From positions 196,876 through 260,875 of the forward strand of contig JAJDCB010000030.1 of assembly GCA_029261065.1 (NCBI GenBank): 64,000 bases of DNA, read 5' to 3'. The stretch comes from Candidatus Omnitrophota bacterium (lineage in GTDB: Bacteria > Omnitrophota > Gorgyraeia > Zapsychrales > Zapsychraceae). The stretch's first letter is position 1. Every line of letters starts with the position of its first letter. The position numbers and the translations under genes were made by a program. The notes beneath the pieces were generated by a model. That model worked only from the letters and a program-made list of their open reading frames with translations, had not been told where the DNA came from and made no database searches. Of the stretch, positions 1-64,000 are shown in pieces.

Positions 1-165
1 TTGGAAATTAGGAGATAAGAAAAATTCTCAGATGTATCATCGTGAAGCTGATTCTATTGATGCCACGAAAAAAGGGAGTCAGGGGAAGGGGAGTAAGAAA
101 GAGTAAAAGCACGAAATAAAGTTTTCTGAGAATTATTGTATTAAATATTAAATAAAGGGAAGTTT

Positions 166-606
166 ATGAACAAGGCATTTTGGAAATTAAATGGTAAGCC
201 CATCTTATTATTGGTATGTATAGCAATCTTTTTTATTCTTTTTATGGTATTTTTTGTTAAGTATAATGCGACTATTTCAGATGATTTCAGGCGATTAGTT
301 GAAGAGGGTAATAATATTCAAGGAAACATAATAGAAATTAAGATTTTAGAAAGTGTTGTTGTGCACAATCGAAGCGGTGATAAACCAAAAATTATACCAG
401 AAGGAGTTAGAGTCGTTATAGATTATCAAGGCAATGATTTAGAAATGAATAAATTGTACGAAGAATGGTCAATAGAATATAAAGACGCGTATGTTGTTGG
501 ATCAAGCGTAGACCTTTTATATTTACCCTCTAATGCCAAGGTTAAGATTTCTTCAGTGAATAATAAGGTGATTAAGCCTTACATTCTGCATTCTAAGAAA
601 AATTAG
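166..606 (+). CDS. hypothetical membrane-anchored protein
   Basis: 146-aa ORF with N-terminal hydrophobic helix (LLLVCIAIFFILFMVFFV); no recognisable motif. Confidence 0.45.
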   Translation: MNKAFWKLNGKPILLLVCIAIFFILFMVFFVKYNATISDDFRRLVEEGNNIQGNIIEIKILESVVVHNRSGDKPKIIPEGVRVVIDYQGNDLEMNKLYEEWSIEYKDAYVVGSSVDLLYLPSNAKVKISSVNNKVIKPYILHSKKN

Positions 607-704
607 GCTCAGATGGAGGTAACTCATGAATTTGCCCGAAGTATTCGCAAAGGCGTGTGTTAGCACAAGATAATGTTCAATAATGTTTCTAATAGGTCAG
701 GAGG

Positions 705-1355
705 TTGCCAATGATTCTAAACAAATCTGTTGTTAGTAAAATAATTGGAATTTATTTTATTATCATTAGCTTATGTCCTGCTTTTGGTTCGCAGTGGTAT
801 TTTTATGAAAAAAATTTATCACAGAGGACCTATCAATCTCTCGAGAATAGGATTACGGATGTGAGTGTGGCTTTAGACAGGGATGGTTTGATAAATGAAG
901 CTGACAGGGATACATTTGAATTGTTATTTGATGATTATAAGACATCTTCCCGTAGTTATAAAAAGAAATATATTGATGGATTTCAATGGTTGTCGTTTTT
1001 TATAAGTATAATGGGTTTGATCACAGGTATTTTGTATTTTTTAGTAGGGGTGTTGATCATAAGAAGATCTAAACGTGGCGTTGGGCTCATCTCTTATGCG
1101 ATACTTACGAGTTTACTCTATTTTGTTCTGCTGATGGGTTATACTTTTGGTCAAGTAACCAACATTTGTGTGTCTATTACGAAGGTGACGACATTAGGTT
1201 CCTATATTAATCCCGAAATCGTCTCCATCCAACTGTCTTTTTATCAGTTTCTTGGCAAACCAGGGGCTGTATGTTCATTGATGTTTATTGTTATTCTTTA
1301 CTTCATTTTACCTGTGTTGTTTGCAAGAAAATTGCATAAGGATAGTGCTTCTTAA
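705..1355 (+). CDS. hypothetical polytopic membrane protein
   Basis: 216-aa ORF with several hydrophobic segments; GGAGG RBS 8 nt upstream. Confidence 0.5.
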   Translation: MPMILNKSVVSKIIGIYFIIISLCPAFGSQWYFYEKNLSQRTYQSLENRITDVSVALDRDGLINEADRDTFELLFDDYKTSSRSYKKKYIDGFQWLSFFISIMGLITGILYFLVGVLIIRRSKRGVGLISYAILTSLLYFVLLMGYTFGQVTNICVSITKVTTLGSYINPEIVSIQLSFYQFLGKPGAVCSLMFIVILYFILPVLFARKLHKDSAS

Positions 1356-1442
1356 CTCTGAAAGTCATAAACGGTGACATTTTTACTTTCACCTTGCCTG
1401 TCGGAATTCTCGCAGGTATAATAGCCCAAAAAGGGGTGAGAT

Positions 1443-1751
1443 ATGAAAAAAGGGATTGTGTTATGTGTTGTTTTGATGTTTTTGGCCACACCTAGTTTTG
1501 CTTTCTTGTATGATATGAAGTTTTTGACACCATCGGAGATTGGGGCGTTAAAGAGTGCAGATTTGCTTGATCTTTATACAGAAGCAAAAATTGAAGAGAA
1601 GGCTAGCTCTGAATTTCATGAAGCAGCGGGTTTTAATTCGGCTAAAGATTATGAGAAGCGTAAAGATTTATTGCGGTATATTGTTTATCTGCGTAAAGAA
1701 ATGCAAAAGCGTGAGATTGAGCCGGATCCGGTGGATGAGTGGTTGAGGTAG
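1443..1751 (+). CDS. hypothetical secreted protein
   Basis: signal-peptide-like N-terminus (VLCVVLMFLATPSFA), GGGGTGAG RBS. Confidence 0.5.
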   Translation: MKKGIVLCVVLMFLATPSFAFLYDMKFLTPSEIGALKSADLLDLYTEAKIEEKASSEFHEAAGFNSAKDYEKRKDLLRYIVYLRKEMQKREIEPDPVDEWLR

Positions 1752-1794
1752 AAATGTTTTTGGGCTCGTAGCAGTCATTTTGTATAGACCAACA

Positions 1795-1896
1795 ACACTG
1801 TCATTTCCGCCCCTTATGTCATTCCCGCGAAAGCGGGAATCTACTGGAGTAAACACCAATCTTTAGATCCCGGATCAAGTCCGGGATGACAAGTTC
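1795..1896. repeat. REP-like element family A (GTCATTCCCGCGAAAGCGGGAATC hairpin with GAAA tetraloop, plus CCCGGATCAAGTCCGGG hairpin)
   Basis: same unit recurs at 9 other intergenic loci in this window. Confidence 0.85.
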
Positions 1897-1937
1897 CATA
1901 GTTTTTAATATTAACAATAAGTAAACAAGGTGACAAC

Positions 1938-2498
1938 ATGTCTAGCGATACAATAAGTACCGATCGAAGTCGTTTATTAGAAATTTTAATTAAAGAAGCT
2001 TATTTTAAAGAAAAAATTATTCTCTCTTCAGGTAAAGAGAGTGATTATTATATTGATGCGCGGCGGGTGACGTTAAGTGCGGAAGGTGTTTATTTGATTG
2101 CAAAATTGATTCTTGATCATGTGAAAGATGATAACGTTGATGCTATTGGCGGACCAACACTTGGTGCTGATCCAATGGTAGGTGCTGTTGGTTCGTTAAG
2201 TTTTCAGAATCAAAGACCGGTACAAACTTTTATTATTCGCAAAGCTCCAAAAGCGCATGGGAAACAACAACAAATAGAAGGCCCTTCTATCAGTTCCGAT
2301 CAACGCATTGTCATCATCGATGATGTGGCCACTACAGGTAAAGCATTCTTAGAATCCTTAGATGTTCTCGATAAAATGGGGATTAAGCCGCTTAAGGCGA
2401 TATGCATTGTTGATCGCAATGAAGGCGCCAAAGAGGCTTTAGCCGCTCGCGGGTGTGAGCTGGTTTCCCTTTTCGACATTTCCGAAATCCACAAATGA
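1938..2498 (+). CDS. pyrE: orotate phosphoribosyltransferase
   Basis: type I PRTase PRPP-binding motif VIIDDVATTGKA; length 186 aa; overall OPRTase-like layout. Confidence 0.8.
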   Translation: MSSDTISTDRSRLLEILIKEAYFKEKIILSSGKESDYYIDARRVTLSAEGVYLIAKLILDHVKDDNVDAIGGPTLGADPMVGAVGSLSFQNQRPVQTFIIRKAPKAHGKQQQIEGPSISSDQRIVIIDDVATTGKAFLESLDVLDKMGIKPLKAICIVDRNEGAKEALAARGCELVSLFDISEIHK

Positions 2499-3823
2499 AA
2501 AAATTGATCCTTGCCTCAGGTTCTGCGCAACGAAAAACCCTTCTTAAGAATTTAGGGGTGAAGTTTATTGTTCGTCCAAGTTCTGTTGATGAAATACAGT
2601 CGGTTCAAACCACAGTTTCTGCATTAGTCAAAGATAATGCACGTCTTAAGGCTGAAGATATTGCCGCGCGTTATAAAGAAGGTGTTGTCATTGGAGCGGA
2701 CACGGTTGTTTACGCTGGTAATAAAAAAATTATCGGTAAACCGAAATCCTACAAAGAAGCTCGTCAAATCCTCAAACTTTTGTTTTCCAAACCACAATGG
2801 GTTTACACCGGTGTCGTTGTTATTGATATTGCAACGAATAAACGTATCATTGATTATGAAAAGACGCGTGTGCATATGTTGCCTTTAACGGATGAAGAGA
2901 TTAAAACATATCACAGTAAAGTAAATCCTTTTGATAAAGCGGGTGGATTTGATATTGAAGGGTGGGGGAGTATTTTCATTCATCGGATAGAAGGGTGTTA
3001 TTCAAATGTGATTGGTTTACCGATGTCCAAACTGGCGACGATGTTAAAAAAGGTAGGCGTCTCAATATTAAGTGTGTTGATGCTTTGTATTTTAAGCGGT
3101 TGTGCGACAGAATATAATTTAGCTACGGGTAAAGAAGAGACCTTGATGTATGGAACGGATAAGGAGGTGAATATTGGTCGTAAGGTATCGCAGTCCGTTG
3201 AGCGAAGGTATAAAATTAATACAGATGTGGATATTAATGAACGGATAGAAAAAATTTTTGAGCGTATTGTAGCTGTCTCTGATCGTCGTGATATTGTCTA
3301 TTTTATTAAAATTATTGATGAGGAAGATGTTGTGAATGCTGTTAGTTTGCCTGGTGGGTATGTTTATCTTTTTAAAGGGTTGTTGGATAAGCTAGAAAAC
3401 GATGATCAAATTGCCGGTGTCATCGCGCATGAGGTGGGACACATTACGGCAAAACACGGTATTAAAAGATTACAAGCTTCTTATGGGGCGATGTTATTAC
3501 AGATCGCCTCCACACAAGCCAATGGTAATGTGGCAGGGGGCTTAAGTTTTGCGTTACAGTCCTTATTTTTGGAGTATTCACAGAAAGCAGAGTTTGAGTC
3601 TGATCGATTAGCGGTTAAGTATACAAAAAAGGCCGGCTATGATCCCAATGAAATGCTTTATGTTTTAAAAGTTTTAAAAGAAGAGAATGACAAATCTCCT
3701 TTGCGTCAATATTCTTACTGGCGCACACACCCTTTTGTCTCTCAGCGTATTGCTGTTGTTAATGAAGCGATTACGGGGAAGTTAGAGTATCGGGATTATT
3801 TGAAGTTGATTGATAGTTATTGA
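2495..3823 (+). CDS. maf: Maf-like nucleoside triphosphate pyrophosphatase (aa 1-~185) continuous in-frame with a lipoprotein M48-family Zn metallopeptidase (HEVGH)
   Basis: N-terminus MKKLILASGSAQRK... is typical Maf; after aa 183 a lipobox signal peptide (MLKKVGVSILSVLMLCILSGC) and HEVGHITAKH motif; no stop between the two. Confidence 0.6.
   Translation: MKKLILASGSAQRKTLLKNLGVKFIVRPSSVDEIQSVQTTVSALVKDNARLKAEDIAARYKEGVVIGADTVVYAGNKKIIGKPKSYKEARQILKLLFSKPQWVYTGVVVIDIATNKRIIDYEKTRVHMLPLTDEEIKTYHSKVNPFDKAGGFDIEGWGSIFIHRIEGCYSNVIGLPMSKLATMLKKVGVSILSVLMLCILSGCATEYNLATGKEETLMYGTDKEVNIGRKVSQSVERRYKINTDVDINERIEKIFERIVAVSDRRDIVYFIKIIDEEDVVNAVSLPGGYVYLFKGLLDKLENDDQIAGVIAHEVGHITAKHGIKRLQASYGAMLLQIASTQANGNVAGGLSFALQSLFLEYSQKAEFESDRLAVKYTKKAGYDPNEMLYVLKVLKEENDKSPLRQYSYWRTHPFVSQRIAVVNEAITGKLEYRDYLKLIDSY
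3041..3823 (+). CDS. alternative model: separate lipoprotein M48 peptidase initiating at internal ATG
   Basis: ATG at 3041 starts a canonical lipoprotein signal peptide (LSGC lipobox) followed by HExxH peptidase. Confidence 0.35.
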   Translation: MLKKVGVSILSVLMLCILSGCATEYNLATGKEETLMYGTDKEVNIGRKVSQSVERRYKINTDVDINERIEKIFERIVAVSDRRDIVYFIKIIDEEDVVNAVSLPGGYVYLFKGLLDKLENDDQIAGVIAHEVGHITAKHGIKRLQASYGAMLLQIASTQANGNVAGGLSFALQSLFLEYSQKAEFESDRLAVKYTKKAGYDPNEMLYVLKVLKEENDKSPLRQYSYWRTHPFVSQRIAVVNEAITGKLEYRDYLKLIDSY

Positions 3824-3844
3824 GGGGTGATTTCGGGCATGGGA

Positions 3845-3995
3845 TCCTCGCTGGAGTTTACCCCATGGATTCCCGCTTTTGCGGGAATGTCAGATGGGGA
3901 GGGGATGACAAATCCTTGTCATTCCCGTGAGTTTGTCATTCTCGAGAGCTTGTCATTCTCGCGAGTTTGTCATTCCCGCGAAAGCGGGAATCTAT
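3845..3995. repeat. REP-like element family A cluster (several GTCATTC units)
   Basis: GTCATTCCCGCGAAAGCGGGAATC plus degenerate GTCATTCTCG copies; inverted partner GGATTCCCGCTTTTGCGGGAATG. Confidence 0.85.
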
Positions 3996-4008
3996 TTTCG
4001 GTTGCCCT

Positions 4009-4461
4009 ATGATGCTAAAATTAAAATACTACCTCACAGCAGCAATACTCCTTACCCTCAGCGCTTGCTCAAATCAATTAAGCAATAAAGTCTGCTTTGA
4101 AAAACAATGCATAGACGTTGAGGTTGTTACGAAACAAGAAGATGTCATGCGAGGTTTACAGGAACGGGAATCATTGCGAAAAAATTCTGGTATGTTGTTC
4201 GTGTTTCCTAAAAGGGGCAAACATTCCTTTTGGATGAAGGATACCTGGATTCCCTTAGATATGATTTGGTTGGATGCCTCTCAAAGAATTATATATATTC
4301 AAAACAATGTGCCACCTTGCAAAAATGATCCATGCCCATCTTATGGTCCTGATGGTGATTCTTTTTATGTGCTGGAAGTTAATACCGGCTACGTAAAGGA
4401 GTTAGGGTTAAAGGTAGGAGATCGAGCGGAATTTCATATTGTCGATGAGGCACAGTCTTAA
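4009..4461 (+). CDS. DUF192 family lipoprotein
   Basis: lipobox LSAC; conserved DUF192-like IPLDMIWLD...YVLEVNTGY; the ORF-track start at 3967 lies inside the repeat, so ATG 4009 is used. Confidence 0.65.
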   Translation: MMLKLKYYLTAAILLTLSACSNQLSNKVCFEKQCIDVEVVTKQEDVMRGLQERESLRKNSGMLFVFPKRGKHSFWMKDTWIPLDMIWLDASQRIIYIQNNVPPCKNDPCPSYGPDGDSFYVLEVNTGYVKELGLKVGDRAEFHIVDEAQS

Positions 4462-4475
4462 AATAAAGCTACCTT

Positions 4476-6185
4476 ATGAATAAATTTAAAGTATGCGCAA
4501 TTGGCGTCTTGCTCGTAATATTTTCTCTATCTTGTGTTTTTTTCCTTGATCGGATGTTCGCCGCCTCCCAAAGCCCTCTCTGGCTTGATGAACATTATGG
4601 GTTAAAACGTTCGACCCGTTATCCTAGTTATGGAGAACTCATTGTTCGTGGTGCCCAGTCCCAAGGAAGTGCCGCCCCGCTAGATTTTCTTATTATTAAA
4701 AGTATTGATAAGATGAAAACATCTCTTAATTGGTTGGGATTAAGACCGCATGTTTATTATCGTTTATTCGCTAACCTTGTAACCGTTTTTAGTGGGCTGC
4801 TTATTTTTATTTTGTTTCTAAAAGAGGTTTATCGGGAAAAAGAACACCTCTGGCTAAGGTATGTTCAGCTGCTCCTACTGATACTTGGCATCATGTCTTA
4901 TTATTATGCCCCCGTTATTCATCATTATGCGGCTGAGATGCGACCATATGCTTTGTGGAGTTCTCTTTGGTTTATTGTTCTTGGTTTAACATTATTGAGA
5001 GTGGCATGGATGCCGTATATCTTCGTTACTCTCATTTTATTATCCTTTAGCGCCACAGCTTCTATTTTTCAGATGGGGGCCTTGGGTATTTGTTATTTTT
5101 TTCTTAGCGCATCTTCAAATCGAAAACAAAGTCTTGTTGAGATAGTCAAAGTTTTTGGTTTACCAATTTTCATTGCACTGTATTACTGCTTACAAGTTCA
5201 ACAGTTTGATCACCCAGCTGAAAGCAATACCTGGAATAATTTTTTCACCTTTTGGAGTCATAAAGCTTATTTGCTTCCTTTATTGATTATGGTTACAGGG
5301 TTTTGTTTATTTCAGAAAAAGAGTAAGTCGTTGGCGATTGCACCTGCAAGTGTTGTATTGTTAACTCTTATGGGCCCCTTAATTTTCTTCATTACAAGAT
5401 TAAAGGGCGTCTTTTTAGCGGAAAGGCATTACATTTATTATGATCATATTCTGCCAATAACGATATTGACACTTGTTGTTGTATTTCCAATAATTATTGA
5501 GCGTATTAATAGTAAAGTTTGGCAAAAGGGAGTCGTTATTGGGTTAGTTCTTATTGCAATAATAGTCACTTTTCGTCCTGCGGTGAATAAGCGCTTTAAG
5601 GCTAGTGTTATTAATGGTTTGTATTTGTTGAAAGATGCTTCTTTGATTAAACAGACATCTCTTGATAAAAAGTTTACGGTTCCTTATTGGGATTCCGATA
5701 AACTAATTTGGGAGGCGAAAGATTTTTCAAGGGCGTCTCAGCATATAATAGGTCAGGCCGTTTGGTTTTTTGATGAGAAGAATCCAAGAATTGCATTGGT
5801 TCATGAAGTGGGTGATGATAAGATAAATCAACAGTCTTTAATTGAGATCGTTAAGCAGCACTATTCTACGGGAGAATTAAAGGTAACTGTTCCCTATCTG
5901 GATGGCGAAATCCATGGGGATCTAGAAATGTTTTATAAAGATGGTTCGTATAAAGCTTTGGCTCAGTATGTTAAAGGCCAACAGCATGGTTTGACGCGTA
6001 AATATTATAAAAATGGTAAGCTTCAAGCTGAAGGGGCGTTTGTTGCAGGTAAAACACAAGGAAAGTCTCTTTTTTATTATGAAAATGGGAGTGTCCAACG
6101 TGAAGATCATTTTGAAAAAGGGCAGTTGCTACAACGAAAACAATTTAATCAAGATGGTCAATTAATCTCAGAAAAAAAGTTCTAA
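4476..6185 (+). CDS. polytopic membrane protein with C-terminal MORN/YwqK-type repeats
   Basis: ~10 predicted TM segments, then YxxGxxxxxxxYxxGxxxG repeats in the last ~90 aa. Confidence 0.6.
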   Translation: MNKFKVCAIGVLLVIFSLSCVFFLDRMFAASQSPLWLDEHYGLKRSTRYPSYGELIVRGAQSQGSAAPLDFLIIKSIDKMKTSLNWLGLRPHVYYRLFANLVTVFSGLLIFILFLKEVYREKEHLWLRYVQLLLLILGIMSYYYAPVIHHYAAEMRPYALWSSLWFIVLGLTLLRVAWMPYIFVTLILLSFSATASIFQMGALGICYFFLSASSNRKQSLVEIVKVFGLPIFIALYYCLQVQQFDHPAESNTWNNFFTFWSHKAYLLPLLIMVTGFCLFQKKSKSLAIAPASVVLLTLMGPLIFFITRLKGVFLAERHYIYYDHILPITILTLVVVFPIIIERINSKVWQKGVVIGLVLIAIIVTFRPAVNKRFKASVINGLYLLKDASLIKQTSLDKKFTVPYWDSDKLIWEAKDFSRASQHIIGQAVWFFDEKNPRIALVHEVGDDKINQQSLIEIVKQHYSTGELKVTVPYLDGEIHGDLEMFYKDGSYKALAQYVKGQQHGLTRKYYKNGKLQAEGAFVAGKTQGKSLFYYENGSVQREDHFEKGQLLQRKQFNQDGQLISEKKF

Positions 6186-6188
6186 GGT

Positions 6189-7649
6189 ATGTATTATTTT
6201 AATCCATATGCTATTGGGCCGTTATTAACGGGAGTGATGTGTTTTGCTTTAGGGCAATATGTGCATCAGATGGATCGTGAAGATCGGACACGTCAGGCTT
6301 TTTTTGGTTTGAATGTGTTAGCGAGTCTTTGGTGTTTGAGTCAAGCGATGGTGTTAAGTGCTACAGATTTAACGTTAGCCAGCTTTTGGTCTCATGTTAT
6401 GTTCTCAGCCATCATCCTTATGCCTGTCAGCATGTTTCATTTGGCCAGTCATTGGTGTAAGAGATATCAACGACAAAAGCTTATTCGATGGGTGATAAAT
6501 TTTCAAGCCTTATGCCTTGTGATCTTAAGTTGGGGACCCGATTTTTTATCGGGATACACGCCATACTTTTTCGGTCTTTTTCCGCGAGCAGGTGCTTTGA
6601 TGTATTTAGTTGTTTTCTTTATGTTGTCTAATTTCACAATCAGTTTTTTAAACATTAATAAGTATCATTTTTCTCAAAAAAAATTAAAAAAAAGACAAGA
6701 AGCTCGTTTTGTGATGTTATCGTTCTTGATTCTTCTTTTAAGTTATTCGGATGTTTTTGTTAGTTATCAACAAAGTTTGTATCCTTTAGGTTATATTGTT
6801 CTCTTTGGATTTTCTTTAAGTATGTCATTGTTTCTTTTAAGAAAAAGTGTGGCTTTATTGCATGAGCGTGTAAGGAGTGTTGAGGAGCAAATGCAATTTA
6901 AATCTAATGAGGCATCTATAGTTTCTGAAGAACTGAAAGGCGTGCAGTTTCAGCTCTTGGAAGCTGGAAAAAAATCAGCATTAGTAAGTTTGAGTGCAGG
7001 AATCCTTCATCAAATTAGCCAACCTATTACAGCAATTTATGGGTTTATCAAATTTTTAAAAAAAGAGGTAAAAGAAGATCACGAGTTTTATAAGCCGATC
7101 CATCTGGTAGATGAGCAAACGATGTATTTAAAGCAGATGCTTGGAAATTTGATGGAGCTTGTGCAGCATAAAGATATAAAGAAGGAAGCTATTAATGTTA
7201 ATGAACCTGTAGAAAATGCTGTTAATTTATTAACGGATGAATTACGCATTGGACGGGTTAAGTGGGAGTTAGACCTAGCTGAGGATTTGCCTCAGATTTG
7301 TGCGGATAACATTAATCTTCAACAAATTTTCATGAACTTTATTATTAATGCCATTCAAGCCCTTGGAACGTTGCCCAAGGGGGAGGAGCGTCAGTTATTG
7401 GTGTCGAGTAAGGTTGATGAGGATAACAAATTTGTTGCAGTGTCTTTTCAAGATTCTGGTCCGGGGGTCAGTAAAGGAGAGGTGGAGCGGATATTTGAGC
7501 CGTTTTATTCTACGAAAGAAAAGGCTGTTGGGATTGGCTTAGCCCTTTGTCAGGATTTGGTTGAGGAGCATGGGGGGCAGATTTTGGTGGATTCAAGTGT
7601 TAAGCAGGGTGTTAGTTTTGTGGTGAAGTTGCCGGTGATTGGATCGTAA
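6189..7649 (+). CDS. sensor histidine kinase (membrane N-terminal domain, HisKA, HATPase_c)
   Basis: H-box LHQISQPITAIYGF; G-box region GIGLALCQDLVEEHGGQI; multi-TM N-terminus. Confidence 0.8.
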   Translation: MYYFNPYAIGPLLTGVMCFALGQYVHQMDREDRTRQAFFGLNVLASLWCLSQAMVLSATDLTLASFWSHVMFSAIILMPVSMFHLASHWCKRYQRQKLIRWVINFQALCLVILSWGPDFLSGYTPYFFGLFPRAGALMYLVVFFMLSNFTISFLNINKYHFSQKKLKKRQEARFVMLSFLILLLSYSDVFVSYQQSLYPLGYIVLFGFSLSMSLFLLRKSVALLHERVRSVEEQMQFKSNEASIVSEELKGVQFQLLEAGKKSALVSLSAGILHQISQPITAIYGFIKFLKKEVKEDHEFYKPIHLVDEQTMYLKQMLGNLMELVQHKDIKKEAINVNEPVENAVNLLTDELRIGRVKWELDLAEDLPQICADNINLQQIFMNFIINAIQALGTLPKGEERQLLVSSKVDEDNKFVAVSFQDSGPGVSKGEVERIFEPFYSTKEKAVGIGLALCQDLVEEHGGQILVDSSVKQGVSFVVKLPVIGS

Positions 7650-7689
7650 AGTATTGGAGTGTAGTTGTTTATGTGTAAGTTGTAGAAAT

Positions 7690-7772
7690 CATGTCGTCCC
7701 CGCGGAAGCGGAGATCCAATAATAGAAATATTATTACTTATTGGAGGTTCACGCTTCTGCGGGAATGACATG
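7690..7772. repeat. REP-like element family A (variant)
   Basis: GTCGTCCCCGCGGAAGCGGAGATC ... TCTGCGGGAATGACATG inverted pair. Confidence 0.75.
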
Positions 7773-7913
7773 TTTACTATGACACGATTACGATGACTTG
7801 TTTTAAGCGGATTATGTTGTATATTTAAAGTAGCACAAAGGGGGGATAAACCATTTAGGTTTATGCCCCTATTTTTTTGGATCTTAGGCTTGTTGCAATG
7901 TAAAGGACATCTA

Positions 7914-8291
7914 ATGGATAAGATCAATGTGTTAGTGGTGGATGATAAGAAAATTATTCGAGATCTCTTTGACTACATTTTGGGCTATCATGGTCATCAT
8001 ATTACGGCCGTCAGTAACGGTACGGATGCTATTGAGGCTGTGATTCAGAATCAGTTTGATGTTGTTTTTTTGGATATTGTGATGCCTGGAACGGATGGTG
8101 TTACGGTCCTTGAAAGGTTTAAAGAAATAAAACCCCAAATGCCGGTTGTCATGATGAGTGGCTATTCCGTAAAAGCTAAACAAGAGAGAGTTGCTGAGTT
8201 AGGAGCTGTGACGTGTCTTAGAAAGCCGTTTGAGATGGATGAGGTTGCTGAGGTTTTAAAGGTGGCTTTGGGTAAAGAGATTCAGGAATGA
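7914..8291 (+). CDS. single-domain response regulator (CheY-like receiver)
   Basis: MDKINVLVVDD...FDVVFLDIVMPGTDG...MSGY; start moved to ATG 7914. Confidence 0.8.
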   Translation: MDKINVLVVDDKKIIRDLFDYILGYHGHHITAVSNGTDAIEAVIQNQFDVVFLDIVMPGTDGVTVLERFKEIKPQMPVVMMSGYSVKAKQERVAELGAVTCLRKPFEMDEVAEVLKVALGKEIQE

Positions 8292-8303
8292 TAATATTAC
8301 GTA

Positions 8304-10070
8304 TTATTTTCTTTTCGGTCGATATATATGCGTACTCTGACCATAGAAGCTTTCCGCTGCTTCCATAATCGTTTCGCTAAGAGTGGGATGAGGATGTATG
8401 GTGAGTTTCAGATCAGAGGCAAGTGCGCCCATTTCTAAAGCGAGGACACCTTCGGCGATCATCTCACCGGCACCAGCTCCAACAATGGAGACACCTAAAA
8501 TACGTTCGGTATCAGGATCAATAAGAAGTTTTGTAAGGCCATCGGTACGATCCAATGTGATAGCACGACCGGATGCGGCCCAAGGAAACTTTTGTACAAC
8601 GTAATTTCGATTCTGGGCTTTAGCTTCTGTTTCGGTTAACCCGCACCAAGCAATCTCAGGATCTGTAAAGACAACGCATGGAATGGCATTGGGTTCAAAG
8701 GCAACTTTGTGACCGGCGATGGTTTCAGCCGCGACAATACCTTCATGAGATGCTTTGTGGGCTAACATGGGTTGTCCTACAATATCACCAATAGCAAAAA
8801 TGGATGGATCTGCCGTTTGCATCTGTGCGTTAACGTCAATAAATTTTTGTTCATTAAGAGTGATTTTTGTCTTTTCTAATCCGATGTTTTCCGTGTTTGG
8901 ACGACGACCGATGGCCATTAATACTTTTTCATATTCTTTATCAAATGTCTTTCCATCTTTATCTTCAAATGTAACTTTAAGACCCTTTTCAACTTCTTCA
9001 ATTTTAGCCACTTTTGTTTCAACCATAATATCGCGTAGGATTGTTTTTAATCTCTTCTCTAAAATGTTAGCCACATCTCGATCGGCGCCAGCCATAAGGG
9101 TAGGAAGCATTTCAACGACGTCAAGCTCGCTTCCTAATTCAGCATAGACCGTACCTAATTCAAGTCCGATGTATCCACCGCCCACAAGCAACATGGTCTC
9201 TGGAACGCTTTCGATATCAAGGGCTGTTGTTGAATCGAGTATGCGTGGGGAATCTGGTAAGTTAGGAATCATGATAGGTCGTGATCCTGTTGCCAGAATG
9301 GCTTTTTCAAATTTTAACTCTTCATTAGATCCATCGGCTTTGGCAATGTTCAGTGTGTTAGAGTCAACAAAGGTGCAGCGGCCTTGAATGAATTTAACTT
9401 TACGTTGTTTGGCTAGTTGTCCTAAACCACTTGTCAGTCGATCAACCACACTATTTTTCCACGCTCGTAATTTATCTAAGTAGATCTTAGGACGACCAAA
9501 TTCAATACCAAAATTCGCAGCTTCTTTGGCTTCTGATAAAACTTTAGCAGCATGAAGAAGAGCTTTAGAAGGAATACATCCGCGGTACAAACAGACGCCT
9601 CCGGGATTAACATCCAAATCAATTAAGGTCACATCTAATCCAAGATCAGCGGCCATGAAGGCGGCCGTGTAACCACCAGGTCCACCACCGATGACAACAA
9701 CACTTTTGTTTTCTGTTGGAACTGTTTCTTCAACGGCGGCAGGTTTCGGTTGCGATTCTGTTTTGGGAGCTTCGGGTGTTGATTTTTGTTCGGTCACAGG
9801 TTTGCTTTCAGGCGCGGATGATTTTTCAGCTGCAGCGGATTCTTCGATTGTTAAGACAACAGAGCCAACTTTAATTTCATCACCTTCTTTAACTAAGATT
9901 TCTTTAACGACACCTCCTACAGGCGAGGGGACAGGAAGGGATGCTTTATCTGTCTCTAATTCAATAAGGTCTTGATCTTTGGTAATGGTGTCACCGACAG
10001 CGACAAAGATTTTAACAATTGTACCTGATTCTATATTTTCACCGACTTCGGGGAGTTTGAATTCGAACAT
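8304..10070 (-). CDS. lpdA: dihydrolipoyl dehydrogenase E3 with N-terminal lipoyl domain
   Basis: lipoyl motif LELETDKASLPVPSP; FAD-binding GGGPGGYTAAF; redox-active CLYRGCIPSK; Ala/Pro/Glu linker. Confidence 0.9.
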   Translation of the reverse strand: MFEFKLPEVGENIESGTIVKIFVAVGDTITKDQDLIELETDKASLPVPSPVGGVVKEILVKEGDEIKVGSVVLTIEESAAAEKSSAPESKPVTEQKSTPEAPKTESQPKPAAVEETVPTENKSVVVIGGGPGGYTAAFMAADLGLDVTLIDLDVNPGGVCLYRGCIPSKALLHAAKVLSEAKEAANFGIEFGRPKIYLDKLRAWKNSVVDRLTSGLGQLAKQRKVKFIQGRCTFVDSNTLNIAKADGSNEELKFEKAILATGSRPIMIPNLPDSPRILDSTTALDIESVPETMLLVGGGYIGLELGTVYAELGSELDVVEMLPTLMAGADRDVANILEKRLKTILRDIMVETKVAKIEEVEKGLKVTFEDKDGKTFDKEYEKVLMAIGRRPNTENIGLEKTKITLNEQKFIDVNAQMQTADPSIFAIGDIVGQPMLAHKASHEGIVAAETIAGHKVAFEPNAIPCVVFTDPEIAWCGLTETEAKAQNRNYVVQKFPWAASGRAITLDRTDGLTKLLIDPDTERILGVSIVGAGAGEMIAEGVLALEMGALASDLKLTIHPHPTLSETIMEAAESFYGQSTHIYRPKRK

Positions 10071-10099
10071 GATTGCCTTGTTTGTATTGTTGATTATGG

Positions 10100-10195
10100 A
10101 AGCGAGTGATAGAGTGCTAGAGTGATAAAGTGGTAGGTTGAGTTTTTATTAACAATTTTTATTATCACTTTATCACTCTAGCACTTTACCACTAA
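10100..10195. repeat. inverted array of 8-mer units (GAGTGATA/CACTCTAC family B) forming a long hairpin
   Basis: left arm GAGTGATAGAGTGCTAGAGTGATAAAGTGGTAG, right arm ATCACTTTATCACTCTAGCACTTTACCACT; located between aceF stop and lpdA start. Confidence 0.8.
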
Positions 10196-10217
10196 ATAAA
10201 TTTAATCTTAATCCAAT

Positions 10218-11498
10218 CTATCCCTCAAGTTCCATCATAAACGGTTGCTCAATCGCCTCACACACCCATTTTAAAAACCGAGCGCCATCAGCGCCATCGA
10301 TGATGCGATGGTCGTAGGACAAGGAAAGGGGGAGCTTAAAGCGTGGGATGAATTGTTTATTTTCATAAACAGGTTCCCATCCCCCTCGAGAAACGCCAAG
10401 AATAGAAACTTCAGGCCAATTGACAATTGGTGTAAAACTTGTGCCATAAATGCCACCCAAATTTGTTAAGGTGATACATCCGCCTCGCAAATCATCAATC
10501 ACAGTCTTTTTTGTGCGTGCTTTCTCAGCCATATCGTTTAATTCTTCATGAATTTCAAAAATACTCTTTTTCTCAACATCTCGAATAACAGGAACGAGTA
10601 AGCCTCGATCTGTGTCAACGGCAACGCCAATACTAAAGTATTTTTTATATATAATTTCGTACGTATTCATATCAATGCTGCAATTAAATTGAGGAAATGT
10701 TTTAAGGGCAGCTGCCATGACTTTTAATAGAAACGGCGTGATTGTTAACTTTCGTTCGGGTGTTGAATATTTTTTGCGTAGCTTTTCTAGGTCTGTAATA
10801 TCCGCCTTGCCAAATTGAGTCACATGAGGGATGTTTTGCCAGCAATAGCTTAAATGATCAGCGGTGACTTTTCTAATTTTAGGCATGGGTTCACGATTAA
10901 TCTCACCCCATTTTGAAAAATCTGGTAAAGCTTTCTGTGCCATGCTAGCACCAGACGCGGCTCCACCACCGGATGTGTTTAATTGTTTGGCAAAGGCCTT
11001 AACATCATCTTTTGAAACGCGACCTGAAGGTCCTGTTCCAGGGACTTGGGAGACATCGATGCCAATCTCACGTGCAAATCGTCGAATGGAAGGGGCGGCG
11101 GCGACATCTTTTTGAGCTGGAATAGCTTTTGCTGGTGCTGCTTGTGCCTTAGGAGCAGGCTTTGATTCCGCTTTTGGTGCTTCAGCTTTAGGCTTCTCTG
11201 CTGGAGTTTCTTTTTTTGTAGTTGGAGTTTCCGGTTTGCTTGTCGTCGCTTGTTCTGCAACTTCACCAGCTTCAATGGTCATGGCCAACTGACCAATCTT
11301 CACCTCATCGCCAGCTTTAATATGGATCTCTTTAATGACACCATCTGCTGGAGAGGGAATAGGAAGAGATGCTTTATCTGTCTCAAGCTCCAATAAATCT
11401 TGATCTTTCTTAACGGAATCACCGACAGCGACAGCTAAGCTGACAACTGTTCCTGATTCAATATTTTCACCAACTTCAGGGATTTTAAATTCAAGCAT
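10218..11498 (-). CDS. aceF: dihydrolipoamide acetyltransferase E2 (pyruvate dehydrogenase complex)
   Basis: lipoyl domain LELETDKASLPIPSP; Ala/Pro-rich linkers; E3-binding region; catalytic DHRIIDGADGARF. Confidence 0.9.
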   Translation of the reverse strand: MLEFKIPEVGENIESGTVVSLAVAVGDSVKKDQDLLELETDKASLPIPSPADGVIKEIHIKAGDEVKIGQLAMTIEAGEVAEQATTSKPETPTTKKETPAEKPKAEAPKAESKPAPKAQAAPAKAIPAQKDVAAAPSIRRFAREIGIDVSQVPGTGPSGRVSKDDVKAFAKQLNTSGGGAASGASMAQKALPDFSKWGEINREPMPKIRKVTADHLSYCWQNIPHVTQFGKADITDLEKLRKKYSTPERKLTITPFLLKVMAAALKTFPQFNCSIDMNTYEIIYKKYFSIGVAVDTDRGLLVPVIRDVEKKSIFEIHEELNDMAEKARTKKTVIDDLRGGCITLTNLGGIYGTSFTPIVNWPEVSILGVSRGGWEPVYENKQFIPRFKLPLSLSYDHRIIDGADGARFLKWVCEAIEQPFMMELEG

Positions 11499-11539
11499 GA
11501 TAGTTTCCTTCTTGCAAAGCGGGATTTAAAAAGCACTAA

Positions 11540-11675
11540 TGTCATCTCAAGACAGCAATGTCATCCTCGCGAAAGCGGGGATCCATTAGTAGTTATAAAG
11601 ATTACGAAGTTCCCGCTGGGGCTTACCCAATAGGATTCCCGCTTTCGCGGGAATGACAGATGGAGCGGGGATTAC
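11540..11675. repeat. REP-like element family A (inverted pair)
   Basis: GTCATCCTCGCGAAAGCGGGGATC ... GGATTCCCGCTTTCGCGGGAATGAC. Confidence 0.85.
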
Positions 11676-11677
11676 TT

Positions 11678-14359
11678 TTACGAAATCATCGGATTCAATT
11701 TATCCGGATTAATATTCAAATCTTTCGCCGCCTGCTCAACAATACTAGCCTCAATTTTCTTTTCCTTGCATAACTGTCCTAACGCGGTAAAAGCAATGTG
11801 ACGGGCGTCGACTTCAAAGAAATCGCGAAGGGCTTGGCGTGATTCGCTGCGGCCAAAACCGTCTGTTCCAAGAGTGGCATGAGGGTTTAAGATCCATTTG
11901 GAAAGTCCATCAGGCATAATCTTCATGTTATCTGAGGCAAAGACACAAACATCATCGTTTCCTTTAAGGATATCTTGAATGTAAGGCGTCTTTTGTTCTT
12001 TTGTCGGGTTAAGCATGTTGTAACGCTCAACATCCAGACAATCGCGACGGAGTTGATTGTAGCTTGTAATGCTCCAGACATCGGAGGCGACGTCATATTT
12101 TTCTTCTAATATTTTTTGGGCTTCTAACACTTGATTAAGAATCGCCCCACTCCCAAAGAGTTGAACATGCGCTTTGTCGGTCGTTTTTTCTTCACTCTTA
12201 AATTTATACATCCCCTTTATAATGCCTTCTTTAGATCCTTCAGGCATATCTGGCATCGGATAATTTTCGTTACCCACACTAATGTAATAAAAAACATTTT
12301 CTTGTTTTTCATACATGCGATAAATACCTTCTCGGATAATCACGGCAATTTCAAAAGCGTAAGTTGGATGATAAGTAATAATGTTTGGAACGGTGGAAAG
12401 AAGGACATGGCTGTGTCCATCTTGATGTTGTAAACCTTCACCGTTAAGTGTTGTTCGACCAGCTGTACCACCGATAAGAAATCCTCGGCATCGAGAGTCA
12501 GCTGCCAACCAAATCAAATCACCCACGCGTTGAGGGCCAAACATGGAATAATAAATATAGAAGGGAATTGTGTTAATCCCGTGAGTTGAGTACGCTGTTC
12601 CAGCGGCAATAAAAGAGGAGATGGCGCCAGCTTCATTGATGCCTTCTTCTAAAATTTGACCATCGATCGCTTCTTTATAATAGAGAAGACTCTTAGCATC
12701 GACCGGTTCATAAAGTTGTCCAACATGAGAATAGATGCCGAATTGTCTAAATAATCCTTCCATCCCAAATGTTCTCGCTTCATCAGGAATGATAGGAACA
12801 ATGAGTTTTCCGATTTCTGGATCTTTGAGCAATTCTGTGAGGATACCAACATAGGCCATGGTTGTTGAGATGTCACGACCAACCATTTTACTTGTCGCCT
12901 TTTTGAAAAATTCCTCAGAAGGTGTTTTAAGCGGTTCGCTTGTTTCTTGACGAGCTGGCATGTATCCGCCAAGCGCTGTCCGACGTTCTTGAAGATATTT
13001 CATTTCTTCTGAGTCTTCGGCTGGTTTGTAGAAGGGGGCATCAGCGACTTCGTCATCAGAGATAGGAATGCTAAAACGTGTGCGAAATTCGCGCAATTCA
13101 TCTTCGTTTAACTTCTTTTGCTGATGAGTAATGTTTTTCCCTTCACCACTTTCACCAAGCCCGTATCCTTTAATTGTTTTAGCAAGAATAACAGTTGGCG
13201 CGCCCTTAAAATCAGAAGCGGCTTTATAAGCGGTATAAACTTTTTCAGGGTCATGACCACCACGTTTTAAGGTGCGTAATTGTTCGTCGGATAAATTTTT
13301 AACCAAGTCTAGCAATTCAGGATCTTTGCCAAAGAAATCATTACGAATGTATTCGCCGGATTCTACCGAATATTTTTGATATTGTCCGTCAACAACCTCG
13401 CCCATACGTTTAACGAGTAACCCTTGCTCATCATTTTCTAATAGCGGATCCCAGTCTCCTCCCCAAACAACTTTTATGACATTCCATTGGGCCCCACGAA
13501 ATAGCGCTTCAAGCTCTTGAATAATCTTTCCATTACCGCGAACAGGTCCGTCTAAACGTTGAAGGTTACAATTGATGACAAAAACCAAATTATCTAATTT
13601 CTCACGCGAAGCCATCGTTAGCGCCCCTAAAGATTCAGGTTCATCAGATTCCCCATCACCCATGTAGACCCAAATTTTGGCATCGTCTTTTTGTTTTAAT
13701 CCACGATCTTCTAAATAACGCATAAAGCGTGCTTGATAAATACTGCAAATAGGACCTAATCCCATTGATACGGTTGGAAATTGCCAGAAGTTTGGCATCA
13801 ACCAAGGGTGAGGATAAGAGGAGAGACCTTTTTCCTCTTGAAGCTCTCGTCGGAAATTTTTTAGATTTTCTTCGCTTAAACGCCCTTCAACAAAGGCGCG
13901 TGAATACATTCCAGGAGAGGCATGACCTTGAAAATAAACAAAGTCGCCACAAAAGTCTTTAGTGCGCGCGCGAAAGAAATGGTTGTATCCGACTTCATAA
14001 AGAGTCGCTGATGATGCGTACGTTGAAATATGTCCACCAATCCCCGCTTCAGCCCGATTTCCACGCACAACCATAGCCATTGCATTCCAACGAATAATAC
14101 TTTTAATGCGTCGTTCAATTTCTCGATTACCAGGGTAAGTTGGTTGTTTATCTGGGTGAATAGTGTTGACGTAAGGGGTGTTGACGGTAAAGGGAAGGGT
14201 AACGCCGGCTTCTTGAGCACGAATTTGAAGGCGGGCTAATATTTGTTGAGCTTGATCTTTCGATCCATTCTTTAAAACATATTCAAGAGAACTTAACCAC
14301 TCTTGAACTTCTATTTCATCGACCTCAGTGGATCGGTTGTTGACGCCATCTGGACTCAT
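11678..14359 (-). CDS. aceE: pyruvate dehydrogenase E1 component, homodimeric type
   Basis: 893 aa; ThDP-dependent E1 layout upstream of aceF-lpdA on the same strand. Confidence 0.9.
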   Translation of the reverse strand: MSPDGVNNRSTEVDEIEVQEWLSSLEYVLKNGSKDQAQQILARLQIRAQEAGVTLPFTVNTPYVNTIHPDKQPTYPGNREIERRIKSIIRWNAMAMVVRGNRAEAGIGGHISTYASSATLYEVGYNHFFRARTKDFCGDFVYFQGHASPGMYSRAFVEGRLSEENLKNFRRELQEEKGLSSYPHPWLMPNFWQFPTVSMGLGPICSIYQARFMRYLEDRGLKQKDDAKIWVYMGDGESDEPESLGALTMASREKLDNLVFVINCNLQRLDGPVRGNGKIIQELEALFRGAQWNVIKVVWGGDWDPLLENDEQGLLVKRMGEVVDGQYQKYSVESGEYIRNDFFGKDPELLDLVKNLSDEQLRTLKRGGHDPEKVYTAYKAASDFKGAPTVILAKTIKGYGLGESGEGKNITHQQKKLNEDELREFRTRFSIPISDDEVADAPFYKPAEDSEEMKYLQERRTALGGYMPARQETSEPLKTPSEEFFKKATSKMVGRDISTTMAYVGILTELLKDPEIGKLIVPIIPDEARTFGMEGLFRQFGIYSHVGQLYEPVDAKSLLYYKEAIDGQILEEGINEAGAISSFIAAGTAYSTHGINTIPFYIYYSMFGPQRVGDLIWLAADSRCRGFLIGGTAGRTTLNGEGLQHQDGHSHVLLSTVPNIITYHPTYAFEIAVIIREGIYRMYEKQENVFYYISVGNENYPMPDMPEGSKEGIIKGMYKFKSEEKTTDKAHVQLFGSGAILNQVLEAQKILEEKYDVASDVWSITSYNQLRRDCLDVERYNMLNPTKEQKTPYIQDILKGNDDVCVFASDNMKIMPDGLSKWILNPHATLGTDGFGRSESRQALRDFFEVDARHIAFTALGQLCKEKKIEASIVEQAAKDLNINPDKLNPMIS

Positions 14360-14389
14360 AGGAATTCCTTATGATTGGTTATAATGATT

Positions 14390-14484
14390 AGAGTGATAGA
14401 GTGGTAAAGTGATAGAGTGGTAAGAATTGCGGAATTAACTCCATACTATCACTTTATCACTCTACCACTTTATCACTTTTTTTG
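14390..14484. repeat. family B 8-mer inverted array followed by T7 run
   Basis: AGAGTGATAGAGTGGTAAAGTGATAGAGTGGTAAG ... TATCACTTTATCACTCTACCACTTTATCACT TTTTTTT; sits in the aceE 5' region. Confidence 0.8.
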
Positions 14485-14599
14485 TCTCAAGTTCACAGCA
14501 TTGTATTATGGTTTGGGGCAATGTGCAAGAATTAAATGAGGGGATGTTGATGGGGAGAAGCAAATAAGTGTCCTTCGTCCTTGTCTTGTATTTTATTTT

Positions 14600-14735
14600 T
14601 GCCTTGCATGTTATTCGTGCCCTGTATGTCATTTCCGCCCCATATGTCATTCCCGCGAAAGCGGGAATCTCCTGGAGCCAAGTTTGTTATAAAACCCTAT
14701 TTCAGATCTCGGATTAAGTCTGGTACGACAAGCTC
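14600..14735. repeat. REP-like element family A with TGTCATT tandem units
   Basis: TGTCATTTCCGCCCCATATGTCATTCCCGCGAAAGCGGGAATC + AGATCTCGGATTAAGTCTGGTACGACAAG. Confidence 0.85.
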
Positions 14736-14747
14736 AACATAATTTCT

Positions 14748-15767
14748 CTACACCACATGAGCCAACCCCGCATTAAGAAGCTCTTGATTAAGATACTTCC
14801 CTTTTTGTGCCACAATTTTGGCATCAGTTTCGTTCTTTAAATAAAAAACATCCACCAGGTAACGATCGTATTTATCGGTGGTGTAGGTTTTGTGGGTTTT
14901 GATGATGAGGGGAGAGGCGTTTTTAAGCTGTGCCTCTACAAAATTTTTGGCTTTGGCGCCTTTGGCAGATGACATCTCTGGGGTGTTGATGTGACGCAGG
15001 CGTAATCGTTGGCTGATGAAGGTGTTAAATCCGCAATCAATGATCGCGATTAAGGTATCGCCATCCACGACTCTTTGAAGATGGGCTTTGTAACAAAAAC
15101 GTTGATCGTCATCGCTGGTCACGCGATTTATTTTGGTTCCATTAACGTGAAGATAATCTTGATCCTTTAGGCGGATGCCTTTAAGGGGAGGCAGAGGTTT
15201 TAAAATTTTAAAACCGCAATCCACAAAGAGGGGCGCGTTCTTTGAAGGGATTTCAGGGACGCTTATCACTTGATAAGTGTTTAATTGGCCTCGGGTAAAA
15301 GCTAACGTTGGAGGATTTTGTGATATTTGATGAATGCGTTCACGTGTTTTGAGTGTTGTAATCTGCTGAGCTAATTCGTTAGAATTCCAATTGTTTTTTA
15401 GGGCGCGATTTTCTATCTGTAGTCTTTGTTGATCATCTTTGACGGTGAGTAAAAGCTTGTACTTGGTCCATTCCAATTCTGGCCGCGCGGCCAGTTTTGG
15501 GTAGGTTTGATAAAATTTAACCACCCGCCACAAGAGGCTCCCGCTACAATTTAAATCTTCCGCCAATCGTTCAATCACCGTCTTCCCGTATTCGGGCTTT
15601 GCCGCATTCTCCAAAATATGCTCTGAAATATATTGTCCGACACTCCAATAAGTCCCCACCGTTTCTTGTTTGATTAACCTCTCTAACCCCATCAACCGAT
15701 CCTTCACCCGCACCAACAATGTTGAATATTTAGAACCAAGTGCAATGACATTCTTTTTTTTAGGCAT
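14748..15767 (-). CDS. DUF1016 (YhcG N-terminal domain) fused to SNase-like (thermonuclease) domain
   Basis: N-terminus YWSVGQYI...YGKTVIERLAEDL...LWRVVKFYQTYP (DUF1016_N pattern); C-terminus VVDGDTLIAII...RLRLRHINTPE...YDRYLVDVF (SNase pattern). Confidence 0.6.
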   Translation of the reverse strand: MPKKKNVIALGSKYSTLLVRVKDRLMGLERLIKQETVGTYWSVGQYISEHILENAAKPEYGKTVIERLAEDLNCSGSLLWRVVKFYQTYPKLAARPELEWTKYKLLLTVKDDQQRLQIENRALKNNWNSNELAQQITTLKTRERIHQISQNPPTLAFTRGQLNTYQVISVPEIPSKNAPLFVDCGFKILKPLPPLKGIRLKDQDYLHVNGTKINRVTSDDDQRFCYKAHLQRVVDGDTLIAIIDCGFNTFISQRLRLRHINTPEMSSAKGAKAKNFVEAQLKNASPLIIKTHKTYTTDKYDRYLVDVFYLKNETDAKIVAQKGKYLNQELLNAGLAHVV

Positions 15768-15769
15768 CT

Positions 15770-16012
15770 TTAATTTCCTTTCCAGTCTAATGGTTTGCTA
15801 CCACCGACACTCATGCAGAGGTCTTTGACTTCTTTGAGCCCGTAAATAATAAGATATTCATCTTCAGTGGGTTTAAATTCTTCACTTAGCATGTCTACAG
15901 GGCGGCCGGCAATTCTCGCTTTGAGATATTGTTTGCAGTCATTGATGTACATGCAGACTTCCTTTTTAAAACTTCCTGTCCAAAATTCTGTTGGGATCTC
16001 ATCTTTATTCAT
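15770..16012 (-). CDS. small hypothetical protein, 2-nt gap to the nuclease gene
   Basis: 80-aa ORF directly upstream on same strand as 14748..15767. Confidence 0.4.
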   Translation of the reverse strand: MNKDEIPTEFWTGSFKKEVCMYINDCKQYLKARIAGRPVDMLSEEFKPTEDEYLIIYGLKEVKDLCMSVGGSKPLDWKGN

Positions 16013-16297
16013 GCGATGTTTCCTTTTCTTGTGTGTTGGTTAATTTTTATAAGTATACGTATCATTTAAAAACCTGTCAACGTTGCGTTGATGGAGGGGG
16101 TGTTTGATGTTAAACTGGAGCATAATCTGTGACACCTGTCATTATTCATACAAAAGAAATAAACTCTTTCCATTTTGGAAACAGTTTAAAATGAGGGGAT
16201 GAAGGGATCTGGTACTAAAATACTGATTTAGCTAAAGAAAGTAGAATGCTGAGTAAGTTGGATGAAATTTAAGCTAATAAACAAAGGATAAATAATT

Positions 16298-17551
16298 ATG
16301 AAACGGATAGTTCTTATGGCAGTATTCTTATGCATAATACAAATTGCATTTGCTCAGGAAAAGCTAAAAGATGGAGTTTTTAATGATTATTACGACAGCG
16401 TTAGTTTGAAGGAGGAAGTCATATATAACAATGCTGAAAAGCATGGTCCTTTTAAAAAGTATTATGAAAATGGGAGTCTTTATAGTGAAGGTGTATATGT
16501 TAATGGAAAGTTATATGGAATAGTAAAATATTATTACGACAATGGGCAGTTACATAAAGAAGTAGAATATCTGGATGGAAAGAGGAACGGTGTTGAAAAG
16601 ACCTATACAAATCCGAATCAAGGAATTGGAACAGAATCTTATTTGTATAGTGAGATTGGATATAAGGATAACAAATATCATGGTGTCTATAAAACATACT
16701 ATCCTAACGGGCAAATAATAGTTGAAAAGCAGATTGTTAATCAAAAAGAAGAGGGTGAATTAAAAGAATATTATCAAGATGGTTCATTGAAACAAAAAAG
16801 CATTGTCAAGAATGGTCGTCCTGTTGAAGAAAAGAACTTTGATGAAAGTGGTAATCTCCTTCCCAGTGGTTTTAGAGATGGAATGTATTGGCAGTATGAT
16901 GTAAGTGGAAAATTAAAATTAACTCATGAACCTGTTTATAATAGTAAAGATGGAATTATGGGAATATATCGTTATTATTATCCAAATGAAAAAATTAAAT
17001 TAGAGATACCAATTACTAAAGGTGGAAGTGAGTTAGGCTTTTGTGTTCATGGCCTTATGAAAATCTATTTTGAAGATGGTCAGTTAAAAGATGAGGTTAG
17101 GTTTAGAGATTGCAAAGAAGATGGTGGCGTTCAGCGATTTTATAATAATGGGCAGTTAAGAGAAAAAGGTGTTTACAAAGAGGGTGAATGGCTTAAAGTA
17201 AAAAGATTTAACAGAAAAGGCGAAGAACTTGCTAAAGGCCCCACAATACATATTGAGTTTGATAAAGGAAAGTATATTTCAGGGGATATAGTTACAATTT
17301 ATATTGATAATAATTTAAATAGCCATGTAAGATTAGCGTGGCTTTTTATTTGTGCAGAAGGCGATAGTGATTGGGATTGCAAATCTAAGAACTCTGATAT
17401 TAGCGGTAGTACTATTGATAAGGGTGAAACGATGATTGTAGAATTAAAAGCTGATGAACTAACCCCTGGTAAAGGTAAATTTAGAGTTTCATATGCAACG
17501 GATGGTGAATATCCCTTTTTCGAATCCCAAGAGTTTATTTTCACTAAATAA
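16298..17551 (+). CDS. secreted MORN/YwqK-repeat protein
   Basis: signal peptide; >8 repeats of YYxNGQLxxEgxYxxGKxxG. Confidence 0.7.
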   Translation: MKRIVLMAVFLCIIQIAFAQEKLKDGVFNDYYDSVSLKEEVIYNNAEKHGPFKKYYENGSLYSEGVYVNGKLYGIVKYYYDNGQLHKEVEYLDGKRNGVEKTYTNPNQGIGTESYLYSEIGYKDNKYHGVYKTYYPNGQIIVEKQIVNQKEEGELKEYYQDGSLKQKSIVKNGRPVEEKNFDESGNLLPSGFRDGMYWQYDVSGKLKLTHEPVYNSKDGIMGIYRYYYPNEKIKLEIPITKGGSELGFCVHGLMKIYFEDGQLKDEVRFRDCKEDGGVQRFYNNGQLREKGVYKEGEWLKVKRFNRKGEELAKGPTIHIEFDKGKYISGDIVTIYIDNNLNSHVRLAWLFICAEGDSDWDCKSKNSDISGSTIDKGETMIVELKADELTPGKGKFRVSYATDGEYPFFESQEFIFTK

Positions 17552-17606
17552 GGTTGTCTTAAGAAAAGAATAGAATAGGTGACAGCTTAGATTCAAAAGA
17601 GTGCAA

Positions 17607-17660
17607 AAATAATCCGTGACAGGCACTCATTATTGAAATAGCGTGCCTGTCACTATTAAT
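17607..17660. repeat. 52-bp hairpin element family C (AATCCGTGACAGGCACTCATTATT-N-GCGTGCCTGTCACTATTAAT)
   Basis: GTGACAGGCAC / GTGCCTGTCAC 11-bp inverted stem; 3 copies in window. Confidence 0.85.
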
Positions 17661-17699
17661 ATGTTACTTTACTCGTCCCAAAGTCAAAGAGCAGTTTAA

Positions 17700-18413
17700 A
17701 TGAAAAAAGTAATGCTAATTTTAATAATTATGTTTTGTTCAGTGAGCTCTTGGGCGGGGCCTATTTGTGATGGCGCAAAAGAATGTGCTAAATTACAGAT
17801 AAAGGTTGTTGAGCAAGTCGTTAATCCTGTTAATTATGTTATTGCGGCTAAAGGTGATCTTAATGCTACGAAAAGATTGATTGCTGATGTTCAGAAGTTA
17901 TCTTTTGACGTTTACAAGGTTAATTATGTTCCCGAAAAGGTCAAAGTAAAAAAGACGCATATTGCTGGGTATTACAGGGAGTTAGATGACATTCAAATAG
18001 AAACTGTTCTTAAACGGAGAAGTCGCAAACGATGGCTAGAGGATGACTATACGCCAGATGCTTGGAAGAAACGGTGGGCCGTTATAAATCAGTTTAAAGT
18101 TAAAGGCGAATTCGGATATCCAGAACGGTGTCCCTCATCGTACACACCTAAGAAGAATAAAAAGTTTTCAGACAAGTGTGAATTCTTAATAGAAACAAAA
18201 AGTGGGCTACGACTGTACAAGAACTCTCGTCATAGTAGTTACGGAGATATTGTTTATACCAGAATAAATAATACTTATATTGTTTTTTCATATTTTAGAA
18301 AATTAAGAAAAGAGGATGCTTCAGAAATAGCAAAGGTGTTTGATGCGTTAACCGTGTTTAATAAAAAAGAATTAAAAAAACAGCAAGTGAGTCATTTAAG
18401 CATACTAAGATAA
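17700..18413 (+). CDS. hypothetical secreted protein, bracketed by family C hairpins
   Basis: signal peptide MKKVMLILIIMFCSVSSWA; Cys-containing; no known motif. Confidence 0.5.
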   Translation: MKKVMLILIIMFCSVSSWAGPICDGAKECAKLQIKVVEQVVNPVNYVIAAKGDLNATKRLIADVQKLSFDVYKVNYVPEKVKVKKTHIAGYYRELDDIQIETVLKRRSRKRWLEDDYTPDAWKKRWAVINQFKVKGEFGYPERCPSSYTPKKNKKFSDKCEFLIETKSGLRLYKNSRHSSYGDIVYTRINNTYIVFSYFRKLRKEDASEIAKVFDALTVFNKKELKKQQVSHLSILR

Positions 18414-18420
18414 AGATAGA

Positions 18421-18473
18421 GATAATCCGTGACAGGCACTCATTATTTAAAAAGCGTGCCTGTCACTATTAAT
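18421..18473. repeat. family C hairpin element
   Basis: GATAATCCGTGACAGGCACTCATTATTTAAAAAGCGTGCCTGTCACTATTAAT. Confidence 0.85.
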
Positions 18474-18490
18474 TTTTCTGGAGAACGGAA

Positions 18491-19072
18491 ATGACTAAAT
18501 CAAAACAAAAAAAAGTGCGGTGCGCGTGGGTTGGGGCAAGTAAACCCCTTTACGAGGAGTATCATGATGCCGAGTGGGGTGTGCCGGTGCATGATGATCG
18601 GGTGCATTTTGAGTTTTTGATTTTGGAAGGGGCGCAGGCGGGGTTAAGTTGGTATACGATTTTGCAGAGAAGAGAGGGGTATCGTAAAGCGTTTAAGGGG
18701 TTTGATGCGCAAAAAGTTGCTAAGATGACAGATGCGCAATTGGAAAAGCAGTTGTTGAATCCTGGAATTATTCGTAATCGTCTTAAAGTTTTTTCCGCTC
18801 GTAAAAATGCACAAGTGTTTCTCAAAATTCAAAAAGAATTTGGTAGTTTTGATAAGTATGTTTGGTCTTTTGTTGGGGGTAAGCCCATCATCAATAAACG
18901 GAAGACCTTAAAAAATTTACCTGCTACAACTCCTGAAAGCGACGCCCTCTCCAAAGACCTCAAAAAACGAGGCATGTCCTTTGTTGGATCAACCATCATC
19001 TACGCGCACATGCAAGCCACGGGGTTGGTTAATGATCATACGGTGGATTGTTGGCGGCACCATAATCCGTGA
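18491..19072 (+). CDS. tag: DNA-3-methyladenine glycosylase I
   Basis: YHDAEWGVPVHDDRVHFEFLILEGAQAGLSWYTIL is the Tag family signature; Cys/His Zn site near C-terminus. Confidence 0.85.
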   Translation: MTKSKQKKVRCAWVGASKPLYEEYHDAEWGVPVHDDRVHFEFLILEGAQAGLSWYTILQRREGYRKAFKGFDAQKVAKMTDAQLEKQLLNPGIIRNRLKVFSARKNAQVFLKIQKEFGSFDKYVWSFVGGKPIINKRKTLKNLPATTPESDALSKDLKKRGMSFVGSTIIYAHMQATGLVNDHTVDCWRHHNP

Positions 19073-19114
19073 CAGGCACTCATTATTGGAAAAAGCGTGC
19101 CTGTCACTATTAAT
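19062..19114. repeat. family C hairpin element overlapping the tag stop codon
   Basis: CATAATCCGTGACAGG... ; the TGA stop of tag is the TGA inside CCGTGACAGG. Confidence 0.85.
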
Positions 19115-19158
19115 CCGATCCCTACCAATTTTATTATTTCCTGTTATAATATCTGACT

Positions 19159-19614
19159 ATGTCAAGCGCTATTGCCACCAACAAAAAAGCTTTTCGCGAT
19201 TTTTTCCTCTCTGATAAATGGGAATGCGGGATTGCCCTTTTAGGTGGTGAGGTTAAATCCATTCGAGCCGGGCATGTCAATTTTAAAGATACCTTTGCTC
19301 GCATCGATAAAGGCGAGATCTTTCTTTATAACCTTCATATTGAGCAATATAACGCTGCCAGCCACATGAATAAAGAGCCGGATCGCGTGCGTAAACTTTT
19401 GATGCATAAGAAAGAAATTAAGCGTCTTGAAGGTAAACTAAATCAGCAGGTGGGAACGCTCATTCCAACGAAGATTTATTTTAATAAGCGAGGCTTAATT
19501 AAGGTTGAGATTGCCTTGGGACGAGGAAAGAAGCTTTATGATAAGCGTGAAGCGATTAAGAAGCGGGATGTGGATCGCCAGATTGGGCGGGAGATGCGTA
19601 ATCGGCGGGGGTGA
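19159..19614 (+). CDS. smpB: SsrA-binding protein
   Basis: GIALLGGEVKSIR...YNLHIEQY...KIYFNKRG pattern typical of SmpB; 151 aa. Confidence 0.9.
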   Translation: MSSAIATNKKAFRDFFLSDKWECGIALLGGEVKSIRAGHVNFKDTFARIDKGEIFLYNLHIEQYNAASHMNKEPDRVRKLLMHKKEIKRLEGKLNQQVGTLIPTKIYFNKRGLIKVEIALGRGKKLYDKREAIKKRDVDRQIGREMRNRRG

Positions 19615-19616
19615 TT

Positions 19617-19812
19617 GAGTGATAGAGCTAATTAGTGATAGAGTGGTAGAGTGGTAAGAGGGTATTGAAAAGGAAGTTAGTGATAGGTTCTTATCTATTT
19701 GTAAATATTTAATTTAACACCAATAAGCATTCAATCAACTCTATCACGTTACCACTCTACCACTCTACCACTCTACCACTTTACCACTTTATCACTCTAT
19801 CACTTAATCACT
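19617..19812. repeat. family B 8-mer arrays in inverted orientation (7 tandem CACTCTAC-like units on right arm)
   Basis: GAGTGATAGAG...GTGGTAGAGTGGTAAG / CCACTCTACCACTCTACCACTCTACCACTTTACCACTTTATCACTCTATCAC. Confidence 0.85.
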
Positions 19813-19846
19813 AACTCCCCTTATCAAAACAACCAACAACATACTC

Positions 19847-22039
19847 ATGTCAAATCCTAAACTAACCCTTATTAAATCGATTACCTTCTTATCGGCCTTT
19901 TTGATGTTTCAAATTGAGCTTATTATAGGAAAGATTTTTTTGCCAAATTTTGGCGGAAGTTTTGTCGTTTGGGGAGCCTGTGTCGTTTTTTTTCAAGCGG
20001 CATTGTTGTTAGGGTATATGTATTCCCATTGTGTCGTTCAAAAAATAGGTATATATAAATATCGTTATATTCATCTCATTTTATTAGGGCTGCCATTTTT
20101 GTTCTTTCCAGGAAAGCCGTTGGCGATGCGTTATGAGATTAGTACGCTTCCTATGGTTCTTGAAATATTTTTAAAGCTTATTTTTACCATTGGTCCAGCT
20201 TTTTTTGTGCTCTCAACGATGAGCATTATTTGGCAGGCATGGTTGTCACAATCCACTATTGAAGAGCGATCAAATCCGTATACTCTCTTTGCCGTTTCCA
20301 ATTTTGGCTCTTTTGCAGCTCTTCTTACATATCCTTTTTTTATAGAATCTTATTTAGATCTTTTTCAACAGCAACATATCTGGCGGTGGATGTATGTAGG
20401 AATGTTTTTTCTTCAGGCGCTGGCTTTATTTGTAGTGAATGTCGATAAAAAACTGGATAGCAAGCGTGAGAAGGTTAAGAAAGTCTCTCTCTCTAAAGGA
20501 ATGCCAATCTTAATTTATGGAGCTGCGGGTGTCATGATTTTTTTATCTGTCACAAGCATTATCACAGCCGAGATTGTACCCATGCCTTTGTTGTGGGTTC
20601 TACCGTTAACACTCTATTTGTTTTCTTTTGTTTTGATTTTTAAAAAGAAGTCCTGGGCTCCTGCGTGGATGGTTAAGCGTTTTGATGTGTTAGTAGGGTT
20701 TGCTGTTCTTTTTTATTTTTTTACACAGATGAAGGCCTTTCCTATTTTGTTTGAATTAGCTGTGCTTTTGATGATTACATTTTGGACATGTCTTTACTGT
20801 CAGTATCAGGTTTTTCGTCTTCGCCCTAAAGATTTAAGAAATTTAACATCCTTTTATTTGTATTTGGCTTTAGGTGGGTTCTTAGGAGGTGTTCTTGTGA
20901 CGTGGTTTGTTCCTTTGTTTTCGACGACATTTGTTGAATACTTCTTATCATTTTTTGTTATTTATTTGGCGGGTCTTAAGGATAAATCTTTACGATTAAA
21001 TAAATTTTATGTCGCTCGTCTTTGTCTTTATGTTCTTGCTATTCTTTTTGTCTGGCCTTTGGTGTTTAAGCAGTACAATTTTTGGGGAATGATTTTGATT
21101 ATTGCTGTGATGAGTTTTGCCTTTAAGGAATTAGCTCGGCATCGCTTTGGGATACTTAGCGTATTGTTGATTTTATCTTCTTCTTTAAATGTTCTGGAGC
21201 CGATTTGGAACAAGCAAGTCGACATTTATCGTGATCGTAATTACTATGGTATTAGCAAAATTTCAGAAGAAGAGGGGGTAAGGTATTTTCTTCATGGGGC
21301 AACAATTCACGGGGCGCAATTTTTAAACCCAAAAGGCCTCGATATTCCTTTAACTTATTTTTCATCCACGTCTCCGATTGGAGAAGTTATGCAATCCGAT
21401 AATTTTGATTTTAGAAAAATTGGTGTAATCGGTTTAGGTGTTGGGACGTTAGCTACATATTTAAATGATGGGGAACATCTAGATTTTTTTGAGTTGGATC
21501 CTGATGTTGAAAGTTTGGCGAAGAATTATTTTTCATATTTAAAGAACGCCAAAGGAAAGATTCAACATTTTACGGGTGATGCCCGAATTACTTTAGAAAA
21601 GATGCCGTTACAGAACTATCAATTGTTAGTAGCAGATGCCTTTAGCGGTGATGCCGTTCCTGTCCATTTGATAACAGAGGAGGCTATGCATCTTTATCAA
21701 AAACATTTAGCCCCGGAAGGGTTGGTGTTATTTAACATCACGAATCGCTATATTAATAATCAATACCCCATATTAAGCACGGCTCTTAGTACTGATGCTA
21801 AATTGTGTTATAAGGTTGCAAATTTTGATAGTGTTGTGTTTTTTTCATCCACTTGGGTTGCGGTCACATGGAATGATGAGGTTTATAAGACATTAACAGA
21901 AGAGATGGGGTGGTTAACAGTGGATAAAAATTTGGCAAAAAGGGTAAGAAAATGGAATGATCGATATACGAATATTCTACCTTATGTCAAATTTAAAGAA
22001 CTTGGCTATGCCCTTAAAAATTTTGATTTTTTAAGATGA
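19847..22039 (+). CDS. membrane-anchored spermidine synthase-like (PABS) protein
   Basis: ~12 TM segments then IGVIGLGVGTLATYL...FELDP...GDA...LLVADAFSGD (SAM-dependent aminopropyltransferase fold). Confidence 0.7.
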   Translation: MSNPKLTLIKSITFLSAFLMFQIELIIGKIFLPNFGGSFVVWGACVVFFQAALLLGYMYSHCVVQKIGIYKYRYIHLILLGLPFLFFPGKPLAMRYEISTLPMVLEIFLKLIFTIGPAFFVLSTMSIIWQAWLSQSTIEERSNPYTLFAVSNFGSFAALLTYPFFIESYLDLFQQQHIWRWMYVGMFFLQALALFVVNVDKKLDSKREKVKKVSLSKGMPILIYGAAGVMIFLSVTSIITAEIVPMPLLWVLPLTLYLFSFVLIFKKKSWAPAWMVKRFDVLVGFAVLFYFFTQMKAFPILFELAVLLMITFWTCLYCQYQVFRLRPKDLRNLTSFYLYLALGGFLGGVLVTWFVPLFSTTFVEYFLSFFVIYLAGLKDKSLRLNKFYVARLCLYVLAILFVWPLVFKQYNFWGMILIIAVMSFAFKELARHRFGILSVLLILSSSLNVLEPIWNKQVDIYRDRNYYGISKISEEEGVRYFLHGATIHGAQFLNPKGLDIPLTYFSSTSPIGEVMQSDNFDFRKIGVIGLGVGTLATYLNDGEHLDFFELDPDVESLAKNYFSYLKNAKGKIQHFTGDARITLEKMPLQNYQLLVADAFSGDAVPVHLITEEAMHLYQKHLAPEGLVLFNITNRYINNQYPILSTALSTDAKLCYKVANFDSVVFFSSTWVAVTWNDEVYKTLTEEMGWLTVDKNLAKRVRKWNDRYTNILPYVKFKELGYALKNFDFLR

Positions 22040-22061
22040 TCGTTGAGCGCGGCTTTATTTT

Positions 22062-22089
22062 TGCATATATCTTCAGAACCCGTTATAAT
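22062..22089 (+). promoter_or_regulatory. sigma70-like promoter for ssrA (TTGCAT-16 nt-TATAAT)
   Basis: TTGCAT at 22062-22067, TATAAT at 22084-22089, ~37 nt before the tmRNA 5' end. Confidence 0.55.
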
Positions 22090-22126
22090 TAATGACATAG
22101 ATTTGATCATTTAAATTAAAGGCTCC

Positions 22127-22542
22127 GGGGGTGACATGGTTTCGACTTGGGTTATCGGAGTTTGAGTGGCATGCGGAGGACGTCTGGTTGGCCTCCTAAA
22201 AAATCCAGGCACACAATAAACGCTAACGATGAAACGTTGACGTTTGCTAGCTTGACTAATTCAACAATGGACAGCGATGTTCCTGTTGAACCATCACTAG
22301 CAACAGCACCAGCCTTATCGGTCTAATTCACTGGTAAGCCCTCTTGTAGCAGGCCTGTGGGTTACAAGTGGAACAAGCAGGCTGGTCTTATAAATTTGCT
22401 TCATTTATAAGATAAGATTTAGAAGCTAGTTTCATTTACGTTTGTTTATTTAGAGAAGTGAAGCGAAATTAAAAATAAACTAAGCATGTAGAAGCTCTTA
22501 CAAAGGAACCAAAGGACCGGGGTTCGATTCCCCGCACCTCCA
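22127..22542 (+). ncRNA. ssrA: tmRNA (transfer-messenger RNA)
   Basis: 5' GGGGGTGACATGGTTTCGAC and 3' GGACCGGGGTTCGATTCCCCGCACCTCCA (T-arm + acceptor) match tmRNA ends; tag frame starts GCT AAC GAT GAA (ANDE...) at 22222, stop at 22324. Confidence 0.85.
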
Positions 22543-22683
22543 TTTAGTTGTAGTGCATCTCCACCCCATTGAGGTGCATAGGCTTATGATAGTATATTGT
22601 TTTAATTCTCGATTGGTGCCCATTTAGTGCCCAAAGTATCACATTTTTCTTGCATTCATTCTATTGACTATTATAATAAACCC

Positions 22684-22893
22684 ATGAGTAAGATTTTTAA
22701 TCCTTTAAAAGATGTAGGTCGATTGATTGAGCCATTTCCTGGCGAATGGGTCACATTATCTTCTGATAAAAAGCAAGTTGTTGGGCATTCAAAAAAAATG
22801 GAAACAGCATTAAATCAAGCTTACAAAAAAGGCGTTGAACATCCTTTCCTTATTAAATCTCCTGATGGTAACATCGCTGCAGTCATCTATTGA
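22684..22893 (+). CDS. small DUF5678-like protein (cassette 1, gene A)
   Basis: GEWVTLSSDKKQVVGHSKKMETALNQAYKKG...P.LIKSP fits the DUF5678 pattern (recalled from memory); 64% identical paralog at 23661. Confidence 0.6.
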   Translation: MSKIFNPLKDVGRLIEPFPGEWVTLSSDKKQVVGHSKKMETALNQAYKKGVEHPFLIKSPDGNIAAVIY

Positions 22894-23333
22894 GTTATAT
22901 CACTCTCCCATATACAGAATTAGTTATTCCGGCAAAAAACAATAGGCCAAGAAAGATTGTTCGTCGTCCATTATTAAATACAAAATTATTTTATGGTAAG
23001 GCAGAAACGATGTTTGATTTTTCATCTCTTGTAGACTCTGGTGCCGATTTTTGTATCTTTCCTGCAAAGTATGGATCGATACTCGGGTTGGATGTTAAAA
23101 AAGCTCAATCAATTATGACTTATGGCATTGGTGGCCAAGAGACGATATATTTTCATAAAGTTAAGATAGGTGTGTTTATTGGAAATGAGATTTGGAAATT
23201 TACAGTCAAAGCTGGATTTTCTTATAGAATGAATATAGAAGGAACAGGCTTGCTTGGTCGCAAAGGTTTTTTTGATCAATTTAAAGAAATTGTATTTAAT
23301 CAAAAGAAAAAGATGTTTCGTATAATGGAATAA
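22890..23333 (+). CDS. retropepsin-like aspartic protease (cassette 1, gene B)
   Basis: LVDSGADFCIFP (D-S-G-A catalytic motif), GIGG flap-like, GLLGRKGFF; TTG start overlapping gene A stop (TTGA). Confidence 0.65.
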   Translation: MSYITLPYTELVIPAKNNRPRKIVRRPLLNTKLFYGKAETMFDFSSLVDSGADFCIFPAKYGSILGLDVKKAQSIMTYGIGGQETIYFHKVKIGVFIGNEIWKFTVKAGFSYRMNIEGTGLLGRKGFFDQFKEIVFNQKKKMFRIME

Positions 23334-23460
23334 TTTAGTGCCCAAACGGTGCCCATCTTACACCAAAACAACGGTAACGAACCGTAACCAAATGTAAACA
23401 ACCGCATAGTTTAAATTAGTTGTATTCGACGACAATTTAGTTAATCGGTTGATATTTATG

Positions 23461-23500
23461 GGGTTACACCGACGGGGATTATCGATTCCCCGTACCTCCA
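23461..23500 (+). repeat. tmRNA 3'-end-like fragment (T-arm + acceptor half)
   Basis: GGGTTACACCGACGGGGATTATCGATTCCCCGTACCTCCA vs tmRNA GGACCGGGGTTCGATTCCCCGCACCTCCA; similarity continues ~45 nt downstream. Confidence 0.8.
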
Positions 23501-23660
23501 TTTAGTTGAAGTGCATATCCATCCTGTTGCGATGTATAGACTTATGATTTCATAAAGTATTAATTTTCAATTGGTGCCCATTTAGTGCCCAAAAGTTATA
23601 GTAATTTCAATATGATTTATAATTGCAAACATTATAGTTTTGTAATATGATAAATTAATT

Positions 23661-23870
23661 ATGAAAAAGAAATTTATTCCTGAAAAAGATATGGCAGACG
23701 TTATACTCCCCTTTGCAGGGCAATGGGTCACGTTGTCGTCGGATAAGACGAAGGTTTTGGGGCATTCTAAAAAGATGGAAACCGCTTTAAACCAAGCCTA
23801 CAAAAAGGGTGAGAGTACACCACATTTAATCAAATCTCCAGATTCCAGCACCTCAGTATTTATTTTTTGA
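23661..23870 (+). CDS. small DUF5678-like protein (cassette 2, gene A)
   Basis: paralog of 22684..22893 (GQWVTLSSDKTKVLGHSKKMETALNQAYKKG). Confidence 0.6.
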   Translation: MKKKFIPEKDMADVILPFAGQWVTLSSDKTKVLGHSKKMETALNQAYKKGESTPHLIKSPDSSTSVFIF

Positions 23871-24310
23871 AAACACATACTTTACAATACACAAAACTAT
23901 CAATCCCCTCTCAAGGAAAAGTTCCAAAAAAGGAATTATACTGTCCTCTTTTAGATACTTTTTTATTTAACAAGTCTATTCAAACTCATTTTTCATTCAA
24001 ATCCATTGTTGATTCTGGAGCCGATTTTTGTGTGTTTCCTGAAAAGTTTGGAAAGTTGATTGGATTAGATGTTAAAGCTGGTGATAAAGTTTTAACTTTT
24101 GGTGTTGGTGGTATTGAGACACTTTATTTTCATAAAATTCAGATAGGGGTACATATTAAAGGTGAACTTTGGAAATTAGATTGTAAAGCTGGCTTTTCTG
24201 CAAAGCTAAATCCAAAAGGAATTGGTCTGCTTGGACGGAAAGGATTTTTTGATCAATTTGCAGAGATTGCCTTTAATCAAAATAAAAAAATGTTCCGTAT
24301 TAAAGAATAA
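23867..24310 (+). CDS. retropepsin-like aspartic protease (cassette 2, gene B)
   Basis: IVDSGADFCVFP, GVGG, GLLGRKGFF; TTG start overlapping stop, same as cassette 1. Confidence 0.65.
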   Translation: MKTHTLQYTKLSIPSQGKVPKKELYCPLLDTFLFNKSIQTHFSFKSIVDSGADFCVFPEKFGKLIGLDVKAGDKVLTFGVGGIETLYFHKIQIGVHIKGELWKLDCKAGFSAKLNPKGIGLLGRKGFFDQFAEIAFNQNKKMFRIKE

Positions 24311-24438
24311 TGTAGTGCCCAAATGGTGCCCATCTTACACCAAAACAACGGAAAACAACCGTACTCAAATGTAAACAATCGCACAGTTTAAATTAGTTGT
24401 TTCCGACGATATTTTAGTTAATTTGTTGATATTAATGA

Positions 24439-24477
24439 GGTTACAGCGACGGGGCTTATCGATTCCCCGCACCTCCA
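24439..24477 (+). repeat. tmRNA 3'-end-like fragment (third copy)
   Basis: GGTTACAGCGACGGGGCTTATCGATTCCCCGCACCTCCA. Confidence 0.8.
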
Positions 24478-24675
24478 CTTTGATTCGCTCAAATGCTTTC
24501 GCGTTTGAGCTACGCAGAAGTAAATTCTTACTCAGATCTAAAAGTTTGAGCGAGGCGAGTGCTTCTACGAAGCTCCAACACGAAAGTATTGGAGCGTAGT
24601 AGAGCGCTGCAGTTCAAGATTATTAATTGAACGAAGCCTAAAAAATTCAAATGGTTAAAAAGTAAGGGTGAAAAA

Positions 24676-25245
24676 ATGATAAAGAAAAGTCTTCTGATTA
24701 TAATTTTACTCATGATGATATGTCCTCGCACATCAGCTGAAAGTGTGCGTGAGCGATTAAGAAAAGCTCGGATGCCTAAGGATAGTACCCATGAAAATGA
24801 GACACCTAAAAAAGTAAAACAAAAGACTACTTCTCAAGAAAGTTTATTTGGAAAACCTTTCAACCCAAGTAAGATCGAATTTAGCCCTTATTATGCAGGG
24901 CAATTATTTTTTACCGAAATTAACGAAAAAGATCTGTCATCAAGGACTGTTAGTATTATCACCCTTATTGGTGCCCATAAAGATACATTCGAGGAGGAGA
25001 AAATTGCTAGTGAGAATCAGGTTTTCCAAAAATCTAATTCTAATACGGGGAATAAGGGTGGTGGCCTGACTTTAGTTAATAAAGGAAGAATAGTACCTAT
25101 TGAGGGAGATTGGGACGTGAAGGTATCTTTAGGAAAAGTTGAAAATAATAAGATATCAGGGCATATATTGATTACCGTACCTGAGCATAATACGAAGTTA
25201 AACAGAAATTTTATCGCAAATATAAAGCCTCGTCGAAAAGAATAG
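24676..25245 (+). CDS. secreted hypothetical protein (cassette 3 cargo)
   Basis: signal peptide then AESVRERLRKAR; ends before the third copy of the right-boundary motif. Confidence 0.55.
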   Translation: MIKKSLLIIILLMMICPRTSAESVRERLRKARMPKDSTHENETPKKVKQKTTSQESLFGKPFNPSKIEFSPYYAGQLFFTEINEKDLSSRTVSIITLIGAHKDTFEEEKIASENQVFQKSNSNTGNKGGGLTLVNKGRIVPIEGDWDVKVSLGKVENNKISGHILITVPEHNTKLNRNFIANIKPRRKE

Positions 25246-25582
25246 AAAACTGTTTTAGTGCCCCAAGGGTGCCCATCTTGCATCAAAACAACGGCATTTT
25301 AGTGTAACCAAATGTAAGCAACTGCGAAACGCCTCTCCTACATAATTCTTCCCCCCATAAGGCAGTCCCAAATAATTTTGATAGACGATTATCTAACATA
25401 ATAATCGTCAAACCACAGGTCATACTAAAAAGTATGGGCCTTGGGAGCTAAAGTTGTATATAATGTTTCAAGATAAAGTCAAAGACTATCAATTTGAAAA
25501 ACATTTAAAGTCCTATGCAGAAACGGCTTTTTTAAGAAAAAGATTAGTTTCAGGAATAAAAGGGCGAAGGAGTGTTAAGGTC

Positions 25583-26107
25583 ATGAAAAAATTATTATTA
25601 TGTGTATTAATTTTTAGTCTCACGACACCCACATTTGCTGAATCTATCAAAGAAAGGTTGAGAAAGACGCGAGAAAAAGAAAAGATGGGACTGGAAAAAA
25701 ATACTACAAGTAATAACTCTAAATTGAGAAGTAAACAGAAAAAACAAGAAACGTATGATCCTTATAAGAAAGAGGATGATGCGGTTATTCAAGAATTGCA
25801 AAAATCAGTTGATAAATCTTTAACGGATATGAAAAGAAGTGAAAAAGGTATGGTTAACGGTTTTGGCGAAACGACAGGCAATATTATTAGTAACACGGAA
25901 GAAATTCTAAAAGGAAAAAGTCTGGAAGATATTAATAGAATCAATGCAAAAATGGAACGACAATTTGAAGAAATGAAGAAGAAAGATAAAAAAGAGCGAA
26001 ATGAAAGAACTGAAAAGATGCTAGAGGATATGCGCAAAGATTCTAAACAGTGGCAGGAGCAGAATAAAGGAAAAAAGATGTCAGTTGAGAAAATATATGG
26101 CAAATAA
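25583..26107 (+). CDS. secreted Lys/Glu-rich protein, N-terminal paralog of 24676
   Basis: MKKLLLCVLIFSLTTPTFAESIKERLRKTREKEK; RBS AAGGAG; start moved from 25454 to ATG 25583. Confidence 0.5.
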   Translation: MKKLLLCVLIFSLTTPTFAESIKERLRKTREKEKMGLEKNTTSNNSKLRSKQKKQETYDPYKKEDDAVIQELQKSVDKSLTDMKRSEKGMVNGFGETTGNIISNTEEILKGKSLEDINRINAKMERQFEEMKKKDKKERNERTEKMLEDMRKDSKQWQEQNKGKKMSVEKIYGK

Positions 26108-26230
26108 TAGTCTTTAGGGTCAATTAAGGGGGCTGAGAGCCCGTATTTGATTTGCTATTCATTAGTGGAGGGAGAGTTAGTTAAAGCGTTTGCTATTTTC
26201 TTAATTTTTTCTAAAAGGTATGGTTGAAGG

Positions 26231-26974
26231 ATGAAAGTTGCGAATATATCAATAATTAAAGGAATTATTAAAAGACGGTTTTTATTAAATTTTAGGTTGG
26301 ATCCTAAAGTTGTAGAAGACATTCTTCCCGCTCCTTTTGTTCCTAAAACTTATAATGGGTATGCTATTGCAGGTATTTGTTTGATACGCCTTGAGAATAT
26401 GCATCCAAAAATGATGCCTATTAATTGTGGATTTTCAAGCGAAAATGCTGCGCATCGTTTTGCTGTGCAGTGGCAAGATGAACATGGGAATCTTTTATCA
26501 GGCGTTTATATTCCAAGGAGGGATACTAATTCATTATTGAACCGATTGGCAGGAGGACGAATATTTTCAGGAATTCAAAATAAAGCGTACTTTGATGTTA
26601 AAGGAAATAATAATGCTTATCAGTTTGAAATGAAATCTCAAGATGAAAAAGTGTTTATCAATTTTAAAGGAAGTATATCAGCTGAGTTTCCCGCTACTTC
26701 TTGTTTTGAAAGTTTGGAACAATCATCCTCTTTTTTTGAAGGTGGTTCGTTAGGTTACTCTAAAACAGATTCACAAAATACATATGATGGAATAGTATTA
26801 GATGCCTTTGATTGGAAAGTTAAGAATTTTCATATAGATGAGTGTTATTCAAATTATTTTATGAACGAAGATCAATTCCCCAAAGGGTCTGTCGAATTTG
26901 ATCATGCTCTTATAATGGAAGACATTGATCATGAATGGCATCGAGCGCAAGAGTTGTGTTGCAAAAATGAATGA
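26231..26974 (+). CDS. hypothetical protein
   Basis: 247-aa ORF, no clear motif. Confidence 0.45.
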   Translation: MKVANISIIKGIIKRRFLLNFRLDPKVVEDILPAPFVPKTYNGYAIAGICLIRLENMHPKMMPINCGFSSENAAHRFAVQWQDEHGNLLSGVYIPRRDTNSLLNRLAGGRIFSGIQNKAYFDVKGNNNAYQFEMKSQDEKVFINFKGSISAEFPATSCFESLEQSSSFFEGGSLGYSKTDSQNTYDGIVLDAFDWKVKNFHIDECYSNYFMNEDQFPKGSVEFDHALIMEDIDHEWHRAQELCCKNE

Positions 26975-27515
26975 AAAATTCCTACAACATTTTCGCGAAT
27001 CAAAATCATCAAATTCGATTTGGAATATTCTAAAAACATTATTCCAAACAGTAATTTTTTGGACGTTATTTCTTCTGATCATTCCGTATGCTATCTACAA
27101 TATGGAAATAGCTTTAAAGGTTCCATCATTTCATTTTTCTTATCAACAGTTAGTTAGCTGCAGTATCTTTTTATTAGCTAGTATATTGGGTTTGAGTAGC
27201 GGTGTTGTTTTGGCGCATTTTGGAAAAGGCACACCATTGCCATTAAATGGTACGCAATTATTAGTTATAAATGGTCCGTATCGATATATACGAAATCCCA
27301 TGGCTGTTGCGGGATTATCTCAAGGTGTTGCTGTAGGTATTTGGTATGGTTCGTGGGGTGTTATCTTATATGTTTTTTTAGGAATGTTTATATGGGATAG
27401 ATTTGTTCGGCCAATAGAAGAAGCTTATCTATTTAATAAATTTGGTGATGTATACGAGACTTATCGAAAGCACATTAAGTGTTGGTGTCCTAGTCTTTCC
27501 GGTTATTCTAAATAA
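26967..27515 (+). CDS. isoprenylcysteine carboxyl methyltransferase (ICMT/PEMT) family membrane protein
   Basis: GPYRYIRNPMAVAG and EEAYLFNKFGDVYETYRKHIK motifs; 4-5 TM segments. Confidence 0.7.
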   Translation: MNEKFLQHFRESKSSNSIWNILKTLFQTVIFWTLFLLIIPYAIYNMEIALKVPSFHFSYQQLVSCSIFLLASILGLSSGVVLAHFGKGTPLPLNGTQLLVINGPYRYIRNPMAVAGLSQGVAVGIWYGSWGVILYVFLGMFIWDRFVRPIEEAYLFNKFGDVYETYRKHIKCWCPSLSGYSK

Positions 27516-27532
27516 AGAATAAGATTTTTTTA

Positions 27533-29089
27533 TTATGGCTTAACCATCCGCAAAACAGTTTTACCCTCCTCACAAAAATCAATAGCATAAGAACTGACTC
27601 GCATGAAGATGAGGGGGAGTTTTTCACGATTTTTACATTGAACGCCTTCTCTTCCTCCAAAGGGATTTCTGTGGCCTACTTTGGCAATGGAGAAAGGGCC
27701 ACCGGTGTAGAGTTGCCAGGTTTGGTCGATCATATTTCCATTGATGTCCTGTTGATTAAAATGAGTGAAGTTAGGTTCTATGCCAAGAACATGAGTGACT
27801 TTTCCATAGGCGTCGTGAGTAAGAATTTCTTTGCGAATTTTTGTCCATTGGTCTTTTTTGTAAGATTCTTTTAATTGAGGCTTTCTCCAATAGGTGAGAC
27901 TGGTGGGTGGAAAAATAAGATATAACATTAATCCCGCCAAACACACGTAACCACCCCATTTCATTTCCCAGTTTTTTTTGATCACATCGCGTGCAAAATA
28001 ACTTAAAAAGAAAATAAACGGAAGTAACCCAGCCATCGCATAGCGACCAATCCACGTCTCAGGCCCCCAGGACCATTTGAAGTATTTAACGGAAAGAAGT
28101 AACATCAACGCAAGTTGGGCTAGGCCTAATCCCGCGACAATAAGAAGTTTTAATCGATCATTTCGATTTTTATTTTGAATAATAGTATAACCTATACAAA
28201 AAAGAAATAATCCTACCCAAAGCCAAATGTTTGGAATAAATAAATATTTGCTTAAACTTTGTAAGCTTAGCGAAATGGCTTCAGACGTGTTTGATGTTAT
28301 TTCTGTACGAAGCGCAGGTTTTGTCATTACGAAACGCAGGAATAGCCCTTCTATAATTCCAACGCCATAAACGAGAAGGAGGCAAGCACTTTTAAATAGG
28401 TCGTTTAATTTCTCAAGCGAAAGAGAAGGAATGCAATGGTGATTAGTCAGAACAAAAACAAAGACTTGGATAAACAAAGAGTAGGTCGAATAAATGTGTG
28501 CGGCTCCTGCAATAAGGACTGAAATACTCCAACACATAAGCAGGATGTGAGAGGCGAGCTTTGATTTATGTTCGCTTGTTAAGAGTAGCGTTAATAAACA
28601 CCAAGAAAGGGCGCTATGAGCAAAGCCGCTTGTATGAAATCTTAGCTCTGTTCCCAAATGAGAAGACATATAATTAATGGTGACCAATAACACCGTAATA
28701 AATGTTGCAAAGAGATTTGATCGAGAGAGGCGACGGCTGATAATAAAAACGCTTGTTATAAAGATGATGCTGTAAAGAGTAAGGGGAAGTCTTAAGATCA
28801 ATTCAACATGTTCCATAATACTATTTAAAGGCAAACTGGCCTTTAAGAGTTTTAGATAAGCCCAATACTCAACAAATGACCAAGGCATAGCAGCAATCAG
28901 ATCACGGAGGGCTACGTAGAAATAGGGAGAGAATGGTTTATGATTGGCCACATAGAGCATCAACGTTTCATCTTGCCAAAGAGGGGTGTACCAACTATAG
29001 AGAATGCGTCCAATGAGGGTGTGCAGGACGATAATAATAAAAGAAAGATAGATAAGGAGCGAGCTGAAGTGAGTTTGGGGGCGTTTCAT
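27533..29089 (-). CDS. polytopic membrane protein (possible glycosyltransferase-like)
   Basis: 518 aa, >10 TM segments. Confidence 0.5.
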   Translation of the reverse strand: MKRPQTHFSSLLIYLSFIIIVLHTLIGRILYSWYTPLWQDETLMLYVANHKPFSPYFYVALRDLIAAMPWSFVEYWAYLKLLKASLPLNSIMEHVELILRLPLTLYSIIFITSVFIISRRLSRSNLFATFITVLLVTINYMSSHLGTELRFHTSGFAHSALSWCLLTLLLTSEHKSKLASHILLMCWSISVLIAGAAHIYSTYSLFIQVFVFVLTNHHCIPSLSLEKLNDLFKSACLLLVYGVGIIEGLFLRFVMTKPALRTEITSNTSEAISLSLQSLSKYLFIPNIWLWVGLFLFCIGYTIIQNKNRNDRLKLLIVAGLGLAQLALMLLLSVKYFKWSWGPETWIGRYAMAGLLPFIFFLSYFARDVIKKNWEMKWGGYVCLAGLMLYLIFPPTSLTYWRKPQLKESYKKDQWTKIRKEILTHDAYGKVTHVLGIEPNFTHFNQQDINGNMIDQTWQLYTGGPFSIAKVGHRNPFGGREGVQCKNREKLPLIFMRVSSYAIDFCEEGKTVLRMVKP

Positions 29090-29173
29090 TTGAAATCACC
29101 TTAACAGGTAAGAGAAATATTGTCAAAAAGTTAAGAAAGACTGCTGGGGTCTTCAAGAGGTCGAATTGATTTA

Positions 29174-30019
29174 TTGAGACCGTATAGTATACTGGTAATC
29201 ATGGATTATCAAAACAGTGCTCGTGACATTCTAAATAATCGACTTAAAAAACCTAAAGCAGGTTTGTTTCAGGTTGATACCTGTTTAAAAAACTTTGCCC
29301 TCATAAACTATGCCTTACCTAAGAGTCGTTTGGAGCGGCATATTCCAGCGCAACATTTTGATATCCCTGAATTTGAGATAGGTGGCAAAAAGATGGCTCT
29401 TATGAGTGTCGTGCCTTTTTATGACGAAGATTTTCGATTTGTGAATATATGTCCATTCTTAAAATTTGGTTTTCCTCAAACCAATTTTCGTGTTTATGTG
29501 ATCAACAAAAAAACAAACGAACATGTGGCTTGGTTTTTGGGAACAACGCTAGGCTCTCCCTTGGTTAAAATTTCACAATTGTTCTGGAAATTACCTTGGC
29601 ATTTTGCGAGATATGATTTTAAATGCCAATTTAATGCTGCTGAGAATAGGTTTCAAAAATACAACGTAGAATTTACTTCTGATTGGTGTCAAGCATCACT
29701 TGAAATAGAAGACACCGGACATCCGATTGATACGGTTGAAGGATTTAGCTCTTTTGATGAGATGATGTTAATATTAACGCACCCGGTAGAAGGTTATTTC
29801 TTTAGAACGGATGGTAAGGTAGGAACGTATTCAATTTGGCACGAAGAGATGACATTAACGAAAGCGCATTCAAAACATCTATATTTTAGTCTTTTTGAAA
29901 AGTTAGGACTTCTCTCGAAAGAAGAGATGAATAGCCCTCATTCTATCTTTGTGTGTCCTGAGATAGGGTTTAAAATTTTGTTGCCGCCAAAAGAACAATT
30001 AGGGCTCCGACCCTATTAA
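29174..30019 (+). CDS. hypothetical protein
   Basis: 281-aa ORF; no motif recognised. Confidence 0.45.
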   Translation: MRPYSILVIMDYQNSARDILNNRLKKPKAGLFQVDTCLKNFALINYALPKSRLERHIPAQHFDIPEFEIGGKKMALMSVVPFYDEDFRFVNICPFLKFGFPQTNFRVYVINKKTNEHVAWFLGTTLGSPLVKISQLFWKLPWHFARYDFKCQFNAAENRFQKYNVEFTSDWCQASLEIEDTGHPIDTVEGFSSFDEMMLILTHPVEGYFFRTDGKVGTYSIWHEEMTLTKAHSKHLYFSLFEKLGLLSKEEMNSPHSIFVCPEIGFKILLPPKEQLGLRPY

Positions 30020-30026
30020 TATTATT

Positions 30027-30476
30027 ATGAAAATAATAAGAAACCTTTTTCTAGTTTTTATTATCCTAATTTTTACAGGTTGTGCCAGCCTATTTATGGA
30101 GAAAGATAGTTATTCTCAACGTATATCTATTAAGACTAATCCTTCTGGTGCTGCAATTTTTGTGGATGGAATTCCTGAGTATGAAAATGATCGTTTGAAA
30201 GCTCCTTCTGGTGGTGCTATTCTCAAAACATCAGAACGTATGCGAAGGACACCAAATATAATTTCTTTAACGAAAAATAAAGGCCCGTATATCATTAGGC
30301 TGGAAAAAGAGGGTTATCAGTCTGTTGAGATTGAAGTCAGTGAAAAATTTAACAACATGGCATTGCTTAATACTGTAAATTTTATTGCTTGGGATATTGA
30401 TAGTCAAATGGGTTTTACAAAAGTCTTCAAACCTAGAAAAATTAAAATCAAACTTGAGAAGATTGAGGTAGAATAA
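30027..30476 (+). CDS. PEGA-domain lipoprotein
   Basis: lipobox FTGCAS; SIKTNPSGAAIFVDG PEGA-like. Confidence 0.6.
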   Translation: MKIIRNLFLVFIILIFTGCASLFMEKDSYSQRISIKTNPSGAAIFVDGIPEYENDRLKAPSGGAILKTSERMRRTPNIISLTKNKGPYIIRLEKEGYQSVEIEVSEKFNNMALLNTVNFIAWDIDSQMGFTKVFKPRKIKIKLEKIEVE

Positions 30477-30527
30477 TTGGTATTTTTTATTGAGCTATAA
30501 GATGTTGTGTGTCAATATTTGAATAAT

Positions 30528-30577
30528 AGGGGTCAGCGCCCTAATTATTAAAAAGAACAGCTAGGGCGCTGACCCCT
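30528..30577. promoter_or_regulatory. perfect 16-bp inverted repeat (AGGGGTCAGCGCCCTA...TAGGGCGCTGACCCCT), terminator/operator-like
   Basis: GC-rich palindrome with 18-nt loop between PEGA gene and purB. Confidence 0.5.
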
Positions 30578-30599
30578 ATTATTGTAAGAAAGAGGTTAT

Positions 30600-31958
30600 A
30601 TGTCACAACTAAAATCACTTACATCTCTCGACGGCCGATATCAGAAATCGGTCGAAGAGTTGAGGGATATTTTTTCCGAATTTGGATTAATGAAATCGCG
30701 TGTTTTTGTGGAGGTTCAGTGGTTTAAGTTTTTGGCGGCTGACTTAAAAGTTTTTACTGTTGCGAATGATAAGTTGAAGGAAATTGATCATATTGTTGAT
30801 GGGTTTGATTTAAAAGACGCACAAGAGATTAAAGATATTGAGAAAACAACGAATCATGATGTGAAGGCTGTGGAATATTTTCTTAAGAAGAAGTTTGTGG
30901 CGCTTGGGCTAGAAGAGCTTCAAGAATGGATTCATTTTTCATGTACGTCAGCTGATATCAACAATACTTCTTATGCCTTGATGCTTAAAGAGGGGCGGGG
31001 GTTTTTGTTAAATTCTTTTCAAGAGACATTAACGCGGTGTGAGGATCTTGCCAAACAATATAAATCTGTTCCCATGATGTCCCGCACCCATGGGCAGCCA
31101 GCGACACCTACGACGGTGGGGAAAGAATTTGTTAATTTCGCTTGGCGAATCAAAAGAGAGCTTGAAATTTTAGAACGTCTTCCTATTGAGGCTAAGTTTA
31201 ATGGCGCTACAGGAAGTTTTAATGCGCATCATTTTGTTTATCCTGATATCGATTGGATACAGGCAAGTCAAAAATATTTGTCAGAATATTTAGGCGTTAC
31301 CCCACTTCTTTACACCATTCAAATTAACCCCAACAATTATATCTCCGAACTATTGCATTGTTTGATTCGTCTATCTTCCATTCTCATTGATTTGGATCGT
31401 GATATGTGGGGTTACATCTCGCTTGGTTATTTTAAACAAAAATTAAAAGCGGGTGAGGTTGGTTCCTCAACCATGCCGCACAAAGTAAATCCGATTGATT
31501 TTGAAAACAGTGAAGGCAATTTAGGACTTGGCATTTCTCTTATGCAACATCTCTCAACAAAACTCTTAAACTCCCGTTTTCAGCGTGATCTCACCGACAG
31601 CACTGTCATGCGTAATCTTGGTGCTGTGTTTGGATATGTGTTGTTAGGCATTAAGAGCACGCAAAAGGGTTTAAATAAAATTGATATTAATGAAGAAGGC
31701 ATCGCCGCAGATCTTAACAATAACTGGGAACTTCTCGCTGAACCCATTCAAACCGTTATGCGCGTTTATGGGGAGGAGAACCCTTATGAGAAACTCAAAG
31801 AACTAACGCGAGGTGTCAAGATTTCACAAAAGGAGTTGGTTGCCTTTGTCGATAATCTTAAAAATGTGCCAGAAGATGTCAAACAAAGAATGAGAGCGTT
31901 AACACCGTCAAGTTATGTTGGGGTAGCCGAGCAATTGGTGGATCGTTATTTTGCTTAA
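30600..31958 (+). CDS. purB: adenylosuccinate lyase
   Basis: fumarate-lyase signature GSSTMPHKVNP; N-terminus SLDGRYQ typical of PurB; 452 aa. Confidence 0.9.
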   Translation: MSQLKSLTSLDGRYQKSVEELRDIFSEFGLMKSRVFVEVQWFKFLAADLKVFTVANDKLKEIDHIVDGFDLKDAQEIKDIEKTTNHDVKAVEYFLKKKFVALGLEELQEWIHFSCTSADINNTSYALMLKEGRGFLLNSFQETLTRCEDLAKQYKSVPMMSRTHGQPATPTTVGKEFVNFAWRIKRELEILERLPIEAKFNGATGSFNAHHFVYPDIDWIQASQKYLSEYLGVTPLLYTIQINPNNYISELLHCLIRLSSILIDLDRDMWGYISLGYFKQKLKAGEVGSSTMPHKVNPIDFENSEGNLGLGISLMQHLSTKLLNSRFQRDLTDSTVMRNLGAVFGYVLLGIKSTQKGLNKIDINEEGIAADLNNNWELLAEPIQTVMRVYGEENPYEKLKELTRGVKISQKELVAFVDNLKNVPEDVKQRMRALTPSSYVGVAEQLVDRYFA

Positions 31959-32043
31959 CCTAATGTTGTTTTGAAAGCAGAAAATGATCGTTAGTTTTTT
32001 TCTGGTGTGATATACTTATGAAAAAATAAAAAGGTATTAAGAG

Positions 32044-32337
32044 ATGAAATCAATTAAAAATATAAAGAGTTTGCTTGAGAAAAAACGCGATAAATTGGAT
32101 CAAGAGTATAACATTAAGAAGCTTGGTATTTTTGGATCTTACAGTAAAGGAACGGCTTCCAAGAAAAGTGATTTAGATATTCTTGTAGAATTTTCTGAAC
32201 CTCCAACAATATTTAAATTTGTACAACTTGAAAGGCGTCTTAGTCGTATATTAGGAATTAAAGTGGATCTTGTTACGAAGAATGCCTTAAAATCATTAAT
32301 GAAAAAAGAAGTTTTAACTGAGACTGTTTTTTTATGA
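32044..32337 (+). CDS. mntA: MNT-type nucleotidyltransferase antitoxin
   Basis: LGIFGSYSKGTASKKSDLDILVEF (Pol-beta NTase GS...D.D motif). Confidence 0.75.
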   Translation: MKSIKNIKSLLEKKRDKLDQEYNIKKLGIFGSYSKGTASKKSDLDILVEFSEPPTIFKFVQLERRLSRILGIKVDLVTKNALKSLMKKEVLTETVFL

Positions 32338-32672
32338 CTAAGAGAAAAGATGATCTTTATCTGAAAGATATGCTGGGTGCCATAAAAAATATTGAAAATT
32401 ATACAAAAAATATTTCTTTTAAAAAATTTTCTTCAACGCAAATGATTATCGATGCTGTTGTTAGAAACTTCGAAATCATAGGTGAAGCTTCCAAAAATCT
32501 ATCCCAGAAAACCAAATCCACCATTTCTGATATTCCATGGAAAGACGTGACAGGTATGCGAAATAAGATTGTTCATGAATACTTTGGAGTTGATTTACAA
32601 ATTATTTGGACAACGATCCATGAAGCTTTACCCGTTTTTAAGAAAGCAATTAAGAAATGGAATAAAGTTTGA
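32334..32672 (+). CDS. hepT: HepT-like (DUF86) toxin RNase
   Basis: RNKIVHEY (Rx4HxY motif); overlaps mntA by 4 nt. Confidence 0.75.
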   Translation: MTKRKDDLYLKDMLGAIKNIENYTKNISFKKFSSTQMIIDAVVRNFEIIGEASKNLSQKTKSTISDIPWKDVTGMRNKIVHEYFGVDLQIIWTTIHEALPVFKKAIKKWNKV

Positions 32673-32704
32673 GTCCTGCTTTGTATTTAAATAACTTCTA
32701 AAAA

Positions 32705-33382
32705 ATGAACAAGATACTCATCCTCATCCCCCCTTCAGAAGGAAAGCAGCCCAATGGCCATTCTAATCCTTTAAAAAAAGTTGAAGAACCAGCACGGAGC
32801 ATGGTCTCTAAGATTAATGAATATGAGGGCGAGTGGGGTAAGGTGTTGGGAGTTAAGGATAAGGCTTTAGAGAAGGCGTTGGATGCCAATAAGAAGATAT
32901 TAAGTTCTAAAACATTACCCGCGATTGAACGGTATACAGGCGTTGTTTACAACGCTATTGGTTATCCTTCCTTTTCAAAGGAGTCGAAGAATTTTTTTGA
33001 TCAACATGTGCGCATTGTTTCAGCTCTTTGGGGATTAGTTAAGCCCACGGATCTCATTCCGGATTATAAATTAAAGATTGATAAATTGGGGGCAGATAAA
33101 TATTGGTTGCCTATTAATCGCGAAATATTAAAAAATGTTTTTGTCATTGATTTATTACCTAAGGCGCATAAAAAGGCTGTTGCTTTTGACAGTGGTGTTT
33201 CGGTTGATTTTATTGTAACCAAAAATGGCAAGTCGGTTCCCGCAGGTCATCAGGGAAAACACATTAAAGGTCGTTTTATTCGTTGGTTGGCTCAGCAGCA
33301 ATCTTGCGATCCTAAGATGTTTAAAGAATTTAAGGAAGAGGGTTTTCAATGGTGTGGAGAAAAATTTGTGAAGGTTTCCTAG
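32705..33382 (+). CDS. yaaA: YaaA/UPF0246 (DUF328) peroxide-stress protein family
   Basis: N-terminus MNKILILIPPSEGK and ERYTGVVYNAIG resemble YaaA. Confidence 0.7.
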   Translation: MNKILILIPPSEGKQPNGHSNPLKKVEEPARSMVSKINEYEGEWGKVLGVKDKALEKALDANKKILSSKTLPAIERYTGVVYNAIGYPSFSKESKNFFDQHVRIVSALWGLVKPTDLIPDYKLKIDKLGADKYWLPINREILKNVFVIDLLPKAHKKAVAFDSGVSVDFIVTKNGKSVPAGHQGKHIKGRFIRWLAQQQSCDPKMFKEFKEEGFQWCGEKFVKVS

Positions 33383-33589
33383 AAACAATTGAGCTATTAT
33401 TGGATACAGAAGCGCTAAAGCGAATTAAGCGATCTAAAAAGGCTATTTTAAAAGGCGAGGTTTTCTCGCTTAAAGATATTAGACGAAAGCTTGAAAAGAA
33501 TGTATGATGTTGAATTATCGCTTGTTTTTTTGAAGGGTAATGGCATATAAGCATTGTTTGTTATTTCAATCCTGGCTGTTCTGTTCTTC

Positions 33590-33790
33590 ATGGATGTCAT
33601 TCTCGCCTCTTATGTCATTCCCGCGAAAGCGGGAATCCTATGGGATAAACTCCAGCGGGAATCTACAGGAGCAGAACTTGTTATAAATACCAAATTTTAG
33701 ATCCCGGATCAAGTCTGGGACGACAATTTCCGCTTTGTTACCTTAATTGTGATGAAGTACAGAAAGCGGGAATGACATTATGTCTTTTAA
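33590..33790. repeat. REP-like element family A composite
   Basis: GTCATTCCCGCGAAAGCGGGAATCC...CCAGCGGGAATC...AGATCCCGGATCAAGTCTGGGACGACAA...AGAAAGCGGGAATGACA. Confidence 0.85.
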
Positions 33791-33828
33791 GACATTTATT
33801 ATCAATACCAAATCGAAAGGTGCCTTCC

Positions 33829-34896
33829 ATGGATCAAGAATCAAAAGAGTTTTTAAAAGGCCTTTTGGCCCAATGCGGACCTAGTGGGTTTGAGGAAAGT
33901 GTGCAGAAGTTTTGGACAAAGCGAACTAAAAATTATGCCGATAACATCACACGTGATGTGCATGGCAATGCGATTGCGGTTTTAAATGAATCAGCCAAAT
34001 TTAAAGTGATGCTTGCCGGACATTGCGATGAGATTGGTTTTATTATTTCGCATATTTCTGAAAAAGGTTTTTTGCACGTCGTCCCTATTGGTGGAATTGA
34101 TTCAGGTGTTTTGCCTGGATCGCAAGTCAAGATTCAGACGGAGAAGGGATGGGTTGATGGGATTATTGGAAAGAAGGCTATTCATCTTTTGGAACCTGAA
34201 GAACGTAAAAAAGCCATTCCCTTAAAAGATCTTTGGATTGATATTGGAGCGAAAAATAAAAAAGAAGCTCTAAAGGTTGTTTCTCTAGGAGATCCTGTTT
34301 CTTATGCGCCTAATTTTTTAGAATTATGTAACAATAATTTTTCTTCTAAGGGATGTGATAATAAGATGGGTGCTTTTGTTGTTTCAGAGGTTTTAAAAAT
34401 TTTATCTAAGCGCAAAAGTAGTTTAAAGGTTGCCGTGTATTCGGTATCAACCGTTCAAGAAGAAGTTGGGTTAAGGGGGGCAACGACAAGTGCTTACGGG
34501 ATTGATCCTGATGTGGGTATCGCTGTTGATGTTGGTCATGCTTCAGATTTACCGGATGTTGATAAAAGAGAAGTGGGCGATGTTTCTTTAGGTCTTGGTC
34601 CGATTCTTCATTTAGGTCCTGTTGTTAATCGAACTCTTGGCGCGCTTTTAATTAATACCGCCAAAAAGAAAAAAATTCCTTACCAATACTGTTCACTTGG
34701 TCGACCAGGTGGCACAGATACATCTGCTATGCAGTTAACACGAGCGGGAGTTGCTACAGCTTTAGTTAGCGTTCCGAATCGATATATGCATACCATGGTT
34801 GAAACGTGTTCCTTTACCGATTTGATTAACTCTGCCAAGCTCATCGCGGAAACAATATTGACGATGACGCCAAAAACGAGTTTTATTCCGAAATAA
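33829..34896 (+). CDS. M42 family aminopeptidase
   Basis: AGHCDEIGFIISHISEKGFLHV...; start moved to ATG 33829 because the ORF-track start lies in the repeat. Confidence 0.75.
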   Translation: MDQESKEFLKGLLAQCGPSGFEESVQKFWTKRTKNYADNITRDVHGNAIAVLNESAKFKVMLAGHCDEIGFIISHISEKGFLHVVPIGGIDSGVLPGSQVKIQTEKGWVDGIIGKKAIHLLEPEERKKAIPLKDLWIDIGAKNKKEALKVVSLGDPVSYAPNFLELCNNNFSSKGCDNKMGAFVVSEVLKILSKRKSSLKVAVYSVSTVQEEVGLRGATTSAYGIDPDVGIAVDVGHASDLPDVDKREVGDVSLGLGPILHLGPVVNRTLGALLINTAKKKKIPYQYCSLGRPGGTDTSAMQLTRAGVATALVSVPNRYMHTMVETCSFTDLINSAKLIAETILTMTPKTSFIPK

Positions 34897-34902
34897 TAAT
34901 AG

Positions 34903-35022
34903 TGTCATTCCCGCCCCTTATGTCATTCCCGCGAAAGCGGGAATCCTACGGGGTAAACTCCAGCGGGGAACTATTAATAGTTATCATCCTTATGAGGTCC
35001 CCGCTTTCGCGGGGATGACACG
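34903..35022. repeat. REP-like element family A (inverted pair)
   Basis: GTCATTCCCGCGAAAGCGGGAATCC...CCCCGCTTTCGCGGGGATGACA. Confidence 0.85.
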
Positions 35023-35041
35023 TTTACTTTAAATATCTAGT

Positions 35042-36430
35042 ATGCCCCCAAAATCCAAACCCAAACTCACCGAAGGCCCTGTTGGCGCGCTTCTTATCAG
35101 ACTTACCATCCCCATGATCTGGGGACTGTTTTCAATTTTTACATTTAATTTAGTCGACACCATTTTCGTTGCGCGTCTTGGAACGACACATCTAGCTGCC
35201 ATTAGTTTTACATTTCCGGTTGTTATGGTTGCCACCAATCTTGCTATTGGTTTAGGGATTGGAACCTCATCGGTTGTCGCTCGGGCCATTGGTGAAAATG
35301 ATCATAAAAAAATTCAAAATTTAGCGACTAGTAGTTTAGTTTTGTCTTTAAGTGTTGTGTTTATATTTATGACGATTGGTTTTTTAACGATGGATCCGTT
35401 GTTTAAATTTATTGGTGCCAACGAAGAAACGTTAGTGCTCATTAAAGATTATATGAACATATGGTATGTTGGTTTGGTTTTTCTTTTTGTTCCACTGGTT
35501 GGAAATTATATTATTCGTGCGACAGGAGATATGTTTTGGCCCGGTATTATTATGGTGATCTCCTCAGTGGTTAATTTGATTTTAGATCCTATCTTCATTT
35601 TTGGTTTGTTTGGTTTTCCACGTTTAGAGATGAAGGGAGCGGCCTTGGCGACATTGGTGGCTTGGGTGATGACATTTTGTGCATCAAGCGCGATTCTATT
35701 TTTTCGAGAAAAATTTATTTCTCTACGTTGTCCGTCTTGGTCTGTGATTGTGAAATCTTGGAAGTCTATCATGCATGTCGCGCTTCCAGCGGCTGGCACG
35801 CATATGATTGTTCCTGTGGGAGTAGGTATTGTTATGAGTATGGTCGCCGTCTATGGAAAGGAAGCTGTAGCGGCTTTTGGTGCAGCTAGCCGTATTGAGA
35901 TGTTTGCGTTCATTATTGTTCTCGCTCTTTCTGCTGTGATAGGCCCATTTGTCGGACAGAATGTGGGGGCTAAAAGATGCGATCGTATTAATGAGGCGCT
36001 AAAAAAGTGTTATCGGTTTTGTATCTATTTTGGACTTCTGGAAGCGATTGTGTTAGCCTACTTCTCTAAAGAGGTGATGATGCTTTTTGATAGTGATCCG
36101 CTTGTGATTTATTACGGTCGGATGTTTCTTCTTATCATGCCTTTGGCTTATTGCGCTCATGGAATCATTTTTATTGCCTCAGGCGTCTTTAATGGTTCAG
36201 GGCATCCGTTACCAGCTGTTGTTGTATCGGTGTGTCGTATGTTTGTGCTTTATATTCCTTTGGCGTTTTGTTTTAAGGGTATGTTTGGGGTTCTGGGGAT
36301 TTATAGCGCTTATACTATTGCGACTTTGATTATGGGTGTGGTTGCGGTGAAGTGGAGTTTTAAGTATATTAGATCTTTTGAAAGTAATAATGTTGTTCCC
36401 GCGAAAACGGGGACCTCGGAATCGTTATAA
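35042..36430 (+). CDS. MATE family efflux transporter
   Basis: 12-TM layout, 462 aa; C-terminal ~12 codons are encoded by a family A repeat. Confidence 0.75.
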   Translation: MPPKSKPKLTEGPVGALLIRLTIPMIWGLFSIFTFNLVDTIFVARLGTTHLAAISFTFPVVMVATNLAIGLGIGTSSVVARAIGENDHKKIQNLATSSLVLSLSVVFIFMTIGFLTMDPLFKFIGANEETLVLIKDYMNIWYVGLVFLFVPLVGNYIIRATGDMFWPGIIMVISSVVNLILDPIFIFGLFGFPRLEMKGAALATLVAWVMTFCASSAILFFREKFISLRCPSWSVIVKSWKSIMHVALPAAGTHMIVPVGVGIVMSMVAVYGKEAVAAFGAASRIEMFAFIIVLALSAVIGPFVGQNVGAKRCDRINEALKKCYRFCIYFGLLEAIVLAYFSKEVMMLFDSDPLVIYYGRMFLLIMPLAYCAHGIIFIASGVFNGSGHPLPAVVVSVCRMFVLYIPLAFCFKGMFGVLGIYSAYTIATLIMGVVAVKWSFKYIRSFESNNVVPAKTGTSESL

Positions 36431-36548
36431 TTATTAATGGATTCCCACTTTCGTGGGAATGACAAGGGTAATATGTCATCCCCGCGAAAGCGGGGATCTC
36501 GAAACAGTAATATTATTAATGGATCCCCGTTTTCACGGGGACGACACT
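36391..36548. repeat. REP-like element family A cluster (3 hairpin units)
   Basis: GTTCCCGCGAAAACGGGGAC, GATTCCCACTTTCGTGGGAATGACA, GTCATCCCCGCGAAAGCGGGGATC, GGATCCCCGTTTTCACGGGGACGACA. Confidence 0.85.
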
Positions 36549-36561
36549 AAAGGAGCAGACT

Positions 36562-36981
36562 ATGGGATTGGAAATTAACAATGTTGTTGTAAGTGGAAAT
36601 TTAACAAGAGACGTTGAGCTTAAGGAGTTATCTTCAGGACGTAAGGTCTGTGCGATGGGAATCGCGAATAACCGAACTTATGTGAGTAATGGTCAAAAGA
36701 CAGAAGAGGTATCTTTTTTTGATGTCGAAGTATGGGGCGTGATTGCTGAGAATTGTGCTAAGTATTTAAGTAAAGGGAGTCCTGTGGTTGTTGTTGGACG
36801 GATCAAACAAGAGAGATGGGAAACGGAACAAGGGGATAAGCGGAGTCGGATTAAGGTTGTTGCCGCGACAGTGCAATTTCTTATGTCAGGAAATAAGGGT
36901 GGAGATGGGAGTTCACAAACATCAACCGCATCAGCAGCACCAGCAGCATCAACAAGCACTACGGCTGAGGCGTGGAGTTAG
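36562..36981 (+). CDS. ssb: single-stranded DNA-binding protein lacking the canonical acidic C-terminal tip
   Basis: OB-fold SSB N-terminus (VSGNLTRDVEL...VVVGRIKQERWE); tail ends ...STTAEAWS rather than DDDIPF. Confidence 0.75.
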   Translation: MGLEINNVVVSGNLTRDVELKELSSGRKVCAMGIANNRTYVSNGQKTEEVSFFDVEVWGVIAENCAKYLSKGSPVVVVGRIKQERWETEQGDKRSRIKVVAATVQFLMSGNKGGDGSSQTSTASAAPAASTSTTAEAWS

Positions 36982-37700
36982 AGCAAGCTCAAATCAGTTG
37001 GGATGAGAATGGGCTTCCCCATTCCACTCAGTTTGACGATAAGTATTTTTGCATCGAGAATGGCTTGTTGGAATCCCAATATATTTTTTGTGAGGGCAAC
37101 GCGTTACAGTCACGATTCGAAAACTTATCGTCAGAGGCCCCTGGAATCTTTATTATTGTTGAAACCGGTTTTGGCACAGGGCTTAATTTTTGTTGTGCCT
37201 GGCAACTTTGGAAACAACACGCGCCACAAAACTGGCAGTTGCAATATGTCTCTATGGATTTATATCCTTTGTCCCAAGAACAACTCAAAACATCTCTAGC
37301 CCTTTGGCCGGGAATAACGGACTTTACTCAACCGTTAGTTAAGATGTATCCCTCTTTGATAAATGAATCACGCTATGAATTATCATTTGAAAAAACACGC
37401 GTCAAACTTGTTTTGTTGTTTGATCATGTCAATGATGCTTTAAGTCAATTGATTGAGGATAAATGCGTGGCAGATGCGTGGTTTTTGGATGGTTTTGATC
37501 CAGCTAAAAATCCTCATATGTGGAGTGAAGATGTGTTCTCTCGGATGGCCAAGATGAGTAACCTTCAGACAACGTTAAGCACCTTTAGCGTTGCAGGATT
37601 CGTAAGGCGTGGATTGACAGCACAAGGTTTTACAGTTGAGAAAATTAAGGGTTTTGGGAGAAAGCGGCATATGTTAAAAGGTTTTTACGCGAAGTCATGA
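36972..37700 (+). CDS. mnmC: MnmC methyltransferase domain (DUF752) as separate gene
   Basis: ETGFGTGLNF SAM-binding motif of the MnmC N-terminal domain. Confidence 0.7.
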   Translation: MELEQAQISWDENGLPHSTQFDDKYFCIENGLLESQYIFCEGNALQSRFENLSSEAPGIFIIVETGFGTGLNFCCAWQLWKQHAPQNWQLQYVSMDLYPLSQEQLKTSLALWPGITDFTQPLVKMYPSLINESRYELSFEKTRVKLVLLFDHVNDALSQLIEDKCVADAWFLDGFDPAKNPHMWSEDVFSRMAKMSNLQTTLSTFSVAGFVRRGLTAQGFTVEKIKGFGRKRHMLKGFYAKS

Positions 37701-38743
37701 AAGATTACCTTATTGTTGGTCAAGGAGTGGCGGGTAGTTTTCTCGCCTGGGAACTCATCCAAAGACAACAAGATGTGATTGTTGTCGATGATAGTCATCA
37801 GAGTTCTTCTTCCATTATCAGCGCTGGAATTATCAATCCTATTACAGGTAAACGTTTTGTTGTCACACCTCATTTTGATCAATTTTTTTCTTTTGCCCAA
37901 TCAGCTTATGCGCAATTAGATCAAGTGTTTAATGATTCCTTTTTTGAAACAAAACCAGTGTTGAGGTTAATTCAAGATGACTTTGAGCAGGAACTCTGGC
38001 GCGAAAAACAATCCTCCGATGATATTAAAAAATATTATTCCAATATCTATCCACCGCATAAATATTCTTCAAATTTAGATGATTCTCTAGGCAGTTTTGA
38101 AATTTCTCAAGCAGGTTTTTGCAGGAGCGAAGCCTTATTAAAAGCTTTTGAAAACTACTTTCAAGAAAAGAATATTCTTAGGCCGCAGCACTTTTCTTAT
38201 GATGCCATCGAAATCGATAAGAATAGTGTGATTTTTAATAACGAACGATTTAAAAAAATAATATTTTGTGAAGGTTACAAAGCGCAAGATAATCCTTGGT
38301 TTAAGTCCTTACCTTTTGCTTGTGCTAAGGGAGAAATTTTACGGCTAAGCATGAATTCAAGCGCGTTGCCTGATGCGATTCTTAATAAGACAAAATGGTG
38401 TGTACCTGTTAAAGCAAACGAATGGATGGCCGGATCAAATTATAACTGGGATCAATGCGATTGTCTGCCAACGGATTGTGGGGCTCAAGAAATCTTAGAA
38501 GGATTGGCTTTTATTAAAAAGGGGAGACCGCACATTACTGATCATAAAGCCGGCGTTCGTCCTGTTATAAGGGATCGAAAAGCTGTGTTGGGTTTGCTGC
38601 CAAGCACTCCGGAGGTAGGTATTTTTAATGGACTAGGTTCCAAGGGTTTTTTATTAGCTCCTTATTACGCTCATCAATTGGCTGAGTCGCTAATAAAAAA
38701 GACTCAGATAAAAATATCTGTCAATATTGAGCGATTTTTTTAG
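37697..38743 (+). CDS. FAD-dependent oxidoreductase (MnmC oxidase-domain-like, DAO family)
   Basis: VGQGVAGSFLAWEL dinucleotide-binding motif; ATGA overlap with upstream gene. Confidence 0.65.
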   Translation: MKDYLIVGQGVAGSFLAWELIQRQQDVIVVDDSHQSSSSIISAGIINPITGKRFVVTPHFDQFFSFAQSAYAQLDQVFNDSFFETKPVLRLIQDDFEQELWREKQSSDDIKKYYSNIYPPHKYSSNLDDSLGSFEISQAGFCRSEALLKAFENYFQEKNILRPQHFSYDAIEIDKNSVIFNNERFKKIIFCEGYKAQDNPWFKSLPFACAKGEILRLSMNSSALPDAILNKTKWCVPVKANEWMAGSNYNWDQCDCLPTDCGAQEILEGLAFIKKGRPHITDHKAGVRPVIRDRKAVLGLLPSTPEVGIFNGLGSKGFLLAPYYAHQLAESLIKKTQIKISVNIERFF

Positions 38744-38849
38744 AAAATCGCTTTTTTTGCCAAGATAAATGATTGCCTTGCAAAATTTGAGAATCTTGTT
38801 ATCTTAGGGAAGATAAAGAGTGTGAATTAATCCATATTTATGATGTATT

Positions 38850-39758
38850 TTGATGTTGGGAGAAATGATGGAAAAAACGCCATTACATGACACAACAGAA
38901 GAAACAACCGATACCTTCCGATTGATGGCTGATACCGCGCCTGTTATGATTTGGATGTCTTGTACAGATGGGTTGTGCAATTTTTTTAATAAATTGTGGC
39001 TTGATTTTAGGGGGCGCACGATGGAGCAGGAGCTAGGTGACGGTTGGATGCAGGGCATTCACCCGTTAGATTTTGATGCTTCTACAGAGGCGTTTGAGAA
39101 GTCTGTTAAAGTTTTCGAGGCCTTTCGCTTAGAATTTCGTTTAAGACGTTTTGATGGAGAGTTTCGTTGGTTGTTAGGAACAGGCGTACCGCGTTTTGAT
39201 AAGAGAGGGCAGTGTTGTGGGTATATTGGTTCTTGTATAGATATTACGGATAGAAAAAATATGGAAGTTCAGTTAAGAAAATCTCGCGAAGAGTTGGAAG
39301 AAGGTTTTGAGCAGAGAACGAAGGAGTTAAGTAATCAAAAAGAAAATTTAGAGAAAATGAATCTGACGTTACAAGAAGTGTTGATGAAAAATGAGCTTGA
39401 AAAGAAACAGATTAAAGAAGATATCATTGCAAACGTTGAAGAACTTATTTTGCCACTTTTAAAAAAGATCAAGAAAGAAGGTTCTATTGAGTTAACGGAG
39501 TATGTGAATTTATTAGAAAAGAATATTAGACAATTAACATCACCCTTTGGTAGCCAAATTTCTGATCGAAGATGGCGACTAACACCGCGAGAAATTGAAG
39601 TGTGTGATATGATAAAAAATGGATTAAGTAGCAAAGAAATGGCAAAACTCTTAAATACCTCTCATCGCACCGTGGAAATTCATCGTCAAAATGTGAGAAG
39701 GAAATTAAAAATATCTAATTTGAACATCAATCTTATAACCTACCTTAGAACCCTTTAG
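38850..39758 (+). CDS. PAS-domain LuxR-family transcriptional regulator
   Basis: PAS-like N-terminus; C-terminal LTPREIEVCDMIKNGLSSKEMAKLLNTSHRTVEIHRQNVRRKL (GerE/LuxR HTH). Confidence 0.75.
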   Translation: MMLGEMMEKTPLHDTTEETTDTFRLMADTAPVMIWMSCTDGLCNFFNKLWLDFRGRTMEQELGDGWMQGIHPLDFDASTEAFEKSVKVFEAFRLEFRLRRFDGEFRWLLGTGVPRFDKRGQCCGYIGSCIDITDRKNMEVQLRKSREELEEGFEQRTKELSNQKENLEKMNLTLQEVLMKNELEKKQIKEDIIANVEELILPLLKKIKKEGSIELTEYVNLLEKNIRQLTSPFGSQISDRRWRLTPREIEVCDMIKNGLSSKEMAKLLNTSHRTVEIHRQNVRRKLKISNLNINLITYLRTL

Positions 39759-39781
39759 AATTTATTCTAAACGACCTCATT

Positions 39782-40537
39782 ATGAATCCACCTAACACAA
39801 TAGATAAAGAAACTCCTCTATTTATAACTGTATCAAAGTTTGCTGGTAAAGCGATTATGGAATTTGATATGATTGAAGATCAAGACAAAATCGTTGTTGC
39901 TGTTTCTGGAGGAAAGGACAGCTTATCCTTACTCCATATTTTACGTCACAGACAAAAAGTCGCGCCTATCCAATTTGATGTGTGTGCGGTTCATGTCGAT
40001 TTCGAATTATCCGATTTTGATCCTCAACCTTTAGTGGAATATTTTAAAGCGCATGGCTTTTCTTATAGGGTTGAGAAAGTAGCTTCCCTAAAGGGACAAA
40101 AATATGATGAGATTGATTGTTTCTCGTGGTCACGCGCGCGACGAAAAGCGTTGTTTGAGCTGGCTAACAAGCAAGGTTTTACTAAGATTGCCTTTGGGCA
40201 TCACATGGATGATATTGCCGAAACCATTGTCTTAAATCAATTTTATCGTGGAGAAATTGGTGCGATGAAACCCAAGCAAGAATTATTTGATGGAAAAATC
40301 GTCCTTATTCGCCCCTTAGCGTATGTTCGTGAAGATTGGATGCGGGATTTAGCTGTTGAGTTAAAAATTGACTCGATGGGCCAATCGAAATGTTCGTTTG
40401 ATGACACATCGCATCGTATGAAGATAAAGAAAATGCTTCGCGAGTTTGAAAATGATAATACACCTGTTGTTAAAAATATTTTCAATAGTCTAAGTAAGGT
40501 CCGCGAAGACTATCTTATTGATAGAAAGGATAAATAA
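39782..40537 (+). CDS. ttcA: PP-loop ATPase, TtcA-like tRNA thiolase family
   Basis: VAVSGGKDSLSLLHIL (SGGxDS PP-loop). Confidence 0.65.
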   Translation: MNPPNTIDKETPLFITVSKFAGKAIMEFDMIEDQDKIVVAVSGGKDSLSLLHILRHRQKVAPIQFDVCAVHVDFELSDFDPQPLVEYFKAHGFSYRVEKVASLKGQKYDEIDCFSWSRARRKALFELANKQGFTKIAFGHHMDDIAETIVLNQFYRGEIGAMKPKQELFDGKIVLIRPLAYVREDWMRDLAVELKIDSMGQSKCSFDDTSHRMKIKKMLREFENDNTPVVKNIFNSLSKVREDYLIDRKDK

Positions 40538-41143
40538 ATGGATAATATTATTAAGTATTGGTTTCACGATGTAAGTGATGAGCGGCCAATTGATAAGAAG
40601 GGGATGCCGGTTAAGATGTGGTTTATGAAAGATAAAGAGATTGATGTTGAAATCACTAAGAAATTTGAACAAGATATTATTAAGGCTAACGAAGGTGAGT
40701 ATAAAGATTGGGAAAAAACGGCAAGAGGATCTTTGGCTTTGATTCTTTTGTTCGATCAATTTACAAGAAATATTTATCGCAATACAAAGAGGATGTTTGC
40801 TTACGATCATTTGGCCTGTGATTTAAGTGTAAGGTGTGCAGACGCTCATATCGATCAAGATTTGTCGCTTATTCAACGTGTCTTTATGTATATGCCTTTT
40901 ATGCACGCAGAAGATCTTCGTTTGCAACAGTTATGTATTTCATCTTTTGAGGGATTAGTTAAAGATTCAAATGAAAAAAGTCCTTATAATACTTCTTATT
41001 ACGAAAGTAATTTGTTGTTTGCTAAAAAGCATAGTGAGATTATTGAACAATTTGGACGATTTCCTCATCGGAATCAAATCCTTGGGCGAGAGTCAACGAG
41101 TGAAGAGTTAGAATTTCTTAATAAACCAGGATCTTCTTTTTAG
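40538..41143 (+). CDS. DUF924 family protein
   Basis: YWF...LALILLFDQFTRNIYR is the conserved DUF924 core. Confidence 0.65.
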   Translation: MDNIIKYWFHDVSDERPIDKKGMPVKMWFMKDKEIDVEITKKFEQDIIKANEGEYKDWEKTARGSLALILLFDQFTRNIYRNTKRMFAYDHLACDLSVRCADAHIDQDLSLIQRVFMYMPFMHAEDLRLQQLCISSFEGLVKDSNEKSPYNTSYYESNLLFAKKHSEIIEQFGRFPHRNQILGRESTSEELEFLNKPGSSF

Positions 41144-41185
41144 AAAGTAGAAATTTTGTTATACTAAGAGCCGAAAGGTTCGGCT

Positions 41186-41911
41186 TTGAAAAAAAGAAAT
41201 AAGAGTAGTTTTCCCACCACATTTATTATTGTGTTTATCGTTTTTATCCTTATCGGAGTTTTTGTTTCTAATAGAATCATGGAACAAGAATTAAGGGGCC
41301 TAGAAAGTGATAAAAAATCTCGAAGTCAAATAACACGAGCCCCAGCCCTGCCAACGCAAACACCTACAAAAGAAAAAAAACAAGTTATTCGAAAAACACG
41401 CTTTGATCCTAGCCGAAAATTTGAAGAAAGTATTTTCTTTATCGAAGAGAAAGAAATCGCGCGGTATAAACATAAGGAAGAGGATATTTACGAATTTTCA
41501 GGAGAAATTCCAGATGGTAAGGTTGGTTTTATAAATGAATCTAAGCGAACTAAAGGTTATGAGCATTATAAAGGTAATAAAAGACATGGAAGGTATGTAG
41601 AGAATTATGACAATGGTCGGGTTAAAAAGGAGAAGAGGTATTTTCATGGTGAATTAAGAAAAGTTAATGAATATTTTTATGATGGGCAACTTAGAATGAA
41701 AGCTGATTATGATGATGCTATTATCTATGATGTAGAAGAAGATGTGGGGGAGGGTGCTGTATATTATCGTGATGGTCAATTGATGTATGAATGGAAGGTG
41801 ACGATTATGGGGCAGGAGAGATATAAGCGCTCTTATAATAGAGAGGGAGAATTAGTTGAGGAGAAAACGTTTGATAAATATGGCCAGCTTATAAATGTTG
41901 TAAAGCACTGA
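41186..41911 (+). CDS. membrane-anchored MORN/YwqK-repeat protein
   Basis: TTG start; N-terminal TM; repeats YxxGxxxGxxxYDNGxxKxE. Confidence 0.55.
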   Translation: MKKRNKSSFPTTFIIVFIVFILIGVFVSNRIMEQELRGLESDKKSRSQITRAPALPTQTPTKEKKQVIRKTRFDPSRKFEESIFFIEEKEIARYKHKEEDIYEFSGEIPDGKVGFINESKRTKGYEHYKGNKRHGRYVENYDNGRVKKEKRYFHGELRKVNEYFYDGQLRMKADYDDAIIYDVEEDVGEGAVYYRDGQLMYEWKVTIMGQERYKRSYNREGELVEEKTFDKYGQLINVVKH

Positions 41912-42212
41912 AAATAAACTATTTAAGTTTGTGCATTGTTATTGCTGGTAAAATAAGCTACACTTAAAATAGTAGTATGAGTGTTAATGAAAAAGGCAAA
42001 CTTCAGCCATTATTTATGGCTGGTGCGTCAAGAGTTTTGGCGCATGGGGTAACCCAAGGACGTCCCACATTTCTAGAAATTGAAGTATGTGGGACCCCGT
42101 CTAAAGAGGCGGGGCAAAGCATTAGGGTCCTATTAAGGATAGCCTGGCCGCCGTAACAATGAGAAAGTATTTTCTCGGCCTATCCTTAATAAAAATTAGG
42201 ATAGGTTTTTTT

Positions 42213-42686
42213 ATGGAAAAACTGAAGATTAAAATTTATACAAAAGGTTTTACACTCGTTGAACTCCTCGTTGTTGTTGCCATTCTTAGCTTTATTCTTA
42301 CAGGTATGATTGGGTTGTTTATTCAGACTTCGACTCATGGAAATATGTCAACCAATAAGACAATAGCCTTAAACGAAGCTCAGGGTATTCTTGAGGCTGT
42401 AAGAAATCATGATTTTGATAGTATTGTTACAGACTATAGTTTTGGCGGAAGCCCAGGAGATACGTTTGCGCTAACAAATCCAACAGGCATGGGAAAAATT
42501 TATATCAATAGTGCGGACCCAGATTTACTCACTCTTCAGGTCGTTGTGAGTTGGCAAGATAAATATAATCGTATTATCGGTGAAGATACTGATTTAGATG
42601 GTGTTCTAGATGGCGGAGAAGATATCAATGGAAATACCCAACTGGACTCACCGGTATCTTTAATGAGCATGATTACAAGAAGGTAA
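42213..42686 (+). CDS. prepilin-type (type IV pilin / pseudopilin) protein
   Basis: KGFTLVELLVVVAILSFIL class III signal/N-methylation motif. Confidence 0.75.
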   Translation: MEKLKIKIYTKGFTLVELLVVVAILSFILTGMIGLFIQTSTHGNMSTNKTIALNEAQGILEAVRNHDFDSIVTDYSFGGSPGDTFALTNPTGMGKIYINSADPDLLTLQVVVSWQDKYNRIIGEDTDLDGVLDGGEDINGNTQLDSPVSLMSMITRR

Positions 42687-42690
42687 AGAT

Positions 42691-43245
42691 ATGAGACACA
42701 GTATAACGAAAAAAATTCTGCAATCCCTGAATCAAAATTCTGGTTTTACGATTGTGGAAACATTTATCACCATGGCCATTTTTACGATTGTGATGACAGG
42801 TTTATATGCGACGGTCGCGGTGGGGGAAAGTTCTTGGCAAGTCAATCAGGCTAATGTTGAATTACAACAGCAATTGCGACAAGGAATGGGATGGATGATT
42901 AACGATTTAAGATCTTCTGGAAATAGTTCTATCGTCAACGTTCCAGCCAATGATACATTGTATACAACGATAACTTTTAAAGTGCCTACAGGTGTGACAG
43001 CAGGTTCTCTTGTTTGGGCGGCAAATACCATTCAATTTGTTTTAGGAGGCAGCGGAGGAACGGATTTACAGCGTATTGAAGGAGGAGTGACAACCGTCAT
43101 AGCTCAGAACATTCAAACATTACAATTTCGTCGTAGTTCCTCAGCATCTGATACGTTAGAAGTTTTTATGACAGCACAAAGAACGACAGCAAAAGGAAAT
43201 GTTATGGCGGCACCATTAGATTTTTCTATTCAATTAAGAAATTAA
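42691..43245 (+). CDS. prepilin-type minor pilin
   Basis: NSGFTIVETFITMAIFTIV prepilin motif. Confidence 0.7.
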   Translation: MRHSITKKILQSLNQNSGFTIVETFITMAIFTIVMTGLYATVAVGESSWQVNQANVELQQQLRQGMGWMINDLRSSGNSSIVNVPANDTLYTTITFKVPTGVTAGSLVWAANTIQFVLGGSGGTDLQRIEGGVTTVIAQNIQTLQFRRSSSASDTLEVFMTAQRTTAKGNVMAAPLDFSIQLRN

Positions 43246-43257
43246 GAGGGTGATGCG

Positions 43258-44766
43258 ATGAAAAAACAATTATTAAAGAGGCTAACGGATACAAAGGGAA
43301 GCGCATTTCTGATTTCGTATTTTGCTATTGTTGTCCTTCTTGGTTTGGGAGCTACATTTTTACTGTTAGTGACGGGCGAATCTCGTGTTTCAGAAAGACA
43401 ACGATTAACAACAGTGGCTTTTCACATTGCTGAGGCAGGTATTGAACGCGGGCTTAATGAATTAAGAGAAGACTTTGTTAATGATACATCTCCAAGTTGG
43501 GCTGATGGCCTTATTAATACTTACACGATTGGTCCAAACACTGGCACTTATTATACGATTCCTTTTTCATCAACAGTTTTTAATTCAGGATCTTACGTTG
43601 TTGAGTTATTAAATGTATCAGGTGCCGTTGATGATATTTGGTTGCGTTCGACAGGAATCATTAGTGGTGTCACGCATACCATTGATGTTTACGTGCGGAT
43701 GGTGAGTTTGTCTCCGTGGGAATATGCGATATTTGCGGGAGCTGGGGCATCAGGTGCCATGGTTAACGGGAATGTCGACATTCGTGGATCTGTTATCGTT
43801 TTGGGGTCAGGACTGTCACCAGGCGATTATGCCATTGATTTAGGTGGGACGGCAGAGCTCGTTGGAAATAATTACAATGGTCTTTCTGGGACGATTACGG
43901 CAAAAGTTCCAGCTTTGCCTACAGTGAGTTTTGGCGGGGAGACTGTTGAAACATTGAATGCGACATTGCGTGTTAAACAAGGTTTGGTTGGTTTAAGCGG
44001 GTCTTCTACAGTAGGGGAGTCGAATGCGACAGGAAATGCTGTTAAAGAAACTGTTGATGGTGTTTTTGTTACGGAAGGTTTTGGCGGAAGTCAAGGAACC
44101 TCGGGTGTGCATTCCGATAATGGTGTGACAGAAGCCTATGATCTTGGCGGAGCTGTTACATTTCCCAGTTTAAGTGATCCTTATCCTGGTCATGCGAGTT
44201 ATCAAGCGTATTTACAATCGACGGGTTATACTTTAACAGCGGCTGAGGCAGCTGTTTTGAGTAGTGGTATCAAGCCAACATCAAGTTTTTCTTTTGGAGA
44301 TGCTAATGGAAGTATTAGTGTAGATGGTAGTGGAAATTTAGCGATTGATGGAGTTGTTTATGTGGATAGTGGTGCTGATGTGAATTTTGAAAAAGATGGA
44401 TCTAATAAAACAATTAATTATACAGGAACGGGATCTTTGTTGGTCACAGGGAACGTGCAAATTGATGTTAATTTGTATACGGCTGGTAATAATTCTTTTC
44501 CTAACAATATTATGGGAATTATGACACCTAATAATATTGGTTTTAACGAAGCTAATATTGATGTCATGGGCATTTTTTACGCTGAAAATTCTGTTGTGGT
44601 TCAAAAACAGACAGATATTATGGGAACGATTGTTTCTAATTACTTTGATATGGGAACCAATGTCCCATCTATATTTCAAGTCCCCGATACCGCCAACAAT
44701 CTTCCTCCAGGGATGATTGGAGGAAATGCGACATGGTATATGGTTGTCGGATGGCTTAAATCATAG
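43258..44766 (+). CDS. PilX-like pilus assembly/minor pilin protein
   Basis: N-terminus KGSAFLISYFAIVVLLGLGATFLLLVTGESRVSERQ resembles PilX_N; Gly/Thr/Ser-rich beta-rich C-terminus. Confidence 0.6.
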   Translation: MKKQLLKRLTDTKGSAFLISYFAIVVLLGLGATFLLLVTGESRVSERQRLTTVAFHIAEAGIERGLNELREDFVNDTSPSWADGLINTYTIGPNTGTYYTIPFSSTVFNSGSYVVELLNVSGAVDDIWLRSTGIISGVTHTIDVYVRMVSLSPWEYAIFAGAGASGAMVNGNVDIRGSVIVLGSGLSPGDYAIDLGGTAELVGNNYNGLSGTITAKVPALPTVSFGGETVETLNATLRVKQGLVGLSGSSTVGESNATGNAVKETVDGVFVTEGFGGSQGTSGVHSDNGVTEAYDLGGAVTFPSLSDPYPGHASYQAYLQSTGYTLTAAEAAVLSSGIKPTSSFSFGDANGSISVDGSGNLAIDGVVYVDSGADVNFEKDGSNKTINYTGTGSLLVTGNVQIDVNLYTAGNNSFPNNIMGIMTPNNIGFNEANIDVMGIFYAENSVVVQKQTDIMGTIVSNYFDMGTNVPSIFQVPDTANNLPPGMIGGNATWYMVVGWLKS

Positions 44767-44834
44767 AGTTAACCAATTCTTCACAAGAAAATCATTTCCT
44801 TTTCAGAAAAATCAATTAGAATAAAAATTCATCA

Positions 44835-44970
44835 TGTCGTCCCCGCCCCATTTGTCATTTCCGCGAAAGCGGGAATCCATGGATTAAACTCCAGCGGGGA
44901 TCCAAAAAGAGTAATAGTAAAATTATTATTTTCTCTATTACGAGGTTCCCGGTTTCGCGGGAATGACAAT
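44835..44970. repeat. REP-like element family A (inverted pair)
   Basis: GTCATTTCCGCGAAAGCGGGAATCCATGGATTAAACTCCAGCGGGGATCC ... GGTTCCCGGTTTCGCGGGAATGACA. Confidence 0.85.
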
Positions 44971-44996
44971 ATTACTTTTTACATCAGGAGATATTT

Positions 44997-45428
44997 ATGA
45001 GCAAACAAAAAGTTCTTTTCGTCTGCATCCACAACTCCGCCCGCAGTCAAATGGCGGATGAGCTGTTAAAATTTTTAGCCCCAGAGCGTTTTGAAGTTGA
45101 AAGCGCTGGGATTGAGCCGGGTAAGTTAAATCCATTAGTGGTTCAATCGTTAAAAGATTACGACATTAACATTGAAGGGAAGGCTACCCAGTCGGTTAAA
45201 GAGATGATAGATCAGGGAAAGACATATGATTATGTGATAACCGTGTGTGATGAAACAAGTGCCGAGCGATGTCCCGTTTTCCCAGGAGACACCAAACGCA
45301 TTCATTGGAGCTTTACAGACCCTTCGCAGTTTCAAGGGAGTGATGAAGAGAGGTTAAGCAAGATTAAAGATGTTCGTGAAGAGATTAAAACAAGACTGGA
45401 ACAATGGATTAAGACAGAGGACACATAA
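44997..45428 (+). CDS. arsC: LMW-PTP family arsenate reductase/phosphatase
   Basis: VLFVCIHNSARSQMAD (CX5R P-loop). Confidence 0.7.
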   Translation: MSKQKVLFVCIHNSARSQMADELLKFLAPERFEVESAGIEPGKLNPLVVQSLKDYDINIEGKATQSVKEMIDQGKTYDYVITVCDETSAERCPVFPGDTKRIHWSFTDPSQFQGSDEERLSKIKDVREEIKTRLEQWIKTEDT

Positions 45429-45451
45429 TGTTTGTCAAAAGAGGAGTTCAA

Positions 45452-45859
45452 ATGAAAAAATTTATTGTAAGCACCATAATACTGTTTAATGTCATATTAT
45501 TGAGTATTAGCGTTAATGCGCAGGAGGCAACAGAAGCTGGTAAGTTGGAGTCAAAACAAGAGGCGATTGATCGCAAGGTGGCGGAATTTTCAAAACAACG
45601 TCAAATGATGGCGGAGTTTCAAGCCTTAAGTTTAGAGCATACTCAGTTAATACAAGAGCGTTATAAAATTTTTCAAGAAAAACTAAAACTAGCTCAAACC
45701 CCAGAAGATAAGTATCGATTACAACTTGAGTTTCAAGCTGAGCAACAGGAGTCTAAAGGAAAATTTCAGGAGAAAGTAAAAGCGTTTTACGAGCAAGCTA
45801 ATCCAGCGAAGCGTGGAAAGGGTGCTAAGGAGGAAAAAAAGCAAATGAAGGCCGAATAA
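45452..45859 (+). CDS. secreted coiled-coil hypothetical protein
   Basis: signal peptide; Gln/Glu/Lys-rich. Confidence 0.45.
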   Translation: MKKFIVSTIILFNVILLSISVNAQEATEAGKLESKQEAIDRKVAEFSKQRQMMAEFQALSLEHTQLIQERYKIFQEKLKLAQTPEDKYRLQLEFQAEQQESKGKFQEKVKAFYEQANPAKRGKGAKEEKKQMKAE

Positions 45860-45981
45860 TATTTATCCGTAATGTTTTAGGTTTAAGCACGCTCATAAAT
45901 GATTGACTTTAAACAAACTCTAGGATACGATGTTTTTAATTCATTTAAGTGTTAAATACTATTTTAAGAAAGGAATGGAGC

Positions 45982-46632
45982 ATGAAAAAAATTGATTTGA
46001 TTGCCGCATGTTTATTGTTTTTGGCAGCGATGAGTGTATCAGCTGTTGCTTATGAAAAAGGATCGATGACAGATGATGAATTAGAGAAAGGTTCGATGTC
46101 AGAAGGAATGAAAGGCTCAGGTCATGATGATATAATGGAAAAAGGCTCTATGAAAGGTGATATGTTAGAAGCGGCTGTTTTTTCAATGGCCATTGCTCAT
46201 ATCGCTCCAACTGGACCAGGATCAGATGTTGCTGGAAAAGCAGTGTTTACAGAAAATGAAGATGGTGTGACTGTTGTTGTCACATTAAAGGGTGTTCCAG
46301 ATCCAGGCAATCATGGCTTTCATATTCATCAAAACGGAAGTTGTGCGGAAGCTGGAAAAGCGGCTGGTGGTCATTATAATCCCAACAGCGTTGATCACGG
46401 TTTTCTCCCCAAAGACGGCCATAGTGCCGCTCATGCCGGAGATTTAGGAAATATTGCAATTGATGAAGACGGAAATGGAAGTCTAACCGTATTATTACCA
46501 GGACTTAGCATTGCAGATGAAAATAACGTATCCGGACGCTCTGTTATCCTCCACGCCAAAGAAGACGATTTTGGCCAACCCACCGGAAATGCGGGTGGAC
46601 GGATTGGTTGTGGTGTGATTATCTCCAAATAA
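45982..46632 (+). CDS. sodC: Cu-Zn superoxide dismutase
   Basis: HGFHIHQNGSC...GHYNP...HAGDLGNI...GGRIGCGVI; signal peptide; RBS AAGGAATGGAG. Confidence 0.9.
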   Translation: MKKIDLIAACLLFLAAMSVSAVAYEKGSMTDDELEKGSMSEGMKGSGHDDIMEKGSMKGDMLEAAVFSMAIAHIAPTGPGSDVAGKAVFTENEDGVTVVVTLKGVPDPGNHGFHIHQNGSCAEAGKAAGGHYNPNSVDHGFLPKDGHSAAHAGDLGNIAIDEDGNGSLTVLLPGLSIADENNVSGRSVILHAKEDDFGQPTGNAGGRIGCGVIISK

Positions 46633-46642
46633 TAATTCTCCA

Positions 46643-46683
46643 AAACCCCCTTTGGAATTTAACGATTCTAAGGGGGTTTTTCT
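46643..46683 (+). terminator. rho-independent terminator after sodC
   Basis: AACCCCCTTTGG...CTAAGGGGGTT then TTTTT. Confidence 0.75.
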
Positions 46684-46779
46684 ATGTTATAGCTAATTTT
46701 AGAATAAGACTTGATTTCTAACTATATGCAATTAAACAATTTAAGGTTTATATTGTCCGATTACAAAAATGATGTCAGT

Positions 46780-46821
46780 TTATAATTAACAGGGTCAATA
46801 AATTCATGTATACTTAATTAG
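46780..46821 (+). promoter_or_regulatory. conserved promoter/operator motif TTATAATTAACAGG-N15-TATACTTAATTA (copy 1)
   Basis: identical motif and spacing at 48483-48524; ~35 nt before gene 46857. Confidence 0.5.
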
Positions 46822-46856
46822 TTTGTTGCGTGTCGTTTAAGGAGAGGACAGTCTAA

Positions 46857-47777
46857 ATGGATTCTGATTTCGAAGGTCTTGCGTATACTATTATACTTTT
46901 AGTTTTAGGTGTTTTTGGCTTTTTTTGGGGATTCAAGCGCTTTAAGAGAAAGCGGCTCATTGAAAATACGCCAACTTCGACGATTCGGGGTATGGCTATG
47001 GGGCTTGTTGAGATTCTGGGAAAGGCTCGTAAAACGCCTTTGATTCATAGTCCTTTGATTAAAGAAAAATGCGTCTACTATCAATATCAGATTGAAGAGT
47101 ATCGCTCTGATGGGGAAGATAGTAGTTGGTATACCCTTGTTCGGGGAAATAGCAAAAATGCTCCTTTTCGAATCGAAGATGAAACTGGGGTCGTTTCTAT
47201 TATTCCGAAAAGGTCAGAAGTTGTGATACCAAAAACATACACATTGACGACAGGTTTGGGCGTTTCTATTCCGCAAAGTATTAAGCAGTTTATGATAGAT
47301 AGAAAAATAAAATATCGAGGATTATTCGGAAGTAAAAAACTACGTTTTACGGAATGGCGTATTCATAGTGAAGAAACGGTTTATATTTTAGGAACGGCTC
47401 AAAAAGAAAATGATCTTGTCAATGTTCAGAAAATGAAAATGGACAGTTACCTTTCAGATTTAGCAACTAATCCAGAAGCGTTAAATGCTATTGATAAAAA
47501 TAAGGATGGAGATGTTGATCAGAAAGAATGGGATGCGGCTGTTAAACAAGTTGAGAAAGAACTTATAGAAGAGGAAGGCAAGTCTGTCCATCTATCTCAA
47601 TTAAATGATGTATATATCTCTTGGAGTGATGTTGATAAAGTGTTTATGATTTCCAATCATCCGCAGAAAGATTTAACTAAGAAATTGTTTTGGCAGTCGA
47701 TGCTTGGAATTTATGGTGGTTCTGCGTTAGCGGTTGCGATGTTAGTGTTGCTATTACATTATTTTCAAATATTTTAA
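46857..47777 (+). CDS. membrane protein with EF-hand Ca-binding loop
   Basis: N- and C-terminal TM helices; DKNKDGDVDQKE canonical EF-hand loop. Confidence 0.55.
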   Translation: MDSDFEGLAYTIILLVLGVFGFFWGFKRFKRKRLIENTPTSTIRGMAMGLVEILGKARKTPLIHSPLIKEKCVYYQYQIEEYRSDGEDSSWYTLVRGNSKNAPFRIEDETGVVSIIPKRSEVVIPKTYTLTTGLGVSIPQSIKQFMIDRKIKYRGLFGSKKLRFTEWRIHSEETVYILGTAQKENDLVNVQKMKMDSYLSDLATNPEALNAIDKNKDGDVDQKEWDAAVKQVEKELIEEEGKSVHLSQLNDVYISWSDVDKVFMISNHPQKDLTKKLFWQSMLGIYGGSALAVAMLVLLLHYFQIF

Positions 47778-47852
47778 TTTAGGAATTTCGAAGCTTTAAC
47801 GAAATTCCAGGTTGGCTTAATACCTTAGATAATTGAGTCCAGAGGTTCATAC
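47777..47852 (+). repeat. ~85-nt conserved element with perfect hairpin GGAATTTCG-N-CGAAATTCC (copy 1)
   Basis: second copy at 62127-62217 has the same orientation and a shared GAGTCCAGA...TTCATAC tail. Confidence 0.7.
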
Positions 47853-47876
47853 TTTTAATTAAAGAAGGAGATGAGA

Positions 47877-48458
47877 ATGGGAACAGTGATTGTTGTTTTA
47901 GCAGTATTATTTTTTATTGTTGTCGGTTTAATTATGTACGGCGTCTCGATCTATAATGGCTTGATTAGTCTTTTTCATAATGTGGATAAGGCTTGGTCGA
48001 ATATTGATGTGTTGCTTAAGCAGCGGCATGATGAGATTCCGAAGTTGATTAAGGTGTGTGAAGGGTATATGAAGCATGAACGCGATACGCTTGAAAGTAT
48101 TACTAAAGCGCGTACAAGTTGTATAAACGCGGGAAGTGTTGGGGAATCAGCGCAATCAGAGGGTATGCTAACTCAGGCTTTGAAATCTTTATTTGCAGTG
48201 GCGGAAAATTATCCGGATCTTAAGGCGAATACAGGGTTTTTACAGCTTCAGGATCGGGTTAGTTATTTGGAAAGTCAAATCGCTGATCGACGTGAAATGT
48301 ATAACGATTCCACAAATAACTACAATATCCGGATTCATCAAATTCCAGATATGTTTGTCGCGGGCATGATGAATATGAAGGATAAAGAATTGTTTAAGGT
48401 CTCAGAGACAGATCGTCAGGATGTGGATATTAAATTTAATTTTCCAGATGGTAAATAG
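47877..48458 (+). CDS. lemA: LemA family protein
   Basis: N-terminal TM then LemA-like ...NIDVLLKQRHDEIPKL...AENYPDLKAN. Confidence 0.75.
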   Translation: MGTVIVVLAVLFFIVVGLIMYGVSIYNGLISLFHNVDKAWSNIDVLLKQRHDEIPKLIKVCEGYMKHERDTLESITKARTSCINAGSVGESAQSEGMLTQALKSLFAVAENYPDLKANTGFLQLQDRVSYLESQIADRREMYNDSTNNYNIRIHQIPDMFVAGMMNMKDKELFKVSETDRQDVDIKFNFPDGK

Positions 48459-48482
48459 TGGCGTTATAAACTTCGTTTGGGA

Positions 48483-48524
48483 TTATAATTAACAGGAAGG
48501 TGTTTTTTGGGTATACTTAATTAA
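48483..48524 (+). promoter_or_regulatory. conserved promoter/operator motif (copy 2)
   Basis: TTATAATTAACAGG-N15-TATACTTAATTA, followed by CCCCGCCTTTGGCGGGG hairpin in the leader. Confidence 0.5.
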
Positions 48525-48625
48525 AGGTATTTGGTTAATACCCCGCCTTTGGCGGGGTCAATTCGTGCTTCTAGTTTATGCCTCCTTTGGTCGCATAAAC
48601 TAAGCTTTCATTGAGGAGATTCAAA

Positions 48626-49105
48626 GTGCAAAGGTCACATACGGTTTTAAAAAAAGCGATCAATAAGGTTGGGGTTAAGGCATTGGCTGCGAAATTGGGG
48701 GTGTCTCAGACGCTTGTTTATAAATGGTGTCAGCCCTCAGTGCATGAAGAGAGTCCAGATCTCTATGATGTGAGTGGGGCGCAAAATCCGTTGGATCGGT
48801 TAAGAAAGGTTTATGAATATACCAAAGATCCTGAAATCATTAATTGGATTTGTAAATTAGCTGATGGTTATTATGTGAAGAACCCTACTCTAAATAAGAA
48901 AAGCCATGAAACGGTTGTGGTTAAAAACACACAAAAGCTTATTAAAGAATTTTCAGAAACATTGGCAGCGATTTCAACATCTTACAGCGTTGATAAGAAA
49001 ATTACGGCTAAAGAGGCTAAGGTGATTCGTAAGGAATGGGAGGATTTGAAGAGGATTGGAGAAGGATTTGTGAAGGCGTGTGAGATGGGGAAGTTTGATA
49101 AGTAG
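48626..49105 (+). CDS. lambda CII-like HTH DNA-binding protein
   Basis: ALAAKLGVSQTLVYKWC resembles the CII HTH (AEKLGVDKSQISRWK); GTG start with GAGGAG RBS. Confidence 0.5.
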   Translation: MQRSHTVLKKAINKVGVKALAAKLGVSQTLVYKWCQPSVHEESPDLYDVSGAQNPLDRLRKVYEYTKDPEIINWICKLADGYYVKNPTLNKKSHETVVVKNTQKLIKEFSETLAAISTSYSVDKKITAKEAKVIRKEWEDLKRIGEGFVKACEMGKFDK

Positions 49106-49119
49106 TCAGCTCGCAGGAA

Positions 49120-49270
49120 GGTTCCCGCTGGAGTTTACCCCATAGGATTTCCGTTTTCACGGGAATGACATAAGGGACGGGAATGACACGATTACTTTTA
49201 ATATTTGTAGAAAACAAAAATGTTATCCCCGCCCCATTTGTCATTCCCGCAAAAGCGGGAATCCATTAAT
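49120..49270. repeat. REP-like element family A cluster
   Basis: GGATTTCCGTTTTCACGGGAATGACA...GGGAATGACACG...GTCATTCCCGCAAAAGCGGGAATCC. Confidence 0.85.
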
Positions 49271-49290
49271 AATTATAGAAGGAGTAAACC

Positions 49291-49749
49291 ATGGACATAG
49301 AAATTTTTAAAAACCCCATTCTCATCTGGTTTTTCGTAGGCGCATTTATTTTCTTACTAGAGTTCGCAGCTCCTGGCTTGATTCTTTTTTTCTTTGGAAT
49401 CGGTGCCTGGGTGGTTGCTCTATTGCTTATTGTTTGGAAAGTCTCTATTAATGTTCAACTTGTAGTGTTTTTGATTACATCAATTTTATCACTGATTCTT
49501 TTTCGTAAGATGCTAAAAGAGGCATTTCATGGCCATGTGAAAGGAAAACAAGCTTTAGAAGATGATTATAGTGATTTTATTGGACAAAAAGCAGAAGTAA
49601 GCGAAAAGATTGTTCATAATAAATCAGGAACAGTTGAGTTTAAGGGCGTTGTGTGGAAGGCAGTCGCAGATGAAGCGATTCCTGCTGGAACACGAGTGGA
49701 GATTATCAGTAAAGATAATTTAACATTGAAGGTTAAGCCGTTGGCATAG
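49291..49749 (+). CDS. NfeD-like membrane protein (short form)
   Basis: two N-terminal TM helices + C-terminal beta domain; precedes an SPFH gene. Confidence 0.7.
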   Translation: MDIEIFKNPILIWFFVGAFIFLLEFAAPGLILFFFGIGAWVVALLLIVWKVSINVQLVVFLITSILSLILFRKMLKEAFHGHVKGKQALEDDYSDFIGQKAEVSEKIVHNKSGTVEFKGVVWKAVADEAIPAGTRVEIISKDNLTLKVKPLA

Positions 49750-49778
49750 ACCGTTAATTAAGTGAAGGAGGTTGTATC

Positions 49779-50726
49779 ATGGGTGCATTTACAGTTATTT
49801 TTATAGGAATGTGTGTTTTTGCGATTATTCTCGCATTTATGTCCCTTTTGGTTGTTCCTCAAAAACAGGCTGTTATTGTGGAGCATTTGGGTAAGTATCG
49901 AGCGACATTGTTAGCAGGGTTTCATATTCTGATTCCTTTTTTGGATCGCGTCGGATATCGTCATACATTAAAAGAACAAACCATTGATGTCCCGCCACAA
50001 AGTTGTATTACAAAAGATAATATTGCTGTTACAGTAGATGGTATTTTGTATTTACAGGTGATGGATCCAAAGAAAGCGTCATATGGGATTAATGATTATC
50101 AATTTGCTTCTATTCAAATTGCACAAACAACAATGCGTAGTATTATTGGAAAGATGGAGTTGGATAAAACATTTGAGGAACGAGAAACGATTAATGCGAC
50201 AATCGTTCAAGCTGTTGATAAGGCTTCAGATCCTTGGGGTGTTAAGATTACACGTTATGAGATAAAAAATATTGTTCCTCCACAAAGTATTAAAGACGCG
50301 ATGGAGAAGCAAATGCGTGCCGAACGTGAGAAGCGCGCTCTTATCGCTGAGTCTGAAGGGGATAAGCAAGCTAAAATTAATCGTGCAGAAGGACAAAAAG
50401 AAGAAACCATTCGTTATTCTGAGGCTGAAAAGCTTAAACGTATTAATGAAGCGGAGGGTAGTGCTTTTGAAATTGAGCGCGTGGCAGGTGCAACTGCAAA
50501 AGGGATACGTGAGATTGCTCTTGCGATCAATGAAAAGGGAGGAACAGATGCTGTTAACTTACGCGTTGCTGAACAGTATTTAGAGCAATTTGGAAAGTTG
50601 GCACATAAAAATAATACGATGATTATTCCTACTAATCTTTCTGATGTTGCCGGTATTGTTGCTGCGGCAAATAGCGTGTTTGTAAAGACATCTGGAAAGA
50701 ACATTAAGCCATTAGAAAGTAAATAA
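49779..50726 (+). CDS. SPFH/band 7 (stomatin/prohibitin-like) protein
   Basis: N-terminal TM, SPFH core, Glu/Lys-rich coiled-coil region. Confidence 0.8.
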   Translation: MGAFTVIFIGMCVFAIILAFMSLLVVPQKQAVIVEHLGKYRATLLAGFHILIPFLDRVGYRHTLKEQTIDVPPQSCITKDNIAVTVDGILYLQVMDPKKASYGINDYQFASIQIAQTTMRSIIGKMELDKTFEERETINATIVQAVDKASDPWGVKITRYEIKNIVPPQSIKDAMEKQMRAEREKRALIAESEGDKQAKINRAEGQKEETIRYSEAEKLKRINEAEGSAFEIERVAGATAKGIREIALAINEKGGTDAVNLRVAEQYLEQFGKLAHKNNTMIIPTNLSDVAGIVAAANSVFVKTSGKNIKPLESK

Positions 50727-50861
50727 ATTAAAAATGAATTCTATCATTTTAAACCACCATAACATTTATTGTTATGGTGGTTTTTTTATGTGAAAGAAGT
50801 ATTCTTTTGTTTTGTGTTTAGTGGTATATTGAATTTATTCATAACTTATCAAGGAATAATA

Positions 50862-51233
50862 GTGAAGCGTATTGTAATAGTGGAAGATGATGATGACATT
50901 AGGGAATTATTCCAAAAAAAATTGGAACGAGCAGGTTATGGGGTGAGTATTGCTTGTAATGGTGTAGAGGCAAGTCGCTTATACAAGAATGAATCTCCTG
51001 ATTTAGTCATTACAGATATCATCATGCCTGAAAAGGATGGTGTTGAAGTTATTATGGAGCTAAAAAAGGATTTGCCAGAGGTAAAAATATTAGCCATATC
51101 CGGTGGAGGCTGCAAAGCTGGTCACGCTGTTGATTTTCTAAATATGGCAGAAGGCATGGGAGTTGATTTAGTGCTCGCCAAACCAATTAATCCCGATAAA
51201 TTATTAGATGAAGTAAAAAAACTTTTAGCTTAA
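50862..51233 (+). CDS. single-domain response regulator (CheY-like)
   Basis: VKRIVIVEDDDDIREL...DLVITDIIMPEKDG...; GTG start preferred over the upstream hydrophobic extension. Confidence 0.65.
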   Translation: MKRIVIVEDDDDIRELFQKKLERAGYGVSIACNGVEASRLYKNESPDLVITDIIMPEKDGVEVIMELKKDLPEVKILAISGGGCKAGHAVDFLNMAEGMGVDLVLAKPINPDKLLDEVKKLLA

Positions 51234-51294
51234 GTGTAGTTTAGGCTTCTATTAGAGACACCTCCACACAATTTGTACTTCCGAGACTTATTAA

Positions 51295-53361
51295 ATGAAA
51301 AAATATATTTTCAGTATACTACTTATATTGATGCTGATGGGCTGTGCAACGATGACATCTCAAGATAAACGAGACCCTCGTGATGTTGTTAAGGTTTGGG
51401 TTAAGCAAACTGCTGCTGTTACGGTTGACGAGGCTTATAGTGATGGACAAGAATTATATGTCAACTTCAATTCTTTGTTAAAAGATAGTAGTCACCAAAA
51501 AGGTTTCTACGCGTATGCCAACCTAGATCCCAATGAGAATAAGAATGTTGATTTTACCAAGAATCTTGCCGTGTCTATTGATATCATATCCTTTGATCAA
51601 TGGAAGCAAAAAGGATCTCAGTTACAGAAATTAGTTAGTTTAGATAATACGTATTGGCTGGAATATCGAAAATACTTATCAAAGAATATTGCCATCAATG
51701 AAAAGAATGTTGGTGTTGTTGTGCGCAATGATGAGGAGGAGTTGATTTTCTATTATGATGAAAATCAAGAGCTTGTTGTTAAAGATCTCGTTGAGAAGCC
51801 AGTTGAGGTTATTGTGCGAAAGATATTATCGCAAATTAAATTACGTGAGATTGTTCTTTCTTCGATGGAGGATTTTTTAAAGAGTAAAAAAAATGATAGT
51901 ACTCGCATACTTATGACTATGAGTTTAGAAGATGATTATACGAATCCTTTTTTATTTGTTGATTTAGAAAACAAGGTCGTGGCAAGTTTAAAGTTTAAAA
52001 CATCAACAAAAAATAAACATCATGAAAATGTTTTTCGTAAGAGTGTTAAGTCTGTCGATTATTTGATTGAGAGTAATATCCTTGGCGTAATTACAAGACC
52101 TGTTTCCACAACGTATCGTTTATTGTCTTGGACAAAAGGAACGACCTCAGATATTGTTATTCCCTCTTCCATAAGACTTCCTAATAATGCAAAGATTGCG
52201 TCTATTTATGAAGGCCATTCTATGGATTTAGAAGTCTTTGAAAAGAAGTTGGACAATTTAGTTAAGAGCAAACGTTCATCGGGGGTTATTCAATTTTATA
52301 TTGGCGGTGATGAATATTTTCCTCGATTAATTGAGGCTTTTATTGGCGCTAAGAAATCTATTAATTTACGAACCTTTATTTTTGATAATGATGATTATGC
52401 CGTTGAGATTGCTGATGTCCTTAAGAAGAAGTCTCTTGAAAAAGGTGTGAAAGTAAAGGTGTTATTAGATGGGATGGGACAGATTATGGGGGAGGGAAAA
52501 ATTGCTGATGATTTACCGCCGGACTTTGTATCGCCCGTTTCTATTGAAAAATATTTGCTTAAAGATTCAAAAGTTAAAGTGCATGTTCGATCTTCTGCTT
52601 TATTTAAAGCTGATCATACCAAGACCACAACTATTGATGAGGATTTAAGTTTTACAGGAGGGATGAATATTGGCCGTGAATATCGTTATGATTGGCATGA
52701 TTTGATGATGGAGGTGCGTGGACCCATTGTTGGTGAAATCCTTAAAGACTTTAATTATGGTTGGGCTTATGCAAGCAAATGGGGGGATATTGGTTACTTA
52801 AAACAACGCTTTTTTAAAAGTGATGAGATAGTTGAAGGCGAAGGTTATCCTATCCGAGCGCTTTATACTAAACCCAATGACCCGCAAATTTTTAGAGCAC
52901 AGATTTTGGCTATACGTGAAGCTAAAAAGTACATATATGTTCATAACGCGTATTTTTCAGATAATGCTATTTTAGGTGAACTTATTAAGGCTCGCAAAAG
53001 AGGTGTTGATGTGCGTGTTATTTTACCCGTAAATGGCAATCATGAAATTATGAATGCGAGTAACGTGGTGACGGCTAATATTATGTTTGAGAAAGGTATT
53101 CGCGTCTATTTTTATCCAGGTATGTCTCATGTGAAGGCTGCTATTTATGATGGTTGGTTGTGTACGGGATCGGCAAATTTTGATAAATTAAGTTTTCGAG
53201 ATAATATCGAATTTAATCTTGCCACATCTGATCCGGAGTCAGTCAATTATCTTAAAGAACATCTTTTTGAGAAGGATTTTGTCAAATCATTGGAAATGAC
53301 TCAAACCTTAGAAAGCTCATGGCGTGAACGTTTGGCTGAATTTTTAGCAGAGCAACTTTAA
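51295..53361 (+). CDS. lipoprotein with C-terminal phospholipase D-like domain (two HKD motifs)
   Basis: lipobox LMGCAT; HTKTTTID and HVKAAIYD (HxKx4D) motifs; ~300-aa N-terminal region of unknown type. Confidence 0.7.
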   Translation: MKKYIFSILLILMLMGCATMTSQDKRDPRDVVKVWVKQTAAVTVDEAYSDGQELYVNFNSLLKDSSHQKGFYAYANLDPNENKNVDFTKNLAVSIDIISFDQWKQKGSQLQKLVSLDNTYWLEYRKYLSKNIAINEKNVGVVVRNDEEELIFYYDENQELVVKDLVEKPVEVIVRKILSQIKLREIVLSSMEDFLKSKKNDSTRILMTMSLEDDYTNPFLFVDLENKVVASLKFKTSTKNKHHENVFRKSVKSVDYLIESNILGVITRPVSTTYRLLSWTKGTTSDIVIPSSIRLPNNAKIASIYEGHSMDLEVFEKKLDNLVKSKRSSGVIQFYIGGDEYFPRLIEAFIGAKKSINLRTFIFDNDDYAVEIADVLKKKSLEKGVKVKVLLDGMGQIMGEGKIADDLPPDFVSPVSIEKYLLKDSKVKVHVRSSALFKADHTKTTTIDEDLSFTGGMNIGREYRYDWHDLMMEVRGPIVGEILKDFNYGWAYASKWGDIGYLKQRFFKSDEIVEGEGYPIRALYTKPNDPQIFRAQILAIREAKKYIYVHNAYFSDNAILGELIKARKRGVDVRVILPVNGNHEIMNASNVVTANIMFEKGIRVYFYPGMSHVKAAIYDGWLCTGSANFDKLSFRDNIEFNLATSDPESVNYLKEHLFEKDFVKSLEMTQTLESSWRERLAEFLAEQL

Positions 53362-53469
53362 GAACGGGTATACAAAATTTATTAATTCCATATTGTGTAA
53401 CCCTTATTCTTGGAATATTATAGATAAAGACGAGAATTGAAGATTTGGCGTTATTTAAGGAGAGTCTAA

Positions 53470-53907
53470 ATGGATAAGAAAGTGTTATTTGTCGAAGATG
53501 AGGATGTCATTCGAGAAATGGCCGGAAATAAATTGAAACGTGAAGGTTATGAGGTTTTTGTAGCGGCTGATGGTGTTGAGGCTTTGGAATTAGTTGAGAA
53601 GAACGACCCGGATCTTATTATTACGGATGTCGTTATGCCGCGAATGGATGGATATGAATTTTTTAAAAGTGTTAGATCTGATCCTAGCACAGCAACCATT
53701 CCTTTTATTATATTAACAGCAAGAGGTATGATGGAGGATGCGTTTTTAGCTTTAGGGGCTGAGGAATTTATTGCTAAACCTTTTGCACCAGAAGATCTTT
53801 CCAAGCTTGTTAGTAAAGCGCTAAAGGATTCGAAGAAGGAATATCGTCAAGAAGTAAAAGATAATGCCAATTTAATGAACATAATTAGAAAAAATAAAGA
53901 AGAGTAA
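53470..53907 (+). CDS. single-domain response regulator (CheY-like)
   Basis: MDKKVLFVEDEDVIREM...DLIITDVVMPRMDG...AKPF. Confidence 0.8.
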   Translation: MDKKVLFVEDEDVIREMAGNKLKREGYEVFVAADGVEALELVEKNDPDLIITDVVMPRMDGYEFFKSVRSDPSTATIPFIILTARGMMEDAFLALGAEEFIAKPFAPEDLSKLVSKALKDSKKEYRQEVKDNANLMNIIRKNKEE

Positions 53908-53943
53908 AGGTTTTTTGTTTTTAACACATAAAGGTTTTCATCT

Positions 53944-54972
53944 ATGAGTCCGGCGATGATCGGCATAGTTTTTTGTTTGGCACACTCAGCGCTGTTTTCG
54001 GGGCTTAATCTAGGCTTTTTTGGAGTAAGTCGATTAAGACTTGTTGTGCAAGCGGAAACAGGGGATGCCGATGCCCAACGCATTTTAAGTTTAAGACGAG
54101 ATGCTCATTTGTTGCTGGCTACGTTATTATGGGGTAATGTTGCTAGTAATGTTTTATTAGCGCTATTGGCCGATTCTCTAATGAGCGGTATTGGCGCTTT
54201 TTTCTTCTCCACCATTGGTATCACATTTTTTGGTGAAATCATTCCACAAGCGTATCTTTCCAAAAATGCTTTAAAAGCAAGTGTTGTTTTAGTTCCTATC
54301 GTAAAATTTTATCAAATTATATTATTGCCTATCACGAAGCCTACCGCTTTATTGCTTGATAAGTGGTTGGGTAAAGAAAAAATTAGTTATTTTCAAGAAG
54401 ACGAAATAACGGTTCTCCTTGAAAGACATGCGCAATCCAAATTAACAGATTTGGCGAAGTTAGAGACTTTGGGGGCTGTTAATTTTTTAAAGATCGATGA
54501 TGTCAAAGTTGAGGAAGAAGGAGAGGTTATTAATCCTAAAAGTATCATAACACTTCCTGTTTCGGAAAAAGGATTACCTCTATTTCCAAATTTTGATAAA
54601 GAATCGGACGATTTATTTCTACAAAAAATTCATGCTTCGCAAGAAAAATGGGTGATTATTGTTGATGAAGGTGAAAAGCCTGTATTGGTGCTCAATGCCG
54701 ATCAATTTTTAAGAGATGTCATGTATGGTAAAGAAGTAAAAAGCGTTTATACTTATTGTCATCGTCCCATTATTATTTCTGAGGCTGGCACGAAATTAGG
54801 GGATGTGATGCTCAACTTTAAGGTGCGAGCGGAACATGCTGAGGATGACGTTGTGGATAATGATATTGTGCTGTATTGGAGTCAGCAAAAGCGTATTATT
54901 ACGGGTGCCGACATTTTAGGGCGATTATTAAGAGGTATTGTCAAACGTGATCAGATTACACCGCAAGAATAA
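53944..54972 (+). CDS. DUF21/CNNM-family membrane protein
   Basis: N-terminal DUF21-like 4-TM region (...LLATLLWGNVASNVLLALLAD...); degenerate CBS region. Confidence 0.6.
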   Translation: MSPAMIGIVFCLAHSALFSGLNLGFFGVSRLRLVVQAETGDADAQRILSLRRDAHLLLATLLWGNVASNVLLALLADSLMSGIGAFFFSTIGITFFGEIIPQAYLSKNALKASVVLVPIVKFYQIILLPITKPTALLLDKWLGKEKISYFQEDEITVLLERHAQSKLTDLAKLETLGAVNFLKIDDVKVEEEGEVINPKSIITLPVSEKGLPLFPNFDKESDDLFLQKIHASQEKWVIIVDEGEKPVLVLNADQFLRDVMYGKEVKSVYTYCHRPIIISEAGTKLGDVMLNFKVRAEHAEDDVVDNDIVLYWSQQKRIITGADILGRLLRGIVKRDQITPQE

Positions 54973-55220
54973 AATCTTCAAATGGGTTGTTAAGCGTCAA
55001 CCGATCCATTGCAAAGCATATTATTAATGCCTATCAAGAAGAAATTTGCGTTTCAATCAACTGAAAAAAATTAATTATTTTCTTTCATTTACAAAATATG
55101 ACTGTAAATTGAAGGTAATAGTAAATTATTACTAAAAGCTTTGTAATAATAAGTTGTCTAGATTATTATAATAAATTTATAAGTTTTATTTGAATGTTGA
55201 GAAAACAAAAGGGGAAGGCA

Positions 55221-56567
55221 ATGAAAAAAACTTTAAGTGTTTTAATAGTAATGTGTTTGGCTTTCGTAGCGCCTGCAGATGCTGGGAAGTATATTAATGA
55301 GCATTTACCGGAATGGGTAAATGTAGATGTTCAGTTGCGTCATCGTTATAGTTGGAAAGATAATGCTGACTTTGATGATGGCGTTGATGATGGCAAGGGG
55401 AAACATGAATGGAGGGGTCGACTTAGTATTGCGTTGATGCCTATGGAGAATTTAAAACTTTTTTATCAACTTCAAGATTCTCGTATTTCTCATGACAGTA
55501 AATTATCAACTTCTGTAGCAGGTTTTCAAGACTTTGCTGATACTAGACAACTTTATCTGCAAGTGACAGATATAGCTTCTTTTCTTAATGTTGATTCAAA
55601 CATTGATTATGGGGTTCGGCTGGGACGTCAGGAGTTGTCTTATGGGGCTCAAAGACTTGTAGGTGGATTTAATTGGTCGAACGTTGCTCAGACTTTTGAT
55701 GCCGGTAAGGTCATGCTAAGGTTTGATGATTTAGATCTTACGGTTGACGGTTTTGGTGGTACAAAAACACCAAACAATGCCCCTCGTGAAGCCGATGGGT
55801 TTTTTGATGGTTCTACGCACGATTTGTTGGCTGGTTATTATGCCACTTATAAGGGTGTGGAGAACATGACGATTGAGCAATACTTGTTACATCGTAAAAC
55901 AAACAAAAATATCACATATCGCCCTGGAACAACGGGTGAGCTTGATATTACTACTATAGGTGGTCGTTTTAAGGGAAAAATTGCGGATACACATTTTGAT
56001 TATGAACTGGAGGGAGCCGCTCAATTTGGTGATCATAATAGCTTAGATGTTGAGTCAAAAATGGCAGTGGCCATTTTAGGTTATACTTTTGATCATGATT
56101 GGAAACCTCGATTTGCATTTGAATTTGATTATGGATCAGGAGATACGAATTCTTCTGACCAAACTCAAGGAACATTTGATAATCTTTTTCCAACAAATCA
56201 TCTTCATTTTGGCTATATGGATTTAGCCAGTTTACAAAATATCAATAATTATCGTCTTCAATTAACGGCTAAACCTACAAAGAAGTTGGCGATGCAAGCT
56301 GACCTGCATTTTATCTTTTTGGATACAGCCAAAGATTCACTATTTAATGCCGGTCGTTCTGCTAAACGTACAGCAACAGGAAATGGAACAGGCGAGACGC
56401 ATGTTGGGAATGAGTTGGACCTTAAGGCGAAGTATAAAGTTACAAAATATGCCAATGTATTGGTAGGATACTCTCATTTTTGGGCTGGTGACTTTCTTCA
56501 TGAGTCTGGAAGTGGTGCACAAGATGATGGAGATTATTTTTATATTCAATCTTTATTAAATTTTTAA
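55221..56567 (+). CDS. outer-membrane beta-barrel protein (alginate-export/porin-like)
   Basis: signal peptide; alternating amphipathic strands; C-terminal ...LLNF. Confidence 0.55.
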   Translation: MKKTLSVLIVMCLAFVAPADAGKYINEHLPEWVNVDVQLRHRYSWKDNADFDDGVDDGKGKHEWRGRLSIALMPMENLKLFYQLQDSRISHDSKLSTSVAGFQDFADTRQLYLQVTDIASFLNVDSNIDYGVRLGRQELSYGAQRLVGGFNWSNVAQTFDAGKVMLRFDDLDLTVDGFGGTKTPNNAPREADGFFDGSTHDLLAGYYATYKGVENMTIEQYLLHRKTNKNITYRPGTTGELDITTIGGRFKGKIADTHFDYELEGAAQFGDHNSLDVESKMAVAILGYTFDHDWKPRFAFEFDYGSGDTNSSDQTQGTFDNLFPTNHLHFGYMDLASLQNINNYRLQLTAKPTKKLAMQADLHFIFLDTAKDSLFNAGRSAKRTATGNGTGETHVGNELDLKAKYKVTKYANVLVGYSHFWAGDFLHESGSGAQDDGDYFYIQSLLNF

Positions 56568-56696
56568 ATAAGTTTCATTTTGCCGATTGGATTAAGAAAT
56601 AAGTGCTATTTTTAAGATTGTTACTAAAAATAGTACTTATTTTTTTGAAATTAGAGGAAAGTGGTTATAATATAACTACTATAAAGGAAGTAATGT

Positions 56697-56963
56697 ATGT
56701 CTTATGTTCCAAAGAAAAAGTGTCGTTATTGCGCCAATGAGTTTTCTGGTATGAATGTGGAATGTCCGGAATGCGGGAGTCGAGATCTTATTGAGACAGA
56801 TCTTCATAAGGGAGCTCAAGATTCTCAAGAAACTAAGAATTACTTTGCTCTTGGATTAATCGGAACATTTATTGTGGCAGGTGCAGCATATTACGTTACA
56901 GGAAAAGTGGTAATTTCATTTATTGTCGTTACTGCTTTTGTTGTTTATCAATTAAAGAAATGA
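56697..56963 (+). CDS. zinc-ribbon small membrane protein
   Basis: CRYC...CPECG then a TM helix. Confidence 0.5.
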   Translation: MSYVPKKKCRYCANEFSGMNVECPECGSRDLIETDLHKGAQDSQETKNYFALGLIGTFIVAGAAYYVTGKVVISFIVVTAFVVYQLKK

Positions 56964-56988
56964 GTCAAAGAATAATAAGGAGTATATA

Positions 56989-57414
56989 ATGAAAAATATC
57001 ATCATACTTATGTTTGTTCTAGTCGTAGCAGCTTCAGGTTGTGAAACAATGGGTGAGAAGACCAAAAAAGGGGCTGCCATTGGCGCCATAACTGGGGCGG
57101 CTATTGGAGGAATTGTTGGGTATCAAGATGGTCATGCTTGGGAGGGTGCTCTTATTGGAGGGGCCGCAGGTGGTGTTGGAGGTGGATTGATTGGAAATCA
57201 GATGGAGAAGAATCAGATGGCAACCAATACCGATTATCTTTCTACTGTCCAAATTTCTCAAATGGCTCAAGATAATGTTCCTGATGGGGTTATTATTAGT
57301 GAAATTGATCGAACGAAATCCAAGTATGAGTTAACCTCAGAGGTTATCGACTATTTAGAAGAGAATGGTGTGAGTGATAAAGTTATCGATCATATGCTGG
57401 CAACGGTTAGATAA
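56989..57414 (+). CDS. glycine-zipper lipoprotein
   Basis: lipobox ASGCET; GAAIGAITGAAIGGIVG glycine zipper. Confidence 0.6.
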   Translation: MKNIIILMFVLVVAASGCETMGEKTKKGAAIGAITGAAIGGIVGYQDGHAWEGALIGGAAGGVGGGLIGNQMEKNQMATNTDYLSTVQISQMAQDNVPDGVIISEIDRTKSKYELTSEVIDYLEENGVSDKVIDHMLATVR

Positions 57415-57542
57415 CCTTTTTTAGAAAATTATATAATTGTGGTATCATGAATTAGGGTAGATAAAGACTTATCTACCCTTTTTTTGTTCCGTCAAACGGG
57501 AGAACCTCGGCGTAGCCCAAAGGGCGAAGACGGGTAAATAAA

Positions 57543-60500
57543 ATGAAAGAATTAAAAGATTCCACACATTGGTTTCAATCCAATATTGTAAAAAAGCTTG
57601 AGAAGTTAGAAATGCAATATTGTAAATTGCTTTCCCAGTTTAATCATGAAGTTTTTCTAAATTTAGAACGCGTTGACTCATTAAAAAATATATACTCTCA
57701 AATCTCTCAATACCTTACTCGATTACAAGTCTTTCCAAAAGAACAAGATGTCAAATTTGTGGGAATTATAAAGCGATATTCAAATCATTTTGATTCATTG
57801 CATCAAAATAATTTGCGCTGGATCTATGCGTATTGCGAATTAAGATGGCCTAGTGATGATTATTTATCAAGAAAATTTAAAAAGAAATTAAAGCAAATTT
57901 ATCCAGATGTTGTATTACGGGCTAATAAGTTTTGGTTAAGCGTAGAAACCCTAAAGAAAGAGGATGACATAAATCACTACAAATTTAGTAGGGTCTTAAG
58001 TATTAAAAAAATGAGAGATTCATACGATTATGGTTCCCCTATTTGGCATAAATGGCATAAGCAATTGGTTGTTATGGTTTTTCGTCTAATGTCTGCGAAT
58101 CTTAAGAATAACAGACATCAAATGGATGGCTTGTTTAAAGAAAGCATCTATCAGGAAGTATTAAGTAGTGATGTGCTTAACGGTAAAGAGAATGTGAGCT
58201 CACAGCGTATATCGGGGTTGTTTAATACTGGTTCTCTTACTAATAATTTAATTAAATCTAGGGTGAATCATTGGTTTAAAGGTTACAAAAAATTTAGCGG
58301 AGAGGATGAAAAGCTTATTCATGCGCATGTTCATGGCTTTATAAAAGATGAATTGCAGAAAGGGGAAAGAAATTATTGGAGAAATAAAATTTTTCATTTA
58401 GCAACGTTTTCATTTATTGTTGCTGTGTTAGCTTTAAGTTTATATCAGATTCGAGTTCCACAGGCAATGGCAATGCATACAACCCAGTTTATCAATACTA
58501 TCAAATCTTTTCGAATTTTTACCAAGAAAGAAAATAAAATGCAGCAGTTTTTTCTAAATGAGATGATTACAATGGAATCTGATTATACTCAAGAAGACAT
58601 TCTCTCAAACCTAAAAATATTTAGCGAGGAGGGTTGGTATCTAAAAGAGGGTGGATATTATTATTTTGCTCAGGAAATATTAAAAGGAATGTTGGTATTA
58701 TGGGCAGATGGTCAGTCCAATGATGAGCTTAATGAAGAAGTGATTAAGGCCGCTAACCTTTTAAATGCTGAATTAGGCTCTAATCTAAGCAATATTCTTG
58801 CACTTTATCAAAAAATGTTAATGAGAGAGTCAAAATTAAGAGAAAATATGTTGGAGCTTAGAAGACTTTTCATTAAACAAGGCGTGTATCCATTTATGTT
58901 CCTTGTGCTTAATGATTATTCACCATTTATCTTTATGTATCCTGAGAAAATTATAAATGAATATATTTTTGAAGATGATTATGCCCAAGTTTTGGGTATG
59001 AATGTCGAATATTATTCAAAACTCGAGCATTGGCCTCCAAAAGCGTACGTTCTTAAACCCGACTCCTATCCGTTTGAAAATAAAGCTGGTTATTTTGAGG
59101 GTGAATTTGCTGTTGTTTTTGAAAGTTTTGCAGCTAACGTAAGATGGACCGCTTGGCACGAGCTTGGCCATGTTATTGAGAACTTTAAATATGAGCATGA
59201 ATCAAAACGTTTGTTTGATAATGTCGAGCTAAATGCCATGATTTTTCCTGTGATTTTTGATAAAGATGCAAGGGCCTATCTGACACATTATGTGGTGCCA
59301 TTGGCAGATAGAAAGATGGCGAAGAGTTATTATGGGCAGGCGGCCAAGGGGATTTTAAATGGATTAGTTATTTATGAAAAGTTGCATAATGGTCGTGAGT
59401 TAACACCTCTATTAACGAATCGAATGGAAGAAGATCGTAAAGAAGTTATTAAGAATTACATTTTATCATTAACGTCCAAGGAAATTCGTAAAATCGGGTA
59501 TACGATGTATTTTCATCCAGATCGTTATTTGTATACCACAGAGGCAGGAAAGTACCGGGGGATTGTAACAAATGCAGAAGAAATAATTTTTGGAGCACAT
59601 TCTTCTCCAGAACAAGATGTGGTCATGGCCAGTTCTGGATTAGGAGGTTTCCGACTTGGTTCAAAAATGATTAGAGATGGGGATGGAAGCTCAACGAATT
59701 GGGCCATGCAACAACTCGCTGCTTTTATTGATGCTATTATTGTATTTATTTTATTTGAATCTAGTTTTGTCTTCATGCATATTTTAGGAACGCCCATTCG
59801 TATAAAGAAATTTAAAGGAAGACGCGTTGTTTTAATTTTGAATAACATGTTTAAAAAGAATCAAAGTTCAGATGGTCATGGTTTAGGAGAAGAGGTCGGT
59901 TTAAGGCAATTGTTGACAAAGATTTATGAAAGTCACGGCAATTTTGATCAATCTTTAATAGCAGACATCCAAGCATTCAAACTGACAGCAAATAGTCGAG
60001 ACCTTTTATTGTTTCAGTTGGGCTTAACCTTTGCATCAGAAAATCCAAAAATTTCTGAAATTAAAAATCCATTTCATCTTATTCAATTTTATCTTCCCTT
60101 TTTGGGTCCGTATATTGCTCGTTCTAAATGGTTATATGGAAAACAAAAAGCGTTTGATGAAAGGGAAGTATTTAATAAAAGGTTAGAGCATTTCTTGGTG
60201 TCGCTTGAGAAAGATAAATCTATAGAGGAGGTTTCTAATCAATATAATGAATTGATCAAGCCTTACGCGCAGCCTGGTAAGGAGATGGGGGATAGTCATC
60301 AAATTTTAAAAAATATTAAATTGCTTGAGAAAACGATGTCAGAATTCTTTTTACCGAATAAAGATTCCAGTAGGAAAATAAATGGAGTCAGGTCGAATAA
60401 GAATGGAGAGTCTTTGTTGAAGCGTAATGCAGGAGATATAGATTTTGATCGATTAGAAGTTTATACGCCGGGAGATGATGTGCGAGAAATCGACTGGAAT

Positions 60501-61070
60501 GTTACAGCGCGATCCGCAAAGAATGATGTGATCGTACGAAAGCGAGTAGGACATGAATCGTTTGAAATGAGTTTGTTGTTGGATATGTCTGTACTAAGTG
60601 ATGAAACTTTATTGGAGAGTTGGGTGCAAGATTATTTGATGACGCTCAAATTGCTGGGAAAAGAAAAGAGAATGCAGAAAATCATGATTGTCATGCCCTA
60701 CGGAAAAGTCATTCAAAGAGCCATAAAGGTCAATACTCATCTTGGATTTAGACAAACGGCATTAAAAACTTTTTCTAGATTAAAAGAATATATTTATGAT
60801 GAACTAGAAGGGGAATATCTTGAATCTATCAATGGGCTTAAATTTTATGATGAAGAAGAAAATAATCAATATTTGAAACGCATCAAATTATGCCGATTTA
60901 AGGGAAGGGGAGCGTCGTTGCAAGCGAATGCATTGCGTGGACATCATCAGAATATATTTTTAGTGGGGGTTATCCCCCATAAACGGCTTGACTATGTAAA
61001 GTCATTGGGGCGAACTAACAGTATTTATTTTTGGCATGAACAAAATGCTCAATTAAATAAAATTCCATAA
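57543..61070 (+). CDS. large multidomain protein: N-terminal unknown region, HExxH motif, TM helices, C-terminal DUF58-like domain
   Basis: WHELGHVIENF; DUF58 hallmark YTPGDDVREIDWNVTARS; TM segments near aa 285-305 and 715-740. Confidence 0.6.
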   Translation: MKELKDSTHWFQSNIVKKLEKLEMQYCKLLSQFNHEVFLNLERVDSLKNIYSQISQYLTRLQVFPKEQDVKFVGIIKRYSNHFDSLHQNNLRWIYAYCELRWPSDDYLSRKFKKKLKQIYPDVVLRANKFWLSVETLKKEDDINHYKFSRVLSIKKMRDSYDYGSPIWHKWHKQLVVMVFRLMSANLKNNRHQMDGLFKESIYQEVLSSDVLNGKENVSSQRISGLFNTGSLTNNLIKSRVNHWFKGYKKFSGEDEKLIHAHVHGFIKDELQKGERNYWRNKIFHLATFSFIVAVLALSLYQIRVPQAMAMHTTQFINTIKSFRIFTKKENKMQQFFLNEMITMESDYTQEDILSNLKIFSEEGWYLKEGGYYYFAQEILKGMLVLWADGQSNDELNEEVIKAANLLNAELGSNLSNILALYQKMLMRESKLRENMLELRRLFIKQGVYPFMFLVLNDYSPFIFMYPEKIINEYIFEDDYAQVLGMNVEYYSKLEHWPPKAYVLKPDSYPFENKAGYFEGEFAVVFESFAANVRWTAWHELGHVIENFKYEHESKRLFDNVELNAMIFPVIFDKDARAYLTHYVVPLADRKMAKSYYGQAAKGILNGLVIYEKLHNGRELTPLLTNRMEEDRKEVIKNYILSLTSKEIRKIGYTMYFHPDRYLYTTEAGKYRGIVTNAEEIIFGAHSSPEQDVVMASSGLGGFRLGSKMIRDGDGSSTNWAMQQLAAFIDAIIVFILFESSFVFMHILGTPIRIKKFKGRRVVLILNNMFKKNQSSDGHGLGEEVGLRQLLTKIYESHGNFDQSLIADIQAFKLTANSRDLLLFQLGLTFASENPKISEIKNPFHLIQFYLPFLGPYIARSKWLYGKQKAFDEREVFNKRLEHFLVSLEKDKSIEEVSNQYNELIKPYAQPGKEMGDSHQILKNIKLLEKTMSEFFLPNKDSSRKINGVRSNKNGESLLKRNAGDIDFDRLEVYTPGDDVREIDWNVTARSAKNDVIVRKRVGHESFEMSLLLDMSVLSDETLLESWVQDYLMTLKLLGKEKRMQKIMIVMPYGKVIQRAIKVNTHLGFRQTALKTFSRLKEYIYDELEGEYLESINGLKFYDEEENNQYLKRIKLCRFKGRGASLQANALRGHHQNIFLVGVIPHKRLDYVKSLGRTNSIYFWHEQNAQLNKIP

Positions 61071-61086
61071 GCTTAAGGAGGATGAA

Positions 61087-61548
61087 ATGTCAAAGGCAAC
61101 GTTTGCCGCTGGATGTTTTTGGGGGGTTGAGGAGGAGTTTCGTCAATTAAAAGGCGTGCTCAAAACCCAAGTAGGATATACAGGTGGGCATCTAGAAAAA
61201 CCTACGTATAGGGATGTCTGTACAGGCGCAACTGGACATGCCGAGGCTGTTGAGATTGAATTTGATGACAATATAATATCCTATAAAGAGTTATTAGACT
61301 TTTTTTGGAAAATTCATAATCCTACAACCTTAAATCAACAAGGCCCGGATGTTGGTTCTCAGTATCGTTCAGCTATTTTTACACACAATGAAGAGCAGGT
61401 GAAAATTGCCCAATTATCAAAAGAAGAGCTAAACAATGAAGGTTATTTTCCTGAACCAATAGTTTCTGAGATTTGTGATGTTACAGAATTTTTTCCAGCA
61501 GAAACTTATCATCAGCAGTATGTTGCCAAGCAAAGAGGTGAGTTGTAA
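61087..61548 (+). CDS. msrA: peptide methionine sulfoxide reductase A
   Basis: GCFWGVEEEF...GYTGG MsrA active-site motif. Confidence 0.9.
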   Translation: MSKATFAAGCFWGVEEEFRQLKGVLKTQVGYTGGHLEKPTYRDVCTGATGHAEAVEIEFDDNIISYKELLDFFWKIHNPTTLNQQGPDVGSQYRSAIFTHNEEQVKIAQLSKEELNNEGYFPEPIVSEICDVTEFFPAETYHQQYVAKQRGEL

Positions 61549-61693
61549 CGTGTTACAATGGAACGCTTTGCATATTTTAGTATTGATGGACGCTTCTTTT
61601 TAGAACTATTTGAAGTTTTTGCGAAACTTTTTTCTTCCTTTTGAGTTTAATACATTGAATCCATTCGAAACAATTAAACGTATATAAACCAAA

Positions 61694-61702
61694 GGGGGGG
61701 GG
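61694..61702 (+). repeat. G9 homopolymeric tract inside the RBS of the downstream gene
   Basis: AAAGGGGGGGGGCAATAATG; only long G tract in this AT-rich window. Confidence 0.9.
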
Positions 61703-61707
61703 CAATA

Positions 61708-62067
61708 ATGAGAAAAGAACTTATTGTTTTGGTCTTGTTATCAACAGGTGTTTTTTTTACCGGGACTTCTGAGGCGAGCAAAAAAAGTTCCAAAAAGGAT
61801 GATTATCATTATGGTGTTGGTATAGGCCACGACGGTTTTTATTTTCACGTAAATACTCATCATCCTAAATACTATCCCCGTTATAAAAAGAGATATCATT
61901 ATCCTGAGGGTAGGTATCATCGCAGACATCATCGTAGGGCTTATCGAAAATATAAACGTGTCAGAAGGCATCATCGTAGACACCATCGTATAGATTATTA
62001 CGAAGAGCCTGTTTATCACAATGGTCATTATCACTATTATGACTATGACTATGATTGTGAAAGATAA
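61708..62067 (+). CDS. secreted His/Tyr/Arg-rich low-complexity protein
   Basis: signal peptide then HRRHHRRAYRKYKRVRRHHRRHHRIDYY...YHYYDYDYDCER. Confidence 0.55.
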   Translation: MRKELIVLVLLSTGVFFTGTSEASKKSSKKDDYHYGVGIGHDGFYFHVNTHHPKYYPRYKKRYHYPEGRYHRRHHRRAYRKYKRVRRHHRRHHRIDYYEEPVYHNGHYHYYDYDYDCER

Positions 62068-62090
62068 CGAGTAATATAAATTATAAAAAA

Positions 62091-62127
62091 GGCATAGCCG
62101 ATATTGAAACGGTTATGCCTTTTTTTA
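62091..62127 (+). terminator. rho-independent terminator
   Basis: GGCATAGCCG-ATATTGAAA-CGGTTATGCC then TTTTTTT. Confidence 0.75.
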
Positions 62128-62217
62128 TTTAGGAATTTCGAAGCTTTTACGAAAATTCCAGGTTGGTTTAATCTTTCTGCGGGTAATCGAGTCCAGAACT
62201 TGCTCTGGGATTCATAC
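62127..62217 (+). repeat. ~85-nt conserved element with GGAATTTCG hairpin (copy 2)
   Basis: ATTTAGGAATTTCGAAGCTTTTACGAAAATTCCAGGTTGG...GAGTCCAGA...TTCATAC. Confidence 0.7.
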
Positions 62218-62237
62218 CCTTGATTTAGTAAAAAATA

Positions 62238-62660
62238 TTAACGTTCGTTAAGTATGGATTGAATTTGAGAGATGAGAATTTTAGGGCTTATAGGCTTTGT
62301 TAGGAAATTATCAGCTTCGGATTCAAAACTATCGAGGATGATTTTTGGGGTGTTTTTATTGGTGATGACAATAATAGGAATGTTTTGTGTTCTCTCATCC
62401 GATTTAAGTTCTTTGCAGATATCCAATCCTCTATTTTCAGAAATTTCTAAATCAAGTAATATAAGATGTGGGATATTATTGAATGCCATTTCAAGGGCTA
62501 AAGAGAAATTGTTTGCTGTCAGCGTCAAGTATCCTATTTTTTGAATGATTCTTGAAAACTCGTTAAGATCATCAAGGTTTTCTTCAATAATGAGGATCGA
62601 TAGTTTGGAGTTTTTAACGTTTTTGTTTTTTTTATAAATGGTGGATAGTCTTTTAAACAT
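62238..62660 (-). CDS. single-domain response regulator (CheY-like)
   Basis: LSILIIEENLDD...LILLDLEI... receiver fold. Confidence 0.7.
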   Translation of the reverse strand: MFKRLSTIYKKNKNVKNSKLSILIIEENLDDLNEFSRIIQKIGYLTLTANNFSLALEMAFNNIPHLILLDLEISENRGLDICKELKSDERTQNIPIIVITNKNTPKIILDSFESEADNFLTKPISPKILISQIQSILNER

Positions 62661-62717
62661 GAGCGGCGTTTTTAGAAAAATTACGCTGATAAATAGCGTA
62701 AAATTGTTTTTGCGTTT

Positions 62718-63221
62718 TTAGTTTAGGTTTTTGGCCGCGGCGGCAATTTTTTTGACCTTATCAACTGGAATGTTCATTTCTTGCGCGATTTCTTCAGGAA
62801 GAGGTTTACGATTGAGCTGTTGGGTTAGTGTATCCACAGAAGAGGTGTATCTATTTAGTTCTGGTTTTAGATATATGGGTATTCCGATCATTTTTCCTTG
62901 GTCAATGATAAATTGGGATAAGCGATGTTTAATGCACCATCGAAGGTAGGTATCTAGAGCGAAACCTTTGCTTGCATCAAACTTTTTAATACTTTCTTCG
63001 ACGCATTCGTTGCCGGCTTCAACGAGATCGTCTAAAGGAATGCCTAGCTGACTATAATTTTTGGCGATTTTGGTAATATATTGTTGATTAAATTGTACCA
63101 TACGATTTTTGGCCTCTAAGTCGCCATTTTTTATTCGATCCACCAATTGTTGCTGTTCTAGAGAGGTTGTAGCTTTTTGCTTTAGGCTAGCATTCTTAGA
63201 GTTTTCATTGGATTTGTACAT
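62718..63221 (-). CDS. sigma-70 family fragment (regions 2-3 only, no region 4)
   Basis: DLVEAGNECVEESIKKFDASKGFALDTYLRWCIKHRLSQFI (region 2.2-2.4), IGIPIYLKPELNRY...PLPEEIAQEMNIPVDKVKKI (region 3); stops before any region 4 HTH. Confidence 0.55.
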   Translation of the reverse strand: MYKSNENSKNASLKQKATTSLEQQQLVDRIKNGDLEAKNRMVQFNQQYITKIAKNYSQLGIPLDDLVEAGNECVEESIKKFDASKGFALDTYLRWCIKHRLSQFIIDQGKMIGIPIYLKPELNRYTSSVDTLTQQLNRKPLPEEIAQEMNIPVDKVKKIAAAAKNLN

Positions 63222-63554
63222 TCTATTCTAATCCTCATAAGTGTTACGCGCAAGCTTTGAAGAATGTATTGTGATAAACGCAATTTGAAATGAACAAGGG
63301 TATGGTCGCCTTGAAAAGTCTTCTTTTATTTGTAAAATACTTTAGCATAGTATTGGTATGCTGTCAATTTGATTTGATAATAAATCAACTCATAAAATGA
63401 TATACACCAGTAATTTACGGAAATACTCTAGAGTTATTTTGGAAATGAGGTGTAAATAATTGATGCTAGATGAAAGTTAATTGACTCAAGATCAATATAT
63501 GTTAAGCTAAATAATAATATTTTTGAGTTAATTGGGAAAAAGAAGGAACTATAT

Positions 63555-64000
63555 ATGTTTATTGGCAAAAAAATTAAAGAAATAAGAGAAACTCAGGGGA
63601 TGAGTTTGTCTGAATTGGCAGAAAGAAGTAAGGTTCAGATAGCTACTTTAAGCCGATTAGAAAATTTAAAGATGACTGGCAGTTTAGAGTCTCACATGAA
63701 TATTGCTCGCGCCTTAGGTGTAGATATTACTAAGTTGTACGCTGGGATAGTGAAAGAAGAGAGTAGGGTTGATGTCAAAACTCAAAATAGTTCAACAGAT
63801 GTATATATTCACAATGATAAATCTTCTTATGAAATACTAACTAATAAAGTGCTCTCTAAGAAAATAATGCCTATTTTGTTACAGATTGAACCTGAAGGGA
63901 AGACAAATAAAGAAGAGAACCTGGTGGGAACCGAGAAATTTATATATGTTATAGAAGGTAAAGTTATGGCATATATCGGTCAAGAAAACTACTCCTTATC
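63555..64000 (+). CDS. XRE-family HTH regulator with cupin-like C-terminus (3' partial at window end)
   Basis: MFIGKKIKEIRETQGMSLSELAERSKVQIATLSRLEN HTH_3; continues to window edge. Confidence 0.6.
   Translation, partial: MFIGKKIKEIRETQGMSLSELAERSKVQIATLSRLENLKMTGSLESHMNIARALGVDITKLYAGIVKEESRVDVKTQNSSTDVYIHNDKSSYEILTNKVLSKKIMPILLQIEPEGKTNKEENLVGTEKFIYVIEGKVMAYIGQENYSL

Follow-up and report, generated by a model that had tools for sequence, protein, structure and literature searches.

Two tandem units of 958 and 977 bp, followed by a decayed partial third, were found behind the tmRNA gene in the 64-kb window, the whole stretch of DNA that was analysed; smpB lies in the same window at 19159–19614. 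A full-length tmRNA was called by Rfam, and ARAGORN run on the window did not call it. A pattern search for the 18-nt 3′ end of the tmRNA, CGATTCCCCGCACCTCCA, returned three copies in 64 kb, with ~0.02 expected by chance. In alignments, the identity between the units and the tmRNA set in within the T-loop and ended at the acceptor end, each unit contributing a new 3′ end to the tmRNA. The locus thus combines an intact tmRNA gene with displaced 3′ fragments in direct orientation (23483–23500 and 24460–24477), the arrangement on which Islander-type detection relies. The gene ssrA has the role of attB and, together with the sequence 3′ of it, that of attL. The features of the locus are as follows:

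22127–22545, plus strand: tmRNA gene ssrA (Rfam RF00023, 179.8 bits, model positions 1–374)
22524–23481: unit 1, a two-gene cargo between att arms
22525–22542, plus strand: core copy 1, the T-loop 3′ half, T-stem and acceptor 3′ strand of the tmRNA (pattern search and alignment)
22543–22635, plus strand: P′ arm of unit 1, a hairpin-like stretch followed by the L motif GGTGCCCATTTAGTGCCCAAA at 22615–22635
~22651–22678, plus strand: promoter candidate of A1, TTGCAT-16-TATAAT (read from the sequence)
22678–22893, plus strand: gene A1, 71 aa, weakly DUF5678-like (Pfam PF18929, E 0.0011, below the curated cutoff)
22890–23333, plus strand: gene B1, 147 aa, retropepsin-like aspartic protease
23336–23482, plus strand: P arm of unit 1, with the R motif TAGTGCCCAAACGGTGCCCAT at 23336–23356
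23482–24459: unit 2, a two-gene cargo between att arms
23483–23500, plus strand: core copy 2, a displaced tmRNA 3′ fragment, 17/18 (pattern search and alignment)
23501–23593, plus strand: P′ arm of unit 2, with the L motif at 23573–23593
23623–23651, plus strand: promoter candidate of A2, TTGCAA-17-TATGAT
23661–23870, plus strand: gene A2, 69 aa, DUF5678-like
23867–24310, plus strand: gene B2, 147 aa, retropepsin-like
24313–24459, plus strand: P arm of unit 2, with the R motif at 24313–24333
24460–24477, plus strand: core copy 3, 18/18 (pattern search and alignment)
24676–25245, plus strand: gene of the third unit, 189 aa, with a signal peptide
25254–25325, plus strand: orphan P-arm stub, a degenerate R motif TAGTGCCCCAAGGGTGCCCAT at 25256–25276, then ~50 conserved nt

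The first-pass annotation had placed tmRNA-like fragments at 23461–23500 and 24439–24477, and each of these contains one of the 18-nt end copies. It had further described three cassettes, every one closed by such a fragment; this was borne out for two, and the third (24478–25325) ends without one. The conserved flanks it had noted were recovered as a 72-nt block (D3) starting at 23334, 24311 and 25254, and as a 112-nt block that follows both the tmRNA end and the first fragment.

Both complete units follow one order, namely core, P′ arm with a GTGCCCA pair, promoter, two overlapping genes, P arm with a GTGCCCA pair, and the next core. Within each pair the half-sites are direct and 11 nt apart; the P-arm pair starts 147 nt before the core and the P′-arm pair 73 nt after it. 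The R motif TAGTGCCCAAAnGGTGCCCAT occurred three times in the window and the L motif twice, with 0 expected by chance in either case. A lambda-type attP comprises a core identical to attB, flanked by tandem direct arm repeats spaced about one helical turn apart, over ~240–260 bp. In the units, the cores match the tmRNA 3′ end at 18/18 and 17/18 positions and tandem direct repeats lie on both arms, so that 23336–23500 and 23501–23593 together form an attP-like junction, with 236 nt from the R pair of unit 1 to the L pair of unit 2. Core and arms are thus alike, whereas an integrase and any Xis are absent from the window. From position only, we infer that the GTGCCCA pairs are putative arm-type sites bound by the N-terminal domain of an integrase.

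The stretch from P arm to P′ arm folded as nucleic acid no better than shuffled sequences (DNA fold z-score −1.64), and a terminator scan gave two terminator-like hits, both away from cores and arms, against 2.5 expected from shuffles. A hairpin, GCTCAAA...TTTGAGC, was observed at 24487–24510, 3′ of core copy 3; this could be either the P′ side of unit 3 or the terminator that ssrA had originally. A reverse-strand sigma-54 promoter, suggested by eye from GG-N10-GC spacing, was dropped owing to a poor −12 element and the lack of a gene on that strand. The only literature match to GTGCCCAAA, the AcaCD boxes of SGI1, was rejected as palindromic and unrelated, and a full-text literature search for the GTGCCCA motif together with "attP" and "integrase" returned no match.

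The third unit (24478–25325) retains only the degenerate motif and ~50 nt of P arm. Similarity stops after this flank, with no core beyond, and a search for a fourth core 3′ of 25325 yielded only a poor T-arm-like stretch, as judged by eye. The N-terminus of its gene product is paralogous to that of the next gene (25571–26107).

The cargo genes of each pair have overlapping stop and start codons and their own promoter candidate, and gave no TA match in Pfam; B1 begins at a TTG that overlaps the stop codon of A1. The B proteins share invariant DSGAD and GLLGR motifs, in keeping with retropepsins, and B2 is between 58% (BLASTP) and 63% (alignment) identical to B1. An AF2 model of B1 (pLDDT 86.9) found Rickettsia APRc and the FIV/HIV proteases as best Foldseek matches at probability 1.00, with 5c9f matched at E 1e-5; the Pfam scores for the protease assignment were below cutoffs. 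The family of cargo homologues is rare, with 15 proteins in 5.8 billion. Neither GTGCCCA arms nor tmRNA cores were found at nine other loci with homologues of the cargo pair, and the combination of cargo and scaffold was therefore seen only here. Elsewhere, the cassettes that precede an R motif carry HicA, BrnT, CopG antitoxin, PIN, NYN and NTase genes. By analogy, the cargo pair probably forms a module of the addiction or defence type, translationally coupled and with a candidate promoter of its own.

Comparison of unit 1 with unit 2 showed that the cis sites are conserved and the cargo is near saturation. The core (94%), L motif (100%), R motif (95%), remainder of the P arm (87%) and P′ arm (76%) were the more similar parts, against 40% for the promoter region, 59% for gene A, 65% for gene B and 45–55% for the third codon positions of the cargo. 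Inter-unit homology breaks off precisely where the L motif ends on its inner side and resumes in the last ~125 nt of gene B, before the R motif; the repeat D1 pairs 23208–23503 with 24185–24480 at 83%. Arm similarity between neighbouring units could also be explained by gene conversion. Each protease is closer to a protein of another organism (69% and 66%) than to its neighbour (63%), relationships taken from an NJ tree that carries no support values.

No tyrosine or serine recombinase was found in the six-frame translation of the 64-kb window, in agreement with the earlier remark that no integrase is encoded nearby, and the integrase that Islander requires is thus missing. A helper integrase was likewise not found in the 64 kb plus ~3 kb of flanks; the contigs that extend the flanks were short and integrase-free. 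As to related ssrA loci, the upstream 730-aa protein matched only four genomes, Omnitrophota and "Planctomycetales" MAGs, at 39–42% identity, none with a nearby tmRNA. Sister strains were not present in the searched protein collection, in which the tested window proteins formed single-member clusters at 90% identity. Only one independent assembly, the Logan contig L003, covers the locus; it was identical and unbroken across all three cores, so that this one assembly gave no sign of excision, empty sites or polymorphism, and a terminal-overlap test on short contigs returned no circles.

A metagenome scan with the R motif returned 17 loci, 15 of them distinct; the scan was an exact-match search, so that the invariance of the motif among its matches is partly built in. 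In 9–10 of the 15, a 3′ fragment of tmRNA or tRNA-Pro lies 150–170 nt downstream of the R motif, with internal blocks shared. Islands with the P arm ahead of such a fragment at their far end ranged from 0.8 to >7 kb, among them an integrase-carrying island of at least 6 kb (L015). Two of the loci are mini-elements, consisting of a tmRNA, a 1-kb NYN cassette, motif and fragment (L011) and of a tRNA-Pro, a BrnT/CopG pair, motif and fragment (L013). Arrays of motifs without cores were found in L019 (three motifs), L013, L018 and unit 3 of the window, with progressive decay in L019 and unit 3. In the phage contigs L029, L035, L038, L040 and L041, two pairs lie 187–249 nt apart around a tRNA-like core, against the 236 nt measured between R and L pairs in the window; beside a tyrosine integrase gene, this arrangement is an intact attP. 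In 8 of 14 viral loci, motif and integrase gene are directly adjacent, and in phage attP sites the counterpart of the L pair is at or over the 3′ end of this gene. Read on the reverse strand, the L motif of the window gives GH*MGT, and the tails at integrase C-termini, where these overlap the motif, are GHQMGT, GHQTGT and GHGLGT. By eye, the N-termini of the linked integrases resemble arm-binding domains, of which Pfam called none. Viral scans with the extended D3 sequence or the exact L motif gave no matches. The hosts of GTGCCCA pairs span 34 to 67% G+C. The half-sites are direct repeats in every locus and inverted in none; a dif/Xer or attC reading was rejected, as inverted half-sites are absent from all loci.

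The identity from T-loop to acceptor, the phage-attP-like flanks and the lack of a recombinase in the window uphold the proposal of the first-pass annotation that tiny integrase-less elements inserted successively at the ssrA 3′ end. With moderate confidence, and judging from sequence, we favour a reading of units 1 and 2 as non-autonomous integrative mini-elements, which would be attP scaffolds of a heterobivalent phage-type tyrosine integrase stripped to a two-gene cargo. Since they have a full phage-type attachment set and no integrase, they would be much-reduced passengers of a phage integrase family that is widespread. The same annotation had left undecided whether the array was decayed or consisted of integrase-less elements mobilised in trans. 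For units 1 and 2 we lean towards elements served in trans, because arms and cores have stayed intact in both and have diverged much less than the cargo; the label "decayed" fits the third unit.

Under this scheme, an integrase from a co-resident phage or island of the same family, encoded outside the window, would act in trans, and the core of each element would recombine with the T-loop/acceptor segment of ssrA. The incoming element would give the tmRNA a new 3′ end and displace the older copy downstream, and two insertions would yield a tandem array with the oldest unit farthest from ssrA. The third unit would stem from an earlier insertion whose P′ sites and core are gone and whose P arm is largely lost. 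Transfer from cell to cell would need a helper, through co-excision or packaging, as in CIME-type accretion.

Known CIMEs are several kb long and ICE-derived. In the Streptococcus ICESt1/3 family, they are flanked by attL/attR sites of an autonomous family, lack recombination and transfer genes and lie in tandem with other elements at one site, and mobility through a helper integrase has been proposed (PMC5704250). The units likewise have att sites related to those of autonomous elements (the phage attP arms and the attR of L015), carry no recombination, conjugation or mobilisation genes and are in tandem at one site; they differ in their size of <1 kb, phage-type attP, cargo of only a two-gene module, ssrA site and uncultured lineage. 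We read them as CIME-like, an established type of element taken to an extreme. In Dehalococcoides, ssrA islands are arranged in tandem with direct repeats of the ssrA 3′ end and crossover in the T-loop, and 15 ssrA islands without an integration module were suggested to be CIMEs (PMC3146451). Those are multi-kb rdhA islands with the serine recombinase DsiB and a 20-bp repeat (PMC3146451), whereas the present units have a tyrosine-integrase attP scaffold with arm sites and measure ~1 kb. Repeated integration at tRNA or tmRNA genes moves older elements inward in Prochlorococcus tycheposons (bioRxiv 10.1101/2020.12.28.424599), and both tycheposons and Islander tDNA islands leave partial tRNA fragments and degenerate remnants (bioRxiv 10.1101/2020.12.28.424599; PMC4383910). 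These are integrase-defined and 10–20 kb long (bioRxiv 10.1101/2020.12.28.424599; PMC4383910); the units are far smaller and would escape such detection.

Alternatively, two or three full-size prophages or islands at ssrA could have been deleted internally down to their att ends and addiction-type genes, which would make the units fixed, immobile scars kept for a useful or addictive cargo. We consider this rather unlikely. It accords with the absence of an integrase from the window, with the existence of full-size relatives (L015 and L029) and with the lack of observed polymorphism in the one independent assembly, and GH*MGT could be the ghost of an integrase C-terminus. The progressive decay of L019 and unit 3 points the same way, as do L011 and L013, which have no recognisable P′ pairs and keep only the attR side; such a state is more readily explained by passive deletion than by a class of elements that propagates. 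However, both units have the same clean architecture without an integrase pseudogene, and none of the four arm pairs or the cores is damaged despite saturated synonymous sites in the cargo; given that saturation, neutral scars of such age should have decayed like unit 3. Two independent deletions would also be needed, 42 and 67 nt past the P′ pair, each leaving related and rare cargo.

It is decidedly unlikely that the units belong to a cassette platform driven by phage integrases, in which tRNA and tmRNA arrays of 0.7–1.7-kb TA or defence cassettes would be inserted, excised and exchanged in trans, with DUF5678/retropepsin as a new addiction or defence module. The cassettes would each be bounded by GTGCCCA pairs and would gather in several uncultured lineages, and such a platform would be a functional integron analogue built on lambda-type att sites.

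Lower still we place the probability of an integron-like platform proper, in which GTGCCCA pairs would delimit exchangeable cassettes, shuffled by an integrase or by homologous recombination between the 21-bp direct repeats, and the ssrA core would merely anchor the array. Integron cassettes and pdif modules share with the cassettes of this family a size of 0.7–1.7 kb, TA-rich arrays, short conserved bounding sites and a recombinase encoded elsewhere; the break of inter-unit homology on the inner side of the L motif, a cargo less related than the scaffold and cassettes with motif but no core (L019, L013, unit 3 and L018) are also consistent with exchange. To our knowledge, however, the crossover sites of known tyrosine and serine recombinases are inverted repeats, and the half-sites here are always direct. 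The units have no attC-like hairpin (the z-score of −1.64 above), no XerC/D-type inverted site and no IntI integrase; their direct repeats flank a tRNA-derived core, as do the phage pairs, which occupy arm-site positions on both sides of such a core. The motif-only junctions are explicable by deletion.

Very improbable, finally, is a tandem duplication in situ, in which one mini-element doubled by unequal crossing-over between cores and then diverged: the units are adjacent, alike in architecture and share a rare cargo family, but non-coding arms at 87–100% against third codon positions at 45–55% are the opposite of post-duplication drift, and each protease is nearer another organism's protein in the NJ tree, which carries no support values and points to B1 and B2 as non-sisters.

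GTGCCCA pairs on both sides of a tRNA-derived core constitute an attP/attL/attR signature of a broad integrase family, which is usable at once for mapping island ends and predicting integrase arm specificity. Should the units prove to be fixed scars, the locus would be an unremarkable, if neat, case of island decay at ssrA. If they do move by means of an integrase acting in trans, hardly any known integrative element would be smaller than these, each an att scaffold with one small operon, and island finders that require an integrase gene would miss them. They would then illustrate how, in uncultured bacteria, genes for addiction or defence can travel with a family of phage integrases that targets genes of essential RNAs.

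A full-length tmRNA gene, the only one found, was identified with Rfam but was not called by ARAGORN on the window despite its score, and smpB lies 2.5 kb upstream of it. A pattern search with the 18-nt tmRNA 3′ end (the core) returned three copies in the window against about 0.02 expected by chance, so that both tmRNA-like fragments reported in the first-pass annotation proved real.

Features of the ssrA locus
22127–22545, + strand: full-length tmRNA (Rfam, 179.8 bits)
22525–22542, + strand: core copy 1, the 3′ end of the tmRNA itself, CGATTCCCCGCACCTCCA
23483–23500, + strand: core copy 2, one mismatch to CGATTCCCCGCACCTCCA
24460–24477, + strand: core copy 3, exact CGATTCCCCGCACCTCCA
22524–23481: unit 1
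23482–24459: unit 2
Starts at 22615 and 23573: L motif, GGTGCCCATTTAGTGCCCAAA
Starts at 23336 and 24313: R motif, TAGTGCCCAAAnGGTGCCCAT, 2 nt past the gene B stop

In alignments of both fragments with the genuine tmRNA, identity starts within the T-loop and stops at the acceptor end. Upstream of that starting point, the two fragments are similar to one another (CGACGGGGnTTAT) but unlike the tmRNA, as expected of an element-borne P arm (the flank before the core) that abuts a displaced core. The earlier description of three cassettes, each ending in a tmRNA fragment, held for cassettes 1 and 2 but not for the third, which ends without a fragment in a 72-nt block (25254–25325) sharing 82% identity with those behind the other two; beyond it the sequences diverge. 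Within the tmRNA, the sole long tag-like frame (~22221–22326; ANDETLTFASLTNSTMDSDVPVEPSLATAPALSV*) would be unusually long for a tag, and the CCA end is not encoded.

Both units follow one order: core, a segment of some 72 nt that includes a hairpin-like stretch, L motif, a promoter region not conserved between units, gene A (weakly DUF5678-like, 69–71 aa), gene B (retropepsin-like protease, 147 aa, with a TTG start overlapping the gene A stop), R motif, about 126 nt of conserved sequence and the next core. In the R and L motifs alike, the half-site GTGCCCA occurs twice in direct orientation with a spacing of 11 nt, and every half-site lies on the same strand. In both units, 147 nt separate the start of the R pair from the start of the core that follows it, and the L pair starts 73 nt past its core. 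An orphan R motif is flanked by genes at 24676–25245 and 25571–26107, which have a signal peptide in common and share the N-terminus AES[VI][RK]ERLRK[AT]R (33% over 73 aa), so the former, the third-cassette gene, may be either cargo or host.

Scans of viral contigs revealed two GTGCCCA pairs, 187–249 nt apart, around a tRNA-like 3′ half in L029, L035, L038, L040 (where the second pair reads GTGCCCG) and L041 (67% G+C). The distance from the first R motif to the second L motif in the window, 236 nt, lies within this range. A profile derived from the integrase of L029 (PF00589) detected an integrase gene ending at or over the motif in eight of 14 viral loci. In L029, L040 and L041, the coding sequence of the integrase C-terminal tail (GHQMGT, GHQTGT and GHGLGT) runs across the pair of the P′ arm, which follows the core. 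Because the pairs flank tRNA-like cores beside integrase genes in phages, they were read from position as putative arm-type sites of a broad heterobivalent tyrosine integrase family. The reverse strand of the window L motif (22615–22635) reads GH*MGT, which looks like the ghost of a lost integrase gene. The P arm of L029 also contains direct repeats of CCAAATGAGA (2415–2440) in the stretch that separates its GTGCCCA pair from the core, where another protein, for example Xis, may bind.

As had been claimed, no integrase was found nearby: six-frame translation of the window gave no match to four tyrosine recombinases, the family profile or a serine recombinase, and the DNA covered for this genome was the window plus about 3 kb of flanks. 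The collection searched held no sister strains, and synteny was absent at the ssrA loci of the related genomes compared; the only other assembly of the locus matches it exactly and shows no break. We consider it fairly probable that two CIME-like, non-autonomous mini-elements were inserted successively by an integrase at the ssrA T-loop/acceptor core, each insertion restoring the tmRNA 3′ end. They would be served by an integrase of this family from a gene elsewhere, and the third unit would be an older, decayed insertion. The T-loop-to-acceptor core repeats, the arms matching phage attP and the window free of recombinases support the first-pass interpretation of successive site-specific insertions.

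Scanning metagenomes for the R motif returned 17 loci, of which 15 are distinct; motif invariance among these was imposed by the exact-match search, which placed no such demand on the linked cores or on second copies of the motif. A tmRNA 3′ (…GCACCTCCA) or tRNA-Pro 3′ (…ATCGAATCCCGCCTTCCCGACCA) fragment stands at +150–170 nt in 9–10 of the distinct loci, with the common internal blocks TCGACGnnATTT and TTGCAAATAA in between. Genes directly before the motif encode HicA, BrnT, CopG antitoxin, PIN, NYN, split NTP_transf_8, M78/ImmA, DUF4238 and DUF7689. In locus L011, the tmRNA is followed by a 1-kb unit whose one gene is NYN, then by motif and fragment, and L013 comprises tRNA-Pro(CGG), a BrnT/CopG-antitoxin pair, motif and fragment; L015 contains an island, at least 6 kb long and with a Phage_integrase gene, whose far end bears motif and fragment. 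In L026, a 1.7-kb unit follows an integrase island whose arm repeats differ from GTGCCCA; it has an exact GTGCCCA pair on one side and a GTGCCCA-type pair with one degenerate half-site (TGGTGCCCAAAAGGTGTCCAT at 6726) on the other. At 6300–8130 of this locus, ATGGTGGTAAAA occurs twice directly past the integrase stop, with a tmRNA core, and the GTGCCCA-type mini-element adjoins the integrase island and ends in the same core, so that one ssrA core is shared by two integrase arm types. A coreless copy of the 72-nt block, with the same breakpoint (...AAATGTAAACAACCGC), was seen in L018 (oriented, ~1894–2000) upstream of a cspA thermoregulator and gene, and is followed by a promoter-like TTGCAA-17-TAAAAT site.

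Between units 1 and 2, identity is 94% in the core, 76% from core to L motif, 100% in the L motif, 40% in the promoter region, 59% in gene A, 65% in gene B, 95% in the R motif and 87% in the rest of the P arm, with third codon positions only 45–55% identical; the non-coding flanks are thus far better kept than the cargo genes, which are saturated. An origin of the units as fixed scars, left by deletions in larger prophages, would fit the missing helper and the incomplete minis of L011 and L013, but arms and cores left intact beside saturated cargo make it rather unlikely. We give still less credence to integron-like exchange at the GTGCCCA motifs: junctions with the motif alone exist (L019 has three motifs and a core, of tRNA-Pro, after the first only), and homology breaks off sharply where the L motif ends on its inner side (though on the R side it resumes already inside gene B), yet the sites are direct repeats in arm-like position. 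Three small cassettes stand in a row in L019 (oriented, 700–2400; HicB-like/HicA, membrane protein, BrnT), each bounded by the R motif plus CGGAATCACAAA, and the array looks integron-like. In situ duplication of one unit followed by drift is highly improbable, since the contrast between flanks and cargo, and proteases each closer to one from another organism (69%, 66%) than to that of the adjacent unit (63%; neighbour-joining tree without support values), argue against it and suggest instead that the cis sites are under constraint or have been homogenised.

Gene B retains invariant DSGAD and GLLGR motifs across 11 homologues, and in Foldseek its AF2 model (pLDDT 86.9) best matched APRc, a retropepsin-like protease of Rickettsia, and the proteases of FIV and HIV; the family is rare, with 15 members among 5.8 billion proteins. 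Gene A shows weak DUF5678 likeness. From the company the pair keeps, a toxin-antitoxin or defence role might be guessed. GTGCCCA arms and tmRNA cores were absent at nine other loci holding the pair. In the 909-bp contig L004, the pair lies between TTTGTAATTTGTAGTTTG (left, 1–120) and AATCACAAATCACAAATCACAAATTACA (right, 780–909), possible repeat sites for a recombinase of a different type.

Tandem ssrA arrays marked by 3′-end repeats, some with islands devoid of an integration module, are known from Dehalococcoides, where, as a difference, a serine recombinase is used (PMC3146451). CIMEs and accretion have been reviewed (PMC5704250), and elements stacked at tRNA and tmRNA genes, with remnants there, were described for tycheposons (bioRxiv 10.1101/2020.12.28.424599) and with Islander (PMC4383910). 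New here are the GTGCCCA arm signature, for which one search of full texts gave no match in combination with "attP" and "integrase", the extreme reduction of units to some 1 kb while both arms of the att scaffold are complete, and the finding that minis of this kind, with addiction-type cargo, recur in metagenomes.

What the first reader, a model, noticed from the sequence alone, without database searches (positions are those of the whole stretch)
22612..25330. Swapped-order boundary motifs GGTGCCCA / TAGTGCCCAAA delimit each cassette
Left boundaries (22612-22634, 23570-23592) read TTGGTGCCCATTTAGTGCCCAAA, directly upstream of gene A. Right boundaries (23334-23360, 24312-24338, 25255-25281) read TAGTGCCCAAAYGGTGCCCATCTTRCA, after the last gene of each cassette including cassette 3, followed by a conserved ~100-nt tail. 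The same two half-sites in swapped order at both ends suggests recombinase, partition or regulator binding sites, or a promoter-operator recycled as cassette ends.
Basis: seen in the sequence. Interest (0 to 1): 0.6.

Follow-up and report, generated by a model that had tools for sequence, protein, structure and literature searches.

The report
Integrase docking sites flanking tmRNA-gene mini-islands
The repeated GTGCCCA pairs are most likely the accessory ("arm-type") docking sites of a lambda-like integrase, sitting in the attachment-site arms of two tiny integrase-less mobile cassettes inserted in tandem into the end of the tmRNA gene, which is a well-known kind of feature seen here in a little-studied phylum.

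Summary
Two direct GTGCCCA heptamers, 11 bp apart, occur at five places (L1, R1, L2, R2 and a degenerate R3) and nowhere else in the 64-kb window.

A tmRNA gene (ssrA, 22127-22545) lies just upstream, and its last 19 nt are repeated at 23482-23500 and 24459-24477. The "cassettes" are therefore two ~0.96-kb elements integrated in tandem at ssrA. The recombination boundaries are the tmRNA-end repeats, not the motifs.

The motif pairs sit at fixed distances from those cores: 73 nt downstream for L and 145 nt upstream for R. The same geometry appears in a Candidatus Omnitrophota genome and in metagenome contigs. There, full-size islands bounded by the same pairs encode a three-domain tyrosine integrase with a lambda-type N-terminal arm-binding fold, plus an excisionase-like protein.

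GTGCCCA pairs also flank tRNA-fragment cores next to integrase genes in many viral contigs. A permuted control motif does not.

Across ten P arms, only the pair and the core are invariant.

Best reading: these are arm-type integrase sites of attL, attP-like and attR junctions of non-autonomous (CIME-like) mini-islands. No integrase is present in the window, and binding is inferred, not shown. This is a known kind with a new member, of modest interest.

The parts
22127..22545 (+). tmRNA gene (ssrA), the integration target (attB side of attL). smpB lies upstream at 19159-19614.
   Evidence: Rfam RF00023, 179.8 bits, E 1.4e-71. ARAGORN missed it.
22524..22542 (+). Core copy 1: TCGATTCCCCGCACCTCCA, the functional 3' end of the tmRNA (T-loop 3' part, T-stem and acceptor strand).
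   Evidence: Three copies in the window against 0.01 expected.
22543..22612 (+). P' spacer of unit 1: element-derived sequence between the core and the L pair.
   Evidence: 75% identical to the unit-2 spacer. The 73-nt distance is identical in both units.
22613..22635 (+). L1, the P'-arm pair of arm-type sites: TTG-GTGCCCA-TTTA-GTGCCCA-AA (heptamers at 22616-22622 and 22627-22633).
   Evidence: 23/23 identical to L2. GGTGCCCATTTAGTGCCCAA is also present at the same position in Omnitrophota locus L037.
22681..22893 (+). Cargo gene A1 (70 aa, weak DUF5678 match).
   Evidence: ORF list. Pfam PF18929, E 0.0011, below the curated cut-off.
22890..23333 (+). Cargo gene B1 (147 aa, retropepsin-like with a DSGAD motif). 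It overlaps A1 by 4 nt.
   Evidence: Weak Pfam Asp_protease_2/RVP hits, below the cut-off. Homologues listed.
23334..23360 (+). R1, the P-arm pair of arm-type sites: TTTA-GTGCCCA-AACG-GTGCCCA-TCTTA (heptamers at 23338-23344 and 23349-23355).
   Evidence: TTTAGTGCCCAAACGGTGCCCATC is identical in L037. It is the invariant block of the 10-arm alignment.
23361..23481 (+). Tail 1: the rest of the P arm between R1 and the core.
   Evidence: 86% identical to tail 2. The R-pair-to-core distance is 145 nt, and 134-146 nt in all relatives.
23482..23500 (+). Core copy 2: a displaced tmRNA 3'-end fragment with one mismatch, preceded by an imperfect T-arm mimic (GGGGATTATCGATTCCCC).
23338..23591 (+). attP-like junction between unit 1 and unit 2: R1, tail, core 2, spacer, L2.
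   Evidence: The same double-pair architecture flanks tRNA 3' fragments in 13 viral contigs.
23570..23592 (+). L2, the P'-arm pair of unit 2 (heptamers at 23574-23580 and 23585-23591).
23661..23870 (+). Cargo gene A2 (69 aa).
   Evidence: Its CDS is 65% identical in nucleotides to A1.
23867..24310 (+). Cargo gene B2 (147 aa).
   Evidence: 58% amino-acid identity to B1.
24311..24337 (+). R2, the P-arm pair of unit 2 (heptamers at 24315-24321 and 24326-24332).
24338..24458 (+). Tail 2: the rest of the P arm of unit 2.
24459..24477 (+). Core copy 3: the attR core, a displaced tmRNA 3'-end fragment at the end of the array.
   Evidence: Exact 19-mer match. The sequence downstream diverges from units 1 and 2.
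24479..24620 (+). B' flank: probably chromosomal sequence with strong hairpins. It resembles, by eye, the sequence after the last core in L037.
   Evidence: Fold -25.2 kcal/mol with a 10-bp stem. The resemblance rests on reading, not on an alignment.
25254..25325 (+). R3: a solo, slightly degenerate P-arm relic (GTGCCCC at 25258, GTGCCCA at 25269, plus about 45-70 nt of tail) with no core. It follows gene C (24676-25245).
   Evidence: It abuts a truncated GIY-YIG remnant. Similar solo relics occur in L037, L042, L044, L045 and L049.

Best explanation
**What it is.** The GTGCCCA pairs are arm-type (accessory) binding sites for the N-terminal domain of a heterobivalent, lambda-type tyrosine integrase. 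They lie in the P' arm (the L pair, 73 nt 3' of the core) and the P arm (the R pair, 145 nt 5' of the core) of attachment sites. The crossover core of those sites is the last ~19 nt of the tmRNA gene.

**What the locus is.** The locus is ssrA followed by two ~0.96-kb non-autonomous (integrase-less, CIME-like) mini-islands in tandem. Each mini-island consists only of att arms plus a two-gene cargo. The layout is:
- attL: tmRNA, core, L1
- an attP-like junction: R1, tail, core, L2
- attR: R2, tail, core, chromosomal flank
- a decayed solo P-arm relic (R3) further downstream

**How it works (inferred mechanism).** An integrase supplied in trans by a related ssrA island would bind both arm pairs and the core. 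This would bridge and bend the DNA into an intasome. Strand exchange within the tmRNA-end identity would integrate or excise a unit while regenerating a functional tmRNA 3' end.

**Shown versus inferred.**
- Shown: the sequence architecture, its conservation, and its co-occurrence with integrases elsewhere.
- Inferred: protein binding, present-day mobility, and the source of the integrase.
For: 1. **Target and cores.** The tmRNA gene is at 22127-22545. Its 3' 19-mer occurs three times in direct orientation, bounding the units.
2. **Fixed geometry.** L pairs start 73 nt after a core end and R pairs end 145 nt before the next one. In L037, L041, L043, L047, L048, L050, L051, L054 and L056 the values are 55-77 nt and 134-146 nt.
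3. **Cognate integrase in relatives.**
   - L050: tmRNA end, 77 nt, GGTGCCCAAATGGTGCCCA, 20 nt, then int (P0017).
   - L043 carries the same int plus an HTH_17 excisionase-like gene, then an R pair, tail and core.
   - L051/L054: smpB, tmRNA, pair, int.
   - L051 also shows an int-bearing island joined to a one-gene int-less cassette through an R-core-L junction.
4. **Integrase architecture.** The catalytic domain matches PF00589 at E 1e-36, with a SAM-like core-binding domain. The N-terminal 45 residues are predicted as three beta-strands plus a helix, pLDDT 82-88. The model aligns over 340-376 columns with full-length lambda Int structures 1z1b, 1z1g and 5j0n.
5. **Generality.** Thirteen viral contigs carry a pair, then ~110-150 nt, a tRNA 3' fragment, ~60-80 nt, then a pair. 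Of 24 viral pair hits, 10 lie within 500 nt of an integrase-like gene, against 0 of 9 for a permuted control. Several of these integrases carry Pfam arm DNA-binding domains.
6. **Constraint.**
   - Unit 1 versus unit 2 identity: L 100%, R 93%, tail 86%, cargo CDS 65%, third codon positions 55%, promoter region 28%.
   - In ten P arms from seven loci, only the pair and the core are invariant.
7. **Independence from cargo.** The same pairs flank PIN, Phd/VapC, NYN, hydrolase or int. A-B homologues in L003, L004 and L057 lack them.
8. **Precedent.** Cluster K1 mycobacteriophages integrate at the tmRNA gene. Their attP has two pairs of 11-bp arm-type repeats flanking the core (PMC3203893).
Against: - No integrase gene is present in the 64-kb window: tblastn with 10 integrases, including P0017/P0020, found nothing. 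The sites have no demonstrable partner in this genome, and the rest of the genome could not be read.
- No binding or recombination data exist.
- The N-terminal 60 residues of the Omnitrophota integrase hit no Pfam arm-domain model. The fold assignment rests on a prediction with overall pTM of only 0.42.
- Solo R pairs without a core (R3, L042/L049, L044, L045) need the extra assumption that they are relics.
- Pairs on both arms, in the same orientation, could also serve another accessory protein.
- In some viral contigs the motif is in the opposite orientation relative to the tRNA fragment.
Confidence: 0.8

Rival explanations
1. The pairs are binding sites for a different accessory protein of the same recombination system: an excisionase/RDF (HTH_17 type) or the unknown ~200-aa protein encoded before int in some islands. 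They would not bind the integrase N-domain.
For: An HTH_17 excisionase-like gene is present in the L043 island. A conserved 197/208-aa ORF lies between the L pair and int in L051/L054. RDFs typically bind tandem direct repeats (background knowledge).
Against: The pairs lie on both arms at lambda-like arm-site distances, whereas RDF sites are usually on one arm (background knowledge). The only protein type seen next to the pairs across both the Omnitrophota islands and the varied viral contigs is the integrase; other neighbouring genes were not surveyed systematically. L050 has no 200-aa ORF.
Confidence: 0.08
2. The GTGCCCA pairs are themselves the crossover sites of a cassette-specific recombinase. 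This is the first reader's 'cassette boundary' model: insertion at a GGTGCCCATC target would duplicate a heptamer and give the swapped order.
For: L and R share the 13-mer TTTAGTGCCCAAA, and the outer heptamers have G...T flanks. A triple GTGCCCA-TTTG-GTGCCCA-AACA-GCGCCCA in L037 looks like an L/R fusion.
Against: The true direct repeats bounding the units are tmRNA 3' ends, with element-type sequence on the inner sides. No empty GGTGCCCATC target was seen. In int-bearing islands the left pair has the same order as the right pair. Tyrosine recombinase core sites are inverted repeats, not direct ones (background knowledge). The L037 triple has no spacer or core on its left.
Confidence: 0.04
3. 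The pairs are operators for transcriptional control of the cargo, for example autoregulation by gene A as an antitoxin-like protein, recycled at both ends.
For: The L pairs lie 15-30 nt upstream of promoter-like hexamers of gene A. In L050 the pair lies between a TTGACA-17-TAAGAT promoter-like site and the int start.
Against: The motif is retained with unrelated cargo and on the 3' side of the cargo. A-B homologues in three other contexts have no such motif. A promoter-occluding effect of Int binding remains possible, but as a secondary role.
Confidence: 0.04
4. The motif is a generic dispersed intergenic repeat (REP-like) with no link to recombination.
For: Solo copies without a core exist (R3; L042, L044, L045, L049).
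Against: There are no other copies in 64 kb even with 3 mismatches. Elsewhere the motif is tied to tmRNA/tRNA ends and integrase genes, unlike a permuted control. R3 abuts a truncated gene, as expected of a relic.
Confidence: 0.02

Closest known systems
attP of Cluster K1 mycobacteriophages (CrimD, Adephagia and others), which integrate at the tmRNA gene (PMC3203893)
   Same: The common core is the 3' end of the tmRNA gene. Two pairs of ~11-bp arm-type repeats sit one pair on each side of the core. The integrase has an N-terminal arm-binding domain.
   Different: In CrimD the P3/P4 pair is inverted relative to P1/P2, whereas here all sites are direct. That paper reports a stem-loop terminator between the core and P3; the hairpins in the spacers here are not significant. 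Those elements are complete phages carrying int next to attP; here the elements are ~1-kb cassettes without int. The repeat sequence is different or unknown, the host phylum differs, and their sites are likewise only predicted.
Lambda Int arm-type sites (P1, P2, P'1-P'3) and the lambda intasome (PDB 1z1g, 5j0n)
   Same: Short accessory repeats sit in both arms at roughly +60-80 and -110-150 nt from the core, adjacent sites are about one helical turn apart, and the integrase has three domains. The predicted Omnitrophota Int aligns with full-length lambda Int.
   Different: The site sequence differs (GTGCCCA here, against the lambda consensus C/AAGTCACTAT, from background knowledge). The core here lies in a tmRNA gene. 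There are two sites per arm here. No IHF, Xis or Fis sites were identified.
CIMEs (cis-mobilizable elements) and accretion of integrative elements (PMC5704250), and tandem ssrA islands lacking integration modules in Dehalococcoides (PMC3146451)
   Same: The elements retain attL and attR, lack integrase and transfer genes, and sit in tandem with each other or with an integrase-bearing element at one tRNA/tmRNA target. L051 shows exactly such an accretion.
   Different: CIMEs are described as decay products of ICEs or IMEs, mainly in Firmicutes. These units are minimal (att arms plus a 1-2 gene, often TA-like, cargo) and show no int remnants. The Dehalococcoides islands use a serine recombinase and a 20-bp repeat, with no arm sites reported.
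Integron gene cassettes (attC / IntI)
   Same: Arrays of small, promoter-poor or single-operon cassettes, often toxin-antitoxin modules, sit at a fixed chromosomal platform and are handled by a tyrosine recombinase.
   Different: There is no attC-type imperfect inverted repeat: the boundary repeats are direct. Each unit carries ~290 bp of lambda-type att arms. The target is a tmRNA gene end. No platform-resident integrase lies next to the array in the window.

Membership tests
Arm-type sites of a heterobivalent (lambda-type) tyrosine integrase att site | Short repeated sequences distinct from the core, present in both arms flanking the crossover core. | tested here: met
   Pairs lie on both sides of core copies 2 and 3, and 3' of core 1. 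The heptamer is unrelated to the core sequence.
Arm-type sites of a heterobivalent (lambda-type) tyrosine integrase att site | The core is shared with the chromosomal target (the 3' end of a tRNA or tmRNA gene) and is duplicated at the element ends. | tested here: met
   tmRNA gene by Rfam. The 19-mer TCGATTCCCCGCACCTCCA occurs three times in direct orientation.
Arm-type sites of a heterobivalent (lambda-type) tyrosine integrase att site | Conserved distance and phasing of the sites relative to the core across related elements. | tested here: met
   L pairs start 55, 73 or 77 nt after the core. R pairs end 134-146 nt before the core, in 10 loci. The period within pairs is 11 bp.
Arm-type sites of a heterobivalent (lambda-type) tyrosine integrase att site | The sites are more conserved than the surrounding arm DNA. 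| tested here: met
   Segment identities between units. The 10-arm alignment has only the pair and the core invariant.
Arm-type sites of a heterobivalent (lambda-type) tyrosine integrase att site | A cognate integrase with an N-terminal arm-binding domain is encoded by the element in the window. | tested here: not met
   No integrase-like sequence was found in the 64-kb window by tblastn. The units hold only genes A and B.
Arm-type sites of a heterobivalent (lambda-type) tyrosine integrase att site | A cognate integrase with an N-terminal arm-binding domain is encoded by related elements that carry the same sites. | tested here: met
   L050, L043, L051 and L054. The beta3-alpha N-domain is predicted. 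Full-length lambda Int matches by fold. Pfam arm-domain hits occur in integrases of viral loci, but no Pfam arm-domain hit in P0017 itself.
Arm-type sites of a heterobivalent (lambda-type) tyrosine integrase att site | Direct binding by the Int N-domain, and a requirement of the sites for integrative or excisive recombination. | not testable with these tools
   This needs EMSA or footprinting and recombination assays.
CIME-like non-autonomous integrative element | Flanked by attL- and attR-type sites of a site-specific integrase. | tested here: met
   Each unit runs core, P' arm, cargo, P arm, core.
CIME-like non-autonomous integrative element | Lacks its own integration and transfer genes. 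| tested here: met
   Only two small cargo genes per unit. tblastn for integrases was negative.
CIME-like non-autonomous integrative element | Derived by decay of an autonomous element, and mobilised with or by an integrase-bearing partner (accretion). | tested here: inconclusive
   L051 shows an int-bearing island accreted to a one-gene cassette. No int remnants, circles or empty sites could be examined for the window's units.
REP / generic dispersed intergenic repeat | Many copies at unrelated intergenic sites of the genome. | tested here: not met
   No copies outside the ssrA locus in 64 kb, allowing up to 3 mismatches. The whole genome was not available.
Integron attC site | An imperfect inverted repeat (R''-L''...L'-R') able to fold as a hairpin, with an adjacent intI/attI platform. 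| tested here: not met
   The boundary motifs are direct repeats, and no inverted repeats were found at the boundaries. No integrase lies next to the array.

The most novel reading that the evidence does not exclude
In Candidatus Omnitrophota, the ssrA locus may act as an integron-like cassette platform. A dedicated clade of lambda-type integrases (P0017 family) would capture, stack and reshuffle very small non-autonomous cassettes, each holding one or two genes, often toxin-antitoxin or nuclease modules. Each cassette would carry a complete set of attP arms with GTGCCCA arm sites. The mini-units would then be a propagating class of miniature integrative elements rather than decay products. 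A wider implication is that one arm-site heptamer would be recognised by related N-terminal domains across distant phyla.
Probability: 0.2. Interest if true: 0.65.

Novelty: new member of a known kind. Interest (0 to 1): 0.35.

Why it matters
**Annotation.** The finding corrects the reading of this locus. The region is a tmRNA gene followed by tandem integrated mini-islands, and the conspicuous motif marks their attachment-site arms.

**A testable recognition sequence.** It gives a concrete candidate site (GTGCCCA, two copies 11 bp apart) for a large, uncharacterised integrase clade of Candidatus Omnitrophota, with 632 homologues at E < 1e-20.

**A possible search signature.** The double-pair pattern may help locate attP, attL and attR ends of ssrA/tRNA islands in metagenomes.

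**An open question.** Integrase-less units of under 1 kb with full att arms and toxin-antitoxin-like cargo recur in several genomes. This raises the question of whether such cassettes are actively mobilised in trans.

Tried and rejected
- **ARAGORN on the window** found no tmRNA or tRNA. Rfam was needed.
- **Literature search by sequence** (GTGCCCA with 'arm-type', attP or integrase) returned only irrelevant phiC31 and primer hits. I therefore could not establish whether this heptamer has been described as an arm site.
- **Contexts of A-B gene-pair homologues** (L002, L003, L004, L057) show no motif, tmRNA or integrase nearby. This rules out a motif tied to the A-B module. The P0010 contigs had no DNA available.
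- **The genome-contig scan with the 19-mer L motif** did not recover the source genome. Two of the four hits (L039, L040) lie inside a conserved transporter CDS and are chance or coding matches.
- **Hairpins in the P' spacers as element-supplied tmRNA terminators:** the folds in the window's spacers are not better than shuffles (z -0.45 and -0.10), so I make no claim here.
- **The 'heptamer as crossover core, swapped order by insertion' model** was considered and rejected. See the rival explanations.
- **A dif/Xer-like reading** (GGTGCGCATAA resembles GGTGCCCATTT; recalled from memory) was rejected because the units here are direct repeats without a 6-8 bp central region.
- **A promoter scan** gives no more sites than shuffles do.


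Full report
**1. The observation**

Reading 21800-26200 and pattern searches confirm the motif. Two exact GTGCCCA heptamers lie on the + strand, start to start 11 bp apart.
- L1: 22616/22627
- R1: 23338/23349
- L2: 23574/23585
- R2: 24315/24326
- R3, a fifth and slightly degenerate pair: 25258 (GTGCCCC) and 25269

The window contains 11 heptamers against 3.5 expected, and 0 of 100 shuffles reach that number. The pair pattern, even allowing three mismatches, hits only these five places in 64 kb. The quoted strings are right; the coordinates are 1-2 nt off. The tail after R1 and R2 is real (121 nt, 86% identical), and its first ~45-70 nt also follow R3.

**2.

Rfam finds a tmRNA gene at 22127-22545 (179.8 bits). 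ARAGORN failed on it. smpB lies upstream. The last 19 nt of the tmRNA gene, TCGATTCCCCGCACCTCCA, recur at 23482-23500 (one mismatch) and 24459-24477 (exact). That is three copies against 0.01 expected.

The three-way alignment shows that each ~0.96-kb unit has the same order:
- core
- a 70-nt spacer
- the L pair
- a promoter-like region
- gene A
- gene B
- the R pair
- a 121-nt tail
- core

Immediately 5' of core copies 2 and 3 the sequence is an imperfect T-arm mimic (GGGG-A/CTTATCGATT-CCCC), not the true tmRNA T-arm (GGGG-TTCGATT-CCCC). This is what an element-borne attP integrating into the 3' end of ssrA would leave.

After core copy 3 the sequence changes to hairpin-rich DNA. By eye, this DNA resembles what follows the last core in a related genome.

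The locus is therefore ssrA with two small elements integrated in tandem. The recombination boundaries are the tmRNA-end repeats, not the GTGCCCA motifs.

**3. Cargo**

Gene A (69-70 aa) matches DUF5678 weakly. Gene B (147 aa, with a DSGAD motif) matches retropepsin-type aspartyl protease models weakly. All hits are below the curated cut-offs.

Gene B has few homologues (15). Where DNA is available, the A-B pair sits in other contexts with no GTGCCCA motif: L003, L004 and L057. L002 holds only a 93-aa partial gene B homologue and has no motif pairs. The motif therefore belongs to the arms, not to the A-B module.

**4. Related loci with the same architecture**

The window's organism is a Candidatus Omnitrophota bacterium. 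Its PDH E1 protein is 72-83% identical to proteins named Omnitrophota or Omnitrophica, and its GC content is 37.5%.

*L037.* A 19-mer scan of species-representative genomes recovered an Omnitrophota MAG (L037) with this layout:
- tmRNA
- an L-like pair
- a PIN-type cassette
- an R pair, tail and tmRNA fragment
- L (GGTGCCCATTTAGTGCCCAA)
- a Phd/VapC cassette
- R (AGTGCCCAAACGGTGCCCATC), tail and tmRNA fragment
- the hairpin flank
- a GIY-YIG gene
- a solo triple of heptamers with a partial tail

*Psychrobacter.* A Psychrobacter contig has the same 19-mer ~130 nt after a tRNA-Gly.

*Metagenome scan.* A scan with the R motif gave two kinds of locus. Further attR-type loci (pair, then 134-146 nt, then a tmRNA end) are L041, L043, L047 and L048. 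Solo relics are L042/L049, L044 and L045.

*Geometry.* L pairs start 55, 73 or 77 nt after a core end. R pairs end 134-146 nt before the next core end.

**5. The integrase**

L043 is an island of at least 6.3 kb that ends in an R pair, tail and core. It encodes a tyrosine integrase (cut by the contig end), an HTH_17 excisionase-like protein and a PIN protein.

The full-length integrase (P0017, 348 aa) belongs to a family of 632 homologues at E < 1e-20. Many are annotated from Omnitrophota MAGs. Its contexts are:
- L050: tmRNA end, 77 nt, GGTGCCCAAATGGTGCCCA, 20 nt, int
- L051, L054 and L056: smpB, tmRNA, 77 nt, pair, a ~200-aa ORF, int

L051 additionally shows an integrase-bearing island joined, through an R-tail-core-spacer-L junction, to a one-gene cassette that lacks int. 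That cassette ends in R, tail, core and a terminator. This is a direct example of accretion of autonomous and non-autonomous units.

P0017 has a PF00589 catalytic domain (E 1e-36) and a SAM-like core-binding domain. Its first 45 residues are predicted as three beta-strands plus a helix, pLDDT 82-88. The model aligns over 340-376 columns with full-length lambda integrase structures.

No integrase-like sequence exists in the window.

**6. Generality and control**

In IMG/VR, the pair pattern hits 24 contigs. A double-pair pattern (pair, 190-220 nt, pair) hits 10 contigs. Printed out, 13 contigs show a pair, then ~110-150 nt, then a tRNA 3' fragment (T-arm plus acceptor), then ~60-80 nt, then a pair. 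This matches window 23338-23591.

Tyrosine integrase genes abut these pairs. Several carry Pfam arm DNA-binding domains, Arm-DNA-bind_4 or _3.

Of the 24 pair hits, 10 lie within 500 nt of an integrase-like gene. A composition-matched permuted heptamer pair gives 9 hits, none near an integrase.

**7. Constraint**

Identity between the window's two units:

| Segment | Identity |
|---|---|
| L motif | 100% (23/23) |
| R motif | 93% |
| Tail | 86% |
| P' spacer | 75% |
| Cargo CDS | 65% |
| Third codon positions | 55% |
| Promoter region | 28% |

In an alignment of ten P arms from seven loci, the only invariant blocks are GTGCCCAAA-GGTGCC-ATC and the CCC..ACCTCCA core. Tails are genome-specific, whereas the pair with its immediate flanks is identical between the window and L037.

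**8. Interpretation**

The pairs behave as arm-type sites of a lambda-type integrase. They are accessory repeats on both arms, about one helical turn apart, at fixed distances from a tDNA core. They are more conserved than their surroundings and co-occur with integrases that have an arm-binding N-domain.

The window's units are non-autonomous, CIME-like mini-islands (definition: PMC5704250). They would depend on an integrase supplied in trans. Protein binding, present activity and the source of the integrase are inferred, not shown.

R3 is best read as a decayed P-arm relic. It lacks the distal tail and the core, and it is followed about 100 nt downstream by a truncated GIY-YIG gene remnant.

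The 'swapped order' holds here and in L037. It does not hold in integrase-bearing islands, where the left pair has the same order as the right pair.

**9. Comparison with what is known**

- The closest precedent is the attP of Cluster K1 mycobacteriophages. It has a tmRNA-gene core and two pairs of 11-bp arm-type repeats (PMC3203893).
- Tandem ssrA islands, some without integration modules, are described in Dehalococcoides, though with a serine recombinase (PMC3146451).
- I found no paper describing GTGCCCA as an arm site. The held library is incomplete, so this is weak evidence of novelty.

**10. Verdict**

The feature is real and non-random. It is of a well-understood kind, newly seen in Omnitrophota: arm-type integrase sites in att arms.

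The mildly unusual aspects are the minimal size and repeated occurrence of integrase-less cassettes with full att arms, and the reuse of one heptamer in attP sites of very different hosts.

Interest is 0.35. Confidence in the main explanation is 0.8.

Noticed in passing
window 22127-22545: ARAGORN reports no tmRNA in the window, although Rfam scores one at 179.8 bits. The gene does not encode the terminal CCA. Read by eye, the tag reading frame is unusually long: ANDETLTFASLTNSTMDSDVPVEPSLATAPALSV, 34 aa, ending in LSV rather than LAA.
   Followed up: partly
window 22681-23333 and 23661-24310; also L003 1220-1866, L004 824-1509, L057 121-779: A conserved two-gene module: a ~70-aa DUF5678-like protein overlapping by 4 nt a 147-aa retropepsin-like protein with a DSGAD motif. 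The family is rare (15 homologues) and occurs in unrelated genomic contexts and GC backgrounds. It may be a toxin-antitoxin-like or defence pair of unknown function.
   Followed up: partly
window 24479-24620; L037 2918-3090: Hairpin-rich repeats (for example GCTCAAATGC-tttc-GCGTTTGAGC followed by ACGCAGAAG) lie immediately after the last tmRNA-end repeat. Similar units occur at the same position in the Omnitrophota MAG L037. They may be REP-like elements or the native ssrA terminator region.
   Followed up: partly
window 25424-25549: A remnant of the C-terminal 42 codons of a GIY-YIG family gene (38% identity to the intact gene at L037 3125-3364, E 1e-10). It lies in frame with the following secreted-protein ORF. 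This marks a deletion or rearrangement next to the R3 relic.
   Followed up: yes
window 24676-25245 and 25583-26107: Two neighbouring secreted proteins share a signal peptide and an AES(V/I)(R/K)ERLRK N-terminus (34% identity over 71 aa). They look like local paralogues flanking the R3 relic.
   Followed up: yes
L019, L032, L033, L035, L036 (high GC) and L012, L020, L029, L030 (lower GC), IMG/VR contigs: The same GTGCCCA heptamer pairs, sometimes triples, flank tRNA-fragment cores next to only distantly related integrases (20-30% identity) in viral contigs of very different base composition. In the high-GC set with a recognisable tRNA fragment (L019, L033, L035, L036), the motif is inverted relative to that fragment. 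This could reflect shared specificity of a conserved arm-binding domain or convergence.
   Followed up: partly
L050 150-260; L051 9230-9330; L054 9185-9285: In integrase-bearing islands, the left GTGCCCA pair lies between a sigma-70-like promoter (TTGACA-17-TAAGAT or TAATAT) and the first gene of the int operon. Binding of Int there could repress its own transcription.
   Followed up: no
L037 3374-3404; L037 1272-1300: There are variants with three heptamers. One is GTGCCCA-TTTG-GTGCCCA-AACA-GCGCCCA, followed by a partial tail, after a GIY-YIG gene. The other is an irregularly spaced degenerate R inside a unit. Both suggest internal deletions or accretion scars within arrays.
   Followed up: no
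L039 2433-2451 and L040 3360-3378: The exact 19-mer GGTGCCCATTTAGTGCCCA also occurs inside a conserved membrane-transporter coding sequence in a Flavobacterium and a Bdellovibrio genome. These are coding coincidences, unrelated to att sites.
   Followed up: yes

Follow-up and report, generated by a model that had tools for sequence, protein, structure and literature searches.

The small genes A and B, which encode a DUF5678-family protein and a retropepsin-like aspartic protease, form an essentially obligate pair. Sequence comparison suggests a translationally coupled retropepsin-DUF5678 partnership on a broad scale. In the 64-kb stretch of DNA analysed here (the window), two diverged copies of the pair lie in tandem directly behind the tmRNA gene (ssrA). 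We tentatively read the pair as a mobile toxin-antitoxin (TA)-like module, composed of a protease effector and a DUF5678 neutraliser, with the local cassettes as cargo of integrase-less ssrA mini-islands; we give this reading slightly less than an even chance. The toxin-antitoxin or defence role is an analogy.

Two diverged A-B cassettes

All features from the tmRNA gene to the end of the tandem array lie on the forward (+) strand. The first cassette carries A1 (22684–22893), a 69-aa protein placed in the DUF5678 family by family-level HMM evidence, and B1 (22890–23333), a 147-aa retropepsin-like aspartic protease whose TTG start lies over the TGA of A1. The second carries A2 (23661–23870), also a 69-aa DUF5678-family protein, and B2 (23867–24310), a 147-aa retropepsin-like aspartic protease with the same TTG/TGA overlap; both were identified by the ORF listing, HMM searches and BLASTP. 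The positions of the four ORFs in the initial annotation agree exactly with the ORF listing, and the TTGA start/stop overlap that it described is seen in both copies. The motifs it quoted, G[EQ]WVTLSSDK..V[VL]GHSKKMETALNQAYKKG for A and VDSGADFC, G[IV]GG and GLLGRKGFFDQF for B, are likewise present in the sequence. BLASTP reproduces the divergence between the copies, with gapless alignments at 64% identity for A1 and A2 (E 1e-31) and 58% for B1 and B2 (E 2e-64).

Each cassette is approximately 0.7 kb long and comprises genes A and B behind a sigma-70-type promoter of their own. The putative promoter of cassette 1 (22650–22677) has a -35 element TTGCAT (22650–22655), a 16-nt spacer and a -10 element TATAAT (22672–22677), which ends 6 nt upstream of the A1 ATG. 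In cassette 2 (23623–23651), TTGCAA and TATGAT are separated by a 17-nt spacer, and the latter ends 9 nt before the A2 ATG. Ten loci of the subfamily share the -35/-10 layout of the two window copies, ending 5–10 nt (mostly 6–9 nt) before the ATG of A. With the -10 element ending only a few nucleotides before the start codon, the mRNA of A is probably leaderless.

Retropepsin fold of protein B

The assignment of B to the retropepsin-like proteins of clan AA holds both for the family-level HMM and for the predicted structure. The AF2 model of the monomer (pLDDT 93.2) shows a retropepsin fold, with an extra β-hairpin region of approximately 40 residues predicted at the N-terminus. Each B chain carries one catalytic Asp-Ser-Gly-Ala, together with a Gly-x-Gly-Gly flap and an LLGR motif, which in B1 correspond to D49-S-G-A-D53, G78-I-G-G81 and G120-LLGRKGFF. 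The catalytic motif LVDSGAD spans residues 47–53; among 84 B homologues, D49, S50, G51 and D53 are invariant, and A52, G79, G120, L122, G123 and G126 are each at least 90% conserved.

Clan AA membership was assessed with the Pfam families PF13650 (Asp_protease_2) and PF00077 (RVP). Asp_protease_2 is matched by 67 of the 84 homologues (E ≤ 0.01; best 6.1e-7), while B1 and B2 themselves score 19.3 and 16.2 bits against a Pfam gathering cut-off of 24.3. B is a soluble protein. All the marks of a protease are present in it, and none of those of an enzyme acting on nucleic acids. The bacterial retropepsin-like proteases form a small and little-understood set, and we know of none with a dedicated protein partner.

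Protein A belongs to the DUF5678 family

A1 and A2 score 19.3 and 14.8 bits against DUF5678 (Pfam PF18929), below the cut-off of 23.2. Their relatives reach the family clearly: 20 of 21 aligned A relatives match it (E ≤ 0.01; best 1.5e-12), and a profile search with A returns 3292 clusters, mostly annotated as PF18929. The likeness to DUF5678 noticed in the initial annotation thus amounts to membership at the family level. We recognised no antitoxin or DNA-binding fold in A (RHH, HTH, AbrB or Phd), and a literature search returned no publication on DUF5678. The dN/dS ratio is 0.08 for A and 0.34 for B, which makes A the more conserved partner; antitoxins are not usually more conserved than their partners.

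A and B form a conserved, mostly overlapping gene pair

In 76 of 80 genome loci, the gene directly upstream of B is A. Inspection by eye shows a divergent A-like ORF in two of the four misses (L080 and L084), which raises the count to approximately 78. The same order is found for all 69 of 69 metagenome B genes. This survey of genomes and metagenomes establishes a conserved pair, as opposed to an isolated pair of ORFs.

Of 155 pairs, 97 (63%) overlap by NTGA and 23 by a longer stretch, and in 35 the genes are 2–20 nt apart. The genes therefore overlap in 120 of the 155, and an SD-like motif precedes B in 27 (17%), so that the comparison supports the coupled translation proposed earlier from the two window copies. 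The TTGA overlap also provides the sole nearby start for B in 30 related loci of this subfamily. Two small, adjacent and co-directional genes whose translation appears from sequence to be coupled are also what type II TA systems display. We notice that 11 of 71 metagenome loci combine an intact A with a frameshifted or truncated B; these broken B genes could be assembly errors of the metagenomes.

Two further candidate observations were rejected. A long homologue that looked like a natural A-B fusion (P0034), and hence like evidence of interaction, merely has a mis-called start. The length of the C-terminal tail of A does not covary positively with that of the N-terminal extension of B (Spearman -0.34).

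Tandem units at the 3′ end of the tmRNA gene

The tmRNA gene occupies 22127–22545, where Rfam RF00023 matches over its full length with 179.8 bits and ARAGORN makes no call; the SmpB gene lies upstream of it at 19159–19614. Neither the tmRNA gene directly upstream of the cassettes nor their tandem-unit context had been mentioned in the initial annotation.

Behind the gene come two units in tandem, 958 and 977 bp long, and the last 19 nt of each repeat the tmRNA 3′ end. Three copies of this 19-nt core occur in the 64 kb (at 22524, 23482 and 24459), where none is expected. Copy 1 (22524–22542, TCGATTCCCCGCACCTCCA) is the true 3′ end of the tmRNA, from mid T-loop to discriminator, and forms an attL-like junction. 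Copy 2 (23482–23500, TCGATTCCCCGTACCTCCA) marks the junction of units 1 and 2 and is attP-like, with an element arm on both sides. Copy 3 (24459–24477, TCGATTCCCCGCACCTCCA) is the attR-like end of the array, after which unique chromosomal sequence follows. The left flanks match between copies 2 and 3 and the right flanks between copies 1 and 2, the pattern that an attL/attP/attR arrangement would give. The T-loop of tmRNA is a classical integration position, and the tmRNA gene is the putative integration target here.

The heptamer GTGCCCA occurs at 11 sites in the window, against 3.5 expected by chance, and eight of these form four pairs with 11-bp spacing that bracket both cassettes. Upstream of cassette 1, a GTGCCCA-N4-GTGCCCA pair (22616–22633) overlaps the 14-nt direct repeat ATTTAGTGCCCAAA (22622–22635); upstream of cassette 2, a pair (23574–23591) and the same repeat (23580–23593) together occupy 23574–23593. 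The conserved non-coding arm after B1 (23333–23481) contains ATTTAGTGCCCAAA at 23333–23346 and a heptamer pair at 23338–23355, followed by approximately 125 nt to the core. The corresponding arm after B2 (24310–24458) contains ATGTAGTGCCCAAA, with one mismatch, at 24310–24323 and a pair at 24315–24332.

We considered and rejected a structured RNA in the 170-nt non-coding arm: copy 1 gives a z-score of -3.3 and copy 2 of +0.25, the folds differ, and Rfam at permissive thresholds returned nothing real in 22540–24700. Integron-like attC sites were also rejected, with no intI, no RYYYAAC/GTTRRRY cores and no shared hairpin seen on inspection of the sequence.

The pair had been described as duplicated. 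Two collinear copies are indeed present, but a simple duplication in place agrees poorly with their divergence. Under a plain segmental duplication, the tmRNA-adjacent segment would have been copied and would have diverged where it stands, its flanks being kept alike by gene conversion or selection, with no site-specific integration. That the units are collinear end to end, that both cassettes sit at an identical position of the backbone between the ATTTAGTGCCCAAA repeats, that an integrase is lacking nearby and that the GC content of the units does not differ from that of their surroundings would all be natural under this explanation. However, the stretch 23334–23503 is 87.6% identical to the stretch after B2, and the non-coding flanks of both units are 84–88% identical, whereas identity falls to 65% in the coding DNA, where synonymous sites are saturated (pS 0.57–0.75). 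Copies that diverged neutrally after a duplication should show the reverse. B1 is closer to proteins of other organisms (65–66%) than to B2 (58%), and B2 is closer to proteins of other organisms (62–64%) than to B1, so the copies are not sisters. The boundary of the repeat within the tmRNA T-loop and the attL/attP/attR-like junctions speak for integration as well. We regard segmental duplication as a possible but doubtful origin of the array.

The reading as ssrA mini-islands has its own weak points. The units contain A and B as their sole genes, without the integrase of an ssrA island, and none of the 20 other window ORFs scanned has a recombinase or integrase domain. An integrase is the mark of an autonomous island and is by definition absent from cis-mobilisable elements. 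The non-coding flanks are specific to the source genome, so the attachment-site reading rests on two copies.

Distribution and apparent mobility of the pair

The partnership spans approximately 1600 protease clusters (50% identity, E ≤ 1e-10), concentrated in CPR/Patescibacteria, Omnitrophota and Planctomycetota. Its surroundings vary: 417 neighbours fall into 351 clusters, and 146 immediate neighbours into 123 Pfam families, mostly housekeeping, with GroEL, aminoacyl-tRNA synthetases and GyrB among those in small CPR genomes. No conserved third gene emerged from the 417 neighbours by cluster or the 146 by Pfam, and no recombinase is associated with the pair among the surveyed neighbours. In the closest relatives, the likeness to the window is limited to coding DNA, and the contexts differ. 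Second copies lie at most 6 kb away in several loci, and some genomes hold several non-sister copies.

Direct repeats of at least 15 nt flank 12 of 118 pairs. Matched gene units have them in 10 of 409 cases (p 8e-4), and random placements in 7 of 2154. Such repeats are thus approximately four times commoner around the pairs than around control gene units (2.4%), while approximately 90% of loci have no long flanking repeat. Where present, locus-specific repeats of 15–60 nt bracket units of 660–850 bp that hold A and B alone. Together with the ssrA-island site, the flanking repeats indicate horizontal mobility. The mobile look of the cassette is supported: neighbours vary, relatives lie in differing contexts, core repeats occur at ssrA and flanking repeats are enriched. 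This patchy, mobile and multi-copy distribution in variable contexts is shared with type II TA systems.

Two broader associations were examined and rejected. Carriage by phages is not general, with B found on 1 of 2.9 million viral contigs. A general association with tRNA or tmRNA genes also fails: a tRNA lies within 500 bp in approximately 9 of 80 genome loci, about the chance level in small genomes, and no tRNA-end repeats bracket the pair in these loci. The ssrA setting is specific to the source genome.

Could the cassette move itself? A and/or B would then promote insertion of the promoter-A-B unit and leave long target duplications of variable length, as the repeat-bracketed A-B units, their enrichment over controls and the lack of an associated recombinase might suggest. 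The hallmarks of B are those of a protease and not of a nucleic-acid enzyme, long repeats occur at approximately 10% of loci and also at 2.4% of control gene units, and repeats of such varied length are not what a dedicated transposase would be expected to leave. We find a self-moving cassette scarcely credible; host functions or a helper element may have produced the flanking repeats by recombination. A related proposal is a new class of selfish cassettes with an aspartic protease effector, whose promoter-A-B unit of approximately 0.7 kb spreads by a novel insertion route (14–60-nt target duplications), possibly aided by its own proteins, and here has settled in attachment-site-like mini-islands at the tmRNA gene. 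We consider this very unlikely.

The neighbourhoods also bear on whether the pair is toxic at all. B may be a housekeeping or conditional processing protease, with A as its substrate, pro-peptide-like chaperone, adaptor or activator, in a non-toxic regulatory system that serves physiology, particularly in CPR. The wide occurrence of the pair beside housekeeping genes in small CPR genomes accords with such a role, as do the strong purifying selection on A and its lack of an antitoxin-like fold. The characterised bacterial retropepsin-like enzymes, in the accounts consulted, also process or regulate and are not toxins. A system serving physiology is harder to reconcile with neighbourhoods that are not conserved, unrelated contexts for close relatives, several non-sister copies in some genomes, occasional decay of B next to an intact A, and the mobility indicated by flanking direct repeats and the ssrA-island site. 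We judge a regulatory role unlikely.

A model for the A-B module

Our preferred reading remains the mobile TA-like module. We speculate that B acts in the cytoplasm as a homodimeric aspartic protease. A would be translated from a leaderless mRNA and B made solely by re-initiation after A, so that B would never exceed A. A would bind B and hold it inactive; when A is lost, through cassette loss, stress or infection, B would cleave host proteins and growth would stop. The module would thus provide TA-like addiction or abortive defence with a new kind of effector. Locally, two tandem mini-islands without an integrase may have inserted at the tmRNA T-loop, with two diverged cassettes fixed as their cargo; the non-coding parts of the islands would be attachment-site-like, with the core repeat and GTGCCCA heptamer pairs in both arms.

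Several observations count against this model: A is more conserved than B, the neighbours are housekeeping genes and carriage by phages is nearly absent. The empty integrase scan, the genome-specific flanks and the large share of loci without a long repeat weigh against it as well.

If the pair is a TA or abortive-defence module, aspartic proteases would join the toxin activities, and a function could be assigned to DUF5678, which might be the first protein found in nature to inhibit a retropepsin. An annotation would then also be available for many 'hypothetical' genes of uncultivated bacteria. Moreover, the sub-kilobase integrase-less ssrA units and the repeat-bracketed cassettes offer a tractable case for the movement of minimal cassettes.

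Comparison with known systems

The pair resembles type II TA systems in its two small co-directional genes with a stop/start overlap, the small protein coming first under its own promoter, and also in variable context, several non-sister copies, carriage on islands and a second gene that has decayed in some loci. It differs in that A has no known antitoxin or DNA-binding fold. Neither A nor B matches a TA family in Pfam, NCBIfam or PADLOC, and we found no aspartic-protease toxin or retropepsin-type TA pair in the literature.

Among PADLOC entries, the closest are PDC-M08, recorded as a two-gene cassette, and PDC-M52, likewise of two genes, both phage-defence candidates picked for being embedded in known defence systems. 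Their second genes are retropepsin-like and similar in size to B: PDC-M08B is matched by 56 and PDC-M52B by 38 of the 84 B homologues (best E 5.7e-7 and 3.8e-9), and weakly by the B proteins of the window. In contrast, their first genes are unrelated to DUF5678 (0 of 69 A homologues match), and A matches no PADLOC model, so the cassette is not PDC-M08 or PDC-M52 itself; no catalogued PADLOC system is found with all its genes present. Nor is embedding in defence systems seen around A-B pairs (146 neighbours).

These candidates offer a precedent for our preferred reading, and they also bear on a variant in which the module serves abortive infection or phage defence rather than plain addiction, a phage cue freeing B from A so that B cleaves host or phage proteins. 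The shared retropepsin-like second genes and the occurrence of PDC-M08 within known defence systems would fit such a role; so would the small retropepsin proteins that accompany type III CRISPR loci of Sulfolobales (PMC3973734), and the carriage of the cassette as cargo of genomic islets at ssrA. PDC-M08 and PDC-M52 are themselves candidates only, however, and A has no PADLOC counterpart. A defence-island context is not borne out either, since the 25 commonest neighbour families include no defence family and HicB (2 of 146) is the sole TA-type family among them. Phage defence therefore seems to us distinctly unlikely.

The tandem ssrA islands of Dehalococcoides are bounded by 20-bp repeats and include integrase-less, cis-mobilisable ones (PMC3146451). 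The units described here likewise lie directly 3′ of ssrA, in tandem, with repeats of approximately 20 bp that copy the ssrA 3′ end from the T-loop. The Dehalococcoides islands span many kilobases, and a serine-recombinase integration module is present in 16 of them (PMC3146451), whereas our units are below 1 kb, hold A and B alone and have no integration module found nearby.

Among bacterial retropepsin-like aspartic proteases (APRc; Asp_protease_2, clan AA), identity to B is 15–18%. The characterised enzymes, APRc, RimB and the Rlo proteins of P. aeruginosa, appear in the accounts consulted as processing or regulatory proteases. Rickettsia APRc/RC1339 is described there as a membrane-anchored, autoprocessed surface protease of an intracellular pathogen (PMC4140852). 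Compared with APRc as so described, B is soluble, comes behind a DUF5678 gene at nearly every locus examined and belongs to a mobile-looking two-gene cassette. Unlike the retroviral proteases of HIV-1, FIV and RSV and the RVP domains of Ddi1, B stands outside any polyprotein or retroelement, being encoded by a bacterial gene of its own that has a small dedicated partner.

A conserved pair of a DUF5678 protein and a retropepsin-like protease

The two cassettes encode A1 (22684–22893) and B1 (22890–23333), and A2 (23661–23870) and B2 (23867–24310), exactly where the initial annotation had placed them, and every motif that it quoted in A and B was found in the sequence. A1 and A2 are 64% identical and B1 and B2 58%, both in gapless alignments. 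In both copies, the start of B is the overlapping TTG described earlier, of which the last two bases open the TGA of A.

Searched singly, the window proteins score slightly under the Pfam cut-offs (19.3 and 14.8 bits for A against DUF5678, 19.3 and 16.2 bits for B against Asp_protease_2), and NCBIfam and PHROGs gave no further information on them. Both assignments are settled by family-level evidence. DUF5678 is matched by 20 of 21 A relatives (best E 1.5e-12), and of the 3292 clusters that the A profile picks up, nearly all carry the PF18929 annotation. A is a genuine DUF5678 member, as had been proposed; it is modelled, at pLDDT 86.9, as a small alpha-beta-beta-alpha-beta unit. For B, a profile of its homologues recovered 664 clusters at 90% identity. 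Run exhaustively against 1.84 billion representatives, it returned 4769 proteins with E ≤ 1e-3, of which 1597 reach E ≤ 1e-10; the best 150, those listed, are stand-alone proteins of ~100–160 aa. Asp_protease_2 is matched by 67 of 84 aligned members, in which D49, S50, G51, D53, P27 and H89 are invariant, with ≥90% conservation of the flap glycines and of the LLGRxGFFDxF block. The suggested retropepsin relationship thus holds, and B is a new branch among bacterial retropepsin-like proteases.

We collected 80 genome loci via B and 80 metagenome loci via A, and scored both sets by HMM. A lies directly upstream in 76 of the 80 genome B genes with upstream room and in 69 of 69 metagenome B genes, so the pair is conserved and not an isolated couple of ORFs. 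Two of the four genome misses (L080 and L084) show a divergent 67-aa ORF with a G-x-W-V-A ... V-P signature. A 4-nt NTGA overlap joins 97 of 155 pairs, with a longer overlap in 23 and a gap of 2–20 nt in 35. The overlap takes the form ATGA in CPR bacteria; every one of the 30 members of the window's subfamily has TTGA. An SD-like motif precedes B in only 27 of the 155 pairs. Both window copies and 10 other subfamily loci carry a sigma-70-type promoter before A (-35 TTGCAA/TTGACC, 16–17 nt spacer, -10 CATAAT/TATAAT/TATATT), which ends 5–10 nt, mostly 6–9, before the ATG. From this layout, we infer that the A mRNA is leaderless or nearly so, and that ribosomes re-initiate after A to make B, which would then not be expected to exceed A.

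Tandem units at the tmRNA gene

A full-length tmRNA gene (Rfam, 179.8 bits) occupies 22127–22545, downstream of the SmpB gene; ARAGORN did not call it. The reading frame across the usual tag region meets no early stop; from the usual resume alanine it reads ANDETLTFASLTNSTMDSDVPVEPSLATAPALSV and then a stop, the C-terminal part of a 59-aa ORF (22147–22326). This suggests that either the tag is unusually long or the resume codon atypical.

Three copies of the last 19 nt of the tmRNA gene, from mid T-loop to discriminator, are present at 22524, 23482 and 24459, where none is expected by chance; they mark off one unit of 958 bp and another of 977 bp. The left flanks of copies 2 and 3 are alike and unlike that of the true tmRNA; the right flanks of copies 1 and 2 are alike, and unique DNA follows copy 3. 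This junction pattern fits tandem site-specific integration, in the order attL, attP-like, attR. The same arrangement is known from Dehalococcoides ssrA islands, which include integrase-less, cis-mobilisable members (PMC3146451).

Each cassette is bracketed by GTGCCCA-N4-GTGCCCA pairs on the forward strand, at 22616–22633 and 23338–23355 around cassette 1 and at 23574–23591 and 24315–24332 around cassette 2. The paired heptamers are in direct orientation with 11-bp spacing and account for 8 of the 11 GTGCCCA sites in the window (3.5 expected). They look like binding sites for a recombinase or regulator without a gene nearby. Removing the cassette from the backbone would leave three in a row, and single sites also occur at 24971 and 25269. 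A 14-nt direct repeat, ATTTAGTGCCCAAA, lies at 22622–22635 and 23333–23346 around cassette 1 and at 23580–23593 and 24310–24323 around cassette 2. No integrase was found in the two units or among 20 other window ORFs scanned, and the GC content of the units equals that of their surroundings. That the cassette mobilises itself is of low probability.

Nearby, a minus-strand ORF (14748–15767), ~7 kb upstream of ssrA, has a DUF1016 N-terminal and a staphylococcal-nuclease-like domain and is possibly a defence or mobile-element nuclease. Just downstream of the array, ORFs 24676–25245 and 25454–26107, neither with a Pfam match, share a hydrophobic stretch resembling a signal peptide, after which comes ES(V/I)(R/K)ERLRK(A/T)R (residues 1–31 and ~43–74, respectively); they may be paralogous secreted proteins.

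The claim of a duplicated pair stands for the presence of two copies, but the units did not arise by a recent duplication. The coding DNA of the cassettes is 65% identical, with synonymous sites saturated (pS 0.75 for A, 0.57 for B), against 84–88% identity in the non-coding arms. B1 groups with L089, L086 and L001 (61–66% identity) and B2 with L002 (62%), against 58% between B1 and B2. The dN/dS values between copies (0.08 for A, 0.34 for B) indicate purifying selection. We read the arms, in which no common RNA fold was found, as probable attachment-site-like DNA common to two related mini-elements. An old plain duplication with flanks later homogenised by gene conversion is possible for the local arrangement.

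Direct repeats and variable surroundings elsewhere

We measured the longest exact repeat common to the 220 nt upstream of A and the 200 nt downstream of B. It reaches 15 nt or more in 12 of 118 pairs, compared with 7 of 2154 equally long stretches placed at random within those loci (p 8e-12) and 10 of 409 gene-boundary-matched units of similar size (p 8e-4), making such repeats ~4 times commoner around the pair than around the latter. The upstream repeat ends 25–165 nt ahead of A and the downstream one starts -5 to +103 nt from the B stop (≤40 nt in all but 2 of the 11 cases listed), with 660–850 bp between them. In unrelated CPR genomes they are locus-specific and 19–52 nt long: L028 (5728–5750/6390–6412, the opening 23 nt of the next gene downstream, which has its ATG overlapping the TGA of B), L036 (5687–5738/6532–6583, 52 nt), L138 (2088–2118/2811–2841, 31 + 29 nt), L034 (709–735/1404–1430) and L065 (5620–5638/6468–6486). 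This frequent bracketing by locus-specific repeats is a new observation.

The 417 nearest neighbour genes form 351 clusters; the 146 immediate ones represent 123 Pfam families, each in at most three loci, and no conserved third gene appears in either set. Housekeeping genes (GroEL, aminoacyl-tRNA synthetases, GyrB) predominate among the immediate neighbours and HicB occurs twice; the defence-island context raised initially was not found among them by Pfam. Only 1 of 2.9 million viral contigs carries B. The closest A1 relatives (75–84% identity) adjoin PilZ, cupin or ParE genes and share with the window only coding DNA, from ~11 nt before the ATG to the B stop. Several loci have a second pair within 6 kb. 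Next to an intact A, B carries a frameshift or is cut short in 11 of 71 metagenome loci and in 4 of 84 genome loci, where assembly error is possible.

Individual loci show further features. In L002, a GC-rich relative, a third ORF (1863–2714, >284 aa) overlaps the B stop with its start and is not conserved elsewhere. In L006 (Omnitrophota), a tRNA-Pro (5299–5373) lies 83 nt after B, and an 18-nt repeat of its 3' end (5476–5493) ~100 nt further downstream is an integration scar, with the pair outside it. In L001, a 909-bp contig with the closest B1 relative, TTTGT-rich repeats precede the pair (1–70) and tandem ATCACAA(A) repeats in opposite orientation follow it (820–909).

Possible function and comparison with known systems

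The best-supported class for the pair, which we adopt tentatively and at slightly less than an even chance, is a selfish two-gene module of toxin-antitoxin or abortive-defence type. B would act as the effector, a cytoplasmic homodimeric aspartic protease, and A as its stoichiometric neutraliser, held in excess through the gene layout. Operon anatomy, obligate pairing, variable contexts, multiple non-sister copies, island carriage and flanking repeats argue for it, as does the precedent of retropepsin-like second genes in the PADLOC phage-defence candidates PDC-M08 and PDC-M52. Against it stand the fold of A, which is not antitoxin-like, the lack of a match between A and either PADLOC partner, the stronger conservation of A than of B and the absence of a defence context at the loci examined. 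Rival explanations are a non-toxic regulatory protease pair and a dedicated phage-defence system.

A literature search turned up no publication on what DUF5678 does, on retropepsin toxin-antitoxin pairs at COG level or on PDC-M08, in agreement with the earlier remark that no function had been described. The characterised bacterial retropepsins APRc, RimB and Rlo have settings unlike that of B. PDC-M08 and PDC-M52 resemble A–B in having two genes with a retropepsin-like second one, but A matches neither partner gene. Compared with type II toxin-antitoxin systems, the A–B module has neither a DNA-binding antitoxin nor homology with known families, but is alike in anatomy and genomic behaviour.
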